Origin: Thermodesulfobacteriota bacterium
GTDB lineage: Bacteria; Desulfobacterota; Desulfobacteria; Desulfobacterales; C00003060
Reading direction: 5' to 3'
Length of the DNA: 64,000 nt
Assembly: GCA_034189385.1 (NCBI GenBank)
Contig: JAXHVD010000015.1
Coordinates: 58,497 to 122,496, forward strand
The translations under genes were made by a program, and so were the position numbers. Positions 1-64,000 of this stretch are shown here, one piece after another (position 1 is the stretch's first letter; each line of letters starts with the position of its first letter). Under the pieces are notes generated by a model. It was given only the letters and a program-made list of their open reading frames with translations. It was not told the origin of the DNA and made no database searches.

Positions 1-148
1 CCGAAAACCAGTAGGCGCCAAAATTCATCATCATGGCAAAGACGAATGCGATGACCATCCCCTGGTTCCCACCCAGGTACCGGCCTATGAACATCACCAG
101 GCCCGTGAGAGCCCCCAGAAGAAGCGCTGTCTTTATGGTGTTACCCAT
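1..148 (-). CDS. htpX: Zinc metalloprotease HtpX, N-terminal part (runs off the window edge)
   Basis: Manual translation [49 protein letters not shown] is a typical HtpX N-terminus; AGGAGG RBS upstream; not in the ORF track. Confidence 0.85.
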
Positions 149-276
149 TTGATCCTCCTATGGCCCACGGCCCGGTCAGTTGTCCACTGGACAACAGGGG
201 CACCGCAGGCAGACCCAGTTATTGAAATCGCTATGCCCGGCCATTGACCGTGGGCGTATTCTATCCTACAAGTTAA

Positions 277-305
277 AAATTAATCACCAAGCCAAGGGGT
301 GTCAA
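277..305 (-). promoter_or_regulatory. Putative sigma70-type promoter of htpX
   Basis: Minus strand TTGACA-N17-TAATTT. Confidence 0.4.
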
Positions 306-612
306 CGCGCTCTTTTGCCTTTTATCGACCTCGTTTTTTTCAGAGTTTTTTCTTGACGGCTCCGCCATTTAGTTATCTAAGCTAGTTTCCATCCATAAAC
401 GGCCCTTTTCCGCAATCTCGGCGTCAGTCTGCGAGATTGCTTGTGCGACGTACCTCGGTACGCCTCCGCGCAATCCCTTGATTTTCTTGACCTTGCGAAA
501 AATTGCTTGTTTCTGAATTGGAAACTGACACGAGTGCCCACCTCCTTTTTGGGCATTTGCCGATGGACACAAGCTAAAGGACCAATACGCAATTAGACTC
601 CGTCCATAATCC

Positions 613-1323
613 ATGCACCTCACCATTAACCAAGTGGCGACATTACTGAACTTACCGGCGAGCACGGTGCAGCGCTGGATCCGTCAGGGCAATATACCCG
701 TATATAGGCACGAGGGGAAATATCTCTTCCTGGAGAAGGAGTTGGTGAAGTGGGCCCAGGCCCAAGGCATTACTTTTGCGTCCAAGTCAGAAAAAGCCGC
801 CGGCCCTGAACCGGTCCCAGACCATAGCCTTGTCTCGGCCATGAAGAGGGGAGGGGTCTTGGAGGGGGTCAGAGGCGACGATACCTCCACGGTCCTAAAG
901 GCTCTCGTTGAGACGGCACCTTTAGCACCGTCCATTGACCGCGAGGAGTTGTTTCTCAGGCTCCTTGAGCGAGAAGACCTTTCAACCACTGGAATCGGCC
1001 GAGGGGTGGCTATTCCCCACCCGCGGTCCCCATTACCCCATGCACCGGCAGAACCGAGCATCACCACGTGCTTTTTAGAACACCCCATGGACTACAATGC
1101 CATCGACGACAGTCCCGTGTTTGTCCTGTTCTTGATGTTGAGTCCATCACCGAAGATTCACCTCAGGCTCCTGGCCAGGTTAAGCTATGCGCTCCGAGAC
1201 AAGGCCTTCATAGATTTTTTGAGAGGCTCACCGCCTGAGGGCCCTCTCCTTTCAAGGGTGGCAGAGATCGAAACCAACATAGACAACGTCCGTCACCTTT
1301 CTGAGTTGCACCATGGCTCTTAA
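613..1323 (+). CDS. Excisionase-like HTH domain fused to PTS EIIA (PtsN/fructose-type) domain
   Basis: N-terminal LTINQVATLLNLPASTVQRWIRQGNIP HTH; EIIA motif TTGIGRGVAIPHPR with phosphorylatable His. Confidence 0.85.
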   Translation: MHLTINQVATLLNLPASTVQRWIRQGNIPVYRHEGKYLFLEKELVKWAQAQGITFASKSEKAAGPEPVPDHSLVSAMKRGGVLEGVRGDDTSTVLKALVETAPLAPSIDREELFLRLLEREDLSTTGIGRGVAIPHPRSPLPHAPAEPSITTCFLEHPMDYNAIDDSPVFVLFLMLSPSPKIHLRLLARLSYALRDKAFIDFLRGSPPEGPLLSRVAEIETNIDNVRHLSELHHGS

Positions 1324-3043
1324 CGTGAAGGTCCCCTCCCTGCGCCTTGCCCTTTTGCGCGCCATCTGGCGCATAGACGAGCGCCTCCTCTTGATCGTCT
1401 TTGCTGCTATCGTTGGAACAGGCGCGGGCCTTGCCGCCGTCATTTTGAATCAACTGCTCTTTCATATACATGAGGCGTTGAAACCCCTTCGTTTCCACTG
1501 GTATGCCTTCATCCTCCCGGCATGTGGCGCCGGATTGTCTGCCCTGTTTCTAGGCCATGTGATGAAAGAAGGGGCGGGCCATGGCGTGCCTGAAGTCATA
1601 TACAGTGTCTGTAAAAGAGGCGGCCTCCTGCGTTTGCGTTCCAGTTTTTCTCGCCTTATCTCAAGTGCACTCACTATTGCCAGCGGAGGTTCTGCCGGGC
1701 CTGAGGCTCCAGTTGTTATGAGTGGAGCCTCTATTGGCTCAAACATTGCCAGGGCCTTTTCATTGAATGATCGCCAGAGGACGACCATGGTCGGCTGTGG
1801 GGCCGCCAGCGCCATTTCCGCAATCTTCAACGCCCCCATAGCCGGTATTATATTCTCCGTAGAAGTCATACTGGGGGAATGGACCCCTATTAATCTTATC
1901 CCCATTGGCATTGCATCAGTCGTTGGCACGGAGGTCAGTCGCCTTCTCCAAGGAAACCTCATCCCTTTTAGCCATCGCCAGTTTCACGCCTCTCTTTTGG
2001 ACATACTGGCATCTGTGGGCATTGCGGTGTTGGCAGGGCTCAGCTCCGTGCTTTTCACCCGCCTCCTAAACGGCACCATACGCAAATCCCATGAGCTGGC
2101 AAGTCCCGATTGGCTCCGGGCCGCCCTTGGTGGGGCCTCTGTAGGCCTTTTGGGCTTGGCCTTTCCTTCTGTTTTGGGAAAGGGCTACGATGTGGTGAGC
2201 ACCATCATAGAGAATCATTATCAATCGGGCCTGGTGCTCGTAGCCCTTGCAACACTGGCTAAGATTGTGGCAACCTCCCTCACCATCGGAACAGGGGGCT
2301 CAGGCGGCATCTTCGCGCCCTGTCTCGTCATCGGCAGTCTGGGAGGGCTTGCCTATCAGCGTGGCCTTGTTGCTTGTTGGCCTGCTGTCCCCTGGGCAGA
2401 AGAAGGATTCTTTGCCATGCTGGGAATGGCAGGCGTCATGAGTGGCACCTTGCAGGCACCACTGACCGGGATTTTTCTCATCGTAGAGGTTACGGGCAGT
2501 TATGAAGTGGTGTTGCCTCTTATCCTGGTCTCTTTTGTGTCTGCAACCCTCTGCCACCATTTACAGCCGGTGTCGTTCTATTATGGAGAACTCGTAAGCC
2601 AGGGCCATCTGCTTCGGCCCAGAACAGATGCCCGCCTGCTGGCCGACCTAAACATCCTGGAGCTAATAGAAAAGGACTGCATCGTCATCCATGAAAATAT
2701 GCGGCTGAGAGACATGATCCCCATTATAGAACAAGCCTCACGGGACTGTTTTCCCGTGGAAGACTCAAAGACAGGAGATTTCCTCGGTCTGATCCACCTC
2801 AACGACATTCGGCCCTATCTTTTCAATCCCGGTCTTCACGACGCTGTGATTATGGGTGAGATCATGGATGTAAACGTACCGCGAGTAGCGCCCTTTGACC
2901 ACATGAAAGACGTCCTGCAGCTTATGGATGAGACCCACTCATGGAGCCTCCCTGTAGTGCGCAGAGATAAGTTCATGGGCATGGTCTCCAAAGGGACTAT
3001 CCTAGATCGATACCGCAAGGAGCTGATCGTACAAACCCATTAG
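1313..3043 (+). CDS. ClC-family chloride channel/antiporter with C-terminal CBS domains
   Basis: GHGVPEV, GSAGPEAP and GGIFAP ClC-type signatures; many TM helices; CBS pair at C-terminus. Confidence 0.9.
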   Translation: MALNVKVPSLRLALLRAIWRIDERLLLIVFAAIVGTGAGLAAVILNQLLFHIHEALKPLRFHWYAFILPACGAGLSALFLGHVMKEGAGHGVPEVIYSVCKRGGLLRLRSSFSRLISSALTIASGGSAGPEAPVVMSGASIGSNIARAFSLNDRQRTTMVGCGAASAISAIFNAPIAGIIFSVEVILGEWTPINLIPIGIASVVGTEVSRLLQGNLIPFSHRQFHASLLDILASVGIAVLAGLSSVLFTRLLNGTIRKSHELASPDWLRAALGGASVGLLGLAFPSVLGKGYDVVSTIIENHYQSGLVLVALATLAKIVATSLTIGTGGSGGIFAPCLVIGSLGGLAYQRGLVACWPAVPWAEEGFFAMLGMAGVMSGTLQAPLTGIFLIVEVTGSYEVVLPLILVSFVSATLCHHLQPVSFYYGELVSQGHLLRPRTDARLLADLNILELIEKDCIVIHENMRLRDMIPIIEQASRDCFPVEDSKTGDFLGLIHLNDIRPYLFNPGLHDAVIMGEIMDVNVPRVAPFDHMKDVLQLMDETHSWSLPVVRRDKFMGMVSKGTILDRYRKELIVQTH

Positions 3044-3053
3044 GAGGCACAGC

Positions 3054-3863
3054 ATGAAACCACAACTGCTTCATATTTTTAGAAACACCCCCTTTGGCCG
3101 AGAGACCCTTCTTGAGTCCTGTTACTTCTGCCGGACCATCGGGACAGAATTGGTCGCCTACGTCCCCAAGACGTCCAAGTTTCTCATGTATTTTGAAAAC
3201 GACGTGGTTCAGGTGGATCTGGACAGCTCGTTTCTCTCCTCACCAGACACAGCAAAAGAACATGCCACATCGATCATCCGTTCTTCCGGACTGGCCCCAC
3301 TCTTCTTTGACCCAAAAGACTTCACAGCCTCGACCTTGCCCGACATCCCCACCCATTTTGACTACATGTGTTGCCCTCGCAGCATTGTAGACCTTTCTTC
3401 GAAGATCGGCTTGGGATACATAGGACCCCGGGTAAGAAGAATTGTCCAGAGCGCGACGTTTCCGGTCTACATCCCCAATCCCGTGTTCAAGGAGTGGAAA
3501 AGCCTCGCCGTGTTGTTCGGTGGTTCGGCCAATGCTGTGAAGGCCCTTCGATTGGCCATGCGATTGAGCAGGCTCTCCGGTTATCCTCTCAAGGTCTTTA
3601 CTCAGCTAGAAAGTGACAGCAGAGCAGACTATGACAGGGTCATCAAAGAAAACGGCCTTGAAGACGCCATTGAAGATTGGACCATTTTTGAGGCAGGAAA
3701 ACTGAAAGCAAATCTTTACGAAGTCCCCCACGACGCCCTTGTCATTCTGGGGGCCTATGGCCATGGCTTAATTAGGCAGCTTGCCTTTGGGAGCAAGATG
3801 GAATTGATCCAAACCATACTGCCCAATAGCCTCTTAATCGTGGGGCCCCACTGCGCCGTTTAG
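3054..3863 (+). CDS. Universal stress protein (USP)-like protein
   Basis: C-terminal LGAYGHG...FGSKMELI motif typical of USP domains; AGGAGG RBS; operonic with ClC. Confidence 0.7.
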
Positions 3864-6443
3864 TTCAAAGACAATCTTCTCCCCGTCTCCATGGCACCGT
3901 ATATGGCTCCCCTCAGAGAAATGGCCCTCCAGGATCTCCATGGCTAGTGGGTTTTCGATGTGCTTCTGGATAGCCCGCTTCAGTGGACGGGCACCAAAGG
4001 TAGGATCAAAGCCCTCCCGTGCTAAAAGGGCCTTGGCGTCATCTGAAAGCGCCAGCGTCATATGCTGATCCGCCAGTCGCCTTTTCAAACCCTCCAGTTG
4101 GATCTCCACAATGGCATGCAGATGCTCCGGTGTGAGGTTATGGAAAATCATGATGTCGTCAATCCTGTTTAGAAACTCCGGCTTGAAACTGGCCTGAAGG
4201 GCCTCCATGACCCGTTTTTCCATTTCTTGGCGCTGATCTGCACCCAGTTCCTGGATCCAATGGCTCCCCACATTGGATGTCATGATGATGATGGTATTCT
4301 TAAAATCCACTGTACGGCCTTGGCCATCGGTCATGCGGCCGTCATCAAGGATCTGCAAAAGCGCGTTAAAGACCTCTGGATGGGCCTTTTCGATCTCGTC
4401 AAAAAGGACCACGGAATAAGGACGGCGCCTCACCGATTCAGTAAGTTGCCCACCCTCTTCGTAGCCCACGTATCCGGGAGGGGCGCCGATGAGTCTTGAG
4501 ACAGAGTGCCTTTCCATGTACTCAGACATGTCAATCCGGACCATGGCCTGTTCATCGTCAAAGAGAAACGCTGCCAGGGCCTTGGCCAGCTCTGTCTTGC
4601 CCACACCTGTGGGTCCCATGAAGATGAACGAGCCGATAGGACGATTGGGGTCCTGCAGGCCTGATCTGGCCCGCCGCACGGCATTGGACACGGCCACAAT
4701 GGCATCCTTCTGCCCCACGACCCGTTTTGAGAGGCGTCCTTCCATATGCACGAGCTTCTGCCGCTCCCCTTCCATCATTCGAGACACCGGAATTCCCGTC
4801 CACCTGGAAACCACCTCAGCTACATCTTCTTCATCTACTTCTTCCTTGAGCATCTTGCGTCCAGATTGCAGTTCGGAAAGGGTGGCATTGGCCTCTTCCA
4901 GGCGTTTTCTCAAGTCGGTGGTCACCCCGTAGCGAAGCTCTGCGGCACGGGCGAGGTTCCCTTCACGCTCGGCCTGCTGTTCCTCAATGCCAAGACGTTC
5001 CAGTTCCTCCTTTGCCTTACGAATGGTCTGGATGGCCTCTTTTTCATTCTGCCAGTGGGCCTTCATTTCCCGGCTCTTTTCCAGCATGGCGCCAATCTCT
5101 TTTTCAAGCTTTTTGAGCCGTTCTTTTGAGGCATCGTCCGTTTCCTTGCGCAGGGCCTCCCGTTCGATCTCGGCCTGGATGATTTTGCGCTCCACCTCAT
5201 CGATCTCGGCAGGCATGCTGTCTATCTCGATGCGGAGCCTGGAAGCAGACTCATCTATGAGATCGATGGCCTTGTCCGGCAGGAACCGATCGGAAATGTA
5301 CCGGTGAGACAAAGTGGCCGCAGCCACTATGGCAGAGTCCTTGATCCGCACCCCATGATGGACTTCATATTTCTCTTTCAGGCCTCGCAAAATGGAAATG
5401 GTCTCCTCCACCGAAGGTTCGACTACGAGGACAGGTTGGAAACGCCGCTCTAGGGCCGCGTCCTTTTCCACGTGTTTGCGGTATTCGTTCAGTGTTGTGG
5501 CCCCCACGCACCTGAGTGTACCGCGCGCCAAGGCAGGCTTCAGCATATTTGACGCATCTACGGCTCCCTCCGCGGCCCCAGCGCCCACCATGGTGTGAAG
5601 CTCATCGATGAACATGATGATCTCGCCTTCAGCCGCCTCTACCTCTTTCAACACAGCCTTAAGGCGGTCTTCGAACTCGCCACGGTACTTGGCCCCTGCC
5701 ACGAGGGTTCCCATGTCCAAGGCAACCAACCGTCTATTCTTGAGGGTCTCTGGCACGTCGCCGTTGACAATCCGCTGGGCCAGCCCTTCCACAATAGCAG
5801 TCTTACCCACGCCCGGTTCACCGATCAGGACCGGGTTGTTCTTGGTACGACGGGAAAGGACCTGCACCACCCGGCGGATCTCCTCATCCCGACCAATGAC
5901 CGGATCGATTTTGCCGAGGCGGGCGAGATCGGTGAGATCCCGGCCAAATTTCTGGAGGGCCTGATATTTTTCCTCAGGATTAGGATCGGTAATCCGCTGG
6001 GTGCCCCGAATCTCCACAAGGACTTTCAGGATCGATTCGCGGGTGACCCCTGCGCCCGTCAAGATGCGGGCCCCATCTGTTTCTTTCTGGTCGGTCATGG
6101 CCACAAGGATGTGTTCTATGCTCACATATTCATCCTTGAGCTTGGCCGCTTCTGCAAAGGCCCCATCAAGAACCCTTTTCGTTGCTGGGGAGATGTAGAC
6201 TTCTCCCGCGCCGGCACCGCTGAGTTGAGGCTTCTTATCCAAGGCCTGAGAGACTTCCTGCAACACCCCTTCAGGAGATGCCCCAAGTTTTTGCAAAATA
6301 GAGCGGGCAATCCCCTCTCGTTGCTCTAGCATGGTTTTCAGCAGATGCTCCGGCTCTATTTGCTGGTGCCGCAACTGCCCGGCCAAGGCCTGGGCACCTT
6401 GAATCAGCTCCTGAGATTTGATGGTGAACTTGTCAAAGCGCAT
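3834..6443 (-). CDS. clpB: ATP-dependent chaperone ClpB
   Basis: Two AAA+ modules ([16 protein letters not shown]), coiled-coil M domain, GAPPGYVGY; 869 aa. Confidence 0.97.
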
Positions 6444-6486
6444 CTTTTTCTCCTTCTTACATTTTCAACAGACATACTTCTCACAA

Positions 6487-6514
6487 AACATAATCACTGG
6501 GTATATATTGTCAA
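6487..6514 (-). promoter_or_regulatory. Putative promoter of clpB
   Basis: Minus strand TTGACA-N16-TATGTT, 44 nt upstream of the start codon. Confidence 0.4.
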
Positions 6515-6677
6515 ACCCTGCCAGATTACATCATAAATCTCTTTGAAACCGGCTGTGCCTTTTCTTCAACATACTGGTCTATCGTGCTTTGTCAACAAGG
6601 CTTGTCATCTGGAAACAGCGTCGATTCACACGCCAGAGGGAAAAAGATGAGGGACTTAGAGAGTGTGAATGGCCTTC

Positions 6678-7628
6678 TTAGCCCTTCCTGAAAACACTCA
6701 CCAGGCCCTTTGGAAGGAACATGATGACCACAAGCAGTATGAGTCCGTATACCAGGACATCAAAATCCTGAAACATGTGGAGCCATTCGTTGCTGAGATA
6801 GCTCAACAGGCAGGTCCCCAACATGGCCCCCCAAATGCTTCCCATGCCACCAATGACGACCATCATGAGAAACTTGATGGACCAGAACAGGTCAAAAGAG
6901 CCAGGACTCAGAAAGGTCATGTAATGGGTGTATAGGCTACCTGCCAGGGAGGCATACACAGCGCTCAAGACAAAAATCCGTGTCTTGTACAAGGATGTGG
7001 GTACACCCATGGCATTGGCTGCCTTCTCGCTCCCGTGGATGGACCGCAGCGCCCTTCCCACCCTGGAGTGTATGATGTTGAGGGAGACAAGGAGAACAGC
7101 CAAGACAATAGCCCACACAAAATAGTAATACTTCACCGTGGTGTCGATCTGCCAGCCACCGAGTGAAATACCTGGGATGTCTGCAAGGCCCGAAGGGCCA
7201 CCGGTAAGGGCCACCTCCTCGTTAAAGACAACAAAGACAATGACACCAAAACCAAGGGTAGCCATGGCCAGGTAGTGCCCTTTGAGTTTCAGGGATGGTA
7301 CCCCCACGGCCAGGGCAACGAGTCCCGTCAACACCATCCCGGCTGGTAGGGCTGCCCACGGAGACCACCCGAAGTTTGTGGTGAGTACACCGGACACGTA
7401 GGCCCCCAAGCCAAAAAAGGCGGCCTGCCCCAGGGACACCTGACCTGCGTAGCCCATCAGGAGACTCAGCCCAATGTTCACGAGGGAAAATATCCCCACA
7501 AAAACCATGATGTCCAAGTAGTGGTGAATAGCGGAAAAACTGGTGGTCAGCAGGGGAAACAGGAAAATGCCCACGCCAAGGGCCACGAGTACGCCCATGT
7601 CTTGCTTCTCAACAGCGGTCATGTGCAC
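6678..7628 (-). CDS. livM: Branched-chain amino acid-type ABC transporter permease (LivM-like)
   Basis: GYAGQVSLGQAAFFGLGAY, LKGHYLAMATLGFG, TGGPSG motifs. Confidence 0.88.
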   Translation of the reverse strand: MHMTAVEKQDMGVLVALGVGIFLFPLLTTSFSAIHHYLDIMVFVGIFSLVNIGLSLLMGYAGQVSLGQAAFFGLGAYVSGVLTTNFGWSPWAALPAGMVLTGLVALAVGVPSLKLKGHYLAMATLGFGVIVFVVFNEEVALTGGPSGLADIPGISLGGWQIDTTVKYYYFVWAIVLAVLLVSLNIIHSRVGRALRSIHGSEKAANAMGVPTSLYKTRIFVLSAVYASLAGSLYTHYMTFLSPGSFDLFWSIKFLMMVVIGGMGSIWGAMLGTCLLSYLSNEWLHMFQDFDVLVYGLILLVVIMFLPKGLVSVFRKG

Positions 7629-7641
7629 TCGGTTCCGGTCC

Positions 7642-8544
7642 TCAGAATTCCTTCATCCTCATGATCTCCTTGCTCCCGAAAAGCCCGCTCGGTCTCACAA
7701 AGAGCACTAGAAGCAAGACCATTAGGGCGGCAGCGTCCTTATATCCCGATGATATGAGCCCTGCACAGAAAGACTCTACAAGGCCCACAATGAATCCTGC
7801 AACCACGGCCCCATAGAAATGGCCGAGCCCCCCCAGGACGGCGGCCCCAAAGCCCTTCAGGGCCAAGAGAGCCCCGCGGTCGTATTCCATCATGGATATG
7901 GGGGTCACCACTATCCCGGCCACCGCTCCAATAGCTGCACTCAGACCGAATGAGACCATGACCATGGTCTTCACATCGATGCCCATAAGCTGGGCCGCAT
8001 CCCTGTTGTCTGAACTTGCAATCATGGCCTTGCCAAACTTGGTGTGCTTGAAAAACATGGTCAAGAGAAAAACAACCACCAGCGTTGTTCCAAGCACCCA
8101 TATGGATTGAGGGAAAATGGCAGCCCCCATGAAAACAAAAGGTTCTCGATCCGTAAAGGGGGGCAAGACAAAGGGGTCCTTTCCCCACCCATACATGGCG
8201 GCCCCCTTTAGTAATATGGAGGCCGCAATCGTCAGGATGATCATGGTAAGCACGGAGGCGTTCTTTGCGGGGAAAATGGCAAATCGCTCCATCAATACCC
8301 CTATGGTCAAGACCACAGCCACTGTCAGCATAAAGGCTATGACAAGGGGCAGGTGCAAGACACTGGCAAAGAAAACCATGAAAAGTCCACCGAGCATCAC
8401 AAACTCCCCCTGAGCGAAGTTGATGATCTCGGTCACATTGTAGATAATGTCAAAACCGATAGCCACGAGGGCATAGATGCTCCCCACAGTAATACCGGTG
8501 ATGGCATACTGAATCAGTTGTCCGCTGAGGGTGATTTGCTCCAT
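7642..8544 (-). CDS. livH: Branched-chain amino acid-type ABC transporter permease (LivH-like)
   Basis: GSIYALVAIGF...INFAQGEF, KGFGAAVLGGLG; start moved to MEQITLSG. Confidence 0.88.
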   Translation of the reverse strand: MEQITLSGQLIQYAITGITVGSIYALVAIGFDIIYNVTEIINFAQGEFVMLGGLFMVFFASVLHLPLVIAFMLTVAVVLTIGVLMERFAIFPAKNASVLTMIILTIAASILLKGAAMYGWGKDPFVLPPFTDREPFVFMGAAIFPQSIWVLGTTLVVVFLLTMFFKHTKFGKAMIASSDNRDAAQLMGIDVKTMVMVSFGLSAAIGAVAGIVVTPISMMEYDRGALLALKGFGAAVLGGLGHFYGAVVAGFIVGLVESFCAGLISSGYKDAAALMVLLLVLFVRPSGLFGSKEIMRMKEF

Positions 8545-8727
8545 AGAGACAATGGTACGGCTTAAGCTCTCTGAAAAGACCCGATGTCGCTCACTCCTGT
8601 GAACCTCTCTTGGAGTTTTCAATCTGCCCGGCTAAATGGCCGAAACTCTCGGCCACGGCGGATCAAACAGTCTGCAATCATCGGGGCCAGCCACATCGTA
8701 TGGATGTTGTCCTGATAAATATACGCT

Positions 8728-8759
8728 CGCTAACCCCGCTTGAAGGAGCGGGGTTAGCG
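8728..8759. terminator. Intercistronic hairpin between binding-protein and permease genes
   Basis: Perfect 13-bp stem CGCTAACCCCGCT/AGCGGGGTTAGCG with 6-nt loop. Confidence 0.55.
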
Positions 8760-8805
8760 CTCGCTCATTCGATTCGAAGCGGTAACAGTCTCAAACAGTC
8801 ACGTG

Positions 8806-9975
8806 TTACTTGGCGATGGCCCAGTCCCCGCCTTTAACGACCACCATCTCTAAATCGTCTTTGGAAAGTCCATTGTGGTCGCGGGGTGAGAAATTAAATA
8901 CCCCGTGTTGCCCCACAAAACCGGTCAGATTCTCAATGAAATCACGGATTTTAGAGCGATCTGGCCCAACCGATTCTAAGGCCTTCACGGCGATGTGCAG
9001 AGAATCCCAGGCATGTCCGCCAAAAGACGATATGGGCTCGTTATACTTTTTCTCATAGGCTTCCGTATAGCCCATGACCACCCCCTTTTGGATGTGGTCA
9101 TCGGCAAGGAGGCGGCCGATATTGCCCCGTGCCAGCGGACAGAGGACCCCTTCGGCATCCTTGCCGCAAAGCTCGATGTTCTTCCGGCTTCCGAATCCGT
9201 GGCTTTGGTAGAGCGGCAGTTTGTCCATGGCGAGGGCGCGCCAGTTTTTCACTGCCAAGATCTGGGTCTGCCCAACAGACCAGTTCACGATAGCCTGGGC
9301 GTCGGTCCCTTTGATCTTGGTCAATTGAGCTGTGAGGTCTGTGTCTTTGGGACCGTAGCGCTCATCTGCAACAATGGTAATACCGTAGTCTTTGGCAAAG
9401 GCCAGAAGTTCTTCCCGGCCACTTGCCCCGAATCCGGTTGTACCTGTCATGATCCCCACCTTGGTGATCCCTTTACTCTTCATGTGGTCGTAGATCCGCT
9501 GGGCCACATGAATATCCGACCCTGCCACCTTAAAGACCCAGTGGCGCTTTTCCACCGGCATCACGATCTTCTTGCTGGCCGCGCACGAGATGAGAGGGAT
9601 CTGAGCCTTATCCGCAACGCTCACGATCGCCAGGGATGTACCACTCGTTGATGGCCCGATAACAACGGGCACGTTGTCTTGATTGATCAGTTTCTTCATG
9701 GCCACGTTGCACTTGGTGGCATCTCCTTCATCGTCATATATAATCAACTCCAGGCGATGGCCGTTAATGCCCCCGGCCTTGTTGATCTCTTCAGCGATCA
9801 TCTCGGCGGTCTTCTTCTCAGGCTCTCCCAGAAAAGAGGCCCGGCCTGTCACCGAAAAGATGGCCCCCACCTTGTAAGGCTCCTCAGCCTCCACGTTGCT
9901 GGCCCAAGATAGCGCCACCGCGGTCGTCAAGAACATTGAAATGGCGATCCAGACAACACTTCTTTTCATATCCAT
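8806..9975 (-). CDS. ABC transporter substrate-binding protein, LivK/type 1 periplasmic-binding family
   Basis: Signal peptide; YKVGAIFSVTGRASFLGEPE, INKAGGING, YDDEGD motifs. Confidence 0.88.
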   Translation of the reverse strand: MDMKRSVVWIAISMFLTTAVALSWASNVEAEEPYKVGAIFSVTGRASFLGEPEKKTAEMIAEEINKAGGINGHRLELIIYDDEGDATKCNVAMKKLINQDNVPVVIGPSTSGTSLAIVSVADKAQIPLISCAASKKIVMPVEKRHWVFKVAGSDIHVAQRIYDHMKSKGITKVGIMTGTTGFGASGREELLAFAKDYGITIVADERYGPKDTDLTAQLTKIKGTDAQAIVNWSVGQTQILAVKNWRALAMDKLPLYQSHGFGSRKNIELCGKDAEGVLCPLARGNIGRLLADDHIQKGVVMGYTEAYEKKYNEPISSFGGHAWDSLHIAVKALESVGPDRSKIRDFIENLTGFVGQHGVFNFSPRDHNGLSKDDLEMVVVKGGDWAIAK

Positions 9976-10066
9976 GGCAATCTCCTCCTAAAAAGATGTA
10001 GTCCTTCAGATTCCCAGTACACGGGACAGACAACATGCGAACGTCTCTCGTCACCTCCTTTCACAC

Positions 10067-10097
10067 AAAAAAAAACCGTGAGCCTTCGGGCCCGCGG
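10067..10097 (-). terminator. Intrinsic terminator in the 5' leader of the ABC operon (possible attenuator)
   Basis: Minus strand CCGCGGGCC-CGAA-GGCTCACGG followed by T9, about 90 nt upstream of the start codon. Confidence 0.7.
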
Positions 10098-10234
10098 CTC
10101 CCAAAAATCTTCTCAGATCAATGGATGAACAAAGACCTGAGCCGACGCTGGCGGCAGCCTCGCGATACTAGCCACCGTGGTGCATTCGGTAGCGTCTCAG
10201 CACACAAGGGTAGAACTTCCGAAAATTTGGCACG

Positions 10235-10264
10235 ATCCTTACAAGAAAAGAAAGGCCGTGTCAA
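10235..10264 (-). promoter_or_regulatory. Putative sigma70 promoter for the ABC operon leader
   Basis: Minus strand TTGACA-N17-TAAGGAT. Confidence 0.4.
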
Positions 10265-10476
10265 CAACAAAGCCTTTGGCCAACAAGGGCTCACCCAAGT
10301 CAAAGGGGTGTGTCTGGACAAGCCATGCTCCCTGGCCCATGCCCTCAGACATGGAAAGGTGCCTTGATTATTGATCCATTATGCACTAAGTTAAGAAGGT
10401 TGACCCTTTTTCTTGAGAGAGACGATAGAGCCTCTTTCTCCTTTGGGCACTGTAGCCAGGGTCAAGGACCAGTATA

Positions 10477-11136
10477 ATGGGGGACAAACCGTCCGTGTAT
10501 GCACTAAAACTCGGAAATATAGGGAAATACTATTCCGCGGCCCTGCTCTTCAGGGACATATCTTTTGAGTTGCATTCTGGAGAGGTCCTGGCCATTGCCG
10601 GATGGAACGGCTCCGGCAAGAGCACTCTCCTGCGGATTATAGCAGGTCTTGTGAGGCCTTCTACGGGCCAGGTGGAGATGTTTTTCGAGAATGAACCAAT
10701 ACCCAAAGAATCGCGCCGGAGATTTCTTGGTATGGTGGCACCAGCAATGGCGCTCTATGAAGAACTCACAGCCCTAGAGAACATGGAGTTCTTCTGCAAA
10801 GTCAGAGGCCTTGCCTACCACCGTAGGACCTGTCTGGAGATGATGGATCGCGTTGGCTTGTCCGAACACTCTGACAAGATATGCAGAAACTATTCTTCTG
10901 GGATGAAGCAACGGCTGAAACTGGTCCAAGCGGTTCTCCATACCCCCCCACTACTGTTGCTGGATGAACCAGGATGCAATCTTGACAGCAAAGGGATGAA
11001 GATTGTAGAGGACATTACTCGGCAGCAGCGGCACATGGGAATGACTGTCATTGCATCTAACGAAAAGCGGGAGGTGGACTACGCAGACAGGGTCATCAAC
11101 CTATCTGAGCGAAGCCATGGCAATCTGGCTCCGTGA
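10477..11136 (+). CDS. ccmA: Heme exporter ATP-binding protein CcmA
   Basis: Walker A GWNGSGKST, YSSGMKQRL, LLLLDEP; first gene of the ccm cluster. Confidence 0.85.
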   Translation: MGDKPSVYALKLGNIGKYYSAALLFRDISFELHSGEVLAIAGWNGSGKSTLLRIIAGLVRPSTGQVEMFFENEPIPKESRRRFLGMVAPAMALYEELTALENMEFFCKVRGLAYHRRTCLEMMDRVGLSEHSDKICRNYSSGMKQRLKLVQAVLHTPPLLLLDEPGCNLDSKGMKIVEDITRQQRHMGMTVIASNEKREVDYADRVINLSERSHGNLAP

Positions 11137-11773
11137 TGTACGCAGCGAATTCAGGACACGTTATGCCGTCAATGCCATCCTGATGTTTGCTCTCACCACT
11201 CTTGTGGCGGTGAGTTTCTCCATAGGCTCCTTCCGTATTGGCGAAGCAGAGAAGCCTTTTCTGTATGCGGTGTTGCTGTGGATCATACTGGTGTTTTCGG
11301 CATTGTCCGGTCTTTCCCGCTCCTTTGTCAAGGAGGAAGAAGCCGGGACCATGGATGTGCTGCGGCTCTCTGCTCGCCCCCAGGCAGTGTTCTTGGGAAA
11401 GCTCTTTTTTAACCTGACCCTGCTGGGGGCCCTGGAGGTGATCATCGTTCCATCGTTTATTCTCCTGATGGAATACGACATAGCCTTTCCAGGCTTCTTT
11501 GTGGCCATGCTCATTAGCGGTGGACTTGGTTTGGGTGCGGGCACCACCATCGTGGCGGCTATGATAGCCCAGGCCAGCGTTCGCGGTGCCCTGTTTTCTG
11601 CCCTCTCTTTCCCGCTCCTCTTACCCCTCATGATCACGGCCATCAAGGGGTGTGAAAGGGCGGCACTCGGAATCGATGCAGCAGGCTGGCCCGAAGTGAG
11701 AATCGCTGTGGCCTATGTTGTAATAATGATTATTATGTCGATATTCTTGTTTCCCTTGATTTGGGAAGAGTGA
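11117..11773 (+). CDS. ccmB: Heme exporter permease CcmB
   Basis: Hydrophobic; RSFVKEEEAGTMDVL, LSFPLLLPL motifs; start uncertain (ATG 11117 chosen). Confidence 0.85.
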   Translation: MAIWLRDVRSEFRTRYAVNAILMFALTTLVAVSFSIGSFRIGEAEKPFLYAVLLWIILVFSALSGLSRSFVKEEEAGTMDVLRLSARPQAVFLGKLFFNLTLLGALEVIIVPSFILLMEYDIAFPGFFVAMLISGGLGLGAGTTIVAAMIAQASVRGALFSALSFPLLLPLMITAIKGCERAALGIDAAGWPEVRIAVAYVVIMIIMSIFLFPLIWEE

Positions 11774-11894
11774 ATCCCATCATCTATACGATGTCCAATG
11801 GTGGCGTTTTGGGCTACCATTTTGGCACCGATGATGAGAGTTGAGACCTGAAGAAAGCGGTGACGTCTTTGGCTGAACAGGCAAGGGGAAGATC

Positions 11895-12581
11895 ATGATA
11901 TTCAGAGCGTTATTGGCAATCTGGATGGCTGTCATTATCGTTGCAGCTTTCTTATATGCAGGAGCAGCCACTGGCTTTCCTGGGGAAACATCTCGCATCT
12001 TGTTTTTTCATGTTCCTCAGGCGTGGGTGGCGACGCTCTCCTTTCTCTTGTCCATGATAGCCAGTGCCGTCTATCTTGCTAAACGCAATACGACGTCCGA
12101 TGACATGGCCTTGTCAGCAGCAGAGTTGGGCTTTCTGTTTTGCATCCTTGCCACAGTGACCGGTTCCATTTTTGCCAAAGCCACCTGGGGCTCATTCTGG
12201 AATTGGGACCCCCGGGAGACTTCCATCGTCATACTCCTGATGATCTACGGCGCCTATTTTGCACTTCGCTCGGCAGTGCCGGACCCTGAAAAGAAGCGCG
12301 TCTTTGCTGGGGTCTACTCCATACTTGCCTTTGTCACAGTCCCTTTCCTGGTCTTTGTGGTACCGCGGATAACAGCCTCTCTCCATCCTGAAGACACCAT
12401 GAATCCGGCCAATCCCGGCATGGATCCCAAGACCTTAAAGGTCTTCCTGGGCTCATTGCTGGCTTACACCGCACTCTTTGTCTGGATGCTACGGTTGAAA
12501 ATGAGGGTTTTGAAGATTCAGCATCTGCAAATGAAAAGATCTAGGGATTTGGCGTCGAGGACTGATAATCATACACGATGA
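11895..12581 (+). CDS. ccmC: Heme exporter/chaperone CcmC
   Basis: FFHVPQAW, WGSFWNWDPRET (WWD motif), SLHP. Confidence 0.92.
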   Translation: MIFRALLAIWMAVIIVAAFLYAGAATGFPGETSRILFFHVPQAWVATLSFLLSMIASAVYLAKRNTTSDDMALSAAELGFLFCILATVTGSIFAKATWGSFWNWDPRETSIVILLMIYGAYFALRSAVPDPEKKRVFAGVYSILAFVTVPFLVFVVPRITASLHPEDTMNPANPGMDPKTLKVFLGSLLAYTALFVWMLRLKMRVLKIQHLQMKRSRDLASRTDNHTR

Positions 12582-12721
12582 AGGAACACCTGCCGCTGTT
12601 ACAGAAAATCTCTGGTCTGCCCTGTCGTCATGTTACGCACCCCTGCCATGCCTCGACGGCAGGTGACCAAATCCGATTTGCAGAGGCCTTCTCGATATCA
12701 TATGCTTAAAGGAGAAAACGT

Positions 12722-12850
12722 ATGAAGGACGGTCTGGGATTTGTCATGGGAGTAAATCTTATCATTTGGGCTGGCATAGCCTTTTATCTATTTGTTCTAG
12801 ATCGGAGGATAAAAAAATTGGAAGAAACTTCCAGGGATGACAAAAGATGA
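12722..12850 (+). CDS. ccmD: CcmD-family small membrane protein (42 aa)
   Basis: Manual translation MKDGLGFVMGVNLIIWAGIAFYLFVLDRRIKKLEETSRDDKR; AAGGAG RBS; ATGA overlap with ccmE; below the ORF-track size cutoff. Confidence 0.8.
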   Translation: MKDGLGFVMGVNLIIWAGIAFYLFVLDRRIKKLEETSRDDKR

Positions 12851-13221
12851 AAAAGTCTTATATTATTGGTGCCCTCGTCATTGCTGCGGCTGGTGTCATG
12901 GCCATGCAGTCTTTCAAATCCACCCTCACCGCCTATGTTACGGTAAGGGAGGCCAAGGCCAGTAAACGCCCCGTCCAGGTGGCAGGCGTAGCGGTCAAGG
13001 ATACGTACGACGTGAAGACCAATAATCTGGTCTTCACGTTGCGCGAGGACGGCGGTGACGAAATGGTAGTGGAATATGACGGCCCTCGACCAGGGAATTT
13101 TGATAACGTGACCAAGGTCGTGGCCATAGGCACATACGAACCCAGCACACAGGTCTTTGAGGCCAAGGAACTCTTGGTCAAGTGTCCGACTAAATACGAA
13201 GGGCGGGTTAAGGGAGAATGA
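12847..13221 (+). CDS. ccmE: Heme chaperone CcmE, CxxxY type
   Basis: N-terminal anchor; LVKCPTKY heme-binding motif. Confidence 0.9.
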   Translation: MKKSYIIGALVIAAAGVMAMQSFKSTLTAYVTVREAKASKRPVQVAGVAVKDTYDVKTNNLVFTLREDGGDEMVVEYDGPRPGNFDNVTKVVAIGTYEPSTQVFEAKELLVKCPTKYEGRVKGE

Positions 13222-15449
13222 GCAATTTCGGTCATCTGTTAATGTGGTTAGCACTCATTGCCATAGGCGTGTCGTCTCTGTGTTATATGGTCCTGGCTTT
13301 CGGAAAAGGCAGTGCCGCGGTCAAGAATGCCGCCCGCTTAAGCTTTGTGAGCTTTGCGGCCTTTGTAACCCTTGGCTCCATCCTTTTAATGCACTTCATA
13401 CTCAACCACGAGTTCGTGTACCGGTATGTGGCCGAGTATTCCTCCCGTGACCTCTCCTTGGAATATCTTATCAGTTCTTTCTGGGCAGGCCAGGAAGGCA
13501 GCTTTCTGCTGTGGGTGTTGTTCGGGGGCTGGCTTGGCATCTTGCTCATGTTCAAGACCAGGGAAGTAGAACCCCAGGTCATGCTCATTTACAATCTGAA
13601 TAACATCTTCCTGGCCGTCTTGCTGATTAAGCAGAGCCCCTTTCGCATGCTCCCCATGGCGCCTCCAGACGGCCAAGGGCTCAACATGCTCTTGCAGGAC
13701 CCGTGGATGGTGATCCACCCGCCTGTCGTGTTTCTGGGCTATGCGGCCTTTACCATCCCTTTTGCATACGCCGTCTCTGCCCTGTGGCGCAGGGACTACG
13801 ACGGATGGATCAAGCCGGCCCTGCCCTGGACTGTTTTTGCATTTGTGACCCTGGGGGCCGGTATCATCATTGGCGGTTATTGGTCTTACAAGGTCTTGGG
13901 ATGGGGCGGCTATTGGGGCTGGGACCCCGTAGAGAATGCCTCTCTTTTGCCCTGGCTGGCTGGGATGGCCCTCATGCACGGGATGATCCTGCAGGGAACG
14001 CGTAAAAAACTTCGTAAAATCAATTTTGTGCTGGCAGCTTGTTCTTTTGTTCTGGTCATCTACTGCACTTTTTTGACTAGATCAGGCATTCTGGCGGACT
14101 TCTCTGTCCATTCTTTTGTGGATCTGGGCATTACCGGCTGGCTTGTGGTCTTCATGTTCGCTTTTATCGCCATTGCTCTGGTCCTCTTTGCTGTCCGGGC
14201 AAGGGAAATCCCTGTGTCCAAGAAAGACGGGCCTGTCGGCTATTTCTCCAGGGAATTTGGCCTCATCGCTGCCATTATTGTACTTTCTCTTTGCACTCTG
14301 GTTGTGGGGCTCGGCACATCTGCACCCCTCATTACTAGGGCCCTTGAAAAGGCCTCAAAGGTATCGACGGAGTTCTACACAGACACCAACTTTCCTTTTG
14401 CGCTCCTCATGCTGTTCCTGTTGAGCTTCGTACCTCTCATGACCTGGGGTAGAAACAGCCTTGGGAGGCTTTTCCGCAAACTCACCTGGGCCGCCGTGGG
14501 CGCCATGATAGCCCTCGTGATCACCCTTCTAAGCGGCTATCCGGGACCCCGCATCCTTCCCCTCTCACTCCTTGCCGGGGCCACTAGCGGTATGAATCTC
14601 TTCTTGACCATCAGACTCCTTAGGAAAAGAATCACCTTGTCCAGCGGAGCTATTGCTCATTTGGGAGTGGGCCTTATGTTTCTCGGCATTGTGGCATCTT
14701 CTGTCTACGATCGGTCAGAAAAGGTGTTATGTACAGAAGGAGTTGCCCAAAGCGCCATGGGTTACAATATTACATTCAATGCCCCTAGGTTTTCAAAAGA
14801 CGGCAAAGGGGTGCGCCTCGCACTGCCGTTGGACGTGCGGAAGGGAGATCATCAGTTTTCTGCCTTGCCTGATATCTATTCTGAGCGGACCAGAGACGGC
14901 CACTCCAAACGTTTTGTCCATCCCCATATCCGCAGAGGCCTCATCTCAGATCTCTACATATCGCCCATGGATTTTAAGCCTGGAAAGAAAGGCACGCCTG
15001 CCAATGAGATCATGCTGGGGAAAAAGAAGAAGTCCCAGCTTCACGACTACAGCATCGAATTTACGGGCTTTGATGTGTCGGCCATGATGGGGCAAAAAAC
15101 TGCCTCCCCCATGAGCGTAGGCGCCAATATCTTAGTCTCTTATAAAGGCGGGGAGCCGGTCACACTCAAACCGCTCATGACCATGGGGCAAGGACAAAGT
15201 CCGTCGAGTCGCGTTAAACTGCCTGGACCCGAAGACGCTTATTTGACCCTTGCCAAGATGGACGCAACGGACAAGACAATCACCCTCGTCTATGAAGGGC
15301 CAGGGGGTGGGACAGAAAAGGGCCAGGATACGCCACCTGCTGTCATTGCCGAGGTGAGTATCAAGCCCGGCATGACCCTCCTATGGCTGGGAACCTGTCT
15401 CATTCTTCTGGGGGGCTGCGTTGCCATCGCTCGCCGCTGGCAGCGTTAA
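13218..15449 (+). CDS. ccmF: Cytochrome c heme lyase CcmF
   Basis: WAGQEGSFLLW, IHPP, LGWGGYWGWDPVENAS, TRSG...SVHSF. Confidence 0.95.
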   Translation: MSNFGHLLMWLALIAIGVSSLCYMVLAFGKGSAAVKNAARLSFVSFAAFVTLGSILLMHFILNHEFVYRYVAEYSSRDLSLEYLISSFWAGQEGSFLLWVLFGGWLGILLMFKTREVEPQVMLIYNLNNIFLAVLLIKQSPFRMLPMAPPDGQGLNMLLQDPWMVIHPPVVFLGYAAFTIPFAYAVSALWRRDYDGWIKPALPWTVFAFVTLGAGIIIGGYWSYKVLGWGGYWGWDPVENASLLPWLAGMALMHGMILQGTRKKLRKINFVLAACSFVLVIYCTFLTRSGILADFSVHSFVDLGITGWLVVFMFAFIAIALVLFAVRAREIPVSKKDGPVGYFSREFGLIAAIIVLSLCTLVVGLGTSAPLITRALEKASKVSTEFYTDTNFPFALLMLFLLSFVPLMTWGRNSLGRLFRKLTWAAVGAMIALVITLLSGYPGPRILPLSLLAGATSGMNLFLTIRLLRKRITLSSGAIAHLGVGLMFLGIVASSVYDRSEKVLCTEGVAQSAMGYNITFNAPRFSKDGKGVRLALPLDVRKGDHQFSALPDIYSERTRDGHSKRFVHPHIRRGLISDLYISPMDFKPGKKGTPANEIMLGKKKKSQLHDYSIEFTGFDVSAMMGQKTASPMSVGANILVSYKGGEPVTLKPLMTMGQGQSPSSRVKLPGPEDAYLTLAKMDATDKTITLVYEGPGGGTEKGQDTPPAVIAEVSIKPGMTLLWLGTCLILLGGCVAIARRWQR

Positions 15450-15837
15450 TGGGCCGCGGGGAAATGCTTGTTTGTCTGACTCCATCGGGATGATTCTCAT
15501 CCTTTGTCTGTCACTGCGAGGCATTTATCCGGCGCTGGGTGCAAGGCCCTGTTCTCTTCCCGTCATGTCTTAGCATGTCTTTCCCCTGAAAAGGAAAGGG
15601 TCGCCACTAAGCCATTTTCGGGCTCCATGCGTACGTCCCCGACGTCACCTTCGGGCCACCTAATCACAAGAACGCTCCCCCTTGGATTAGACCGTTTCTG
15701 ATTATTAGCCCTTCACTCTCAGAAGACCTCTCATCCCGAAAAGGCCCTATGTCGTCCAGGAAAGGCTCAGCTACCCAATGACTCATGACAGCTGTTTCTG
15801 GCCCATAACACCCCGTTTACCCTTTTCTATGAGAAAG

Positions 15838-15883
15838 AAAAAAAAAGGCCCCCATCCTGCCTTTTGGACAGGATGGGGGCTTT
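15838..15883 (-). terminator. Intrinsic terminator of the cytochrome pair
   Basis: 12-bp stem GCCCCCATCCTG/CAGGATGGGGGC with a T-run on the minus strand. Confidence 0.75.
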
Positions 15884-15912
15884 CCTATTTGCGCTAGCGT
15901 ATAGAGCTTCTT

Positions 15913-16800
15913 CTATTTCAGGATATCGTGAGGATTTCCGTGGCACTCCCCACAGTTGGCCGTATCAATGAGCATGGCCTTGGAATGGGGTTCCCCATGG
16001 CACCTCTGGCATTCAGGGATCTCCATGTGACTCGGATGGCAATCTGCACAGGCTACAGGAGTATGCTTCGATGCACTCTTTTCTAGCATGTCGCTGATAT
16101 CATCGTGGCAACCGGCACACAGGATATTTGGGGTGGTCTTGTCATACACCATCTCAGTAGGCTTGTGCACAGGGTGGCACGTCATGCACTCGGCTGTTCC
16201 CATCTCCACTCCTGGGCTGTGGTTCTCATGACATGCGTCACATGAGGGGATGTACCCATGTTTATCGGCATGGCAGTCCACACAGGCCACGTCAGTCAAA
16301 TGCTTGCTGGGATAGGCCTTGAGTTCACTTCCTATTTTACTGTGGCATTGGGCACAGGCCGCTTCAATATCCCCCATGGGAATGGCCAGCGGCTTGTGTG
16401 GGTCTGCGTGGCAGGAGAGACAAGGTGTCAATGCCGGATCTTCTCCGTGAAAGGCCCCGCCATTTGCATTCACATGGCAGGCGGCACATTTTGGCATGAT
16501 CTCATCATAGTTGTCCTTTCGAGGGTTGTACTGGTGCAGCTGGGTGTGGCAACGCATGCAGTCAATCTGATGCCTGCCCCCCTCGTTCTTAATGACCTCA
16601 AAGACGGGCAAATGACATTGGCCACACTCTGCAGGCGTTAACGGCTTGATGTCCATTCGATAAAAGGCAGCCTCGTCTGCCGCTTCTGCTGTCACAGGCC
16701 CCACCAGTTCATGCAGGTCCTTATCGCTACCAAAGCCGCATATCATAACCACCGCCAACACCATACACGCAACGCTTGCGATGCATTTTGAACCAGTCAT
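15913..16800 (-). CDS. Exported dodecaheme cytochrome c
   Basis: 12 CxxCH motifs counted; hydrophobic N-terminus; GGAGG RBS. Confidence 0.9.
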   Translation of the reverse strand: MTGSKCIASVACMVLAVVMICGFGSDKDLHELVGPVTAEAADEAAFYRMDIKPLTPAECGQCHLPVFEVIKNEGGRHQIDCMRCHTQLHQYNPRKDNYDEIMPKCAACHVNANGGAFHGEDPALTPCLSCHADPHKPLAIPMGDIEAACAQCHSKIGSELKAYPSKHLTDVACVDCHADKHGYIPSCDACHENHSPGVEMGTAECMTCHPVHKPTEMVYDKTTPNILCAGCHDDISDMLEKSASKHTPVACADCHPSHMEIPECQRCHGEPHSKAMLIDTANCGECHGNPHDILK

Positions 16801-16874
16801 ACCAACCTCCCATTCATGTCATGCCCCTCCCAGCCGCCGGAACAGGGGGCTAAGAGGGAACGATATACGTCTAT

Positions 16875-17762
16875 CTACCCTTTCAAGTCATGGGCAATGC
16901 CATGGCATTGGCCGCATTTTGGGTATTTCTCCAATATGGACTTTGCATGCGGAGCCGGATGACACTCGACGCATTTTAGTATGGCCTTATGCTTGTCTGG
17001 GTGGCACTGTGTGCACGCAACCTCGTGATGCTTGAGTTTACTCTTGTCAAGCAGATCAACGGCCTCCTCATGACAGGCCCCGCAGTAATGCCTAGGTGTC
17101 TCCTGGGCATAGGTAATCACCGTGGGCATGTGGACCGGATGGCAGGAGAGGCAAGTCTGAAAATCCATGTCCTCTGTATGCTTTTCGTGGCAATCCATGC
17201 AGTCTGGAATAAGCTTATGGGCGGAGTGACATTCGTTGCAGGCCACGTCCGTGTGGGCACTTGGATATTTCGCCACCTCGTCGCCTTGTTGCTGATGACA
17301 GGTAAGGCATGGGCCACTAATGGCGCCGTCTAACTTCAGATCAAGGGGAGCATGGGTATCAACATGACAACTCCCGCAATTGGCCAATTCATAATGGGGT
17401 GCCCCGCTGTGGCACATACTGCACTCTGGGATGGCTCCCGTGCCTTCAGGAGGGTGCTCCGTATGACAGTCTTGACAGCCCACCTCTGTCTTGTGTTTGG
17501 CGCCTCTTTCCGCTATGGTTTTTGGCTGCACCGGGTGGCACACCGTGCAGTGGGCATTCGTCACCTCCGCTATAGGCACCTTCACCTTAACCTTGGTCTC
17601 TTGGGCAGGTGCGGCCGAGGGCCGAAGGCCTGTCCTTTGTTCACAACCAAAAGCGCAAATCAAAGCGATCACCCCAGCAACACAAACGACAACACCCACT
17701 GATCCCGTTGCCGCCCGACCACCCCATGATGCGACTCCTCTTTTTCTCTGCAATAGACCCAT
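16875..17762 (-). CDS. Dodecaheme cytochrome c, probable lipoprotein
   Basis: 12 CxxCH motifs counted; hydrophobic stretch ending AFGC; start set to MGLLQRK (GGAGG RBS). Confidence 0.88.
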   Translation of the reverse strand: MGLLQRKRGVASWGGRAATGSVGVVVCVAGVIALICAFGCEQRTGLRPSAAPAQETKVKVKVPIAEVTNAHCTVCHPVQPKTIAERGAKHKTEVGCQDCHTEHPPEGTGAIPECSMCHSGAPHYELANCGSCHVDTHAPLDLKLDGAISGPCLTCHQQQGDEVAKYPSAHTDVACNECHSAHKLIPDCMDCHEKHTEDMDFQTCLSCHPVHMPTVITYAQETPRHYCGACHEEAVDLLDKSKLKHHEVACTQCHPDKHKAILKCVECHPAPHAKSILEKYPKCGQCHGIAHDLKG

Positions 17763-18139
17763 CGCTTCCCTCCTCCGCACTGAAAACCTTACTCCCAAAG
17801 CCCCTCATCGGCCGCGGGAAGAAATCAAAAAATCCTTCCTGGCAGGGCACGAATTCTCGCAGGAGAATTCGTGTTCCGCTTATCATTAGAACAAGTTAGT
17901 GTCAAGCTGTTTTTAACGGTCCTCAGGGCACCTTAAGCGCCCACAAGGGCCTCACACCCTCAATCATTTAAGGAAGTTTTCCATCTTCTGGCTTGGTGAA
18001 GACGGCTTATCACGGCCTTGCCCTACTGACCCATTCAGTTGACCTAAGACCAACAGAGGTGCCATGGCAGGAAGCCTACACACCGCTGCCGAGCAAAGAA
18101 AGAAGGAGCCAGGCATCAAGCCTAACTCCTTGATTTCAA

Positions 18140-18217
18140 TGGCGGGAGCGACGAGACTCGAACTCGCGACCTCCGGCGTGACAGGCCGGCGTTCTAACCA
18201 AACTGAACTACGCCCCC
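18140..18217 (-). tRNA. tRNA-Asp(GTC)
   Basis: GGGGGCGTAGTTCAGTTTGGTTAGAACGCCGGCCTGTCACGCCGG...GTTCGAGTC...CGCTCCCGCCA cloverleaf. Confidence 0.97.
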
Positions 18218-18601
18218 GAAAAAGGTGTCACCAGCGCGGTAACTGACAGCTCCAAGGCGGGACAGGGCTTGAGCCTGCCCTGTCAAAGGCAACTCTTGTC
18301 CATCTGGGATTGTGCTGACGCCCCGCACTACTGCGCAACGCCTGTTTCCCTTGACCTTGCAGGTCCAGTAATCACGGACTGAACTGGAAATGCGCAACAG
18401 CCCGGCAGACCAACATATAGCACTGAAATTCCAAAAGGTTAAGCTCTCTCCCACCTTTTAAAGCCCATGTTATGATGCTTTATTGTGGATTGCAAGGGGA
18501 AAATGCACTCCCATGACCACCGGACAGACAAGCCTTAACAAAGGCCTCTCGTGCCGTCATGGACCTCCCTGCCAATGCCCTCTCGCCTGTGATCCATGGT
18601 C

Positions 18602-18797
18602 TTGAACCGAATAAGCGAGCGCATTCTCCACAGGAGAGCTACCGCAGCCCCCGCAGGTTCTGCCTGACGGCAGTGCTAGCGCGGCGCAGGCGGCGGGGTT
18701 AGCGAGGGTATAGTTAAAATGACATCATCCTTACGGTGCTGCGGAGCTCTCGCGTCAGGGAGAACATTCCCCGTGGCTTGCCGCGGGGAGGGTTCAA
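18602..18797. mobile_element. Non-autonomous palindromic repeat/MITE-like element, copy 1
   Basis: Near-identical to 37598-37836; ends TTGAACC...GGTTCAA; internal hairpins. Confidence 0.75.
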
Positions 18798-19178
18798 TTC
18801 TCAAGCGCAACAAGGCCTTTAACGTTTGGGTCGGTGTTGTGAGAAAATGCGAAAGGCTTCATGGGCTCATTTTTCTTACAAGTTTCTCCTGGCTTATTCG
18901 TAGTAACCCCATTTCCTTAAAGGGCGCCTCCTGTTCGAGGTATCACTGTGCTCTTTGCCTTACGTCTTCAATGTCAAGAATCTCTTCAACTCTTTTGTTC
19001 CTGCAACAGGCCCACCTGGCAACCATCCAATCGTCTTGTTGATGTTGATTACAACCGCGTGGTGAGCTCTGTATTGGAAATTGCTCAGGGATCGATGAGA
19101 CCTGTCGATGGGCCCTTGGGCCAGAAAGGACGTTGACGCAGGTTGGAAAGGACCTCAGTAACAAGCCCACTAATAAAC

Positions 19179-19317
19179 TACCCCGCCGCAAGCAGCGGGG
19201 TATCATATGTCATGCCGGACTTTGATCCGGCATCCAGTCTGGTTTTCTGGATTCCGGCGTGGGCCGGAATGACGGACACGCGGCAAGCCGCGGGGAATGA
19301 ACCCCGAGAGATTCAAT
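19179..19317. repeat. Composite REP-like palindrome cluster
   Basis: TACCCCGCCGC-AA-GCAGCGGGGTA; GTCATGCCGG...CCGGAATGAC; CGCGGC-AA-GCCGCG, ending TTCAAT. Confidence 0.65.
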
Positions 19318-19462
19318 GAAAGGGGCTGAATAGATGCCACCGATCAGGAAAAGACCGGGACGCGGGACCCTGGATTTTGGCGAAACCATTCGTCTAGGTG
19401 GGATATGCGGTGGGATAAAAAATGGGGCACAGCCCCGAAGGTCTGTAACTCCTTGATTTATT

Positions 19463-19538
19463 TGGTAGGCGGAACAGGGCTTGAACCTGTGACCCCCGGC
19501 TTGTAAGGCCGATGCTCTCCCAACTGAGCTACCCGCCC
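19463..19538 (-). tRNA. tRNA-Val(TAC)
   Basis: GGGCGGGTAGCTCAGTTGGGAGAGCATCGGCCTTACAAGCCG...GTTCAAGCC...CCTACCA. Confidence 0.97.
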
Positions 19539-19621
19539 CCACAACCGCTACTTTCAAAAGAGTGTCGCAATTTCCGAATAACGAACAACCATTTTGGTGT
19601 CAAGCAAAATGTCCGTCCCTA

Positions 19622-22069
19622 TCAGTTTATCCGCATGGGATCCAATGGTTGCTCCTGTTTGGCAATCAACTCAGGAGGAACCATTTTTTCCTCTTCTTGA
19701 AACAGACTTTCACCTGGACCAGTGATGATGGCCTTAGTCAGAACTTCATCCATGTGAGCTGCCGTTATTATCTCAAATTGTTTCAGGATCTTCACGGGAA
19801 TGTCTTTTAGATCCTTTTTGTTTTCCTCAGGAATAATGATCTGAGACATACCTCCACGGTGAGCGGCCAGGATCTTCTCCTTTAGCCCCCCGATAGGCAG
19901 TATCCGGCCACGCAAGGTAATCTCTCCTGTCATGGCCAACCCCCGGTGGACTGGCTTCTTGATTAAGGCAGAGACAATCGCTGTGGCCATGGTGATGCCA
20001 GCAGAGGGCCCATCCTTTGGTGTGGCCCCCTCAGGCACGTGGACATGGATATCAACCTTTCTGTAGAAATGCACATCCAACCCCAGCCTGGCTGCCCTCG
20101 ATCGGACATAGCTCAGCGCGGCTTGGGCAGACTCCTGCATGACCTCTCCCAGTTTTCCTGTAACGGTGAGTTTTCCCTTCCCGGACATGATGACCGTCTC
20201 AATGGCCAAGAGCTCTCCGCCCACCTGTGTCCAGGCCATTCCCGTTGCCAGGCCGATCTCGTCCTTCTCCTCTACCTGTCCATACCTGAACCTCGGGACT
20301 CCGAGGTATTTCTGGATGGATTGCCCCGTTACCTTGACAAAGTCCCTTCCGTCCTCTTTTGTGATCTCTCGTGCCACCTTCCTGCAGATAGAAGCAATCT
20401 CCCGTTCCAGATTCCGCACGCCGGCCTCACGGGTGTATCGACGGATAATCGTCTCAAGGGCTTGGTTGGTAAACTTGATGGCCTTGTCGGACAACCCGTT
20501 CATCTCAGTCTGCTTGGGGACCAGAAAACCCAGGGCAATCTGCAATTTTTCGTACTCCGTGTAACCGGGCAACTGTATGATCTCCATGCGGTCCTGCAAC
20601 GGGGGCGGGACCCCATGGAGGTTGTTGGCCGTGGTGATGAAGAGAATCTCAGAAAGGTCATAATCCACATCAAGATAATGGTCATTGAAGGAATAGTTCT
20701 GTTCAGGGTCCAGGACCTCCAGCAAGGCGGCTGAGGGGTCCCCTCGAAAGTCCATACTCATCTTATCTACTTCATCGAGACAAAAGACCGGATTCTGGAC
20801 CTTTGCTTTTTTAAGGGATTGAACGACCTTCCCTGGCATGGCCCCGATATAGGTGCGTCGATGCCCTCGAATTTCCGCCTCGTCTCGAACGCCGCCCAAA
20901 GACAAGCGGATGAACTCGCGTCCCGTGGCTCTGGCCACGGACTTGGCCAAGGAGGTCTTGCCCACCCCAGGTGGGCCCACCAAGCACAGGATGGGCCCCC
21001 GTATTTTTTTGACTAGTTTCTGCACGGCCAAATATTCCAAAATCCGTTCCTTGGGTTTTTCCAGACCATAATGGTCCTCTTCCAAGATGGCCTCAGCCTG
21101 ATCGATATCCATCCGGAGCTTCGTGCGCTTAAACCACGGAAGCCCAATGAGCCATTCTATGTAATTTCGAACCACGGTCCCCTCTGCGGACATAGGGGCC
21201 ATGAGTTTGAGCTTCTTGAACTCCTGCCTGACCTTGGATGCCGCTTCCTTGGACATCCGTTTGCGCTTGATACGGCTCTCCAGTTCATCAAGGTCGCTCT
21301 TGTGATCATCCTTGGCCCCCATCTCCTTCTGGATGGCCCGCATCTGTTCATTGAGGTAATAATCTCGCTGGGTCTTTTCCATCTGCTTCTTGACCCGGCC
21401 CTTGATCCGTTGTTCCATCTTGTAGATCTCGATCTCCTCTTCCATGAGGCGAAAGAGCAGAGACATCCGTTCAACGGGCGAGACTGTCTCCAAGAGTTGC
21501 TGCTTGTCCTGAAGCTTGAAGCTAAAATGGGCAGACACGGTATCGGCTAGTTGCGACATGTCCTTGATGGCCGAGACATTGCTAATGATGTCCTTTGAGA
21601 TGTTCTTATTGATCTTGGCATACTCTTCAAAGGCCTCCACTACGGTACGGGTGATGGCCTTCTTCTCAACGACGCGCGTCTCGGGCTCGACAAGGGGTTC
21701 AATCTCGGCCACAAAATACTTCTCTTTGGGAATAAAATGGGCCATACGCGCCCGGCGCTTCCCTTCCACCAGCGCCTTAACTGTTCCGTCTGGCAGGCGA
21801 AGCAGCTGCAAAACCGTGCCAATCGTCCCAACGGTATATACGTCATCTTCCCCTGGTGTATCTACGGCAGCATTCTTCTGGGTGGCCAGGAAGACCTGCT
21901 TGTCCAGGTTCATGGCACTGGACAAGGCGTTTACGGATTTTCCTCGACCAACAAAGAGAGGGACCACCATGTGAGGAAAGATAACCACATCCCTCAAGGG
22001 GAGAAACGGCAGGGTAATTCTTTCTTTTGGGTCATACATGGTCTTTTTCCTATTTAGTATGTTGAACAT
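19622..22069 (-). CDS. lon: ATP-dependent protease Lon
   Basis: [11 protein letters not shown]-domain, [17 protein letters not shown] catalytic Ser; start uncertain (22069 or 22039). Confidence 0.97.
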
Positions 22070-22394
22070 TACTTTCTTCCAAACAGACACGTGAACACCG
22101 AACAATAGAGGACTTTACGCCCAGAACCCTGACCAGCGCCTCTGTTACATCAAAGGGGCGGCAACGGAAAGACAACCGCCTGTGGGGCTATTGTTGCCAC
22201 GCTCCGAACCTAACACCCTCTTTGTCTTCCCCTGATCTGCCGATGATGGTCCCAACAGACGTCGAATACCCCTGACGCCCCCCATGGAAAGGAAGAGCCG
22301 GTTCTTTGGAGCTCGACGTTGGAGTATATGACAACTGTACAAGGACGAACGGCCCTGTGTTCAGGCAGGGGGTTGATGAAGACAGAAAAACGCA

Positions 22395-23657
22395 TTACTG
22401 GGAAAGTGCCCGCTCCTGGGACTGCTCCAACAGAAGAATGGGCTGCTCATTGTGAAGAATAACGTCCTCGTTTATCACACACTCCTTTACCCCGCTCATG
22501 GAAGGGATATCATACATGATGTCGAGCATAGTAGACTCCATGATGGCCCTAAGCCCCCTTGCGCCAGACTTGCGCTCCAGGGATCGCTTGGCAATCGCCT
22601 GTAAACCACTATCGGTGAAACGAAGCGTCACATTTTCGAATTCTAGGAGCTTTTGGAACTGCTTCACCAAGGCATTCTTCGGTTCCGTGAGTATCTTGAC
22701 AAGGGCGGCTTCATCTAGTTCGCCCAACGTACCGATCACCGGCAGTCTGCCTACAAACTCGGGAATCAAGCCGAATTTCAAGAGATCTTCGGGCTGAACC
22801 AGCTTGAGTGTCTCTCCAACATTCCGTTCCTTTGCACTCTGGATTTCCGCACCAAAACCCATTACCTTGTTTCCCAACCTGCTTTGTATCATCTCATCAA
22901 GGCCGTTAAAGGTGCCTCCACATATAAACAGGATGTTAGAGGTGTCGACCTTGACAAAATCCTGTTGGGGATGTTTTCGCCCCCCCTTGGGTGGGACACT
23001 TGCAGTGGTGCCTTCTATAATCTTGAGAAGGGCCTGCTGCACCCCTTCGCCGGACACATCCCGCGTAATAGAAGGGTTGTCTGCTCTGCGGGCGATTTTA
23101 TCAATCTCGTCAATATAGACGATGCCCCTGGACGTCCTTTCCAGATCATAGTCGGCATTCTGAAGTAGAGACAGGATGATGTTTTCAACGTCCTCACCCA
23201 CATAACCTGCCTCGGTCAAAGACGTGGCATCTGCAATGGTAAAGGGGACATTCAGAAATCTGGCCAAGGTCTGTGCCAAGAGGGTCTTCCCGCAACCCGT
23301 GGGCCCGATCAAAAGCACATTGCTTTTTTGCAGTTCCACATCACCGCTGTTGTCAGGAGCCTCGAGGCGCTTGTAGTGGTTGTAAACAGCCACAGAGAGG
23401 ATCTTTTTTGCGTGTTCCTGCTCGATCACATATTGGTCTAAACTCGTCTTGATTGCAGAAGGTGTGGGAAACTCCCCCTTCTGACGGGTCTCAATCTCCT
23501 TCTCATACTCCTCTTCAATGATCTCATTACACAGTTCAATACACTCATCACAAATGTAGACGGCCGGCCCGGCAATGAGCTTCTTGACTTCTTCCTGACT
23601 TTTGCCGCAAAACGAACACCTCAAACCATCACCGTCCACACCCCTTCGTTTGGCCAT
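22395..23657 (-). CDS. clpX: Clp protease ATP-binding subunit ClpX
   Basis: CSFCGK...ICDEC zinc finger, [25 protein letters not shown] loop. Confidence 0.97.
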
Positions 23658-23795
23658 GGGCTCCTCCCCATATATTTTCTATAATAACAATGAGTTTCCT
23701 TCTTTCGGGGATTTGCAGCTTCTGTCGGCCCCCTTCCCAGAGGAACTCAGGCGATGCAAAAAGCCGCCCCCCCTTAAAAGGGCCTCATGCCTTTC

Positions 23796-23824
23796 ATTAT
23801 AATAACACTTAGGCAAAAGGGCAA
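23796..23824 (-). promoter_or_regulatory. Putative internal sigma70 promoter for clpX
   Basis: Minus strand TTGCCC-N17-TATAAT. Confidence 0.5.
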
Positions 23825-23894
23825 CGCAAAAACCGAACCTTTTTCCACCCCAACGGGTCCATGGGGATGGCTGAATCAAGGCAACCGCTCGGAA

Positions 23895-24503
23895 TCACTT
23901 GTCCTTGTCCGCCGCCTTCACTTCCCTCTGCGCAATGACCTGATCCACAATGCCGTACTCTTTGGCCTCTTGTCCGCTCATAAAGAAGTCCCGATCCGAG
24001 TCGCTCCGGATCCTTTCAATGTCTTGATGGGTGTGGAAGGCAAGGAGTTCATTCAAAGATTCACGCATCCGCAGGATCTCCTTTGCCTGGATCGCCACGT
24101 CTGACGCCTGCCCCTGAAACGATCCCATGGGTTGATGGATAAGGATCCTGGCATTGGGCAGTGCGTAGCGCTTCCCCTCAGTGCCGGCCGCCAGGAGTAC
24201 TGCGCCCATACTGGCTGCTTGGCCCATACACAAGGTACATATATCAGGCTTGATGTAGCGCATCGTGTCATAGATAGCCAAGCCTGCCGTCACCATGCCT
24301 CCAGGTGAATTGATATAGAAATTAATGTCCTTGTCCGGGTCTTCCGATTCCAAAAAAAGCAGCTGGGCGATCAGAAGATTGGCAAGTTCATCGTTTACGT
24401 GTGTTCCCAGAAAAATGATCCGGTCTTTTAAGAGCCTCGAGTAAATGTCATAGGCTCTTTCCCCTCGACTGCTTTGTTCAATTACCATTGGGATTAGCGG
24501 CAT
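23895..24503 (-). CDS. clpP: Clp protease proteolytic subunit ClpP
   Basis: [31 protein letters not shown]. Confidence 0.97.
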
Positions 24504-24538
24504 TACGATCTTCTCCTTACGTGTCCTTAATGTTGGGT

Positions 24539-25882
24539 CTATGCTGTCTCCCTGTCCTCTGGCGGCTCCTTTTCCACGGTATCCCCTTGGGCCTCCACTT
24601 TCTCAATATCACTCTTTGCCGTAATGTGCCTCACGGCTTCTTTTTCAAGGATCTTTTGCTCAAAAACCTTGTAAGAATCCCTGTAACTGCCATGGAATTG
24701 CTTGATGGTGTCAATTGGCTGCCCCATGGCCTCGGACAAATCTGCATAGCCCTTATCCACGAGTTCGTCTGTCACGGCGATCTCTTCCTGCTCAATCACT
24801 TTTTGCAGCAGCAGGTATTCTCGGACCTTTCTTTCGGCAACCGGCCGAAACTTCTCAGAAAGCCCCTCTGGAGTCTGGCCCGATTCCTCTAACGACATGC
24901 CTCTCTGGGCCATGGCGTTCTGGGCATCCACGACCAGGGCCGAGAGTTCCTCCTCCACCAGCCCCTCAGGCAACTCAAAATCAGATTGCGCCACCAGCGT
25001 ATCAACGACGTCCTCACGAAGTTCCCTCTCAGACTGGATCTCGTACCTCCGTTCCAGTCCCTTCTTGATCGTCTCCTTTAGCGCCTCCAGGGTCTCGTAC
25101 TGTCCGAGCCTTTTGGCAAAGGTGTCATCCATTTCAGGCAAAATCTCTTCTTTGATCTCCTTTAAGCAAACTTCAAAGCGGACCTCCAGGCCGGCCAGGT
25201 CCTTGTTGTAATAGTCCTCTGGAAAAGAGATGTCGAACTCTGTCGTGCTGTTTGGCTCCATTCCCACGAGATTCTTGTCAAAATCTTCTAATATGCGCCC
25301 TGATCCGACCTCCACCTGAAAATTTTCTGTCTTGCCGGCTGCTTCAAAGGGCTTGCCGTCCCTAAACCCCTCATAGTCTATGATGACAATATCTCCATCG
25401 CGAACGGCCCTGTTCTCCTTAACGGTTTTCAACTCAGCGTTTTGTTTCTGGAGCATCTTCAGTTGGGTCTCAATCTCTTCGTCCGTGACCGTGTGAACCA
25501 TCTGCTTGAACTTCAAACCATCCAGATTCAAATCCTCTATGACGGGGCACACCTCCACGGTCACTGAATAGTGATAGGGATGTCCCTTTTCGAGATCCTG
25601 TGGGTCAATAGCGGGTTCTCCAAGGGGCACCAACTCGGTTTCACGCAACGCCTCACCATAGGAACTCTGGATCAGTTGTCCAGCGACGTCGGCATGTACT
25701 TCATTGGCGAACCGTCGCTCCAAAATCGCACGGGGCACTTTTCCCGGCCGAAAGCCTTTGATTCTTGCCTGATTCTTCAGCGTCCCATAGGCCTTCTCCA
25801 CTTCCCTGGTCACATCCTCTTCAGGAATCTCCACGTGGAGGATTTTCTTCACTGGGCTTATGTCTTCAACATGAACTTTCAT
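24539..25882 (-). CDS. tig: Trigger factor
   Basis: GFRPGKVP ribosome-binding motif, FKBP domain; start set to MKVHVED. Confidence 0.95.
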
Positions 25883-25908
25883 CAAATTCCTTTCCATTTC
25901 CATCCACT

Positions 25909-25994
25909 TGGTGCGAGAGGCGGGATTTGAACCCGCAAGGCACGAAGCCGCTGGATCCTAAGTCCAGTGCGTTTGCCAATTTCGCCACTCTCGC
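25909..25994 (-). tRNA. tRNA-Leu(TAG)
   Basis: GCGAGAGTGGCGAAATTGGCAAACGCACTGGACTTAGGATCCAG, long variable arm, CCA end; usual position upstream of tig. Confidence 0.96.
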
Positions 25995-26334
25995 CCAAAG
26001 AGAATTGATTTTTCCCGCAAGAAGTACTATTCCCCACGGTGATCAGTCACGACTGACTCTGTGGCCAGAGGGGACTGGTATGCGATCTTGATTTAGAGAT
26101 GACCGTTTTCTCGTAAGGTCAAAAAAACAAGGGGTTTTGCAGCGATTTGCCTTGTGTGGCGGAGCAAGGAGCCCTTGATGGATGAAATCAGGTAACTTCT
26201 TGCCAACACAAGAGATCGACTCATTTAGAAAATGTCTCTCTAAACTCTGGAAAATAGAACAAAAATCAGCTTCTGTCAAGGGGAATTCAGCCAGAGGCCC
26301 TGCTCGGAAGGCTGCCCGACCATCTATTGGGCCA

Positions 26335-27078
26335 ATGATGTCACACAAAAAATATGCCCTCCTTTTCATCTTCGTCATGTCCGTCTCCTTCACGGGCATG
26401 GCACGGGCCCAGGACCCATCTTCTCTACCAGGCCTCGTCGGCCGCAAGGTCATTGTCCTGGACCCAGGACATGGCGGCCATGACCATGGTGCTGTGGGGC
26501 CATCGGGTCTGGCCGAGAAGACGGTGGCCCTGAACCTGGCCATGAAAATAAAAGAGACGCTGGGGAAAGACTATACCGTTCACTTGACCCGGAACGGGGA
26601 CTATTGGCTCAACATTGAAAACCGCACGGCCATGGCAAATCACCACCGGGCAGATCTCTTTTTAAGCCTCCACACAGGGGGAAGTTCCCATCACCAGGCC
26701 CGAGGCATGGCCCTCTATTATTTCGGCCTTGGCCAAGGATTGGCCTCACAGGAAAGAGGGCCTGTGGCAGAAACTGGAGAAAGACTCCTCTCCTGGGATC
26801 ATGTCCAAGGGATCCATGCAACCAAGAGCAAGCTCCTGGCAAATCTTGTTCATGGCCACCTTCTTGCACGATTGAACCCTATGGACAGGGGCATTCATGA
26901 AGCCCCCTGCCTGGTTCTCAGGGGGGCAGACATGCCCGCCATTTTGATGGAAGCAGGCTACGTAAGCCATCCTGAGGAAGAAAAGGAACTCAACGATCCT
27001 GAAATCATCGCCGCCGTTGCCGAAGCCATTGGTCAAGGGATCAGGGCGTTCTTTAGAAACCAATCGTTGCATCCATGA
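26335..27078 (+). CDS. N-acetylmuramoyl-L-alanine amidase (Amidase_3)
   Basis: [24 protein letters not shown]; signal peptide. Confidence 0.9.
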
Positions 27079-27107
27079 AAAAGGCATGATAGGAGAAGAG
27101 GCTGAGA

Positions 27108-27186
<79 letters not shown>

Positions 27187-27217
27187 TAGACATTCTCTTC
27201 CTTCTGAGAAGATTGCC

Positions 27218-27283
27218 GTTGGTATCACCAACAACCTTTCTCGCCGCCTTCAAGAGCATCGATCAGGCAAAACAAAAAGCAGC
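27218..27283 (+). pseudogene. Fragment of GIY-YIG (UPF0213-like) nuclease
   Basis: [21 protein letters not shown] resembles the YxG.T.nL.rRl.eH motif; no start and no C-terminal half. Confidence 0.5.
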
Positions 27284-27651
27284 CACCGTGTGAGAGATCC
27301 ATATCGTCTGTGCCTGTCTGTGTGCGTCTGTGGCAAAACATTCCTCGTAGTTTTTGAGCCCAAGATAGGCCGTTCTACGATTTGTTACCCGTGAGAATCC
27401 TTGACAAAAATGCTCCGTAGTGGTAGGGTCCCTGGCGACTTACGTTGTAGCCCATTGACCCTAACCAAGAGGGTGCCATGAAGTGATTGTTAAGACCCTG
27501 TTTCTCCTAAAGAGAGGCGGGGTTTTGTGCTTCCAGAGATCTGTAATGTGCTCGGCTAACGACAGGTTTGAGTTTATAAAGAAAGGGTTTGAGAAGTTGA
27601 GACACTGTTTTGGCACCTGAAGCAGTATCGGTTCTGCCGAGGGGCAGGTTC

Positions 27652-28036
27652 ATGACAGGTAAGCATGACATAGTTCCGGTTCAGCAGGTTAAAAGGACTA
27701 TTTTGCTGGTGCGAGGTCAAAGGGTGATACTGGACGCCGACCTTGCGAAGCTCTATGGGGTCCAGAATAAGGTTTTCGCGAACGCTTCCGTATGCTTTCG
27801 GGGAACATGGGGCCATCATGGCTGCCAGCGTCCTCAATACGCCAAGGGGCATAGAGGCCAGTATCCTCGTGGTGCGGGCGTTCGTGAAGCTTCGAGAACT
27901 GCTGGCAACCCATAAGCAACTGGCACGGAAGTTCCGGGAACTGGAGAAGCATATCAAAGATCATGATGGGAAGATTGAGGTCATTTTTAAGGCAATTCGC
28001 CAACTCATGGCACCGCCTGAGAAGCCCAAGAGGATT
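27652..28036 (+). pseudogene. ORF6N-domain DNA-binding protein, internally deleted and frameshifted
   Basis: RGQRVILDADLAKLYGV in one frame, LPYAFGEHGAIMAASVLNTPRG...VRAFVKLR in another; the intervening part is missing. Confidence 0.75.
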
Positions 28037-28382
28037 CACGCCGTTAAACGTCGGTTTCCCGCATGTTCTTCAAGAGCCATATGGCGCAGAGCCGGAGCCG
28101 CATGTTAGCACTCAATTCTCCTGCCCTGTGTTTAACTGGGGAGATAGGTTTTGAGGTCAAGGAAAAGCGTGCGGTCTAAGGTAAGCGCAAGAAAGGGAAG
28201 AACTGAGGCCCGGTGAACCGGAGCACGGGTGTGGATATCTGAATGATGAGACAAGTCATGGTTCGAATTCAACCTATGATCAGATAACGGGGCAGATCGT
28301 TAACATGATCGGCAAACCGAATAATTAATATTTAAGATCTGACCCTGGGCTCTGGGCTTTCTCCGTTAAGTGCTAAAAATTA

Positions 28383-28601
28383 ATGAGCCTTAAATTCAAG
28401 GAAAAATTTATTCGCTTTGGGCTTGTTGTAGTTGCTTTAATTGTGATCGGGACAGGTCTGATCCCATTACTATTTCAAGGTGATCTTTTTTATTCGAATT
28501 GGTGGGGAGGGCTTGTGTTTGCGCCAGTGGCTGTACTGGCAGGACTGTTCTTTTTGTATTTGGTTCTATTCAAATTCGGAAAAATAAACAAATTGAAATA
28601 G
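28383..28601 (+). CDS. Small two-TM membrane protein, integron gene-cassette ORF
   Basis: AT-rich; starts shortly after core site GTTAAGT (28365); followed by attC. Confidence 0.7.
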   Translation: MSLKFKEKFIRFGLVVVALIVIGTGLIPLLFQGDLFYSNWWGGLVFAPVAVLAGLFFLYLVLFKFGKINKLK

Positions 28602-28659
28602 ACTCAATTGCGATGATTCAATCCTAAAATTGAGTCTCCTTCTATTAAACTAAGGCCGC

Positions 28660-28721
28660 ACTTAACATAGCGCTGGAGATGACGCGCAAAAACCGCGCGC
28701 GTCTCAGCTCAACCGTTATAT
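28660..28721 (+). mobile_element. Integron attC recombination site
   Basis: R'' ACTTAAC, 5-nt spacer, L'' GCTGGAGATGACGCGC pairing with L' GCGCGTCTCAGC, 6-nt spacer, R' GTTATAT; 62 bp. Confidence 0.85.
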
Positions 28722-28734
28722 GCGAAATGGGACT

Positions 28735-29157
28735 TTATCGGTTTCGTGAGTTTGCGAGGACAAGGTTTACCTTTAGACCGGAGATCCGCTTGAAATGTCG
28801 AAGGTTCCCGGTAACAAGCTCCAAATTATGGCCAATGGCTGTAGCCGCAATTTGAATGTCAGCATCAGGAAGGATCATACCTGTGTCTTCGAGATGAGCG
28901 CGGATGCTACCAAAAACCTTAGCAATGCCGATGTCGTAAGGCAGAACTGTGACGGCGGGCAAAACTCGCTGCTCGATATTTGATATGTGGCGTTCGCGGT
29001 CATTGGAACGATAGGCACCTTTGTATAATTCGCCTATCACAACAGCACTCGTGAATTGCTCTTCGCGAGCCACTCCCATTATCCATTTCACATAGGCTGT
29101 TGCGGGGCGTGGCCGGAGAAGCTCCGAAATTGCATCAGTGTCAAAGAGGAATGCCAT
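28735..29157 (-). CDS. vapC: PIN-domain toxin (VapC family)
   Basis: FLFDTDAISE, E in IGEL, DIQIAATA, LVTGNLRHF. Confidence 0.92.
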   Translation of the reverse strand: MAFLFDTDAISELLRPRPATAYVKWIMGVAREEQFTSAVVIGELYKGAYRSNDRERHISNIEQRVLPAVTVLPYDIGIAKVFGSIRAHLEDTGMILPDADIQIAATAIGHNLELVTGNLRHFKRISGLKVNLVLANSRNR

Positions 29158-29159
29158 AG

Positions 29160-29441
29160 TCAGCGTTCGAGATCAGGCGTGCTTCGTTGTCCCTGCCGAG
29201 GGGAGGCGTCAAGTATTGAAGCTAATTCTTCGCTATTCTCCCAACCGCCGGCAATACTGGCGAGCCCACTGTCCGGACCTGCTTTCCTCAAGCGTTCAAG
29301 GTGTTCGAGATCGCTGGGGCTAACAAGAGCGGCGACTGGTTTCCCGTGCCTTGTAATGAGCACTGCGTTGCCCGCTTCAACTTTGCGGATGCATTCTGAG
29401 AAGGTGGCTTTTGCCTCGGCCACGGATATATTGTCTTCCAT
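29160..29441 (-). CDS. Phd/YefM-family antitoxin
   Basis: ISVAEAKATFSECI...VLITRHGKPVAALV; directly upstream of the PIN toxin. Confidence 0.92.
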   Translation of the reverse strand: MEDNISVAEAKATFSECIRKVEAGNAVLITRHGKPVAALVSPSDLEHLERLRKAGPDSGLASIAGGWENSEELASILDASPRQGQRSTPDLER

Positions 29442-29456
29442 AATCGGCCTCCTTTT

Positions 29457-29490
29457 TGACCATTATGACCATTATGACCAGAATGTCAAG
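29457..29490 (-). promoter_or_regulatory. TA promoter overlapped by 9-bp tandem repeats (likely operator)
   Basis: TGACCATTA-TGACCATTA-TGACCAGAA; minus strand TTGACA-N16-CATAAT. Confidence 0.65.
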
Positions 29491-30212
29491 GGCTGAGTTG
29501 AAAAATCACATAGCGGGATAGGGAGAGGCCTCGAGGCACCGCCCACCCACAGCTTCCCTTGAGGTTGGACCATGGCAACTGGTAGTGATGGCAGGATATA
29601 GTGGTGAAAATGGCCCGTAAATAGGCCTTGGAGTAGGGTTTTTGATACTAAAATTGGGCTTCTAAGATCAGGAAAAGAAGGTTCCAACAGGGCAACCAAG
29701 GGGGGGACCTTGGGTACATACCCCCGCCCTTAGTGATTCAGAGATGGACTCAGAGAATTTTTGCAAAATTCAGCCCCCAGGCAAAACCTTTGTGAATGCT
29801 GCTGGTTGCACCATACGGCCCAAATATTGGTAAAATAGGCAAAATACGCCTTTATTACCTAGTCCAACTTTTGAGGCTATTGACCAAAAAGGAGTTATTA
29901 GGCAGATCTAACTTGACCGAGTGACTGAACTCCTATCGTTTCTTACATGCCCGAATGTTTTGTCAGAGATGGCATAGGGCTAATCATTAGAACACTGGCA
30001 AAAGTAAGGCTGAGAACAGGCGTAGGGACATCCTGGTTTTTGAATAGATATTCAGGTATTCTCACGGAGAGAGTTTGGTTGATTATCCCATATATGGTCT
30101 CACTGGTACGGGTTTGACTTGCGGGTAGAACATTTACATTTACTTGACGAACACAATGGGACGAACGCTTGAGCGTTTCGATGCCGTGAAGGTCCTTTGT
30201 AAGGAGGACGTT

Positions 30213-31508
30213 GTGCAGAGGTGCTTTTCTATTGGAATAGTCCTGTTGGCAGGGATCTTGCTCACCAACAATGCCTTTGCTGTCATCCAAATCCATGCAG
30301 ATGTGCCTGTAATCCGTTTAGATCCTACTGCAGTGACCACATGGGAAGAACGTGGTCAAATGATGGGTGATGCCGTCAAGGCAGAGTTTCCGAATATTGA
30401 ACACACGATTGATAGTTATTTGGCGGATCTTGTTGAATATCAGCAGGCGATTTTCGACAACTATATTCGAAGAATGCCAAAGATAAGAGACAATATTTCC
30501 CAAGCCTATGTCGAGGAAGTGAATGGCCTGTATTCTCGATTCACGAGTATTTCGGAGACATCTATACTTGGAGACGGCCTTCTGTCCCACGAGGAGTTTT
30601 GGGGGTTTCAGTTGATACCAGATATTGGAAGATGGACTAACTGCTCCGGTTTTGGGGTCTTCGGAGATTATTCATCTTCCGGGAAGCCGATAGTGGGGAG
30701 AAATCTGGATTGGCCCGTCACAAATGATGCCAAGCAAATCCAAGCCATAATAGTTTATCAGTGGGGAGAGGGAGTTGAAGTTGTCAACATAGGTTTTGCA
30801 GGATTTCTGGGTGTGATAACAGGATACAACAGTAGTGGCCTTTTTGCAGGAATATTCGATTCTGATATGGGGGGAGCCTATCCTACTCTTACCAACCAAC
30901 GCTCTTACGTCTTTGATCTAAGATATGTCTTGGAGAGTTTTTCTTCAATTGCCCATGCATCCAATTACTTGTCTAGTCAACCCTATGCCTTCAGTCATAA
31001 TATACTCCTTGCCGACAAAACAGATGTTCAGGTTTTGGAACACCCGGAAGGCGTAAATGGCCAACTCAGAACTGCCACGACTCCACTGCGCAGTGACATA
31101 TCGTGGGCCAAGACAAATCAGATAGCTGTGGTGAATTTCTTCGCATCCCAGGGCTTTTCGAATGGGGCTAGAAGTTGGAACTATAATCGTTGGGATCGTC
31201 TTAGAACGCTAGCCAAGTTTGACGATATCAGCAAGGCAACTGTGGACGAGGTCAAATCGGTCATGCACGATACTGCCAACGGGCCGTACAATCAGATATT
31301 TAACAGGTTAACCGTGCAATCTATGGTCTTTACTCCAGGCGATGGGGCTTCTGATGGCCATTTGCACCTGTCTATTACCAGTAGTGGTCACGCTGATGGT
31401 GGCGGTGACGGCGAAGGAGCAGAAGGCTCCAACAGCAACGGCGGGGGAAAAGCCTCGAGCAGCGGCGGGTGACTCATTGAGACTGTCGCCACCGGTCTTC
31501 GGTGGTAG
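30213..31508 (+). CDS. Secreted C45-family (Ntn-hydrolase) peptidase/acyltransferase; ends at 31472 if TGA is a stop, at 31508 if read as Sec
   Basis: AAGGAGG RBS plus GTG; signal peptide ending AFA; NCSGF nucleophile, GRNLDW, TGYNSSGL; Gly/Ser-rich tail then TGA-LIETVATGLRW-TAG. Confidence 0.75.
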
Positions 31509-31511
31509 ACG
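31473..31511 (+). promoter_or_regulatory. Candidate bacterial SECIS element
   Basis: Stem GTC-GCCACCG / CGGTGGT-A-GAC beginning 12 nt after TGA; apical loop GTCTT starts 22 nt after the TGA. Confidence 0.5.
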
Positions 31512-31607
31512 AGGCAGGCTCCAGACAATTGCTGCAATTTAGGACCTATTTACCATTGAAGCGGCTGGCTCCAGCGCGTCTCTCGTGGCAGGGGCTGTTT
31601 ATTTCCG

Positions 31608-31664
31608 ATAATCGTCGACTATCTTTGTTTTTTGACGAACGGTTTTCGGCGTGGTCTTGGCAAG
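31608..31664. repeat. 57-bp intergenic element, copy A
   Basis: Ungapped 48/57 identity with 34804-34860 (manual alignment). Confidence 0.75.
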
Positions 31665-32101
31665 AACTGACACATCGGATTGGACCGGTTCTGAGGTGCC
31701 ATCTGAGCACGTGATCCAACCTCGCTTGGGTAGTCCTCCCCGGGTAGCTCAGTTGGAAATATACGAATCCTTCTCGGCCATGATACCCTCAATATGTTGA
31801 AAACCATTAACCGTTCTCTTATACGGGACCTGTCCGTTTCGTACCAAGTCAACCTCCTTTTGGTTTAGGTATTCCCTTGCCCAAAGTAGGTAGTTCTGTG
31901 TGTCAGAAACAGTATTTTTCCAATCAAAAAATCAGGCATTTCCCATCGTTAATCCCACAATCGCCCCGATTGACTTATGGCGGCGTATAGGCCACAAGGG
32001 AAAAGGGGGAATGGGCGCATCTATAGGACGTGGTACTTTTCTCTGTAAAACGAAGCTTCACCCGGAAACTTTGTATCCGGCGTGATAGGGGAGATTTAAC
32101 C

Positions 32102-34081
32102 ATGTTGAAAAAACTGATATTTCTAGCGGCGATCATATCTATCATGCCAGTGGCTCAGTTAGTCTTGGCACAACCCTTTGGCTTCTTTGGAATGCGAAGT
32201 GCGCTTAAAAATAATTACCTTGAAGATGTCGGCGCGTCCTTCCTGCGGATGAATGTCTCGATGCAATACATCTTTTCTGCAGACTTTTCTAACCCAGACT
32301 ATGACCCATACGAAGACGTCTGGGACTACAAGGCGGTGTATGATGATTTGACCACCCAAGCCTATGGAAGAGGTGCTCAGATGGTCGTGACCCTCAGAAG
32401 TCCTACCAACATGGAAAGGATAAGAGCCAATTACTTCCGAGATTTTATCGTGAGAACCGTGGAGAGATATGATGGCGATTCCAACTATGGTTGCACACAA
32501 GCTTATCCGGACTGCTACAAGCCGGGGGACGAGATGCACCCAACATGGGATGAGAGTGGATTGCCGGCCCCTGCCGTCAAGTTCTGGCAAATAGCGAATG
32601 AGGTCGACAGGGCCAGGGGATACTGGGTGGAAAATCCTCAAGATTATGCGGAATTGGTTAACCTATTCTATTCGTTGATAAAGGAGACATGTCCGGAGTG
32701 TAAGGTTTTGTTGGGAAGTCTATTGCTGGAGGACATCAATCCCCCACTCACATTCTATGACGATTTTTTTCAGCAGTGCGATCATTTCGATATTCTGGAT
32801 TTTCACCATTTGGACTTTGACCGGATGGGTGAAGACCACCTCGAACTAGCTTCGGAAAAATTTGCTTTTCTGAGAAACCGGTATCCCTCTCGACCCATTT
32901 GGATGACCGAGACATCTACCTACACTGGCTCCCCACTATTGCCCGATGGAAGCGCAGAGTTGCCTTACCAGGATGAGCGTACCCAGGCTTTGGAACTCTT
33001 TAAGAGATACATCCATCTGCCCTCATTGGGCGTGGAGAGAATCCTTTGGAACTTCCTGTCTGAAAGGAAAGCGGAAGATGGCGTCGATTATAATGTTTTC
33101 TGGAATACAGGTTTAGTATATGACGGAGAGGGCCAAGACGACATGGGGCTAGGGGTCAAAAAACTGTCGTACTTCACGTACAAGTTACTGGTGGAAAAGC
33201 TGGGTGATGCAGATTGGCATAACATCACTGCTACAACTAATGGAGAGAATGTGTCCCAATACCTATTCACCAAGGACGGGGCGCCTGTATATGTCCTCTG
33301 GTACCATGGGTTCACCGATACGGAAGTGCCAAAACAAGTCACGTTAGATGTTAGCTGCATAAGAACGGGGCTGGTCACGATTACCGAAGCAATTCCGAGC
33401 TTTGATTCAGGAGAAGAAGCCAACACCGTCCCGTTTGAAGAAGCTTTTGAGGCCTACACGTTACCCATTACTAACGGCGCGGTAGTGATTGCTTTGGGCA
33501 GAGAACCTGTCTTCATTGAAGAATGCAGGCAATGCGTTTGTGACCTGAACTATGACGGTATATGCGACGAAGAAGATTTGATCATCTTCAGCCATAGCCA
33601 CGGCTGGGGTGATTCGGACTGCGATGAGCCCGGAGTGGAATGCCCATGCGACCTGGTGAAGGACGAAAATGGCACCTGCGATGATCTGGATGGAAATGTC
33701 TTCCTAGAGGCATACTCCAGACCTGAATGCCGACTTGGCGTTTACATTGAAAAACTAAAACCCAAACCATGTGTGCCTGGCGATAAAATACGTATCATTG
33801 GAAACGCTTTTGGAAGCGGTATTTCGGGAGAAGGAACGCCTGCTGAGACTAAGAGCATCGTCCATGTGGGCGGGAAACAATTCGAATATGGTCATCCAAA
33901 AATCAAGCTATGGACTGAGAACAAAATCAAGGTAAAGATCCCGAAAGACAAGTACACGAAGAACTCATGCGCATGGTTCAATGGGGAGGACTTCCGAAAA
34001 GTGAAGGTATGGGTCACAGTCGGCGGCCTAAACAGTAACAAGGAGATTCTTAAAGTAATGAGGCCTGTGACTTGTCCGTAG
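32102..34081 (+). CDS. Secreted clan GH-A glycoside hydrolase-like protein with dockerin/EF-hand-like repeats and a C-terminal IPT/TIG-like domain
   Basis: Signal peptide; WQIANEVD (acid/base) and IWMTETS (nucleophile); CDLNYDGICDEEDL and CDLVKDENGTCDDLD; PGDKIRIIGNAFG...WTENKIKVKIP. Confidence 0.7.
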   Translation: MLKKLIFLAAIISIMPVAQLVLAQPFGFFGMRSALKNNYLEDVGASFLRMNVSMQYIFSADFSNPDYDPYEDVWDYKAVYDDLTTQAYGRGAQMVVTLRSPTNMERIRANYFRDFIVRTVERYDGDSNYGCTQAYPDCYKPGDEMHPTWDESGLPAPAVKFWQIANEVDRARGYWVENPQDYAELVNLFYSLIKETCPECKVLLGSLLLEDINPPLTFYDDFFQQCDHFDILDFHHLDFDRMGEDHLELASEKFAFLRNRYPSRPIWMTETSTYTGSPLLPDGSAELPYQDERTQALELFKRYIHLPSLGVERILWNFLSERKAEDGVDYNVFWNTGLVYDGEGQDDMGLGVKKLSYFTYKLLVEKLGDADWHNITATTNGENVSQYLFTKDGAPVYVLWYHGFTDTEVPKQVTLDVSCIRTGLVTITEAIPSFDSGEEANTVPFEEAFEAYTLPITNGAVVIALGREPVFIEECRQCVCDLNYDGICDEEDLIIFSHSHGWGDSDCDEPGVECPCDLVKDENGTCDDLDGNVFLEAYSRPECRLGVYIEKLKPKPCVPGDKIRIIGNAFGSGISGEGTPAETKSIVHVGGKQFEYGHPKIKLWTENKIKVKIPKDKYTKNSCAWFNGEDFRKVKVWVTVGGLNSNKEILKVMRPVTCP

Positions 34082-34507
34082 TTCGTAGGTTAAGACTTAT
34101 CAAATAGAGGCAGGCCTTCATGGCCTGCCTTTCCTTTTGGCACCCGGCCCAACATGATGTGCATGTACCATCGACGGGTCCTCGGTGAAATAGTGGCGGT
34201 TGATCCTGCATATGTAAAGCACTTGTTTGATTCCGCCGATTGGCAATCTTGCTATGCAAGGTAACCTACTGGAAGTTCGCTATTTTTCGAGTATTCAGAA
34301 CCAATCTGCACTCCGCTCTTCTTGTGAATCTTCCCAATAGCGTCGTCTTGCCCCCGCTTTCATGGAAAGGCCTGCCAAAGGGCTCCGGGAGCTTGATATA
34401 GCTTGTGGTATGCATTACAAATCCGCAGTAAAGAATCCTGGCCCGAAGGACCAGGCGTTGATTTGCCCCTGAAAGGGGCTGTTTTCTGAATACTGGACAA
34501 GTTCAAA

Positions 34508-34628
34508 GTGCCTGAAGTGAGCTAAAGTGCCTAAACTTGGGGAAGTCGCTTCGCTCCATTCTTTTATATAATTGGCAGAATTCCTTAACTTTAGCGCACT
34601 TTAGTGCACTTAAAACTTTAGGCACTAT
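34508..34628. repeat. Palindromic element with inverted arms of about 10-nt repeats
   Basis: Left arm AGTGCCTGAAGTGAGCTAAAGTGCCTAAA, right arm TTTAGCGCACTTTAGTGCAC...TTTAGGCACT; related units at 54756-54834. Confidence 0.6.
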
Positions 34629-34803
34629 TAACGATACTTGGCAAAGCCAGTTTACTCTGACCTGGGCCAAACGACCAGGTTTTCTGGGACGAAATAAAAT
34701 CATTTGCTTGATTACACTTAGACTGGTAGCCAATCACATATCGGGCTAGACCGTTTCCGCCGTGTTCTCTGGGCAGGTAATCTGTGTTCTGCCCTAAACT
34801 GGA

Positions 34804-34860
34804 ATAGTCGTCGATTATCTTTGTTTTTGGACGGACCGTTTTCGTTGGGGTATTGGCAAG
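34804..34860. repeat. 57-bp intergenic element, copy B
   Basis: Ungapped 48/57 identity with 31608-31664. Confidence 0.75.
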
Positions 34861-35157
34861 GAATCAGTGATTTCCATCCGTGGGATTCAAGCACAATATG
34901 TTGAACCAATCCACCTTCCGGTCGCTGTATCTCTCACGAGCCGTCGAAGGGTCGAATCGAACCAATGAGAAAGCCTGCCCGATATCACATGACACCAGGA
35001 AACTTCCATGAGGAGTGAAGTGCTCAAAGGCCCAACAAGAAAGGAGAAAAAAGGCCGTCCGAGGGAATCCCACGTCGCTTTTTTGTGAAGGCCATCGCCA
35101 CTGGCTTTGAGGAAAAACAAACCCACGGAACAACCCAGACGCATTGAGGAGGCACCT

Positions 35158-36246
35158 ATGAAACGGATCGGGAATAAAGTAATCGTTATCACATTTACCT
35201 TGGCCCTATTGTTGGCCATGTATCCTGCATCTAGGGCAAGCGAGCCTGAATGTCCCTGTTTGTGGTCCTTCTTCACTCAGAGCTTGCACTTCACCGGCAA
35301 TGGGATGCGTTACTGGTACGAAGAGCCAAACGGATTCATGAGCATAACCAACATCCCGTATAACGACTTGGACTGTAAGAGCTGCCACGTCAAGAGCTGT
35401 GATGCGTGTCATGCCATCCAAGAGGGGCCCGCGATGCAGTTTTCGGAAAAGAAGACCAGAGACATGAACACCTGCCTGCAATGCCATAGCCGGGAAGCAC
35501 TCACCTTCAAATTTTGTAAAGCGGCCGGCAATCTGGATGTTCACATTGCATCGGGATTTGTTTGCGCTGATTGTCATTACCAATGCGACGTTCATGGCGA
35601 CGGCCGCTTCAAGCCTTCCATGAGACATCCCTTTCCCAAGGGTGTTTGTGCTTCTTGTAAAGGATGCCATGTTGATCAAAAGACAGAGTCTCCGCTCTTC
35701 GACCCGGATACGCCCAGCCATGGTGTTCACGGAGACAAACTCCATTGTTCTGCCTGTCATGTTAATTACACCATGGCCTGCTATAATTGCCACTTCGATT
35801 CGGCACTCAAGACAGGAAAAAAAGGGAACTTCATCCCTATGAACGATTGGTTGTTATTGATCAACTATGATGGGCAGGTGACCTCGGGAAGCGCTATGAC
35901 ACTTGTCTATCAAAACAAGAAGTTCATTGCCTATTGTCCCTATTTCACACACTGCATAACAGCCCAGGGGCGATCGTGCAGCCAATGTCATCAGAACAAG
36001 GCTGTGCGTGAGATGGCGAAGGGCAATACAATCCCTGTGGTCGATTTCAAAGATGGGAAGATTGTCCCATGGAAAGGGGTCGTTCCAGTTGTCCCCGATA
36101 AGCTGCAGTGGGTGTACCTAAACAAGATAGGTGAAAAAAAATGGGTGCCTGTCAAAGATGGCAAAGAGGCCAAGGTACAATTTGCGGCATATGGCAAACC
36201 GCTGACCAAGGAGCAGTTCGAGAAATTAGCCATGGATGTGAAGTAA
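35158..36246 (+). CDS. Exported octaheme cytochrome c
   Basis: 8 CxxCH motifs counted; signal peptide; GAGGAGG RBS. Confidence 0.88.
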   Translation: MKRIGNKVIVITFTLALLLAMYPASRASEPECPCLWSFFTQSLHFTGNGMRYWYEEPNGFMSITNIPYNDLDCKSCHVKSCDACHAIQEGPAMQFSEKKTRDMNTCLQCHSREALTFKFCKAAGNLDVHIASGFVCADCHYQCDVHGDGRFKPSMRHPFPKGVCASCKGCHVDQKTESPLFDPDTPSHGVHGDKLHCSACHVNYTMACYNCHFDSALKTGKKGNFIPMNDWLLLINYDGQVTSGSAMTLVYQNKKFIAYCPYFTHCITAQGRSCSQCHQNKAVREMAKGNTIPVVDFKDGKIVPWKGVVPVVPDKLQWVYLNKIGEKKWVPVKDGKEAKVQFAAYGKPLTKEQFEKLAMDVK

Positions 36247-37007
36247 GACAAAAAGGTCCCGTTTAGGGGACCAGACCGGTTCTGGTTGTCACGCCTATGA
36301 CAAGACAGCCGGGATAACGGTGCACGTGCGGTGCAAAATACCGGGGCTAGATCTTAAAGCACAGGTGTCAGTCCTGCCTCTCTTATTGAAAGTGCTCCCA
36401 CATGTCGTATGTCGGCCACAGAGGCAACACTGGTGCAGTATTTACGTATACCTGCTATCGATCTTGATTTTCGCTATTTTAGAGATTTTGCCCGACTACA
36501 CGTTTTTTCCAAGACCAGCCGAAATGCGAGATTGTGCGATGCATAAGCAATTATTTGAAAGGCCTGAAGTTTCTCGTATTCTGGACAAATCTAGGATGGG
36601 AGTCTCTGATTCCAGCGGGTGTCTTGCGGCAAGCTATCCAATTTCCTCTGTCGAGCTGTCATTTTGATAGGATAGCTCCGGTGCAGGACTTGCACAGGAA
36701 GGTATGGGTGCTTGTTATGGTCTGTCGTCTTCTCGGTCCTTTTGACCTTTTCAATTGCGCCCTTTAATGAGAGCGGATCCAAGTTCCAACTTACCCTTTC
36801 AGACAGCATGAGAGGCGGCTTCATCTCTAGCCGGTGCAGCCACTAATTTCCTGATATCTTTTGTAATAGTCAATCCCTACGAAGTCCCAACGATCCCCCT
36901 TGATGCTGTTTGCTGGCTTCCCACACCTTGTTGCTGTGAAAAATCCATTTTGGGTTTTTGCTCCATCGCGGCTACCGGTTGTTTCTAAACAGGTCTGTTA
37001 AGAGCTT

Positions 37008-37023
37008 CGGCATGCTTTGTGCT
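37008..37023 (+). promoter_or_regulatory. Putative sigma54 promoter upstream of the TusA-like gene
   Basis: CGGCATGCTTTGTGCT = GG-N10-GC. Confidence 0.45.
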
Positions 37024-37223
37024 AGTATGTTTATTACGTGGCAGAAGTCTGGAGCCGGTGGCAAGACGTGCCCTCACCGCACCTACACTAAATCCTAGGA
37101 TGAGACACCGACCTCGGCTCCGGTGCTGCCGCACCTTCTGGTGCTTTAGGTCCAGGTCTTAGACTTGACCCGCGCCCGATCGTCTGATGAAGGGTTTGTT
37201 TTATCAATTGAAGTGGGGTGACT

Positions 37224-37448
37224 ATGGCAATAGAAATGCTAGACACCCTGGGTGATAAGTGCCCTGAGCCGATTTTAAAGCTTACTCTAAAGGCCGTGGA
37301 CATGAAACAGGGTGATATTTTGGAGGTCTTGGGAGACTCGCGTACTTTTGAGGAGCATGTGCGCATCTGGTGTGAGCGGCTGGGCAAGGTCTTGCTTTCT
37401 GTAAAGGATCAAGGGCAAAAAAAGAAGAGGATCCAGATACAGTTCTAG
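37224..37448 (+). CDS. tusA: TusA/SirA-family sulfur carrier protein
   Basis: LDTLGDKCPEPIL, GDILEVLGD. Confidence 0.85.
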   Translation: MAIEMLDTLGDKCPEPILKLTLKAVDMKQGDILEVLGDSRTFEEHVRIWCERLGKVLLSVKDQGQKKKRIQIQF

Positions 37449-37597
37449 TAGGCAAGACCAAGGGATTGAGGTTGCTTTCCCAAATCGCGGAACCCTGTAA
37501 CTCTGCGGTTTCTGCCTAGATGTTGACAGCCCCCAAAAGGTTCAACTACTAAATCTCTATGATGTAAATCACACCTGGCGTATGGTTTCGATGAATA

Positions 37598-37836
37598 TTG
37601 AACCGAATAAGCGAGCGCATTCTCCACAGGAGAGCTACCGCAGCCCCCGCAGGTTCTGCGTGACGGCAGTGGTTCTGCTCGTTGGCAGTGCTAGCGCGGC
37701 GCAGGCGGCGGGGTTAGCGAGTGTATAGTTAAAATGACAACATCCTTGCGGTGCTGCGGAGCTCTCGCGTCAGGGAGAACATTCTCCGTGGGTTCTGCCT
37801 GACGGCAGTGCTTCGCAGCCCGCGGGGAGGGTTCAA
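37598..37836. mobile_element. Non-autonomous palindromic repeat/MITE-like element, copy 2
   Basis: Same sequence as 18602-18797 with two extra copies of a roughly 19-nt hairpin unit. Confidence 0.75.
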
Positions 37837-37875
37837 TCAGTATAGGCTGTTTTGAAACGTATCTACACCAAAAGG

Positions 37876-38248
37876 AGAAACCTCTTTCAACTCCTTTACC
37901 ACATCGGATGGACTGGCCTTCACTCTCCTCAGCTTCGCCGGACAGGAAAAATCAACAATCCTGTACGATTCTGCCAATTGTGTCCGTCTTTTCGCAAATC
38001 ACGTCAAGGTCTTCCCTTTGGTCGTTTGGCAGACTAAGGCGCTCCAGTGAATGGAGTCGCATTGTGATGGATACGAGGCAACTGCGAACGCTCTGGGACA
38101 GGGCCGAGGCCAATTCTCCAGCAGCTGCCACCTGCGCAAGCCCTGAGCCATCTCGAAGTTGGTCCTTTTCAAGCCCGCCTGCCTCGAATGCCGGGGGGCG
38201 TCGCTCCAAATGGCCTGTTTTGTCTTCCCACTGCCCCATCTTGTCCAT
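37876..38248 (-). pseudogene. Degenerate histidine kinase dimerization-domain fragment
   Basis: LAQVAAAGELASALSQSVRSCL...IGRIVQD, then after a frameshift DFSCPAKL...SPSDVV; H-box His lost, no ATPase domain. Confidence 0.45.
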
Positions 38249-38395
38249 GTAGGTTCATTTGTCCTTGTACCAGGTTCTTTCTGTCCCTCTAAAAGTGAGT
38301 GGCCCTTGTGCTAGCAACAGAGTACCATTTCTCGCTTCAACCATGAGTTCAAAAGGGCCGATGTGCCCTGTGCACAGGGCAATCTAGGGGCCTTT

Positions 38396-38833
38396 CTAGA
38401 TGAAGGTCAGATCGTGCGGACCTAGGGCCCTTCTATCTATGAATTCGTAGTCCGTCACAGTACTCTTGAAACGGATTTCGTTGTCATTAAGGATATCGAA
38501 TCGATAGACATCCGGCTCTTTCATGACAGACGGAGCGATTTCGAAAAACCTGTCACCGTCTATCCACCATTTCCCTCTTAGTCCTGACCTGCGCACCCCC
38601 TTGTCAGTGTAGTGAACAAATGTAATGGCATAGGTGCCATCTTCTGAACGTCTTTGTATCCATGTGCGCAACAGATTCCCCTCGTGGTCCAGATGCTCAC
38701 CCTCCCAGGTGCCCACGAATATGTGCTTCACGTCGTCCGAGACGTCCCCCTCAAAGGTGCCATGGTAAGCCCCGCATCCTGCCTGGAGTATGGACAGACA
38801 GATCAGAAACAGAGGTATTCTCAGTTCCATCAT
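38396..38833 (-). CDS. Hypothetical lipoprotein (lipocalin-like beta protein)
   Basis: Lipobox-like LQAGC; FVGTW motif. Confidence 0.6.
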   Translation of the reverse strand: MMELRIPLFLICLSILQAGCGAYHGTFEGDVSDDVKHIFVGTWEGEHLDHEGNLLRTWIQRRSEDGTYAITFVHYTDKGVRRSGLRGKWWIDGDRFFEIAPSVMKEPDVYRFDILNDNEIRFKSTVTDYEFIDRRALGPHDLTFI

Positions 38834-39116
38834 GCTTTTCCCTTTCCTTAGGTATGATGAAGACTTGGAGCCCGAACCGCGCCACCGCCCATCAACAGCA
38901 TAGGTGTGAGCATATCAATGACACAGCCAAATGTGAAGAGGTCTTTCCCACAGGGCCCTTCATGGCTTTTGCCCCTTGGCGGCAGCCTGTTCTGGACAGG
39001 GGTCCCATGGCCTCTGCACACGCTCTTGCCTGAAAAGAAAGTCGCCCAACTTCATGGGAAAAGTTGACAAGCTTGCCTGAATTCATTAAAAATACACCAA
39101 TATACCCAGAACCGGC

Positions 39117-40490
39117 ATGATGACAGATAAGACGGACATACTTGGCACATTCGACATAGGGAAATCGGTCTCTAAGACTGTCTTGGAGCTGTTTGACAGC
39201 ATGCTTTCCATGGAGGTCGAAGTCTCCGATTCATGCTCAGACCCCGGCCTTGAGGGGAACCGGTTTGTGGGAGCGGTCAGTTATGCCGGCGGCGTGACCG
39301 GTGTTGTCAGCATTCACGTGAGTAACGTCTTCTCGCGCCTGATGACGGCTTCCATGCTCGGCATTGAGCTGGATGAGATTGAGGATGAAGAGCAAGTCAA
39401 GGACGTCATTGGTGAAGTCTGCAATATCGTCGGCGGAAACCTAAAGACCGATCTCATTGATGCCGGCCTGTCTTTTGTCATGTCCACGCCCACCATCACC
39501 ATAGGAAACGACTTCAGAATTGGTGGCCTTAAACTTGGCGAGCCTCAGCAGTTCATCTTCAGGCACCTGGACCATGACCTGTTAGTCGAGCTATGCATGA
39601 GAGTTGAAAGTGCCACTGGAGAGGCAGAGCAAGTTTACAAAACAGAAGAGCTGTCGAGTGAGGAGATTGTTGAAAAGATCAGTTCAGTGGATGTGACGGC
39701 AGCCATCGTCAATTCTGTGATTGACGTTTTTCACACCATGCTTTCCATGGAGGTGAAGCGTTTGACAGAAATACCTGAATCGGCCCTGGAAGGGCCAAGG
39801 ACGGTGGGAACGGTGAGTTTTGTCGGGGATCTGGATGGCATTTTCAACCTCCATGTGAGTGATGATTTTGCCACAATTATGAGCGCGGCCATGCTCGATG
39901 TTGAGCCGGATCAAGTGGGGGGTGACGAGGAAGTCCACGATGTCATACGTGAAATCAGCAATATGATTGGTGGCAACCTCAAATCGAAATTCGGTGATGC
40001 AGGCCTGGCCTGCGCCCTCTCAACACCGTCCATTACAAATGGCACAGACTTCACAATTGAGCCTTTTACATATGCCATCCCCGAACGCTTTTTTTTCCAA
40101 TGCCAGGGATACACCTTTATCGCAGAGGCTGGTGTAAAAGGGGAAACGGCCACTGCTGTCAGCACCGCAATGCCCTCCATAGCGGGAGAAATGTCAGAAC
40201 CCAGTGGTGCAGACATGGGCTTCGAGGCTCTCGGGAATTTGAAGTTCATATGTGACATCCCCCTTGAGATCACGGTAGAGCTGGGCCGAACAAAAAAGAA
40301 GATCAATGAATTGTTGAAACTTGGTCAGGGATCGGTGGTTGAACTTGAAGAACTCGTGGGGGAGCCCGTGGATGTATTGGCGAATCGAACCTTGGTCGCT
40401 AGGGGGGAAGTAGTGGTTGAAGATGAGAAATACGGCATCCGCATCACTCAGATTGTTGGCCCTAAGCAACGCTTGGAAAGCCTGAAGTAA
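39117..40490 (+). CDS. CheX-CheX-FliN fusion (FliY-like switch/phosphatase protein)
   Basis: Two repeats with ExxN motifs (GEVCNIVGGN, REISNMIGGN); C-terminal DIPLEITVELGRT...GEVVVEDEKYGIRI SpoA/FliN domain. Confidence 0.85.
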   Translation: MMTDKTDILGTFDIGKSVSKTVLELFDSMLSMEVEVSDSCSDPGLEGNRFVGAVSYAGGVTGVVSIHVSNVFSRLMTASMLGIELDEIEDEEQVKDVIGEVCNIVGGNLKTDLIDAGLSFVMSTPTITIGNDFRIGGLKLGEPQQFIFRHLDHDLLVELCMRVESATGEAEQVYKTEELSSEEIVEKISSVDVTAAIVNSVIDVFHTMLSMEVKRLTEIPESALEGPRTVGTVSFVGDLDGIFNLHVSDDFATIMSAAMLDVEPDQVGGDEEVHDVIREISNMIGGNLKSKFGDAGLACALSTPSITNGTDFTIEPFTYAIPERFFFQCQGYTFIAEAGVKGETATAVSTAMPSIAGEMSEPSGADMGFEALGNLKFICDIPLEITVELGRTKKKINELLKLGQGSVVELEELVGEPVDVLANRTLVARGEVVVEDEKYGIRITQIVGPKQRLESLK

Positions 40491-40554
40491 TTGTTGCTTT
40501 CATGCCAATCGATTCCAGCGTAACTTTTCTTGAAGACATCTCCTACATCCACTA

Positions 40555-40757
40555 TGAGATCTTTGCAGAACCCCTTCTCACTGGGTTCTGTGAGCTTTTT
40601 GACCCATCTGGGGCCTTGCTCGCTAAATCGCAAAAACTCGGCTTTATGGCCTCAAACAGTTCGCGATTTGCCCACTCTCGTGGGCCACTCACTGCAGCCC
40701 GATGGGTGCCCCCAAAAGCCCACAATGGTCGTTCAAAGGCGTTTCTCAAAGGTCTCA
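40555..40757. mobile_element. MITE-like element with imperfect terminal inverted repeats
   Basis: TGAGATCTTTGCAGAA ... TTTCTCAAAGGTCTCA; internal hairpin AAATCGC...GCGATTT; no credible ORF. Confidence 0.55.
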
Positions 40758-40861
40758 CTCTTTTTCATTGGTTCCATGGCACGATTGCCTATGGACATGT
40801 ATACAGATTGTGTACCCACCCATGTTTTAGACATTAGCCTTCAACAGAAAAGGAAGTGCCC

Positions 40862-41299
40862 ATGTTAGACAAGATGAAGGCCCTGGTCCGGGAAAAAGAC
40901 ACCTGTGTGTTGGCAACAGTATCTGACAATAGACCTCACTGCTCCCTTATGGCCTATGCTACAAACACCGAGGGCACGGAGATCTACATGGTCACACATA
41001 AAAAAACGAAGAAATATAGAAATTTGACTGAAAACCCATGGGTGAGTCTTCTTATCGACACCAGGGACACAGACATGTCTTCACAGCGACTGGCGACAAA
41101 GGCCCTCACCGTAACCGGCGTATGTGAGACCGTTCAGGACAGGGAAAGAAAAGAAAAGATCCGCGCCAATCTCTTGAAAAGACATCCCCACCTGGAGGTA
41201 TTTGCAGCAGACCCGGACGCCGGGGTGCTCCTTATTAAGATAGAGTCCTTCTTGTTGTTGGACGGGCCTACGGAGGCCCATTTTGAGAGCCTTGGCTGA
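40862..41299 (+). CDS. Pyridoxamine 5'-phosphate oxidase family (flavin-binding split barrel) protein
   Basis: CVLATVSDNRPHCSLMAY, TKKYRNLTENPWVSLLID. Confidence 0.85.
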   Translation: MLDKMKALVREKDTCVLATVSDNRPHCSLMAYATNTEGTEIYMVTHKKTKKYRNLTENPWVSLLIDTRDTDMSSQRLATKALTVTGVCETVQDRERKEKIRANLLKRHPHLEVFAADPDAGVLLIKIESFLLLDGPTEAHFESLG

Positions 41300-41523
41300 A
41301 GGGTCATGAGAAGTCAAGGGGTTTCCTTCCTTTACTCCTACACGTAACGCCTCAAAGCCTTGCCTGGCCCTTTACGCCGGCCACATCAGACGTCACCTGT
41401 CATGCCACGGTGAAGCAATTATAAGACGGCCCTTTACATTCTTCAGATCATACATATCTTATAAAAACGTCATCCCCAGACTCTGTGCGTGGACCATGGC
41501 ACGGAATGGTGAGGGATTTTCTT

Positions 41524-41853
41524 ATGCGCATTTGGGATATTGCCCCGGACAAGATGTGTCGTCAACATCTCCTTGGAGAACACAGGGAACTCCATGCCAT
41601 ATGGTCCATATTGACAAAGAATAAACGGGGATATGCCAACCATCCCGAAACCAAGAGGTGGCGAGGAAAACTGAAGGCATTGTACTGCAGGCACGGTTTA
41701 CTTGTAGAAGAAATGAGCAAAAGAGGTTACCAGCACCACAGTCCCCTTTCAAAGGGCTTGGCCACGGGACGCGACGTGCAATGCGAGGTCGTTGATTCCC
41801 TTGAAAGACAAAGACAACTCCTAAAAGACAAGGGATGTGGCTGCAACGTATGA
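41524..41853 (+). CDS. Pyrimidine-dimer DNA glycosylase/T4 endonuclease V-like protein
   Basis: MRIWDIAP...CRQHLLGEHRELH...NHPET...EMSKRGYQHHS. Confidence 0.75.
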   Translation: MRIWDIAPDKMCRQHLLGEHRELHAIWSILTKNKRGYANHPETKRWRGKLKALYCRHGLLVEEMSKRGYQHHSPLSKGLATGRDVQCEVVDSLERQRQLLKDKGCGCNV

Positions 41854-41927
41854 TAGGCCCCACAGTGACAAAGGGGTGTTTCCCCGTAGCACAGGGATGA
41901 AAGAAACTTTCACATAAGGAGCAAGAC

Positions 41928-43139
41928 ATGACGATGATCAGTCCAGACGGTTTGGCAGCTCTGGAATTCGAGCTTACTTGGAACAGTGAGATGGGAAAAC
42001 ATACTGAGGTATATATGGCCGAGCATGCAAATCTGTGGCGGGACCTGCTTCCTGAAAAGGTGACGCAGTCCCTCACGGGGACAACGCCCGGAGAGTACAT
42101 TGAACATACTTTCCATCCAGGCGAATTGACAACGCCTTACTCGGAAAGGCGGCTCCACACTTTGGGCCATAGGCAATTTGAATCTCGGAAGATCAATGGT
42201 CGGCCCATCAGACCGCGATACGGCAGGTTCTATCCCAAAGGTCTTTTAAAGGGTCTTGCCGGCGTTTTCAGCAGCAACGTGGAACCATGCCGCTGCGTGG
42301 AGGTGGACCCTTCCCGTCTCTCCGTTGATTTCAATCACCCCCTTGCTGGCAAGGAGACGAAGCTCAAGGTCACCGTCCACGATGCAGGGGAAAAACCGAG
42401 CGATCGGGGAGGAAGGTTGACGGACTGGTTGGAAACGATAGCCGATGGTCCTGGTATGCAGATTCGAGCCAACGGAAAGCCGACTGATTTCTTCTCCGAC
42501 AATCCCTTTTCACGAGGAGACGAAAAGGACGACGCCATTTTTTACGAAAACCCTCGGCTGGTCACCCACGTTGATGCCAAGGCCCAGGAAATCATCACTA
42601 CCCTCTATGGGAAACAGCTCAAACCTGGAATGAAGGTCCTGGATCTCATGAGCAGTTGTGCATCTCACGTCCCTGAATCGCTTGACCTTCCCGCTCCCGT
42701 GGGACTGGGGCTAAACGCCGAAGAGATGGACCGCAATCCGAGACTGACAGAATCAGTGGTCCACGATCTCAATAAGGACCCCGCCCTGCCCTTCGATGCC
42801 CACAGCTTCGATGCGGTCATCTGCTCGGTCTCCGTGGAGTACATGGTCCAGCCCTTTGACGTATTTAGGGATGTGTCACGGGTGTTGAGGCCTGGGGGTC
42901 TATTCATTCACACTTTTTCCAATCGATGGTTTCCGCCAAAGGCGATCACCATATGGACAGAGCTAACCGAGTTTGAACGCATGGGCCTCGTCCTTGAGTA
43001 TTTTCTGAAATCAGGGGCCTACGAAAACCTGAAAACCTTTTCGGCACGGGGCTGGTCTCGCCCAGAGACGGATCGCTACTTTCCGGACATTCTTACGGCC
43101 GATCCTGTTTACGCCGTGTGGGGAGAAACGGCTCGGTAG
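41928..43139 (+). CDS. FKBP/SlyD-like N-terminal region fused to class I SAM-dependent methyltransferase
   Basis: VDFNHPLAGK (SlyD-type motif); FYENPRLVTHVD, VLDLMSS, FDAVICSVSVEY, RVLRPGG, FSNRWFP. Confidence 0.8.
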   Translation: MTMISPDGLAALEFELTWNSEMGKHTEVYMAEHANLWRDLLPEKVTQSLTGTTPGEYIEHTFHPGELTTPYSERRLHTLGHRQFESRKINGRPIRPRYGRFYPKGLLKGLAGVFSSNVEPCRCVEVDPSRLSVDFNHPLAGKETKLKVTVHDAGEKPSDRGGRLTDWLETIADGPGMQIRANGKPTDFFSDNPFSRGDEKDDAIFYENPRLVTHVDAKAQEIITTLYGKQLKPGMKVLDLMSSCASHVPESLDLPAPVGLGLNAEEMDRNPRLTESVVHDLNKDPALPFDAHSFDAVICSVSVEYMVQPFDVFRDVSRVLRPGGLFIHTFSNRWFPPKAITIWTELTEFERMGLVLEYFLKSGAYENLKTFSARGWSRPETDRYFPDILTADPVYAVWGETAR

Positions 43140-43245
43140 ACACGGGTCCCGGCAGGCCTTTCCAGACGATACCATCATTGTTTGCGAGGAAAAAAACGGA
43201 AGGTCCCGGAGCCGAGACAGAAAAACAAGGAGGGAAAAGCTTGGG

Positions 43246-43614
43246 CTATGCCTCTCCTATGGTGAAGTTCTGGATGAAATACGCCAGCTGAGATTTCTGA
43301 TGGCGGGTCGGTTCGACAAACTGTAGTCCACATCGTCTCATTGGAACAGCATCAAAAGGCCGCTTTGGGGCCACCCCATGAGAAATGATTCTAACCGGTA
43401 CTTTGCCCAGATAAAAACTGCCCCTGGCAAACAAGATGTCCAGCTCGAATAGTTCCTCTGACGGCCTCTTCGCAAGGGGATACCGAAAGCAAAGTCCATC
43501 GGTGCTGATGTCTATGATTTGGGCACGAGAGGTGAAATAGGGCCCGTAAATCACAAATGCACTGGGGGGCGCCTGCAATCGCCTGTGTGCCCGTTTTTCA
43601 GCGGCCAATCCCAT
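43246..43614 (-). CDS. PilZ-domain protein
   Basis: KRAHRR (RxxxR) and DISTDG (DxSxxG), CGLQF. Confidence 0.8.
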   Translation of the reverse strand: MGLAAEKRAHRRLQAPPSAFVIYGPYFTSRAQIIDISTDGLCFRYPLAKRPSEELFELDILFARGSFYLGKVPVRIISHGVAPKRPFDAVPMRRCGLQFVEPTRHQKSQLAYFIQNFTIGEA

Positions 43615-43617
43615 GGT

Positions 43618-44259
43618 CTATTTCAGGGCGTACTTGATGGTATAAGCGGCGATCTTCATGTATTCTTCAAATACAAACAGGACATAGTCGTCATTCTCTG
43701 CAAAGAAGTCCTCAATGGGTGTGTCGGGAAAAGAGGGACATGAGAAGATCTTCGCGTCGCTATCTCCAAACACCTTGTCCATGGCCATCCTCATCCGTCT
43801 GGCATGAGGCGCGTCAGTGACGACAATGACCGATTGAAAGGGGTGCTTTTGCCAGTACTCATGAAGGAGCTGGCAATCCGTAAAGCTACTCACTGAACCT
43901 TCCAAAATCGTAAGCTTTTCTAAAGGAAACCCTTCTTTCTGAAACACTTGCCTCAGGATGGATGTCCATGAGCAATTGCTCAATCCGTACGTCTCCTCAA
44001 ACTTTCTTGTCAACGGGGATTGTTTGGGAGCCGTTGCCACCAAGCGGTCACCCCAACCCTCTTTGAGCAAATGCACTGCATAGAGGAAGTTGGTGTCGAC
44101 ACGGCTGGCCGGCGCAAAAATGACTTCACATTTTATAAGGGGATCTTTCTTGGCAAGAAACTGGCCCAGGCCTTTGGCTGCCTGAAATCGAAGTAGAAAC
44201 AGTATCACCATTAGGAGAACCAAAACAAGGATGACCGTCAGAAGTCTTTTGATCTTCAT
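43618..44259 (-). CDS. YdcF/DUF218-family protein
   Basis: N-terminal TM; VIVVTDAPHARR; EYMKIAAY. Confidence 0.7.
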   Translation of the reverse strand: MKIKRLLTVILVLVLLMVILFLLRFQAAKGLGQFLAKKDPLIKCEVIFAPASRVDTNFLYAVHLLKEGWGDRLVATAPKQSPLTRKFEETYGLSNCSWTSILRQVFQKEGFPLEKLTILEGSVSSFTDCQLLHEYWQKHPFQSVIVVTDAPHARRMRMAMDKVFGDSDAKIFSCPSFPDTPIEDFFAENDDYVLFVFEEYMKIAAYTIKYALK

Positions 44260-44261
44260 AG

Positions 44262-45104
44262 CTAGGGAGTCCTCACAAGTCGAAAACCCAGAGTGCCTGC
44301 CTTGCTCTCTGGAAACCGTCCCACACGAATGGCCGACCGGCAGTCTTCAGCATCCTCATGCCAGCCCCCGCCTCGAAGCACACGGCCCGAGCCTGATGGA
44401 GGACCCCTTGGATCAGTAACAGGACCCGAGGGATACGAATCATACCAATCTTGACACCACTCCCACATATTCCCGTGCATGTCGTAAAGCCCAAAAGCGT
44501 TGGGGCGCTTTCGGGCTACAGGATGCGGTTTCTTGCCCGAGTTTCCACAATACCATCCCACAGCGTCCAGATGAGGGTCATGACCACACCCCGTCTCCAT
44601 GATGTTCCCGAAGGCAAAGGCCCTTTGGCTCCCTGCCCGACAGGCGTATTCCCACTCTGCTTCCGTAGGCAAACGATACTTGTTGCCGCCTTCTAAGCCG
44701 TTGAGCTGCTTGATGAATTCCTGGCAGTCGTTCCAGGAGACAAACTCCACCGGACAATTATCGCCGCAATCCTGAAAGTGTGACGGGTTATTGCCCATCA
44801 CCTCAAACCACTGCCCCTGGGTCACCTCCGTAGTCTGACAGTAGAACCCCTTCGTTAGAGTGACCACGCACTGGTGCTCATCGTCATGGCGCCCCGTCTC
44901 ATCTTCCGGGCTTCCCATGACAAAGGTGCCGGGAGGGATCGAAACAAATGTCATCCCCATAGAGTTGGTGAAGGGCGCCTCATGCTCAATGGAAGATCCT
45001 GCCAATCGTCTCTCACATGCCATTGCTGCAAACATGACCAAGAGCAGGATCCATATCATTCCCAGGCATCGTTTAATGCTGTCCCTTGCAGCATTCATAT
45101 TCAT
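44262..45104 (-). CDS. Formylglycine-generating enzyme (SUMF1/FGE-sulfatase) domain protein, probable lipoprotein
   Basis: FVMGSP, TEVTQGQW, RLPTEAEWEYACRAG, NAFGLYDMHGNMWEW, GFRL; start uncertain. Confidence 0.85.
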   Translation of the reverse strand: MNMNAARDSIKRCLGMIWILLLVMFAAMACERRLAGSSIEHEAPFTNSMGMTFVSIPPGTFVMGSPEDETGRHDDEHQCVVTLTKGFYCQTTEVTQGQWFEVMGNNPSHFQDCGDNCPVEFVSWNDCQEFIKQLNGLEGGNKYRLPTEAEWEYACRAGSQRAFAFGNIMETGCGHDPHLDAVGWYCGNSGKKPHPVARKRPNAFGLYDMHGNMWEWCQDWYDSYPSGPVTDPRGPPSGSGRVLRGGGWHEDAEDCRSAIRVGRFPESKAGTLGFRLVRTP

Positions 45105-45230
45105 TGGTTGCCTGGTGCGCAACGTCGTGCTGGGCACCTCCCAGTTGAGATGGCGACTGGTAGAGGGGCTGCCATCCCCTGCATCCCTCTCACCTTTTCC
45201 ATCTTGCAAAAAACCAACGGTCACAGAGGG

Positions 45231-46694
45231 CTACCCGTCAAAGCCTGCTATGGTCCCGCCGCGAAGCATGAAACGGGGACCCCGGTTCGAATCCGCTGCG
45301 TTACCTACCATTTCCAGGATCTTAGCACCGTCCCTGATAACAAACCCTGGGGCATCTGCCCTGGTCACCTGGTTGCCATTTAGCCTGATGGCGGTGGCCC
45401 CGTCAATAGCTATGCCAGCGCCAGCGCTACCTGACACAAGGTTGTCCTCAACGATGGCCACGGCACCATCAGAGACGGCCAACCCAACCACACCGGCATC
45501 ATAGACAAAATTGCCCACAAAACGGACGGGCTTTTTCATGGACCCTCCCCCACTGCATGCGATGGCTGGTCTGACATTGCCGTTCCGGTACACCACGTTG
45601 GTCATCAGATTTGGATGGGTTGGGCCGTCAATCGCATAAGCACCCTGGCGTTGGCCGACCTTGGCCAGTATGCCGCCACCGGCGTTGTCATGGACGATGT
45701 TTCCGATGATGACAGGCGCAGCCCCGTGCTTGGCCCCCATCCCCGGGGAGGGATCGTGACCCAGTTCGGCATCACTATTCAGAAACACCTCATTGCCAAG
45801 GAGATGGGGCGCAGAGAAATGGTTGCACCCGATACCGAGCCCCACGTTTTCCGAAACAATATTGTGGTAAATAACGGCCTCCGTCCTGTGTTTCACGTTT
45901 GCCCAGCGAAAGTCTCGCCTGGAAATCTTCTGGTCCTGATCGCCATATACAACATGGCTGCCAATGCCGGTACTTCCGTTCTTTCGCACATAGCAGTTCA
46001 TGATGACGGGGCTGGAACCCCGCACATTCAGGGCGTGGGCATGTCCCGGTACGTGGTGGTCCTGCTTAGGAAGATGTTGAATCGTGAACCCGTCCACAAT
46101 GGTATGACGGCCCACGCCTCCATCGAAATCGATCATGCCGTGATGGGACGGACTCGCTCTGGAACCGTCGATGATCGTACGGAGTGTCCTACGGGGAAGG
46201 CTCATGGTTGCGCCCTCCACGGTGACAGGTTCGTCACCACCCCCTGCTGAATCAGACGCCAGCTTCACACCGTCTTTCATGACGATCAACTCGTAGTAAG
46301 TACCGGGCATAACCACCACCATGTCCCCAGGTGCGGCAGCCTCGATGGCGTCCTGTATCGTCTTGAAATCGCCCGGGACACGAAGCCTCCTGCCCTTGTG
46401 GAATGCTGTGTCAATAAGTGGACCTGCCGCCTCCTCTGCCGCCTTGAGGGCCATGGCAACGGCAGCATCGATGGACGGGGGAACGACCTTTCCCAAGCTC
46501 TGCTGTTTCAGAATATTCTCGGGCAAGCCACCGACCTGGTCTTGCATCTGTCGCTTGCGTATTTCCCGTCTCTCCCAGGGCCTCTTCAGATCAGATCCCC
46601 AGGCGGACGCACCAAGATCATGTCCTAGGCCGACCATGAACACTGTTGCCACCAGCACCATGCCTGCCGCAAGTACCCTTTCCTTGCTCTTCAT
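45231..46694 (-). CDS. Secreted right-handed parallel beta-helix protein
   Basis: RVPGDFKTIQDAI...PGTYYE, repeated N..GI strands; signal peptide. Confidence 0.75.
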   Translation of the reverse strand: MKSKERVLAAGMVLVATVFMVGLGHDLGASAWGSDLKRPWERREIRKRQMQDQVGGLPENILKQQSLGKVVPPSIDAAVAMALKAAEEAAGPLIDTAFHKGRRLRVPGDFKTIQDAIEAAAPGDMVVVMPGTYYELIVMKDGVKLASDSAGGGDEPVTVEGATMSLPRRTLRTIIDGSRASPSHHGMIDFDGGVGRHTIVDGFTIQHLPKQDHHVPGHAHALNVRGSSPVIMNCYVRKNGSTGIGSHVVYGDQDQKISRRDFRWANVKHRTEAVIYHNIVSENVGLGIGCNHFSAPHLLGNEVFLNSDAELGHDPSPGMGAKHGAAPVIIGNIVHDNAGGGILAKVGQRQGAYAIDGPTHPNLMTNVVYRNGNVRPAIACSGGGSMKKPVRFVGNFVYDAGVVGLAVSDGAVAIVEDNLVSGSAGAGIAIDGATAIRLNGNQVTRADAPGFVIRDGAKILEMVGNAADSNRGPRFMLRGGTIAGFDG

Positions 46695-46997
46695 GGCACC
46701 CTCTATCAATATGCTCAGTGACCTTGTCTTTATCTCAATTCTTAAGCCCACGTCCCTGAATCCTTGAACCCTCCGCAAGCGGCCTGAATCCTGGACCCTT
46801 TTGTCTCCTGCGGCAGGATGTTTTCTGGATCTAGTGAGCAGATCCTTAGATGGATCGAAAGGCCAGATGGAAAGAAGTATAGGTAGAATTGACTGGAGTG
46901 TCAAGAAACAGACCATGGCCCAAGGAGGGGTCTCAGGGGCTATCCCTTTACCTAAAGGGCCATGACGAACTGCTGTCAGGGGGCATGGCCAAAGTTT

Positions 46998-47447
46998 TTA
47001 GAATATCCTATCCAAGACCAGATGAGAAAGGTAACCGAGCACACCGGCTAAGTAAAAGGGCAGAAGCTCTTGAAAAGGGAAGTCATAAAAGGTCATGGGC
47101 AACACAATGATCGGTGACGGGACCAAGAGCATGGCCCACCAGGTGTGGGTCCAGCCCCTGTGATGGCCAAGGGCGGGGAGCAAAGCGCAAAATCCCAAAA
47201 TGGCAGCCCATTTGTATTCCCCATTGATCATGAGCGCCAAATCCAAAATCGCAAAACACCCGTAAAACAGGTTCTGGCCCTTAGAATCGGTATCCGTATC
47301 TGGGAAGAGTGCCCCCATAAGGGCAATGCACAACAGTACCAGGGCTGTCTGGGGCTCAGGCCTGTAAACACCAAAACAGGTCACAGCAACTAGGCTCAAC
47401 CCTCCAAAAATCACGCCCCCTATGAGATGGCCTCTATACCCTGGCAT
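46998..47447 (-). CDS. YdjM-like membrane metal-dependent hydrolase
   Basis: GH...GALFPDTD, HRGWTHT, GYLSHLVLD. Confidence 0.82.
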   Translation of the reverse strand: MPGYRGHLIGGVIFGGLSLVAVTCFGVYRPEPQTALVLLCIALMGALFPDTDTDSKGQNLFYGCFAILDLALMINGEYKWAAILGFCALLPALGHHRGWTHTWWAMLLVPSPIIVLPMTFYDFPFQELLPFYLAGVLGYLSHLVLDRIF

Positions 47448-47534
47448 AAGTTCTCCATGATCCTTGCAGGTGCGGCGAGGTCCCCCTAGCTGCACTGAAC
47501 CCCACCTCCATGTCATAGAACAATGGCTGACCGC

Positions 47535-48335
47535 TCAAACAGCCCGCGCCAGTGTCAACACATCTACAAGCTCTGCACCTGCCTCCGCCAATACCCGAGC
47601 ACACTCATTGGCCGTTGACCCTGTAGTGTATACGTCGTCTATCAGGAGCACCCTCCGGCCTCTTATGCTTTCGGGGTTCCTCACGGCAAAGGCACGTCTC
47701 ATGTTCTTCTTGCGCTCCTTGCGGCTCAGGCTGGTCTGAGGTTCTGTCCAGCGGGTGCGTAACATCGCAAAGGCATCACAGGGAATCTCTTCCAGTTTTG
47801 CCCATCTCCTTATCATGAGATAGGCTTGATTGAATCCCCTTTCTCTTAGGCGCCTTATGTGCAAGGGCACGGGAATAAGGAGATCAATGGCCTCTGGACC
47901 CCAGAACTGACAAAAGGTCTCCTTGGTAAGGGCACTCAACGGTCTGGAAAGGGAAGTCTTCTTTGTGTACTTGAATCGATGAATGGCCTCCATAAGGCTT
48001 CCCTCATACACCCCAAAGGCCCTGGCCCTTCTGAAGTACTTCCTTTCTACCAGGCATTCAGAACAAGTGTGATCTTCTCCTTCCCTTGAGACAAAGGGAA
48101 GCCCACATGTTGAGCAAAGAGGGGAGGCAATTTCAGCGATGTTGCTCCGGCAAGATGCACAGAAGTACGGATCTGTGAGATGGGCCAAACGATCGGCTTT
48201 GCCCCTCTCCTCCACCTGTTGCCGGCGCTCAAAGGCACCACAAATAAGGCATTTGGGCGGAAGAATGGCCTCTACCAGGTCCTTGAAGAATCCTTCAAAT
48301 AAGGTGAGCAGAGACTTGTCTCTGTCCTTTGTCAT
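47535..48335 (-). CDS. comF: ComF-family protein (zinc ribbon plus phosphoribosyltransferase)
   Basis: CxxC pairs, PVPLH...RGFNQA, LIDDVYTTGST. Confidence 0.9.
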   Translation of the reverse strand: MTKDRDKSLLTLFEGFFKDLVEAILPPKCLICGAFERRQQVEERGKADRLAHLTDPYFCASCRSNIAEIASPLCSTCGLPFVSREGEDHTCSECLVERKYFRRARAFGVYEGSLMEAIHRFKYTKKTSLSRPLSALTKETFCQFWGPEAIDLLIPVPLHIRRLRERGFNQAYLMIRRWAKLEEIPCDAFAMLRTRWTEPQTSLSRKERKKNMRRAFAVRNPESIRGRRVLLIDDVYTTGSTANECARVLAEAGAELVDVLTLARAV

Positions 48336-48360
48336 GTGTCACTGGCCGTTTGTCATATCT

Positions 48361-49608
48361 TCACGAACCATGCAAACGGTCTACCACGGCTTGAGCAAAT
48401 TCTGAGCATCTAACCTCTTGGCCCTTTGACATCTGGCGGGCTAGATCGTACGTTACAATCCCCTCCGAGATGGTCTCCTCTATGGCCCGCTCAACAGTAG
48501 AACCAGCCTCCATCCATCCCAGGTGTTCCAGCATCATGACCCCTGAGAGCATCAGTGACACGGGATTTGCCGTGTCTTTGCCCGCATATTTGGGAGCTGA
48601 ACCGTGGGTGGCTTCAAAGACCGCGCATGTGTCTCCGATGTTCGCCCCAGGCGCCAAACCTAGCCCCCCCACCTGGGCAGCAAGGGCATCGGAGAGGTAG
48701 TCGCCGTTCAAATTAGGCGTGGCAATCACATGGTACGCGTCCGGCCGCAGGAGGACTTGCTGAAACATCATGTCTGCGATTCTGTCTTTTATGACGACTT
48801 TGTCCGATACTGTCTCTCCTCTCTGCTCCTGGGCTTCTGACTCAACAACAGTCTGCCCTCCAAACTGCTCACGTGCTACTTCATAGCCCCACTTCATGAA
48901 GGCCCCTTCCGTATGCTTCATGATGTTTCCTTTATGCACCAGGGTCACACTGGGCAGGTTCTGGTCCAGGGCATATTGTATGGCCCTTCTTACCAGTCGC
49001 CTCGAAGCCTGCCGACTCATGGGCTTAATCCCTAGGGCCGAGTCTTTATGTACACGAACCCCCATGTGATCCTCTAGAAAAGCAATGACCCTCTGGGCCT
49101 CAGGGCTTTCGGCCCCCCACTCTATCCCAGCGTAGACGTCCTCCGTGTTTTCCCGAAACACGACCATGTTAACCCTTTCAGGGTGCTTTACAGGACTGGG
49201 AACGCCTCTGATGTGACGAATCGGTCGAATACAGGCATACAAATCCAGGATCTGTCGCAATGTCACGTTAAGGCTACGAATCCCCTTACCCACCGGTGTC
49301 GTCAACGGCCCCTTTATGGCCACCCCGTGATCCATGATGGCCTGAAGAGTCCCTTCTGGAAGCCACTGGCCGGTCTCCCTAAAGGCCTTCTCACCTGCCA
49401 GGGCCTCTATCCACCTGATTGTGCGTTTTTCTCCATATGCCACGTGAACGGCAGCATCCAACACACGGCGACAAGCAGCCCAGATGTCAGGGCCGATGCC
49501 GTCTCCTTCAATAAAGGGGATCACAGGGGTGCCAGGCACCCCGGGGTTCGCCTTTGTCCTGGCCGTTGTTCCGTCTTTGGCCGTGTGCCTTTCTTCTTTA
49601 GTACCCAT
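48361..49608 (-). CDS. icd: NADP-dependent isocitrate dehydrogenase
   Basis: [48 protein letters not shown]. Confidence 0.95.
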
Positions 49609-49629
49609 CTCTTTTCCTCATAGAAGTGG

Positions 49630-51504
49630 TCATCCCGTGGCCCATTTCTTGAGATAGATTTGTACGATCGATATGGCCGCCGGCGTAATCCCGGAAACCC
49701 TTGAGGCTTGCCCAATGGAGATGGGACGAACTCTCAAAAGCTTCTCTTTAACCTCGTTAGAAAGCCCTGGAATCGCCCCATAATCAAAGTCATCTGGAAT
49801 CTTTGTGCCTTCCAAGCGTTCCGCTCGCTGAACCTGTTCTGTCTGACGTCGTATGTAACCATCATATTTGACCAGGATAGAGGCCTGTTCGGCAACCTCT
49901 TTGTCAAAAGAAAGGATGCGGTCGTCAAGCTTGGCCAGATCTTTGAGTCCTACTGCCGGCCTTTTGAGAAAATCTTTGAGGGTGGCTGGCTGATTGATTG
50001 GGCCAAGGCCAAGCTCTTGCAAAGTCCGATTCACTTCTGGCCTTGGAGTCAGGCGAAAGTCAGAAAGCAGGGCCAAGAGTCTGTCAATGGCCTCACGTTT
50101 CTTTTTGAATTTCTCGTAAACACCATGGGAGACAAGGCCCATTTCGTGTCCGATCTCTCGAAGGCGCAAGTCGGCGTTGTCCTCCCGAAGCAGGAGGCGG
50201 TACTCGGCCCTTGAAGTGAACATCCGATACGGTTCCTGGGTCCCCTTGGTCACCAGGTCATCAATCATGACTCCGATATAGGCCTGATCACGACCAAGAA
50301 TGATGGGGCCTTCTCCCCTAATCTGGCGGACGGCATTGATACCGGCCATGATCCCCTGGCCACCGGCCTCCTCGTAGCCGGAGGTGCCGTTGATCTGGCC
50401 AGCCAAGAACAACCCCCTAACGGCCTTGCATTCCAGACTCGGCTTGACCTGGATTGGATCCACATAATCGTATTCGATACCGTAGCCTGGTCGTACGATC
50501 TCCACCCTTTCAAGCCCCTCAATGGAACGAAGCATCTTTAACTGCACGTCCACCGGCAGGCTTGTTGGAACGCCATTGGGATAGATCTCTGTCGTGCCAA
50601 GCCCCATGGGTTCAAGAAAGATTTGGTGCCGAGATTTATCTGGAAATCTGACGACTTTATCCTCAATAGAGGGGCAGTAGCGGGCCCCAACACCCTTGAT
50701 GATCCCCGTGAAGAGGGGGGAACGATCAAGACCCGTTTTGATCATCTCATGGGCCTTCTTGTTGGTGTAGGTGATGTGGCATGGCACCTGCGCTTGCGTG
50801 AGAGACTCTGTCTCAAAGGAAAAGGGCACTGGAGGGTCATCTCCGAACTGTGGCTCCAGTCTGGAAAAGTCGATGGTCCGTCCGTCTAGGCGAGGGGTGG
50901 TTCCGGTTTTGAGGCGCCCCACGCTCAGGCCCAAGGCCCTCAGATGATCGGAAAGCTTGTTGGCGGCAGGGTCCCCCATACGCCCTGCCGAAAAATTCTT
51001 CAACCCTATGTGTATGAGCCCTTTCAGGAAAGTCCCTGTGGTCAGTATCACCGCCCTTCCATAAAACCTCTCCTGAATGCTCGTGATGACCCCTTTGACC
51101 ACGCCATCGTCTACAATCAGGCCATCAATGAGGGCCTGTTTCACGTCAAGATTGTCCTGAAGCTCCAAGACCTGCTTCATGCGAAGCCGATACTGCTCCT
51201 TGTCTGCCTGGGCCCTGGAAGACTGCACGGCAGGCCCCTTCTTTGTATTCAAACGGCGAAATTGAATGCCAGTGGCATCAATATTCTTGGCCATCTCCCC
51301 GCCTAAGGCATCGATTTCCCGTACAAGATGGCCTTTGGCCAAGCCCCCTATGGCTGGATTGCACGACATCTCTCCGATGTGGTCCACATTGATCGTAACC
51401 ATCAGGGTGGGGTGCCCCATCCGAGCGGCAGCCAGGGCGGCCTCACATCCCGCATGGCCGGCCCCGACTACAATGAGGTCATATGTTTTTGAAGATGTGG
51501 TCAT
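49630..51504 (-). CDS. mnmG: tRNA uridine-5-carboxymethylaminomethyl modification enzyme MnmG (GidA)
   Basis: GAGHAGCEAA, SCNPAIGG, RYCPSIEDK, AGQINGTSGYEEA. Confidence 0.97.
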   Translation of the reverse strand: MTTSSKTYDLIVVGAGHAGCEAALAAARMGHPTLMVTINVDHIGEMSCNPAIGGLAKGHLVREIDALGGEMAKNIDATGIQFRRLNTKKGPAVQSSRAQADKEQYRLRMKQVLELQDNLDVKQALIDGLIVDDGVVKGVITSIQERFYGRAVILTTGTFLKGLIHIGLKNFSAGRMGDPAANKLSDHLRALGLSVGRLKTGTTPRLDGRTIDFSRLEPQFGDDPPVPFSFETESLTQAQVPCHITYTNKKAHEMIKTGLDRSPLFTGIIKGVGARYCPSIEDKVVRFPDKSRHQIFLEPMGLGTTEIYPNGVPTSLPVDVQLKMLRSIEGLERVEIVRPGYGIEYDYVDPIQVKPSLECKAVRGLFLAGQINGTSGYEEAGGQGIMAGINAVRQIRGEGPIILGRDQAYIGVMIDDLVTKGTQEPYRMFTSRAEYRLLLREDNADLRLREIGHEMGLVSHGVYEKFKKKREAIDRLLALLSDFRLTPRPEVNRTLQELGLGPINQPATLKDFLKRPAVGLKDLAKLDDRILSFDKEVAEQASILVKYDGYIRRQTEQVQRAERLEGTKIPDDFDYGAIPGLSNEVKEKLLRVRPISIGQASRVSGITPAAISIVQIYLKKWATG

Positions 51505-51592
51505 CGTGTCTGGCGTCACCTTTATCAAGATAAAAGCTGAAGGCTCAACGCTCAAAGCAGAACAAGGAAGAGATTCTTCTTCGATTCAGCAT

Positions 51593-52366
51593 TCAGCTTT
51601 CAGCATTTAACTTCCCCTCTCTCAATCCCCTCAAGCTTCTCTGTCTCACTATCTCGTACATGACAATGGCCCCGGCCACAGCAGCATTCAGAGAGTCGAC
51701 CGTTGTCTTCTGAGGAATAGATACTAGATAATCACAGTTCTTGCGGACCAGCGGACGGAGCCCCTTGCCCTCACCGCCAACGACGAAGACCAAGCCCACA
51801 CTGAAATCAGCCTGAAAGACCTGCTGCTCTGAACTGCTGTGTCCCCCTACGATCCAAAGCCCTGCCTCCTTGAACCGTTGCAGGGCCGCCACAAGATTGG
51901 GAACCCGTGCAAAGAGCATGTGTTCCATCGCTCCGGCAGAGGCCTTTGATACGGCCGGCGACAAGGGTGCCGAACGGGCCCTGGTAAGAATCGTACCGTG
52001 GACCCCCAGACCTAAGGCCGTCCTCACAAGGGACCCCAAATTCTGGGGGTCCACCAAGCCGTCAAGGGCCAAGATCAAAGGAAGCTCGCTGTTTCCTTCG
52101 GCCTTTGCCAGGATGGCACTCTCAGAGGCAAGTGGAAGATGGCTGGCCCGGGCCGCAACGCCCTGGTGAACCGAATCTCCCAGTTGTGACTTAAAATAGC
52201 CCGAGCCCTTGTATTCTACTGGGACACCCTGGGTTCGAGCCAACTCTAATAGGGCTTGAATCCCTTTGGGACGCCGGCTTTTTGACACATAGACCTTTGA
52301 GAGCTTACGCCGACTGGCAGCAAGGGCCTCATGAACTGGATGGATCCCATAGAGAAGTTCGCTCAC
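51593..52366 (-). CDS. rlmB: 23S rRNA Gm2251 methyltransferase RlmB (TrmH family)
   Basis: HQGVAA, DPQNLGSLVR, GGEGKGLR, SLNAAVA. Confidence 0.9.
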   Translation of the reverse strand: MSELLYGIHPVHEALAASRRKLSKVYVSKSRRPKGIQALLELARTQGVPVEYKGSGYFKSQLGDSVHQGVAARASHLPLASESAILAKAEGNSELPLILALDGLVDPQNLGSLVRTALGLGVHGTILTRARSAPLSPAVSKASAGAMEHMLFARVPNLVAALQRFKEAGLWIVGGHSSSEQQVFQADFSVGLVFVVGGEGKGLRPLVRKNCDYLVSIPQKTTVDSLNAAVAGAIVMYEIVRQRSLRGLREGKLNAES

Positions 52367-52585
52367 ACCAAATCCCCTGCTCCGAGCCCCTCGTCCGCCC
52401 CTTTTAACCCACGTAGCTTACAGGCACCTTCCCACAAAAGACCCGGCACTCCGGTCAAAGACCTAGGTTCGTGACATCATCTCGTCGCTGTGACAAGGTT
52501 TGTATTGGTCCGGGCAGTGCTTGTCTTGGGGCGACGACGATAGGGAATCGTCGTCGTCCAAATATGGTCCTGAAAAGGGATACAA

Positions 52586-53155
52586 TCAATTGCAGGAGCG
52601 CACCTTATCGATGATCAACTCTAGTTCTGACACGGTCTGGGCCAAGTCATCGTTCACTACCACGCGGTCATAGAGATGGGCCTGAGCCATCTCCGTCCGA
52701 GCGTTCTTCAAGCGCCGTTTCACGACGTCGGGAGCATCTGTGTCTCTCCCCTTGATTCGCCTTTCAAGCTCTTCTCTGCTTGGCGGAGCAATAAAAACCA
52801 GAAAGCCTTCAGGATATCTGGAAGACAGTGCCTTTGCCCCCTCAACGTCAATATCCAGCAATACGTCTTGGCCCTTATTGAGGACCTGTTCAATATAGCG
52901 CCCTGACGTGCCGTAAAGGTACCCATGCACTTCCGCCCACTCGGCAAACTCATCGGCAGCTATTTTCTTCCGAAAGGCAATTTCGGTAATGAAATGGTAG
53001 TCTACACCATCTTGTTCATTTCCCCGACGAGGGCGTGTGGTGTAGGAGATAGAATATCGAAGTTGAGGTCTTTTTTCTAAGATGGCACAGAGAATAGTCG
53101 ATTTCCCCACACCAGAAGGTCCGGAGATAATGAACAGATGGCCTTTATGAGACAT
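52586..53155 (-). CDS. gmk: Guanylate kinase
   Basis: GPSGVGKST, SYTTRPRR, DGVDYHF, YGTS. Confidence 0.95.
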   Translation of the reverse strand: MSHKGHLFIISGPSGVGKSTILCAILEKRPQLRYSISYTTRPRRGNEQDGVDYHFITEIAFRKKIAADEFAEWAEVHGYLYGTSGRYIEQVLNKGQDVLLDIDVEGAKALSSRYPEGFLVFIAPPSREELERRIKGRDTDAPDVVKRRLKNARTEMAQAHLYDRVVVNDDLAQTVSELELIIDKVRSCN

Positions 53156-53404
53156 TCTATTGCTGGCTTCTCCCACAGGCAGTCCCCATCATCTAGTTGT
53201 GGGCCCCCAATTAGCACCAAGTCCTTATTGATCAAATCGACAGAAGTCCTTCATGAGCATATTCTGGTCACCTTTTGCCAAGGGTTCTTGGTGCACAGTA
53301 GTGGCAAGAATTTGAAACTTTTTTAGGGCCTTAGCCAGACTTTGCAATTTAGTGAAGCGGATTTAGAGCTCTCGACAAGGGACCAAGAAAACGAATTGAA
53401 GCCT

Positions 53405-53689
53405 TTATTTGGCTCCTGAAGCCTTTTTCTTTTCTTCCCTAAATTCGAAGCCCGTCACAAACCGCTGAGATATGGTCTCTGCTTGAATAGCTGAAAGGAT
53501 CACGTGGTTGCTGTCCGTAATGATAATAGAGCGGGTGCGACGTCCCTGTGTGGCATCGATCAAACGTTTTTCCTCTTTGGCATCTTCCTTGAGCCGCTTC
53601 ATCGGGGCGGAGCCGGGTGTCACGATGCTGATAATGCGTCTCGCAACAACTGTGTTTCCAAATCCAATGTTTAATAGCGCTGTATCCAT
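53405..53689 (-). CDS. remA: DUF370/RemA-family protein
   Basis: [28 protein letters not shown]; conserved yicC-remA-gmk order. Confidence 0.9.
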
Positions 53690-53854
53690 ACCATCCTCCC
53701 CGGTTTATTACGCGTCATGGGCCATTGGCCACTTCCGGTGCACTCCCATAGAGGCTGACACGGAGTGCACGGTCTCAAGCTGTAAGAAGCAATCTTTACA
53801 ACCAACGGGGCTCCAAAACTGTGCTAGTCTTAAACTTACGATGATGGAACCATG

Positions 53855-54736
53855 CTACTCCACATTCTGCACCTGTTCCCTGATCTTCTCAAGTTCACTC
53901 TTAAGGGCCACAACCATATGAGACAGCTCGGCGTTCCCCCCCTTGGACCCGATGGTGTTGACCTCCCGATTGAGTTCCTGGAGCAAGAAGTCAAGGGCCC
54001 TGCCGGCCGGTCCTTCTGTTTCCATCATCGTGCGAAACTGTCTCAAATGACTTTCAGCACGGACTATTTCCTCGGTAATATCGCTCTTGTCCACCAGAAA
54101 GGCAGCCTCCTGCGCCAGCCGGTTTGGATCCAACTCCACCATCCCTTTCGTGAGCAGTCCTATCCGCTCCTTCAAGCGATCATGGTACTCCGACAATACG
54201 GATGGTGCAAGGGCCTTTATGCCAGCCAGCACCTCTTCCACTGACTGAAGGCGTTTGTGAAAATCATCGCAGATGGCCTTGCCCTCAGAAACCCGCATGG
54301 AATCCATCCCTTTCAGTGCCTCATTGATGCACGATGACAGGGCCCGCCATGTGGCCTCCAGGTCCACTTCCCGTTCTGCAGTTGCAATGATTCCCTCCAA
54401 GCCGAGGAGCGTTTGAATGCCCACCTCCTCTTTAATGTGAAGGGCCTCCTTCAGTTCGCATAAATTTTTGTAATAGGCCTCGGCCAAGGGTAAATCCACT
54501 CTCATCTCAGGAACAGGCTCGAGACCCCCCTTCCATCTCACTATCACATCGACACGACCCCGTGATACGCTGTCTGCCACCGACTTCTTGATACGGTCCT
54601 CAAGGGGAAGCAGCTGAGGCGGCATACGCACCGAAATCTCGCAATAGCGTCTGTTGACTGAACGCATTTCCACCGAATATGACCGGCCTTCCACCGTCTT
54701 CTCCGCCCGCCCATAGGCTGTCATGCTCTTTATCAT
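53855..54736 (-). CDS. yicC: YicC/YloC-family endoribonuclease
   Basis: MIKSMTAYGR, SVNRRY, QELNREVNTIGSK, EKIREQVQNVE. Confidence 0.93.
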   Translation of the reverse strand: MIKSMTAYGRAEKTVEGRSYSVEMRSVNRRYCEISVRMPPQLLPLEDRIKKSVADSVSRGRVDVIVRWKGGLEPVPEMRVDLPLAEAYYKNLCELKEALHIKEEVGIQTLLGLEGIIATAEREVDLEATWRALSSCINEALKGMDSMRVSEGKAICDDFHKRLQSVEEVLAGIKALAPSVLSEYHDRLKERIGLLTKGMVELDPNRLAQEAAFLVDKSDITEEIVRAESHLRQFRTMMETEGPAGRALDFLLQELNREVNTIGSKGGNAELSHMVVALKSELEKIREQVQNVE

Positions 54737-54834
54737 ACAATCACCCTTCATTGAGAGTGCCTGAAGTTGCAAGTGACTGAAGTGCCTAAAGTCAAAAACA
54801 GTCCGACCGCCCAATTCTGGCTCTCTTTAGGCAT

Positions 54835-55368
54835 TTAGTTTTCAGACTGTCTCATTTGATACATGTATCTTTCCCTGACCGATTTCAGGAAATTGACGAT
54901 GGCTTTTCCTGCATAGTCCGGATAGGTCCAGTCCAGCGCCCGAAAACCACCCTGGTGGTAAATCAACGTAAGGTCAGCGTAAATCCCATCCTTAAGGTAC
55001 ACACGATGGGTGTAGTTCTTCCCTGTTGCCAGCACAAACCGCTCGGCCAACAGGTAACCCGGATCGATGTTGATAACCCGCTTGCCCCGCCTTGAAAGCC
55101 TGTTCTCCAGGTCATTGGTCAAGAGCTTTGTGTCGGCCAAGGAGTCTTGCTCTATCAGGTTGGAGAACGCCATGAGGCGCCTGAACAAGGGAGCCCCCAT
55201 TTCCGGCTTGTAGTAGTCTGTCTGTTCAAAGGCTAGCCATGGACTTATCACATCGGGGGAGCCAAAGGACTCCGCAAGCTCTCTTCCCACATTAGAAAGA
55301 ATACCCTTTTCCTTGGTGAAACAACCAATAACCAATTTGGCAAGTTTAGGGGGGCGAGGCTCGCTCAT
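54835..55368 (-). CDS. DUF4416-family protein
   Basis: TDYYKPEMG, NIDPGY, LATGKNYTHRVYL, WTYPDY. Confidence 0.8.
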   Translation of the reverse strand: MSEPRPPKLAKLVIGCFTKEKGILSNVGRELAESFGSPDVISPWLAFEQTDYYKPEMGAPLFRRLMAFSNLIEQDSLADTKLLTNDLENRLSRRGKRVINIDPGYLLAERFVLATGKNYTHRVYLKDGIYADLTLIYHQGGFRALDWTYPDYAGKAIVNFLKSVRERYMYQMRQSEN

Positions 55369-56314
55369 GGCCCACAGTTGCCCTGTTTCGGCGAACTTGC
55401 GTTATCGGCAGTCCCTAGAACCCGGCTCATAGACATTTTCGCCCAAATCCATGACAATTCGTCGCCCGCGGACATGCCCATTTACTTTCAAGGAGACGTC
55501 CTAAGGGATCATCCCCTGATGCCAGAAAAACACAAACTAAATCCAGATGTTCGACGGCGACTCTTTTGTCACATGCCATTAAACCTTTTCTCTTTGATCC
55601 GCCCAAGGCCGGACAGGTGCACTCAGGTTCAGGGAGCAAGAAATCTCCCCAAGAGCTATGGTCACCCTCCACTTGCTTGTTCAACTTCGAGAAAGGTGCC
55701 CCCTGTCCGAGAGCGCTATGTACTCTCCTTTTTGCTTCTTGTCAATCCATGACTTTAGTGTTAGTGCTTTCACCTGGCATAGAAGCACGACACACAAAAA
55801 TGACGTAGATAAGGACACCAATCGATCTGCCTGCCGGGCGTGGAGGCCATCATCTCACCTGGTCCGCCTGGCTTGCCAATGGTAGCGGGGTCCTGTTTCC
55901 CGGTGACGGGCCCTTTTCCTCTTTGGAATTCACGGTAGGCACCTAAATGGGTTCATAAACAGGGCTTCACAAGCAAGCCTCAGAGGCGTTGAGTATGATC
56001 TGAGGACACTACCGGAGCCGGCGCGCTAAAAGGAAGAATCAAAAAGGTTGGTAACGTTCAAGAGTTGAGGCAAAGGCCTTCAGCAGGCAGTTAGAGGGAT
56101 AGGGGTGATCGCTGAACGCAGGCATACAGCCATTGCCATCTACACCAATGGTATGGGCTAGTGAAGGGCATTGGATGCTGAAGAGAAGCGATTATCCCTA
56201 TCTCCAAGTTGGTTGTCCAGAAATCCACCAAGTAAACACTTTTGAACGTTACTAAAAGGTCCCAGGAAAACTCGGAACCGTCGGTACTTCTCCGGCTTGA
56301 CTATTACTATTGAT

Positions 56315-57433
56315 ATGAGATTTGCATTTTGCCTATTTAACTATTTCCCTTTTGGTGGTTTGCAGCGGGATTTTTTGCAGATAGCCAATGCTTGTCACAT
56401 GCGTGGCCATCAAGTGGATGTCTATACCAGCGCCTGGCAAGGTGAAAGGCCTCCGGGCCTGCAGGTCTCCATCGTTCCGGCTCGTGGCTTCACCAATCAT
56501 CGCCGCTGTGAATCATTTGCTAAAAGGCTGAAGCACTTTTTGGCTCCAAAATCCTATGATGCTGTCATAGGATTCAATAAGATGCCTGGCTTGGATGTAT
56601 ATTTCGCTTCGGACACCTGTTTTGCTGCTAAAGCCCTTAGAAAAAGCTTTTGGTATCGTCTGTCAGGACGTTATAGGAGTTATCTTTCCTTAGAACGGTC
56701 CGTCTTTAATAAGGGCTCAAAGACAGAAATATTGTTGATATCGGAACAGGAAAAGGCATTTTTTATGGATTACTACGGCACTTCCGAAGAGCGTTTTCAC
56801 TTGTTGCCTCCCGGAATTGCCGCCGATCGCTTATTACCCCATAACGCTCATGACATTCGTAGCGGATTGCGTAGTGAGCTCGGCATAGGGCCACATCAGA
56901 ATGTCGTTTTGATGGTGGGCTCCAGCTTTAAAACTAAGGGCGTCGATCGGGCGATACGGGCTGTCTCCTCCTTACCTTCTGAGCTTCGTGAAAAGACCAC
57001 CTTGTTGATTGTAGGAGAAGATAATCCAAGACCCTTTCTCCGATTGGCTAAACGATTGGGCGTCTTGGGGCAAACACGTTTTTTCGGTGGACGTGAGGAC
57101 GTGCCACGTTTTTTAGTTGCCTCAGATCTTTTACTACATCCGGCTTACGAGGAGACTGCTGGTTTGGTTCTCATGGAGGCCATGGGAGCTGGCTTGCCAG
57201 TTCTGGTGACTGAGGTTTGCGGCTACAGTCCCCACATTGAGAGTGCCGATGCCGGAAAACTGGTGCCTTCACCCTTTAGGCAACAAACGCTCAATCAACT
57301 TTTGGCCTCAATGTTGACTTCCAATAAGAAAGATCAATGGCAACGCAATGGAAGAGAATATGTTGCCAGCACCGATGTCTCAAGCCTACCGACAAAGGCC
57401 GCAGACATTATAGAACAGGTCGCAGCATGGTGA
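56315..57433 (+). CDS. waaG: LPS core glucosyltransferase WaaG (GT4)
   Basis: YFPFGGLQRDF, GFNKMPGLDVY, LPPGI, LLHPAYEE. Confidence 0.88.
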   Translation: MRFAFCLFNYFPFGGLQRDFLQIANACHMRGHQVDVYTSAWQGERPPGLQVSIVPARGFTNHRRCESFAKRLKHFLAPKSYDAVIGFNKMPGLDVYFASDTCFAAKALRKSFWYRLSGRYRSYLSLERSVFNKGSKTEILLISEQEKAFFMDYYGTSEERFHLLPPGIAADRLLPHNAHDIRSGLRSELGIGPHQNVVLMVGSSFKTKGVDRAIRAVSSLPSELREKTTLLIVGEDNPRPFLRLAKRLGVLGQTRFFGGREDVPRFLVASDLLLHPAYEETAGLVLMEAMGAGLPVLVTEVCGYSPHIESADAGKLVPSPFRQQTLNQLLASMLTSNKKDQWQRNGREYVASTDVSSLPTKAADIIEQVAAW

Positions 57434-58245
57434 CACTGCCCAGGGCATGGTTAGACCGTTGGAAGGGCCAAGATATCTTTGAACAACTATACGCTCTAGA
57501 GGGCGAAGTCTATCGCAAACAACAGGGCCGAACCACACTACGCTTTTCCTTCAACGGCAAGTACTATTTTGCCAAGACACATCGTGGTATCGGTTGGAAG
57601 GAGATAGCAAAAAATCTCTTGCAATTTCGTTTGCCACAGCTGGGTGCCCAAAACGAATGGCGAGCTATTCAGCGTCTCGAAGAACTAAACATCAATACAA
57701 CGCCCTTGGTCGGCTATGGCAAGAGAGGTTGGAACCCTGCCAGGCTTCAATCTTTTGTTGTCACAGAAGAACTCGCTAACACTTTAAGCCTTGAAGATTT
57801 TTGTCGTGACTGGCCCATGGTGCCACCGAGCCTGGTGCTGAAACGCGCCCTTATCAGGAAAGTGGCCAGAATTGTTCGAAAGCTTCATGAACACGGAATG
57901 AACCATCGGGATTTGTACATTTGCCATTTTTTGCTCCACGTTTCCTCTCGACGAGAGAACATGGATCCTCACTCCTTAAGGCTTTCTCTTATAGACTTGC
58001 ATCGCATGCAGATAAGGCATCATATTCCATTTCGTTGGCGTGCAAAGGACGTAGCAGCACTTTATTTCTCAAGCATGGATATCGGCTTAACGAAAGGCGA
58101 CGTGTTGCGGTTTTTGCGGGTGTACTGGAACAAACCATTGCGAACCATATTGAGCGAAAACAAAGCCGTCTTGCGCAAGGTGGAAAAACGCGCATTGGCC
58201 CTATATCGCAAGCACGTTGGAAAAGACCCAATGCTGCCCTTGTGA
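57427..58245 (+). CDS. waaP: LPS core heptose kinase WaaP
   Basis: GEVYR...GRTTLRF, GIGWKEIAKNL, NHRDLYICHFLL, LIDLHR. Confidence 0.9.
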   Translation: MVTLPRAWLDRWKGQDIFEQLYALEGEVYRKQQGRTTLRFSFNGKYYFAKTHRGIGWKEIAKNLLQFRLPQLGAQNEWRAIQRLEELNINTTPLVGYGKRGWNPARLQSFVVTEELANTLSLEDFCRDWPMVPPSLVLKRALIRKVARIVRKLHEHGMNHRDLYICHFLLHVSSRRENMDPHSLRLSLIDLHRMQIRHHIPFRWRAKDVAALYFSSMDIGLTKGDVLRFLRVYWNKPLRTILSENKAVLRKVEKRALALYRKHVGKDPMLPL

Positions 58246-58411
58246 CTCCACCTTTGGCCGTTTCTGTGGCCCTTTAAGACTATCGGATTCTGTCAGCGTG
58301 ATCCCAGTCCAGACAAAGTGATGATGGAATCCTGGTGGAGCCTTATCCTTCTTAAGTAATGCCCCTTGGGGGCACCCTTTTGTCCATCAATGGGCCTGGC
58401 AAATTGAATCT

Positions 58412-59860
58412 ATGCATTCACTTGACGAAAGACTTCTGAGAAAGGCAGGACGCAATATAGAACTCCCTTTTTCTTTGTCACTTGAAGCTAGTGATGACGT
58501 TCTTTTTTGTGAGAGATTATTGCGCGTTGTGCCAGGAGCCCGAGCTGTGGCAATAGGCACGTGGGCACAAAAGCAGGTCATTGCTAAATTGTACTATCGC
58601 CCGCTGCAAATGGAGCGTCATTTAAAGCGAGAGGCAGAAGGAACCAGGGCATTGCGGGAAAGAGGTATTGCCACAGCCCAGCCATTATATGTTGGGAAGG
58701 CGAAGAATGCTCGCATTGGCGTCTTGCTCTTAGAACGTATTCATCCAGCGAGTCATCTTAAGGAAGTATGGGATGCCCTGGTGAGCTGGAACGAAAAAAA
58801 AGAGCTCTTATGCAAGCTTGTGTCAGTTGTCGCTAAGATGCATGAGGCGGGCTTAAGACAGCGCGACCTACATCTCAATAATTTTCTTCTCAAAAATCAC
58901 ACTGTCTATTCGGTGGATAGCGCAAAAGTTGAAAAGAATAGATCAGGACATCCTTTAGAAATCGCAGAGAGTTTAGACAATCTTGCGGTATTGTTCTCCC
59001 AGTTTTCAATTCATCATGATGCCTTGATTCGCGACGTTTTTCAAGACTATGCCAGGATTCGCCGATGGCAATGCAATGCTAACATGCTCAACCGGCTGCA
59101 GGTAGCCATTCAACGGCGCCGAAGTCGTGGCATTAGAAGATATCTAAGAAAAATATTTCGAGAATCTACTGAAATCATTTGTCGAAAATCATTTGGCAGC
59201 TACATCCTCTGCAAGCGTGCCTATCACACAGAAGGTATTAAAACCCTTTTAGACAATCCTGATCAGTTTTTGCACAAACAGAGGCACATGTTGCTGAAGA
59301 CAGGCAATACCTGTACTGTGGGCAGAGTAAGAATCGGTGACCACGATTTGGTCGTTAAACGATACAACATGAAAAACATCTGGCACAGGCTAAAGCGCTG
59401 TTTCAGGACAACAAGAGCTGCTCGCTCATGGCGCAATGCCCACCTGTTGCTGTTTCTCGGCATTTCGACACCACACCCAATTGCGGTTGTAGAAAAACGT
59501 TTTGGATCTCTTCGAGGCAGGGCCTATTTCATCAGCAAGTATGTTCAAGGCCCTCATGCGGGGCACTTCTTTAGGGATGGTGCCCCCTATGAGAAAAGAG
59601 CAATGGCACAAAGAATTGCAGAGATTCTTAAGAAATTAAAGCTAGCGAGGATCAGTCATGGTGACATGAAGGCTACCAATTTAATCATTCACCGAAAAGA
59701 ACCTGTGTTGGCCGACCTAGATGCCATGCGTGTGCACACAAATCAATGGCGTTTTGCTACGGCGCACCGGAAGGATATAGACCGGTTCTTTCGGAACTGG
59801 AGGGCTCTCCCGGACGTAAACAATCTGTTCGAGGAACTGGTTCATAGGCCAGGCTCGTAA
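58412..59860 (+). CDS. Two-domain LPS kinase (Kdo/WaaP/InaA family)
   Basis: Two kinase-like domains (QRDLHLNNFL; HGDMKATNL...DLD). Confidence 0.8.
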   Translation: MHSLDERLLRKAGRNIELPFSLSLEASDDVLFCERLLRVVPGARAVAIGTWAQKQVIAKLYYRPLQMERHLKREAEGTRALRERGIATAQPLYVGKAKNARIGVLLLERIHPASHLKEVWDALVSWNEKKELLCKLVSVVAKMHEAGLRQRDLHLNNFLLKNHTVYSVDSAKVEKNRSGHPLEIAESLDNLAVLFSQFSIHHDALIRDVFQDYARIRRWQCNANMLNRLQVAIQRRRSRGIRRYLRKIFRESTEIICRKSFGSYILCKRAYHTEGIKTLLDNPDQFLHKQRHMLLKTGNTCTVGRVRIGDHDLVVKRYNMKNIWHRLKRCFRTTRAARSWRNAHLLLFLGISTPHPIAVVEKRFGSLRGRAYFISKYVQGPHAGHFFRDGAPYEKRAMAQRIAEILKKLKLARISHGDMKATNLIIHRKEPVLADLDAMRVHTNQWRFATAHRKDIDRFFRNWRALPDVNNLFEELVHRPGS

Positions 59861-59890
59861 ATCCTCATAGGACTGCAAGGCACCGTCTGG

Positions 59891-60676
59891 ATGAAACCAC
59901 TTAAATTGTTCTGGCATGATAGCAAGACAAACTTCGGAGATTGGCTCTCCCCTGTGCTGTGTGAACGTCTGTCAGGCCGTCTCGTTGTCCATGCCAAGCC
60001 CAACAAATGCGATCTGATTGCTGTAGGTAGCATTTTGCAGCGGGCCAAACACGGGCCGTTCAGGCGAAGAATTCATGTCTGGGGAAGTGGCTTCATCGAA
60101 AAACGTGGAGAGATAAGAAGCCATCATTATTACCATGCGGTGAGAGGCCACAAGACGGCCAACTTGTTAAAAGGTCATCAAATAAAGACAGTTGGCGACC
60201 CGGGATTGTTATGTGATCTTCTGTTTCCTGAATACCAGAGGATGGAAAAACAATGTCTGTTGGGAATCGTTCCCCATTACAAGGACCAACAGGACACGAA
60301 TGTACATAAGTTTGCCGATGGGAAGTCTCATGTTCGGATCATTGATATCCTGTCACCAGGCAAGAGCTTCTTAAGGGAGGTGGCAAGTTGTGAATTCATA
60401 TTATCCTCCAGTTTACATGGCCTGATCACGGCTGATGCCTTTGGGATTCCAAATGCCTGGATAAAGCTATCCGATAAGGTCCGTGGTCAGGACTTCAAAT
60501 TCCACGATTATTATAGTGTCTTTGGCACCGAATGCCCCGCGCCACTCGACCTGACCTCAGATATATCTCCTAAAAGCATTGCGGAACTTGCAGATAGCTA
60601 TATGCGGCCGAACTTGTCAAGGCTCAGAGAGCAACTACTGTATGCCTTTCCATTCCCAAAACCTAAAGAACTCTGA
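59891..60676 (+). CDS. Polysaccharide pyruvyl transferase family protein
   Basis: NFGDWLS, VGSIL, AVRG, GDPGLL, SSSLHGLITADAFGIP. Confidence 0.85.
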   Translation: MKPLKLFWHDSKTNFGDWLSPVLCERLSGRLVVHAKPNKCDLIAVGSILQRAKHGPFRRRIHVWGSGFIEKRGEIRSHHYYHAVRGHKTANLLKGHQIKTVGDPGLLCDLLFPEYQRMEKQCLLGIVPHYKDQQDTNVHKFADGKSHVRIIDILSPGKSFLREVASCEFILSSSLHGLITADAFGIPNAWIKLSDKVRGQDFKFHDYYSVFGTECPAPLDLTSDISPKSIAELADSYMRPNLSRLREQLLYAFPFPKPKEL

Positions 60677-60716
60677 GAGTTAGAGTCTGGCCTTCCCAGC
60701 CTTGGATATGCCGATG

Positions 60717-61880
60717 TCACGAAATTGGAGGCTTCTTGGCTGTTCCCCTCAGCAGTCTCCCATAGAACGACATAGTCCTTTTTCCCTGGAGAGCAGTAGA
60801 AAACCTTTGTTGGGCCGTTTGGTACGCACGGCGGGCCATCTGGGTCACGTTGTCCTGGTCTCTGATCATGTCCGAAACAATCTCTGCCAGCTTGCCAGGA
60901 GCCAAATCCATGAGCCGCCCATTCACTCCGTCCTCTATCAGTTCCGGAAGAAATCCCATCCGAGTAGCAATGACAGGCACACCTGACGCCATGGCCTCCC
61001 TCACTGTTCGACACGTTTCATCTGTACCGGGTACAGGATAAGCCAGCACATCCATGGCTCGGTACGCCGCCACCAGGCGATCATTTCGGCAGTATCCAGC
61101 AAGAATCACTCTGTCGGCAATGCCCATGTCTAAAAGAGGTCTTTTCACTACTTTCTCGACAGCTCCGGGACGCCCTCGTCCAACTAAAAGCAAGCGCAAT
61201 CGCGGAAATGCCTCGGCAAGAATATGCACTGCATCCAATACAATGTCGATGCGCCTGCTCTCTCGTATTCTGCTTACAATTCCCACTACGAAATCGTTCT
61301 TCTTCAGCCCAAAACCTTCCCGACTGCCGGATATCTTCCTCTCACGAGAAAAGCGCGCAAGGTCAATCCCAGGCTCAGCCACCTGAACAGCATTTGAGCC
61401 AAACCCGTATCTCCTCATTGCGCTCTCTTGGGCCGCTGGACTGATCACCACGACTCCATCGGTACACTGACTATAGAGAAACCTAGACCTAAGGTCACTC
61501 TTGGGACCGGACGGATCATAACAATGTCTGACAAGCAGTGGGAACCTAGGTCTACCCCTAGTCATGGCGGCCACGAGGTGAGCATTCGGCATGTGACAAT
61601 GGATGACGTCCGGGTGAAAATCGGCCACAACTCTACGGAGTTTGGATACATCGGCCAACGCGGAAAGGAGGCGAAAATGCTTTGGCATTTCCAGTGCTAT
61701 TACGGAGTCGAGCCCCTTCTTCTGGGCATTAAAGGCCACGCTGTTCTGAGCCCCCTCAGGCCAATGACCACAGACGAAGGCAATTCGGGCCCCTAACCTT
61801 CTTTCAGCCAGCGCCAAGTCCACGGCCGGCTCAGATCGTTCCGTCCACTTCGAATTGCTCAGCAGATGCAGAATGTTCAT
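60717..61880 (-). CDS. Glycosyltransferase family 4
   Basis: PDVIHCH, EAMASGVPVI, ELIEDGVNG. Confidence 0.85.
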   Translation of the reverse strand: MNILHLLSNSKWTERSEPAVDLALAERRLGARIAFVCGHWPEGAQNSVAFNAQKKGLDSVIALEMPKHFRLLSALADVSKLRRVVADFHPDVIHCHMPNAHLVAAMTRGRPRFPLLVRHCYDPSGPKSDLRSRFLYSQCTDGVVVISPAAQESAMRRYGFGSNAVQVAEPGIDLARFSRERKISGSREGFGLKKNDFVVGIVSRIRESRRIDIVLDAVHILAEAFPRLRLLLVGRGRPGAVEKVVKRPLLDMGIADRVILAGYCRNDRLVAAYRAMDVLAYPVPGTDETCRTVREAMASGVPVIATRMGFLPELIEDGVNGRLMDLAPGKLAEIVSDMIRDQDNVTQMARRAYQTAQQRFSTALQGKRTMSFYGRLLRGTAKKPPIS

Positions 61881-61980
61881 AGCTATCCAGCGACTTGAAC
61901 GGCATACAAGCCCTCTTCAAAACGGGATGACATTGCCTCGGAATCACACCTGGGCCGCTGGCAGCACAAAGCACAGGGCC

Positions 61981-62970
61981 TTACCCTTGACTTGATCTCG
62001 CCCTCTTTCTCGCCTTGCGGCGTTGTCTTCTCGCTATGTCTTCTGCGTACAGATATGGGTGGTGCCGTTTCCACCGCTTGTGCAACCAGAGCCACTGCTC
62101 TGGATATGATCTTATGGCCTCTTCGATGGCTAACGTCATGCGCTGTGTGTTTTCTTTTAGATCCGCACCCGGATCTTCCGTTTTCTGGAGGTTCACCGGT
62201 GGTTCTACCAGCAAGGAGAGGCGGGCATCGGCCTCTCTTACGCAGAAAGCAGGCACCACAGGGATGTTGTATCGTCTGGCCAACAGCGCCGCTGCAGGTG
62301 TGGCAGTCGTCGTTTGACCGAAAAAGCGAACCTCAACCCCCCTCGACAACTTGGTCCCTTGATCGATCAACAGGCCCAGCGGTCTTCCCTGTTGCAGTGC
62401 GCGCACCATCTTCGGCAACGCCCGTTTCTTATTCAACACCACATTCCCATAACGGGCACGAACTCCATTGATCCAGCGGTTAAAACCCTTTGATTCAATC
62501 CGTCTGGCAACCAGGACCAAGGGCCTCTGAAGATAGCAAGAGGCAAACAGGTGCGCCATCTCCCAGTTTCCCAAATGGGCTGAAATCAGGATAACACCTT
62601 CAGAATTCTTCAAGTAGGGGAGCAGATTCTCTTCCCCTCTGATTTGGACCCTGCGCAATATATCGTCGCAAGAGAAGCAACTGATCTGGCAGATTTCCAG
62701 AAAAGTAGCAGCCATGTTCTGGAAAACATGTCTGGATAGTGCCCGAATGCGATCTCGCGACCATTCAGGATGGGTGAATTGTACATTGCGCCTCACAATG
62801 CGCCGATGACGTCTATCCAAAACGTATACAAGTGTGCCCAGGAATCTGCTCACATGAAAAATGTGCCGTTGCCGTATAGTTGCAACGAAGGACTTGAAAC
62901 CATTAGCAAATCCGTCTACTTCCTGTAATGGCTGGCTGTCCTGTTCTGCGGTATTCGATCTCACTGACAT
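61981..62970 (-). CDS. lpxL: Lipid A acyltransferase (LpxL/HtrB family)
   Basis: SAHLGNWE, LIDQ, VRFFG, PEQWLWLHKRWK. Confidence 0.85.
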   Translation of the reverse strand: MSVRSNTAEQDSQPLQEVDGFANGFKSFVATIRQRHIFHVSRFLGTLVYVLDRRHRRIVRRNVQFTHPEWSRDRIRALSRHVFQNMAATFLEICQISCFSCDDILRRVQIRGEENLLPYLKNSEGVILISAHLGNWEMAHLFASCYLQRPLVLVARRIESKGFNRWINGVRARYGNVVLNKKRALPKMVRALQQGRPLGLLIDQGTKLSRGVEVRFFGQTTTATPAAALLARRYNIPVVPAFCVREADARLSLLVEPPVNLQKTEDPGADLKENTQRMTLAIEEAIRSYPEQWLWLHKRWKRHHPYLYAEDIARRQRRKARKRARSSQG

Positions 62971-62982
62971 CCTGGATGTTGA

Positions 62983-63795
62983 TTAGGAAATTGGCCTAGG
63001 ATTGGAAGGATGGCCTAGCTTTTCTGCCCCCCCCTTCTTGGCTAACTCTCGTAGCTTTGCGTACTTCAGAAATCTAACGTATGCTGAATTTATGGAAATC
63101 ACGAATCCGTAATAGCCGTCCAAAAGGCCCAATTGTAGAAAGTATTTTTTCAAAAAAGTAAATACTGGATTTAGGAAGATGTCTAAAAGGACGTTAGCTT
63201 CTTCTCCCCTCTCGTATGCAGCACGGGCGGCAATATCAGAGAACTTATTGATTTGAGCAACATTCTCTCCAATTGTGTAATAAGAATAATGAAACAGATC
63301 CCCAGAAAGATGCTTTACCGAACTATTTCCCTCCATGACGACCTTATCATGAGGATTAACCCCCCCCCATCTGCCCTTTCTTCTGTCCCACAATCTGAGC
63401 TTCTCATCGGGATACCACCCGCAATGGCGAATCCACTTGCCACAATAATTGTTCAGTCGATTGAAGGTATATCCATCACTGTTCCAGCTCCTCTTGACAT
63501 TCAAGATTGACGCCTGGAGTTCCTTAGACAGGACTTCGTCTGCATCCAGAGACAAAACGTGGTCATTCGTTGCCTGCAACATGGCGTAATTCTTCTGTTC
63601 TACGTGACCTTCAAAGGGATTCTGAATAAACCGTCCACCCTTATTAAGACATATCTCCTTCGTATTATCTTGAGAAAAGGAATCCACCACGACCATTTCG
63701 TCAACCACCTCATGGACCGAATCCAGGCATCTACCGATATCCCTTTCTTCGTTATACGTTATGATAACGGCACTTATTTTGACTGACTTAGCCAT
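62983..63795 (-). CDS. Glycosyltransferase family 2 (LPS beta-1,4-glucosyltransferase/WaaE-like)
   Basis: IITYNEE, VVDSFSQD, LDADE, GWYPD, GLLDGYYGF. Confidence 0.85.
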   Translation of the reverse strand: MAKSVKISAVIITYNEERDIGRCLDSVHEVVDEMVVVDSFSQDNTKEICLNKGGRFIQNPFEGHVEQKNYAMLQATNDHVLSLDADEVLSKELQASILNVKRSWNSDGYTFNRLNNYCGKWIRHCGWYPDEKLRLWDRRKGRWGGVNPHDKVVMEGNSSVKHLSGDLFHYSYYTIGENVAQINKFSDIAARAAYERGEEANVLLDIFLNPVFTFLKKYFLQLGLLDGYYGFVISINSAYVRFLKYAKLRELAKKGGAEKLGHPSNPRPIS

Positions 63796-63887
63796 CTTTA
63801 CTCCATATGTACTACTATCCCTTCTCCCACATCTTTCTCCCATCGCGAACTTACAGAGCCATTTGACACATTCTGAAACAATGAATG

Positions 63888-63912
63888 ACCCCGCCGCAAG
63901 CGGGCGGGGTAT
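63888..63912. repeat. REP-like palindrome
   Basis: ACCCCGCCGCAAGCGGGCGGGGTAT, similar to 19180-19203. Confidence 0.55.
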
Positions 63913-64000
63913 CTAAGCCCCTTGGAACGTTTTATGAAAATTTGAACAACTTGAGCTGCTTCATCCGAGTTTCCATTTCTTTCTTGGTCTTACCCTGATT

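What the first reader, a model, noticed from the sequence alone, without database searches (positions are those of the whole stretch)
31400..31511. Probable selenocysteine in a C-terminal sorting-type motif of a secreted C45 hydrolase
Seen: the ORF ends in a Gly/Ser-rich linker (GGGDGEGAEGSNSNGGGKASSSGG) at a TGA (31470-31472), and the frame continues LIETVATGLRW to a TAG at 31508. A hairpin (GTC-GCCACCG / CGGTGGT-A-GAC) starts 12 nt after the TGA; its 5-nt loop begins GT, 22 nt from the codon. Established: bacterial SECIS elements are hairpins just 3' of UGA with a G at the start of the apical loop (E. coli fdhF), and many exported proteins end in a Gly-rich linker plus a GG-C-F-I-x-T-A motif (CFI-box type). 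Inference: GG-UGA-LIETVA is that motif with Sec at the Cys position. This would be selenium in a putative anchoring/processing tail rather than a redox active site, and gene callers would truncate it.
Basis: partly seen in the sequence, partly recalled or inferred. Interest (0 to 1): 0.82.

Follow-up and report, generated by a model that had tools for sequence, protein, structure and literature searches.

The report
Selenocysteine in a protein sorting tail
A secreted enzyme of a sulfate-reducer-type bacterium most likely reads a UGA stop codon as selenocysteine inside a short, portable C-terminal tag that many unrelated exported proteins share, which would put selenium in a probable sorting or attachment signal rather than an active site.

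Summary
Observation confirmed. The TGA (31470-72) is followed by a hairpin meeting all four published bacterial SECIS criteria, and the genome has selA/B/C/D. The hairpin alone is not unusual; the family evidence carries the case. Pattern scans found the same GG-TGA-[FL][IV]xT[AV]A tail on about 20 clusters of unrelated exported proteins from Desulfobacterota-type genomes and sediment metagenomes, in short, transmembrane and full CFI-box-CTERM forms. A hairpin at one fixed register is present in 43 of 49 TGA tails but 3 of 68 Cys tails, with compensatory changes. Four of four long tails pass NCBIfam NF041770 when read through, and the frame beyond TGA is under purifying selection. TAA, TAG or TGG never replaced TGA in 122 genomes (6 hits, all TGA). 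So this is most likely an unlisted selenoprotein class: a Sec variant of the catalogued but unstudied CFI-box tail. The window's own short tail does not reach the NCBIfam CFI models. That the tail sorts or attaches proteins is inferred; no processing enzyme tracks it. Earlier scan notes cover Cys CFI tails on other DNA, none a Sec form. No experiment yet.

The parts
30202..30207 (+). Shine-Dalgarno-like AGGAGG before the GTG start
   Evidence: sequence; a related strain has ATG at 30213 (G>A)
30213..31508 (+). CDS of a secreted C45-family (Ntn) autoproteolytic hydrolase, 431 aa when UGA is read as Sec (419 aa if UGA stops)
30213..30281 (+). probable signal peptide (basic, hydrophobic, AFA cleavage site)
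   Evidence: by inspection of the translation; no predictor run
30339..31346 (+). C45 proenzyme domain (aa 43-378)
   Evidence: NF040521, 134.7 bits
30642..30644 (+). Cys144 in NCSGF, probable autoproteolytic nucleophile; the active site keeps Cys, not Sec
   Evidence: position; role from recalled knowledge of the C45 family
31398..31469 (+). Gly/Ser-rich linker ending in GG
   Evidence: sequence
31470..31472 (+). UGA, inferred Sec420, at the Cys position of the CFI-type tail
31470..31505 (+). short tail U-LIETVATGLRW; same subtype as U-LIDTVATGLWW on a papain-family protein (L112, L116) and Cys forms such as CLINTAANSLSW and CFVGTVVDGLGW in the genus
31485..31510 (+). SECIS-like hairpin: 7-bp upper stem 31488-94/31500-06, 5-nt loop GUCUU 31495-99, bulged A, 3 lower pairs; its 3' arm overlaps the TAG
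31506..31508 (+). true stop codon TAG
31578..31595 (+). terminator-like hairpin with T run downstream of the TAG (consensus match only)

Best explanation
UGA 31470 encodes selenocysteine. SelB binds the in-frame hairpin (G-led loop, 22 nt downstream) and delivers Sec-tRNA, so the protein ends GG-U-LIETVATGLRW. The tail is a Sec version of the CFI-box C-terminal motif: a portable cassette (Gly run + Cys/Sec + hydrophobic heptad, carrying its own SECIS) shuffled onto many unrelated exported proteins in Desulfobacterota-type bacteria. Shown by computation: the TGA, the SECIS-type hairpin and its covariation, its restriction to TGA forms, continued coding constraint past TGA, Sec machinery in the hosts. 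Inferred (about 0.6 given Sec): after export the Cys/Sec is the reactive handle of a sorting or attachment signal, covalently joined to a lipid or envelope partner, with Se giving a more reactive or more reduction-resistant link than S in a sulfidic habitat. The enzyme that would act on it is unidentified.
For: Sec machinery. Structure-blind filter: 43 of 49 distinct TGA tails have at least 5 of 6 stem pairs at the fixed register versus 3 of 68 Cys tails. Covariation: 23 cells with both-side changes, 0 of 500 shuffles as high, best slid register 14; RNAalifold predicts the same stem; the window and L112 carry two compensated pairs against the consensus. Synonymous codons are locked only in TGA forms: Gly GGG 44 of 47 vs 15 of 68, Tyr TAC 35 of 39 vs 15 of 36, Arg CGT 39 of 42. 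Read-through long tails score 93.8-108.3 bits on NF041770 (cut-off 40), 4 of 4. dN/dS beyond the hairpin below 1 in 36 of 36 measurable pairs, median 0.31; 55 of 91 pairs saturated. TAA/TAG/TGG control: 6 hits in 122 genomes, all TGA. selB over cut-off in 9 of 10 host genomes, selA in 4 of 4 more. Hosts: 21 blastp clusters, Pfam subtilase, papain, M10, fn3, TSP3, FG-GAP, CAP, DUF362, PKD and others. C45 homologues carry interchangeable modules at the same C-terminal slot.
Against: No experiment or proteomics. The window's tail does not hit NF041763/NF041770. No Cys-tailed C45 orthologue among 82 homologues. The hairpin alone is ordinary (z -0.74 over 51 nt; loose SECIS rule met by 119 of 1232 frames). 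Tails are related, so counts and p values overstate independence; many may descend from one cassette, and alignment A1 was hand-picked. Sec use is probably common in this lineage, so co-occurrence with selB discriminates little; one host bin labelled archaeal lacks selB, though its 2.6-kb contig encodes a protein 70-73% identical to deltaproteobacterial hosts, so misbinning is likely. For function: myxosortase core in 0 of 5 other hosts and below cut-off here; rhombosortase over cut-off here but in 0 of 4 other hosts; no recurring sorting-enzyme neighbour in 2-2.5 kb flanks; the short form lacks a membrane helix.
Confidence: 0.85

Rival explanations
1. The TGA is a plain stop from a Cys-to-stop mutation of a CFI tail (pseudo-tail), and the hairpin is incidental or an RNA-stability element.
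For: TGC/TGT to TGA is one change; the enzyme domain is complete without the tail; one TGA tail (L118) has a broken hairpin and a degenerate downstream frame, so such mutants exist; the hairpin alone is not significant.
Against: Hairpin at one register in 43 of 49 TGA vs 3 of 68 Cys tails, compensatory changes, intact 69-aa domains under purifying selection past TGA, no TAA/TAG/TGG forms; no T run after the stem and a separate terminator-like site downstream.
Confidence: 0.07
2. UGA is read through as Cys, Trp or another residue by a SECIS-independent route.
For: Read-through alone would explain the conserved downstream frame.
Against: UGA ends over a thousand long frames in this genome; a tRNA-Sec(TCA) is the only TCA tRNA ARAGORN reported; Trp was not seen at this position; the hairpin matches the SelB-type consensus.
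Confidence: 0.04
3. Sec is inserted, but the tail is a redox or metal-binding appendage (selenenyl-sulfide or diselenide dimerisation, binding to metal-sulfide surfaces) rather than a sorting signal.
For: Most characterised selenoproteins use Sec for redox or metal ligation (PMC13188914); no sorting protease tracks the tail; 13 of 47 TGA tails are short and have no membrane helix.
Against: A single Cys/Sec without a CxxC partner, always after a Gly run at the extreme C-terminus of signal-peptide proteins of unrelated function, often followed by a membrane helix and basic end (21 of 47), in the slot where C45 homologues carry membrane anchors.
Confidence: 0.3

Closest known systems
NCBIfam NF041770 CFI-box-CTERM domain and NF041763 CFI-box putative sorting motif
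   Same: Gly run, then Cys/Sec-[FL]-[IV]-x-T-A-A at the C-terminus of exported proteins; long Sec forms pass NF041770 at 94-108 bits.
   Different: Sec instead of Cys, with an embedded SECIS that forces R-M/K/V after YG[SF]; neither model name mentions selenium; the window's 12-residue tail is below both models.
[quoted passage not shown]
   Same: Invariant Cys after a Gly-rich stretch near the C-terminus; the TM+basic Sec forms have the same three-part layout.
   Different: Different motif; no myxosortase over cut-off in this genome or 5 other hosts; short forms lack the helix; the passages read mention no Sec form.
Bacterial SECIS elements (fdhF-type consensus)
   Same: All four consensus criteria met; loop resembles this genome's fdhA hairpin.
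   Different: Here the SECIS travels inside a short portable tag and, in short forms, overlaps the stop codon.
Selenoproteins with C-terminal Sec (SaoC, KCU-star, CUAEP-tail radical SAM; bioRxiv 10.1101/2022.07.06.499078)
   Same: Sec near the C-terminus, truncated by gene callers.
   Different: Those are single families with CU motifs; this tag sits on about 20 unrelated protein clusters and has a lone Sec.

Membership tests
bacterial SECIS consensus (PMC13188914 Fig 2A) | 3-9 nt apical loop and 4-16 bp upper stem | tested here: met
   5-nt loop, 7-bp stem
bacterial SECIS consensus (PMC13188914 Fig 2A) | G in the first two loop positions, mostly G[G/U] | tested here: met
   loop GUCUU
bacterial SECIS consensus (PMC13188914 Fig 2A) | 16-37 nt from UGA to loop; MFE at most -7.5 kcal/mol | tested here: met
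   22 nt; -15.8 kcal/mol
new selenoprotein family (Haft and Gwadz review criteria) | at least ten candidate examples | tested here: met
   47 distinct tails after dropping 2 filter false positives (criteria read)
new selenoprotein family (Haft and Gwadz review criteria) | stop at the site is always TGA | tested here: met
   6 of 6 hits TGA, no TAA/TAG/TGG in 122 genomes; small sample, the large scans asked for TGA only
new selenoprotein family (Haft and Gwadz review criteria) | similarity runs through U to Cys homologues of like length | tested here: met
   14 Sec and 54 Cys long tails align without gaps over 80 columns; short Cys/Sec pairs in the genus. Met for the tail, not for the C45 protein itself
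selenoprotein | selA, selB, selC, selD in the genome | tested here: met
selenoprotein | Se detected in the protein | not testable with these tools
   needs 75Se or mass spectrometry
NF041770 CFI-box-CTERM (window protein) | 69-aa domain at 40 bits or more | tested here: not met
   window tail is 12 aa, no hit
NF041770 CFI-box-CTERM (long Sec relatives) | 69-aa domain at 40 bits or more | tested here: met
   4 of 4 tested, 93.8-108.3 bits
NF041763 CFI-box sorting motif (window protein) | 14-position motif at 15.9 bits or more | tested here: not met
   no hit listed for the window; Sec relative L041 scores 15.0; most Cys tails of this genome also fall below the cut-off
MYXO/JDVT-CTERM systems | cognate CPBP myxosortase in the genome | tested here: not met
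   two CPBP proteins here, MrtJ 39-41 of 75 bits, Mrt_core 18-22 of 100; 0 of 5 other hosts
MYXO/JDVT-CTERM systems | motif + membrane helix + basic cluster | tested here: not met
   absent in the window tail; present in 21 of 47 Sec relatives
C45 autoproteolytic acyltransferase/hydrolase | NF040521 at 85 bits or more | tested here: met
   134.7 bits

The most novel reading that the evidence does not exclude
The UGA-SECIS cassette is a selenium-gated localisation switch. Termination at UGA yields a complete enzyme without its tag (and, in the TM forms, without its only membrane anchor), while Sec insertion yields the tagged form whose selenol is the covalent attachment point (seleno-lipid or selenide link). 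Selenium supply or partial read-through would then set the ratio of released to cell-bound surface proteins, a non-catalytic use of Sec absent from the inventory read here.
Probability: 0.3. Interest if true: 0.92.

Novelty: new variant of a known kind. Interest (0 to 1): 0.82.

Why it matters
The 119-family inventory of prokaryotic selenoproteins (PMC13188914 Table 1) has no CFI-box or sorting-tail entry; it is dominated by redox and metal sites. A portable Sec tag on subtilases, papain, C45, metalloproteases and repeat proteins would add many selenoproteins that homology-based searches miss and that databases hold truncated. It also gives a handle on an unstudied, widespread tail: Cys/Sec interchange says the side-chain chemistry matters, and Se is a natural label (75Se, isotope pattern) for finding what the CFI-box residue is joined to and where the chain is cut.

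Tried and rejected
GGNGGNTGAYTNAT looked enriched in the genus, but the 30 loci read and 32 stretches read later were mostly ribosome-binding-site/ATG contexts or chance; only the window and G052:C101 were tails. Regex hunt for this genome's selenoproteins was too noisy and its output was cut; redone narrowly. Phylum pattern search: 3 of 401 genomes, one a chance hit. Order search: 73 matches in 251 genomes, 70 Cys, 3 TGA of which one chance; Sec forms are rare. Viral contigs: 1 hit, an unrelated TGG. C45 relatives in 41 genomes: none with this tail. Strain X2 differs at 39 of about 1490 bases, none listed in 31439-31518 (one row not shown); too few changes to be evidence. No RNA holder listed. 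AlphaFold model of the long tail (pLDDT 78.8, four helices) had no fold match at Z 5 or more: uninformative. Tree of long tails needs 3-5 Cys/Sec changes but has 76 columns and kept the SECIS-constrained ones: origin unresolved. Myxosortase, rhombosortase and neighbour searches gave no partner. Rfam has no family for the hairpin. Covariance model R1 was built with the window sequence, so its hit is circular; it found one new divergent tail, L328. Literature searches without a hit for the finding: 'CFI-box', 0 papers; 'CFIATAA', 0. Haft and Tolstoy 2025 could not be read; known only from its rows in Table 1. BSepDB supplement was cut when stored, so its family table may not have been seen. No language-model look-alike search of the tail was obtained.

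Full report
Observation. The sequence is as described: a frame from GTG 30213 (AGGAGG at 30202-30207; ATG in a related strain) encodes a signal-peptide-bearing C45 hydrolase (NF040521, 134.7 bits), then a Gly/Ser linker, TGA 31470-72, LIETVATGLRW and TAG 31506-08. The hairpin GCCACCG-GTCTT-CGGTGGT has its loop 22 nt after the TGA and folds at -15.8 kcal/mol. It meets the four consensus criteria quoted in PMC13188914 (passages). Alone it is weak: z -2.41 on 35 nt, -0.74 on 51 nt, and a loose SECIS rule is met after 119 of 1232 long TGA-ended frames of this genome.

Host machinery. The genome has selA, selB, selD with an in-frame TGA and tRNA-Sec. It also has five Cys-type tails of the GG-C-F-[IV] kind on other long proteins, beside this one TGA form. 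Only 2 of the 1232 frames have the exact stem register seen here; the other is an HmcF/TmcB-like Fe-S protein with UGH, a motif in the published list.

The protein family does not settle it. Of 82 C45 homologues only a 97% strain variant shares the tail and is likewise cut at GG; the rest end, by eye, in membrane helices, dockerin-like or TSP3 modules or are fragments. The C-terminal slot is thus interchangeable, but there is no Cys-tailed C45 orthologue.

The tail family does. A scan of 185,579 species genomes for [GS][GS]GG-TGA-[FL][IV]xT[AV]A gave 25 hits; 11, in 10 genomes, are by eye true tails on long secreted-type frames (one, L057, has a frame break in the Gly run), 9 of the 10 genomes titled Deltaproteobacteria, Desulfobacterales, Desulfobacteraceae or Syntrophobacter-type. 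A filter blind to RNA structure (long or open upstream frame, Gly-rich end) kept 61 of 107 matches, 49 distinct; 43 of 49 have at least 5 of 6 pairs at the window's register. Two of the 49 are filter false positives (L063, L096) and one (L118) looks like a true nonsense mutant with a broken hairpin. Among the 46 rejected rows 10 had the stem, 7 of them real tails missed by the filter. In the Cys control (70 Cys matches in 251 genomes of the order, 68 distinct) 3 of 68 have it. These sequences are kin, so the p value printed there overstates.

Covariation and codon evidence. On a hand-picked gap-free alignment of 50 tails (47 of the 49, plus the window, L057, L071) the stem shows 23 both-side changes, 0 of 500 shuffles as high, and beats all slid registers (the structure came from these sequences, which favours it in the slide control); RNAalifold finds the same stem. 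The window and L112 (U-LIDTVATGLWW on a papain-family protein) swap two pairs against the consensus while keeping pairing. Synonymous choices that build the stem and loop are fixed only in TGA forms: Gly GGG 44 of 47 vs 15 of 68, Tyr TAC 35 of 39 vs 15 of 36, Arg CGT 39 of 42 vs 0 of 4. Residue 10 after U is Arg in 42 of 49 TGA tails but mixed in Cys tails: the RNA structure dictates the protein there.

Read-through is under selection. Of 47 tails, 13 are short, 21 have a membrane helix and basic end, 13 are long. Four of four long ones tested pass NF041770 at 93.8-108.3 bits. Beyond the hairpin, dN/dS is below 1 in all 36 measurable of 91 pairs among 14 long tails, median 0.31. With TAA, TAG, TGG and TGA all allowed, 122 genomes gave 6 hits, all TGA. 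selB passes its cut-off in 9 of 10 host genomes; the exception is an archaeal-labelled bin whose 2.6-kb contig encodes a protein 70-73% identical to two deltaproteobacterial hosts. selA is in 4 of 4 further hosts. I did not measure how common Sec use is in the lineage, so this co-occurrence is modest evidence. In the genus a second Sec tail, U-LMGTVVSSLGC (5 of 7 pairs), sits on a metallophosphoesterase whose homologue in another family carries the TM-type Sec tail; Cys counterparts of the window's short subtype exist (CLINTAANSLSW, CLIDTAASSLSW, CFVGTVVDGLGW), one with 6 of 7 pairs, suggesting Sec-to-Cys reversion. Databases hold these proteins cut at the UGA: 5 of 9 truncated queries were found as such, three under NCBI accessions UCE82014.1, UCE52202.1, MGD9322198.1, and the window's own protein is held at 438 aa ending in GG.

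How it most likely works. Shown: a UGA-plus-SECIS cassette inside a CFI-type tag on 21 clusters of hosts with subtilase, papain, M10, fn3, TSP3, FG-GAP, CAP, PKD, DUF362 and other domains (21 of 24 scanned had a Pfam hit), bearing Sec- or Tat-type signal peptides by inspection. Inferred: after export the lone Cys/Sec is the reactive attachment point of a sorting signal, by analogy with MYXO-CTERM, whose Cys residues are needed for cleavage and are proposed, not shown, to be lipidated (PMC11980579 passages). Against a simple transfer of that model: no myxosortase passes cut-off here or in 5 other hosts, a rhombosortase passes here but in 0 of 4 others, no enzyme recurs in the flanks, and short forms have no helix. 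A redox or metal-binding appendage remains a real rival (0.3). Because termination at UGA leaves the enzyme domain whole, partial or Se-limited read-through would give tagged and untagged forms; that switch is my most novel reading (0.3).

Comparison with what is known. It works like a CFI-box tail; the long Sec relatives are members of NF041770, the window's 12-residue tail is not a member by score of NF041770 or NF041763. Papers seen: PMC13188914, section 7 parts 1-2 of 3 with the whole 119-row table, plus passages: no CFI, CTERM or sorting entry. BSepDB PMC13326102: passages and one supplement cut in storage: no CFI. Haft and Gwadz preprint: passages and section 5. Myxosortase preprint: passages, no CFI or selenocysteine. 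deep-Sep and SelCysML: passages, no CFI. Full-text searches for 'CFI-box' and 'CFIATAA' gave 0 papers. Haft and Tolstoy 2025 was not available, and current RefSeq could not be queried for U-bearing records, so prior recognition by curators is not excluded. Earlier scan notes describe Cys CFI tails on other DNA, none with Sec.

Verdict. Observation confirmed; Sec reading well supported (about 0.85-0.9) by family-level evidence; sorting role plausible but untested. New variant of a known kind, interest 0.82.

Noticed in passing
window 31587-31705: Intergenic element of 60-100 nt with about ten diverged copies (75-91% identity) in this genome and in many other sediment contigs; no Rfam match.
   Followed up: partly
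L306:105-1448 (G000:C1, minus strand): HmcF/TmcB-like Fe-S protein with an in-frame TGA in TE-UGH and the same hairpin register; likely a selenoprotein of a listed type.
   Followed up: partly
L228, L310, L191, L195, L274: Cys CFI tails that keep most of the hairpin (for example YGSRMA after Cys): probable Sec-to-Cys revertants with fossil SECIS.
   Followed up: partly
L328 (G496:C115): Divergent Sec tail U-LINTAAYEFRMQK whose loop is AGUUU, with G at the second position, found only by the covariance model.
   Followed up: partly
P0005-P0017: C45 homologues end in TSP3-like repeats plus a short conserved hydrophobic MPW[IL]PLLL terminus, possibly another C-terminal tag.
   Followed up: no
window 27108-31508: The C45 gene lies in a variable-looking stretch after tRNA-Pro with a PIN-type toxin-antitoxin-like pair (28735-29441; label recalled); no close C45 orthologue in 24 genus genomes searched, one weak hit.
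   Followed up: no
G000:C22:33497-33958: A rhombosortase over the TIGR03902 cut-off in this genome, not in four other Sec-tail genomes.
   Followed up: no
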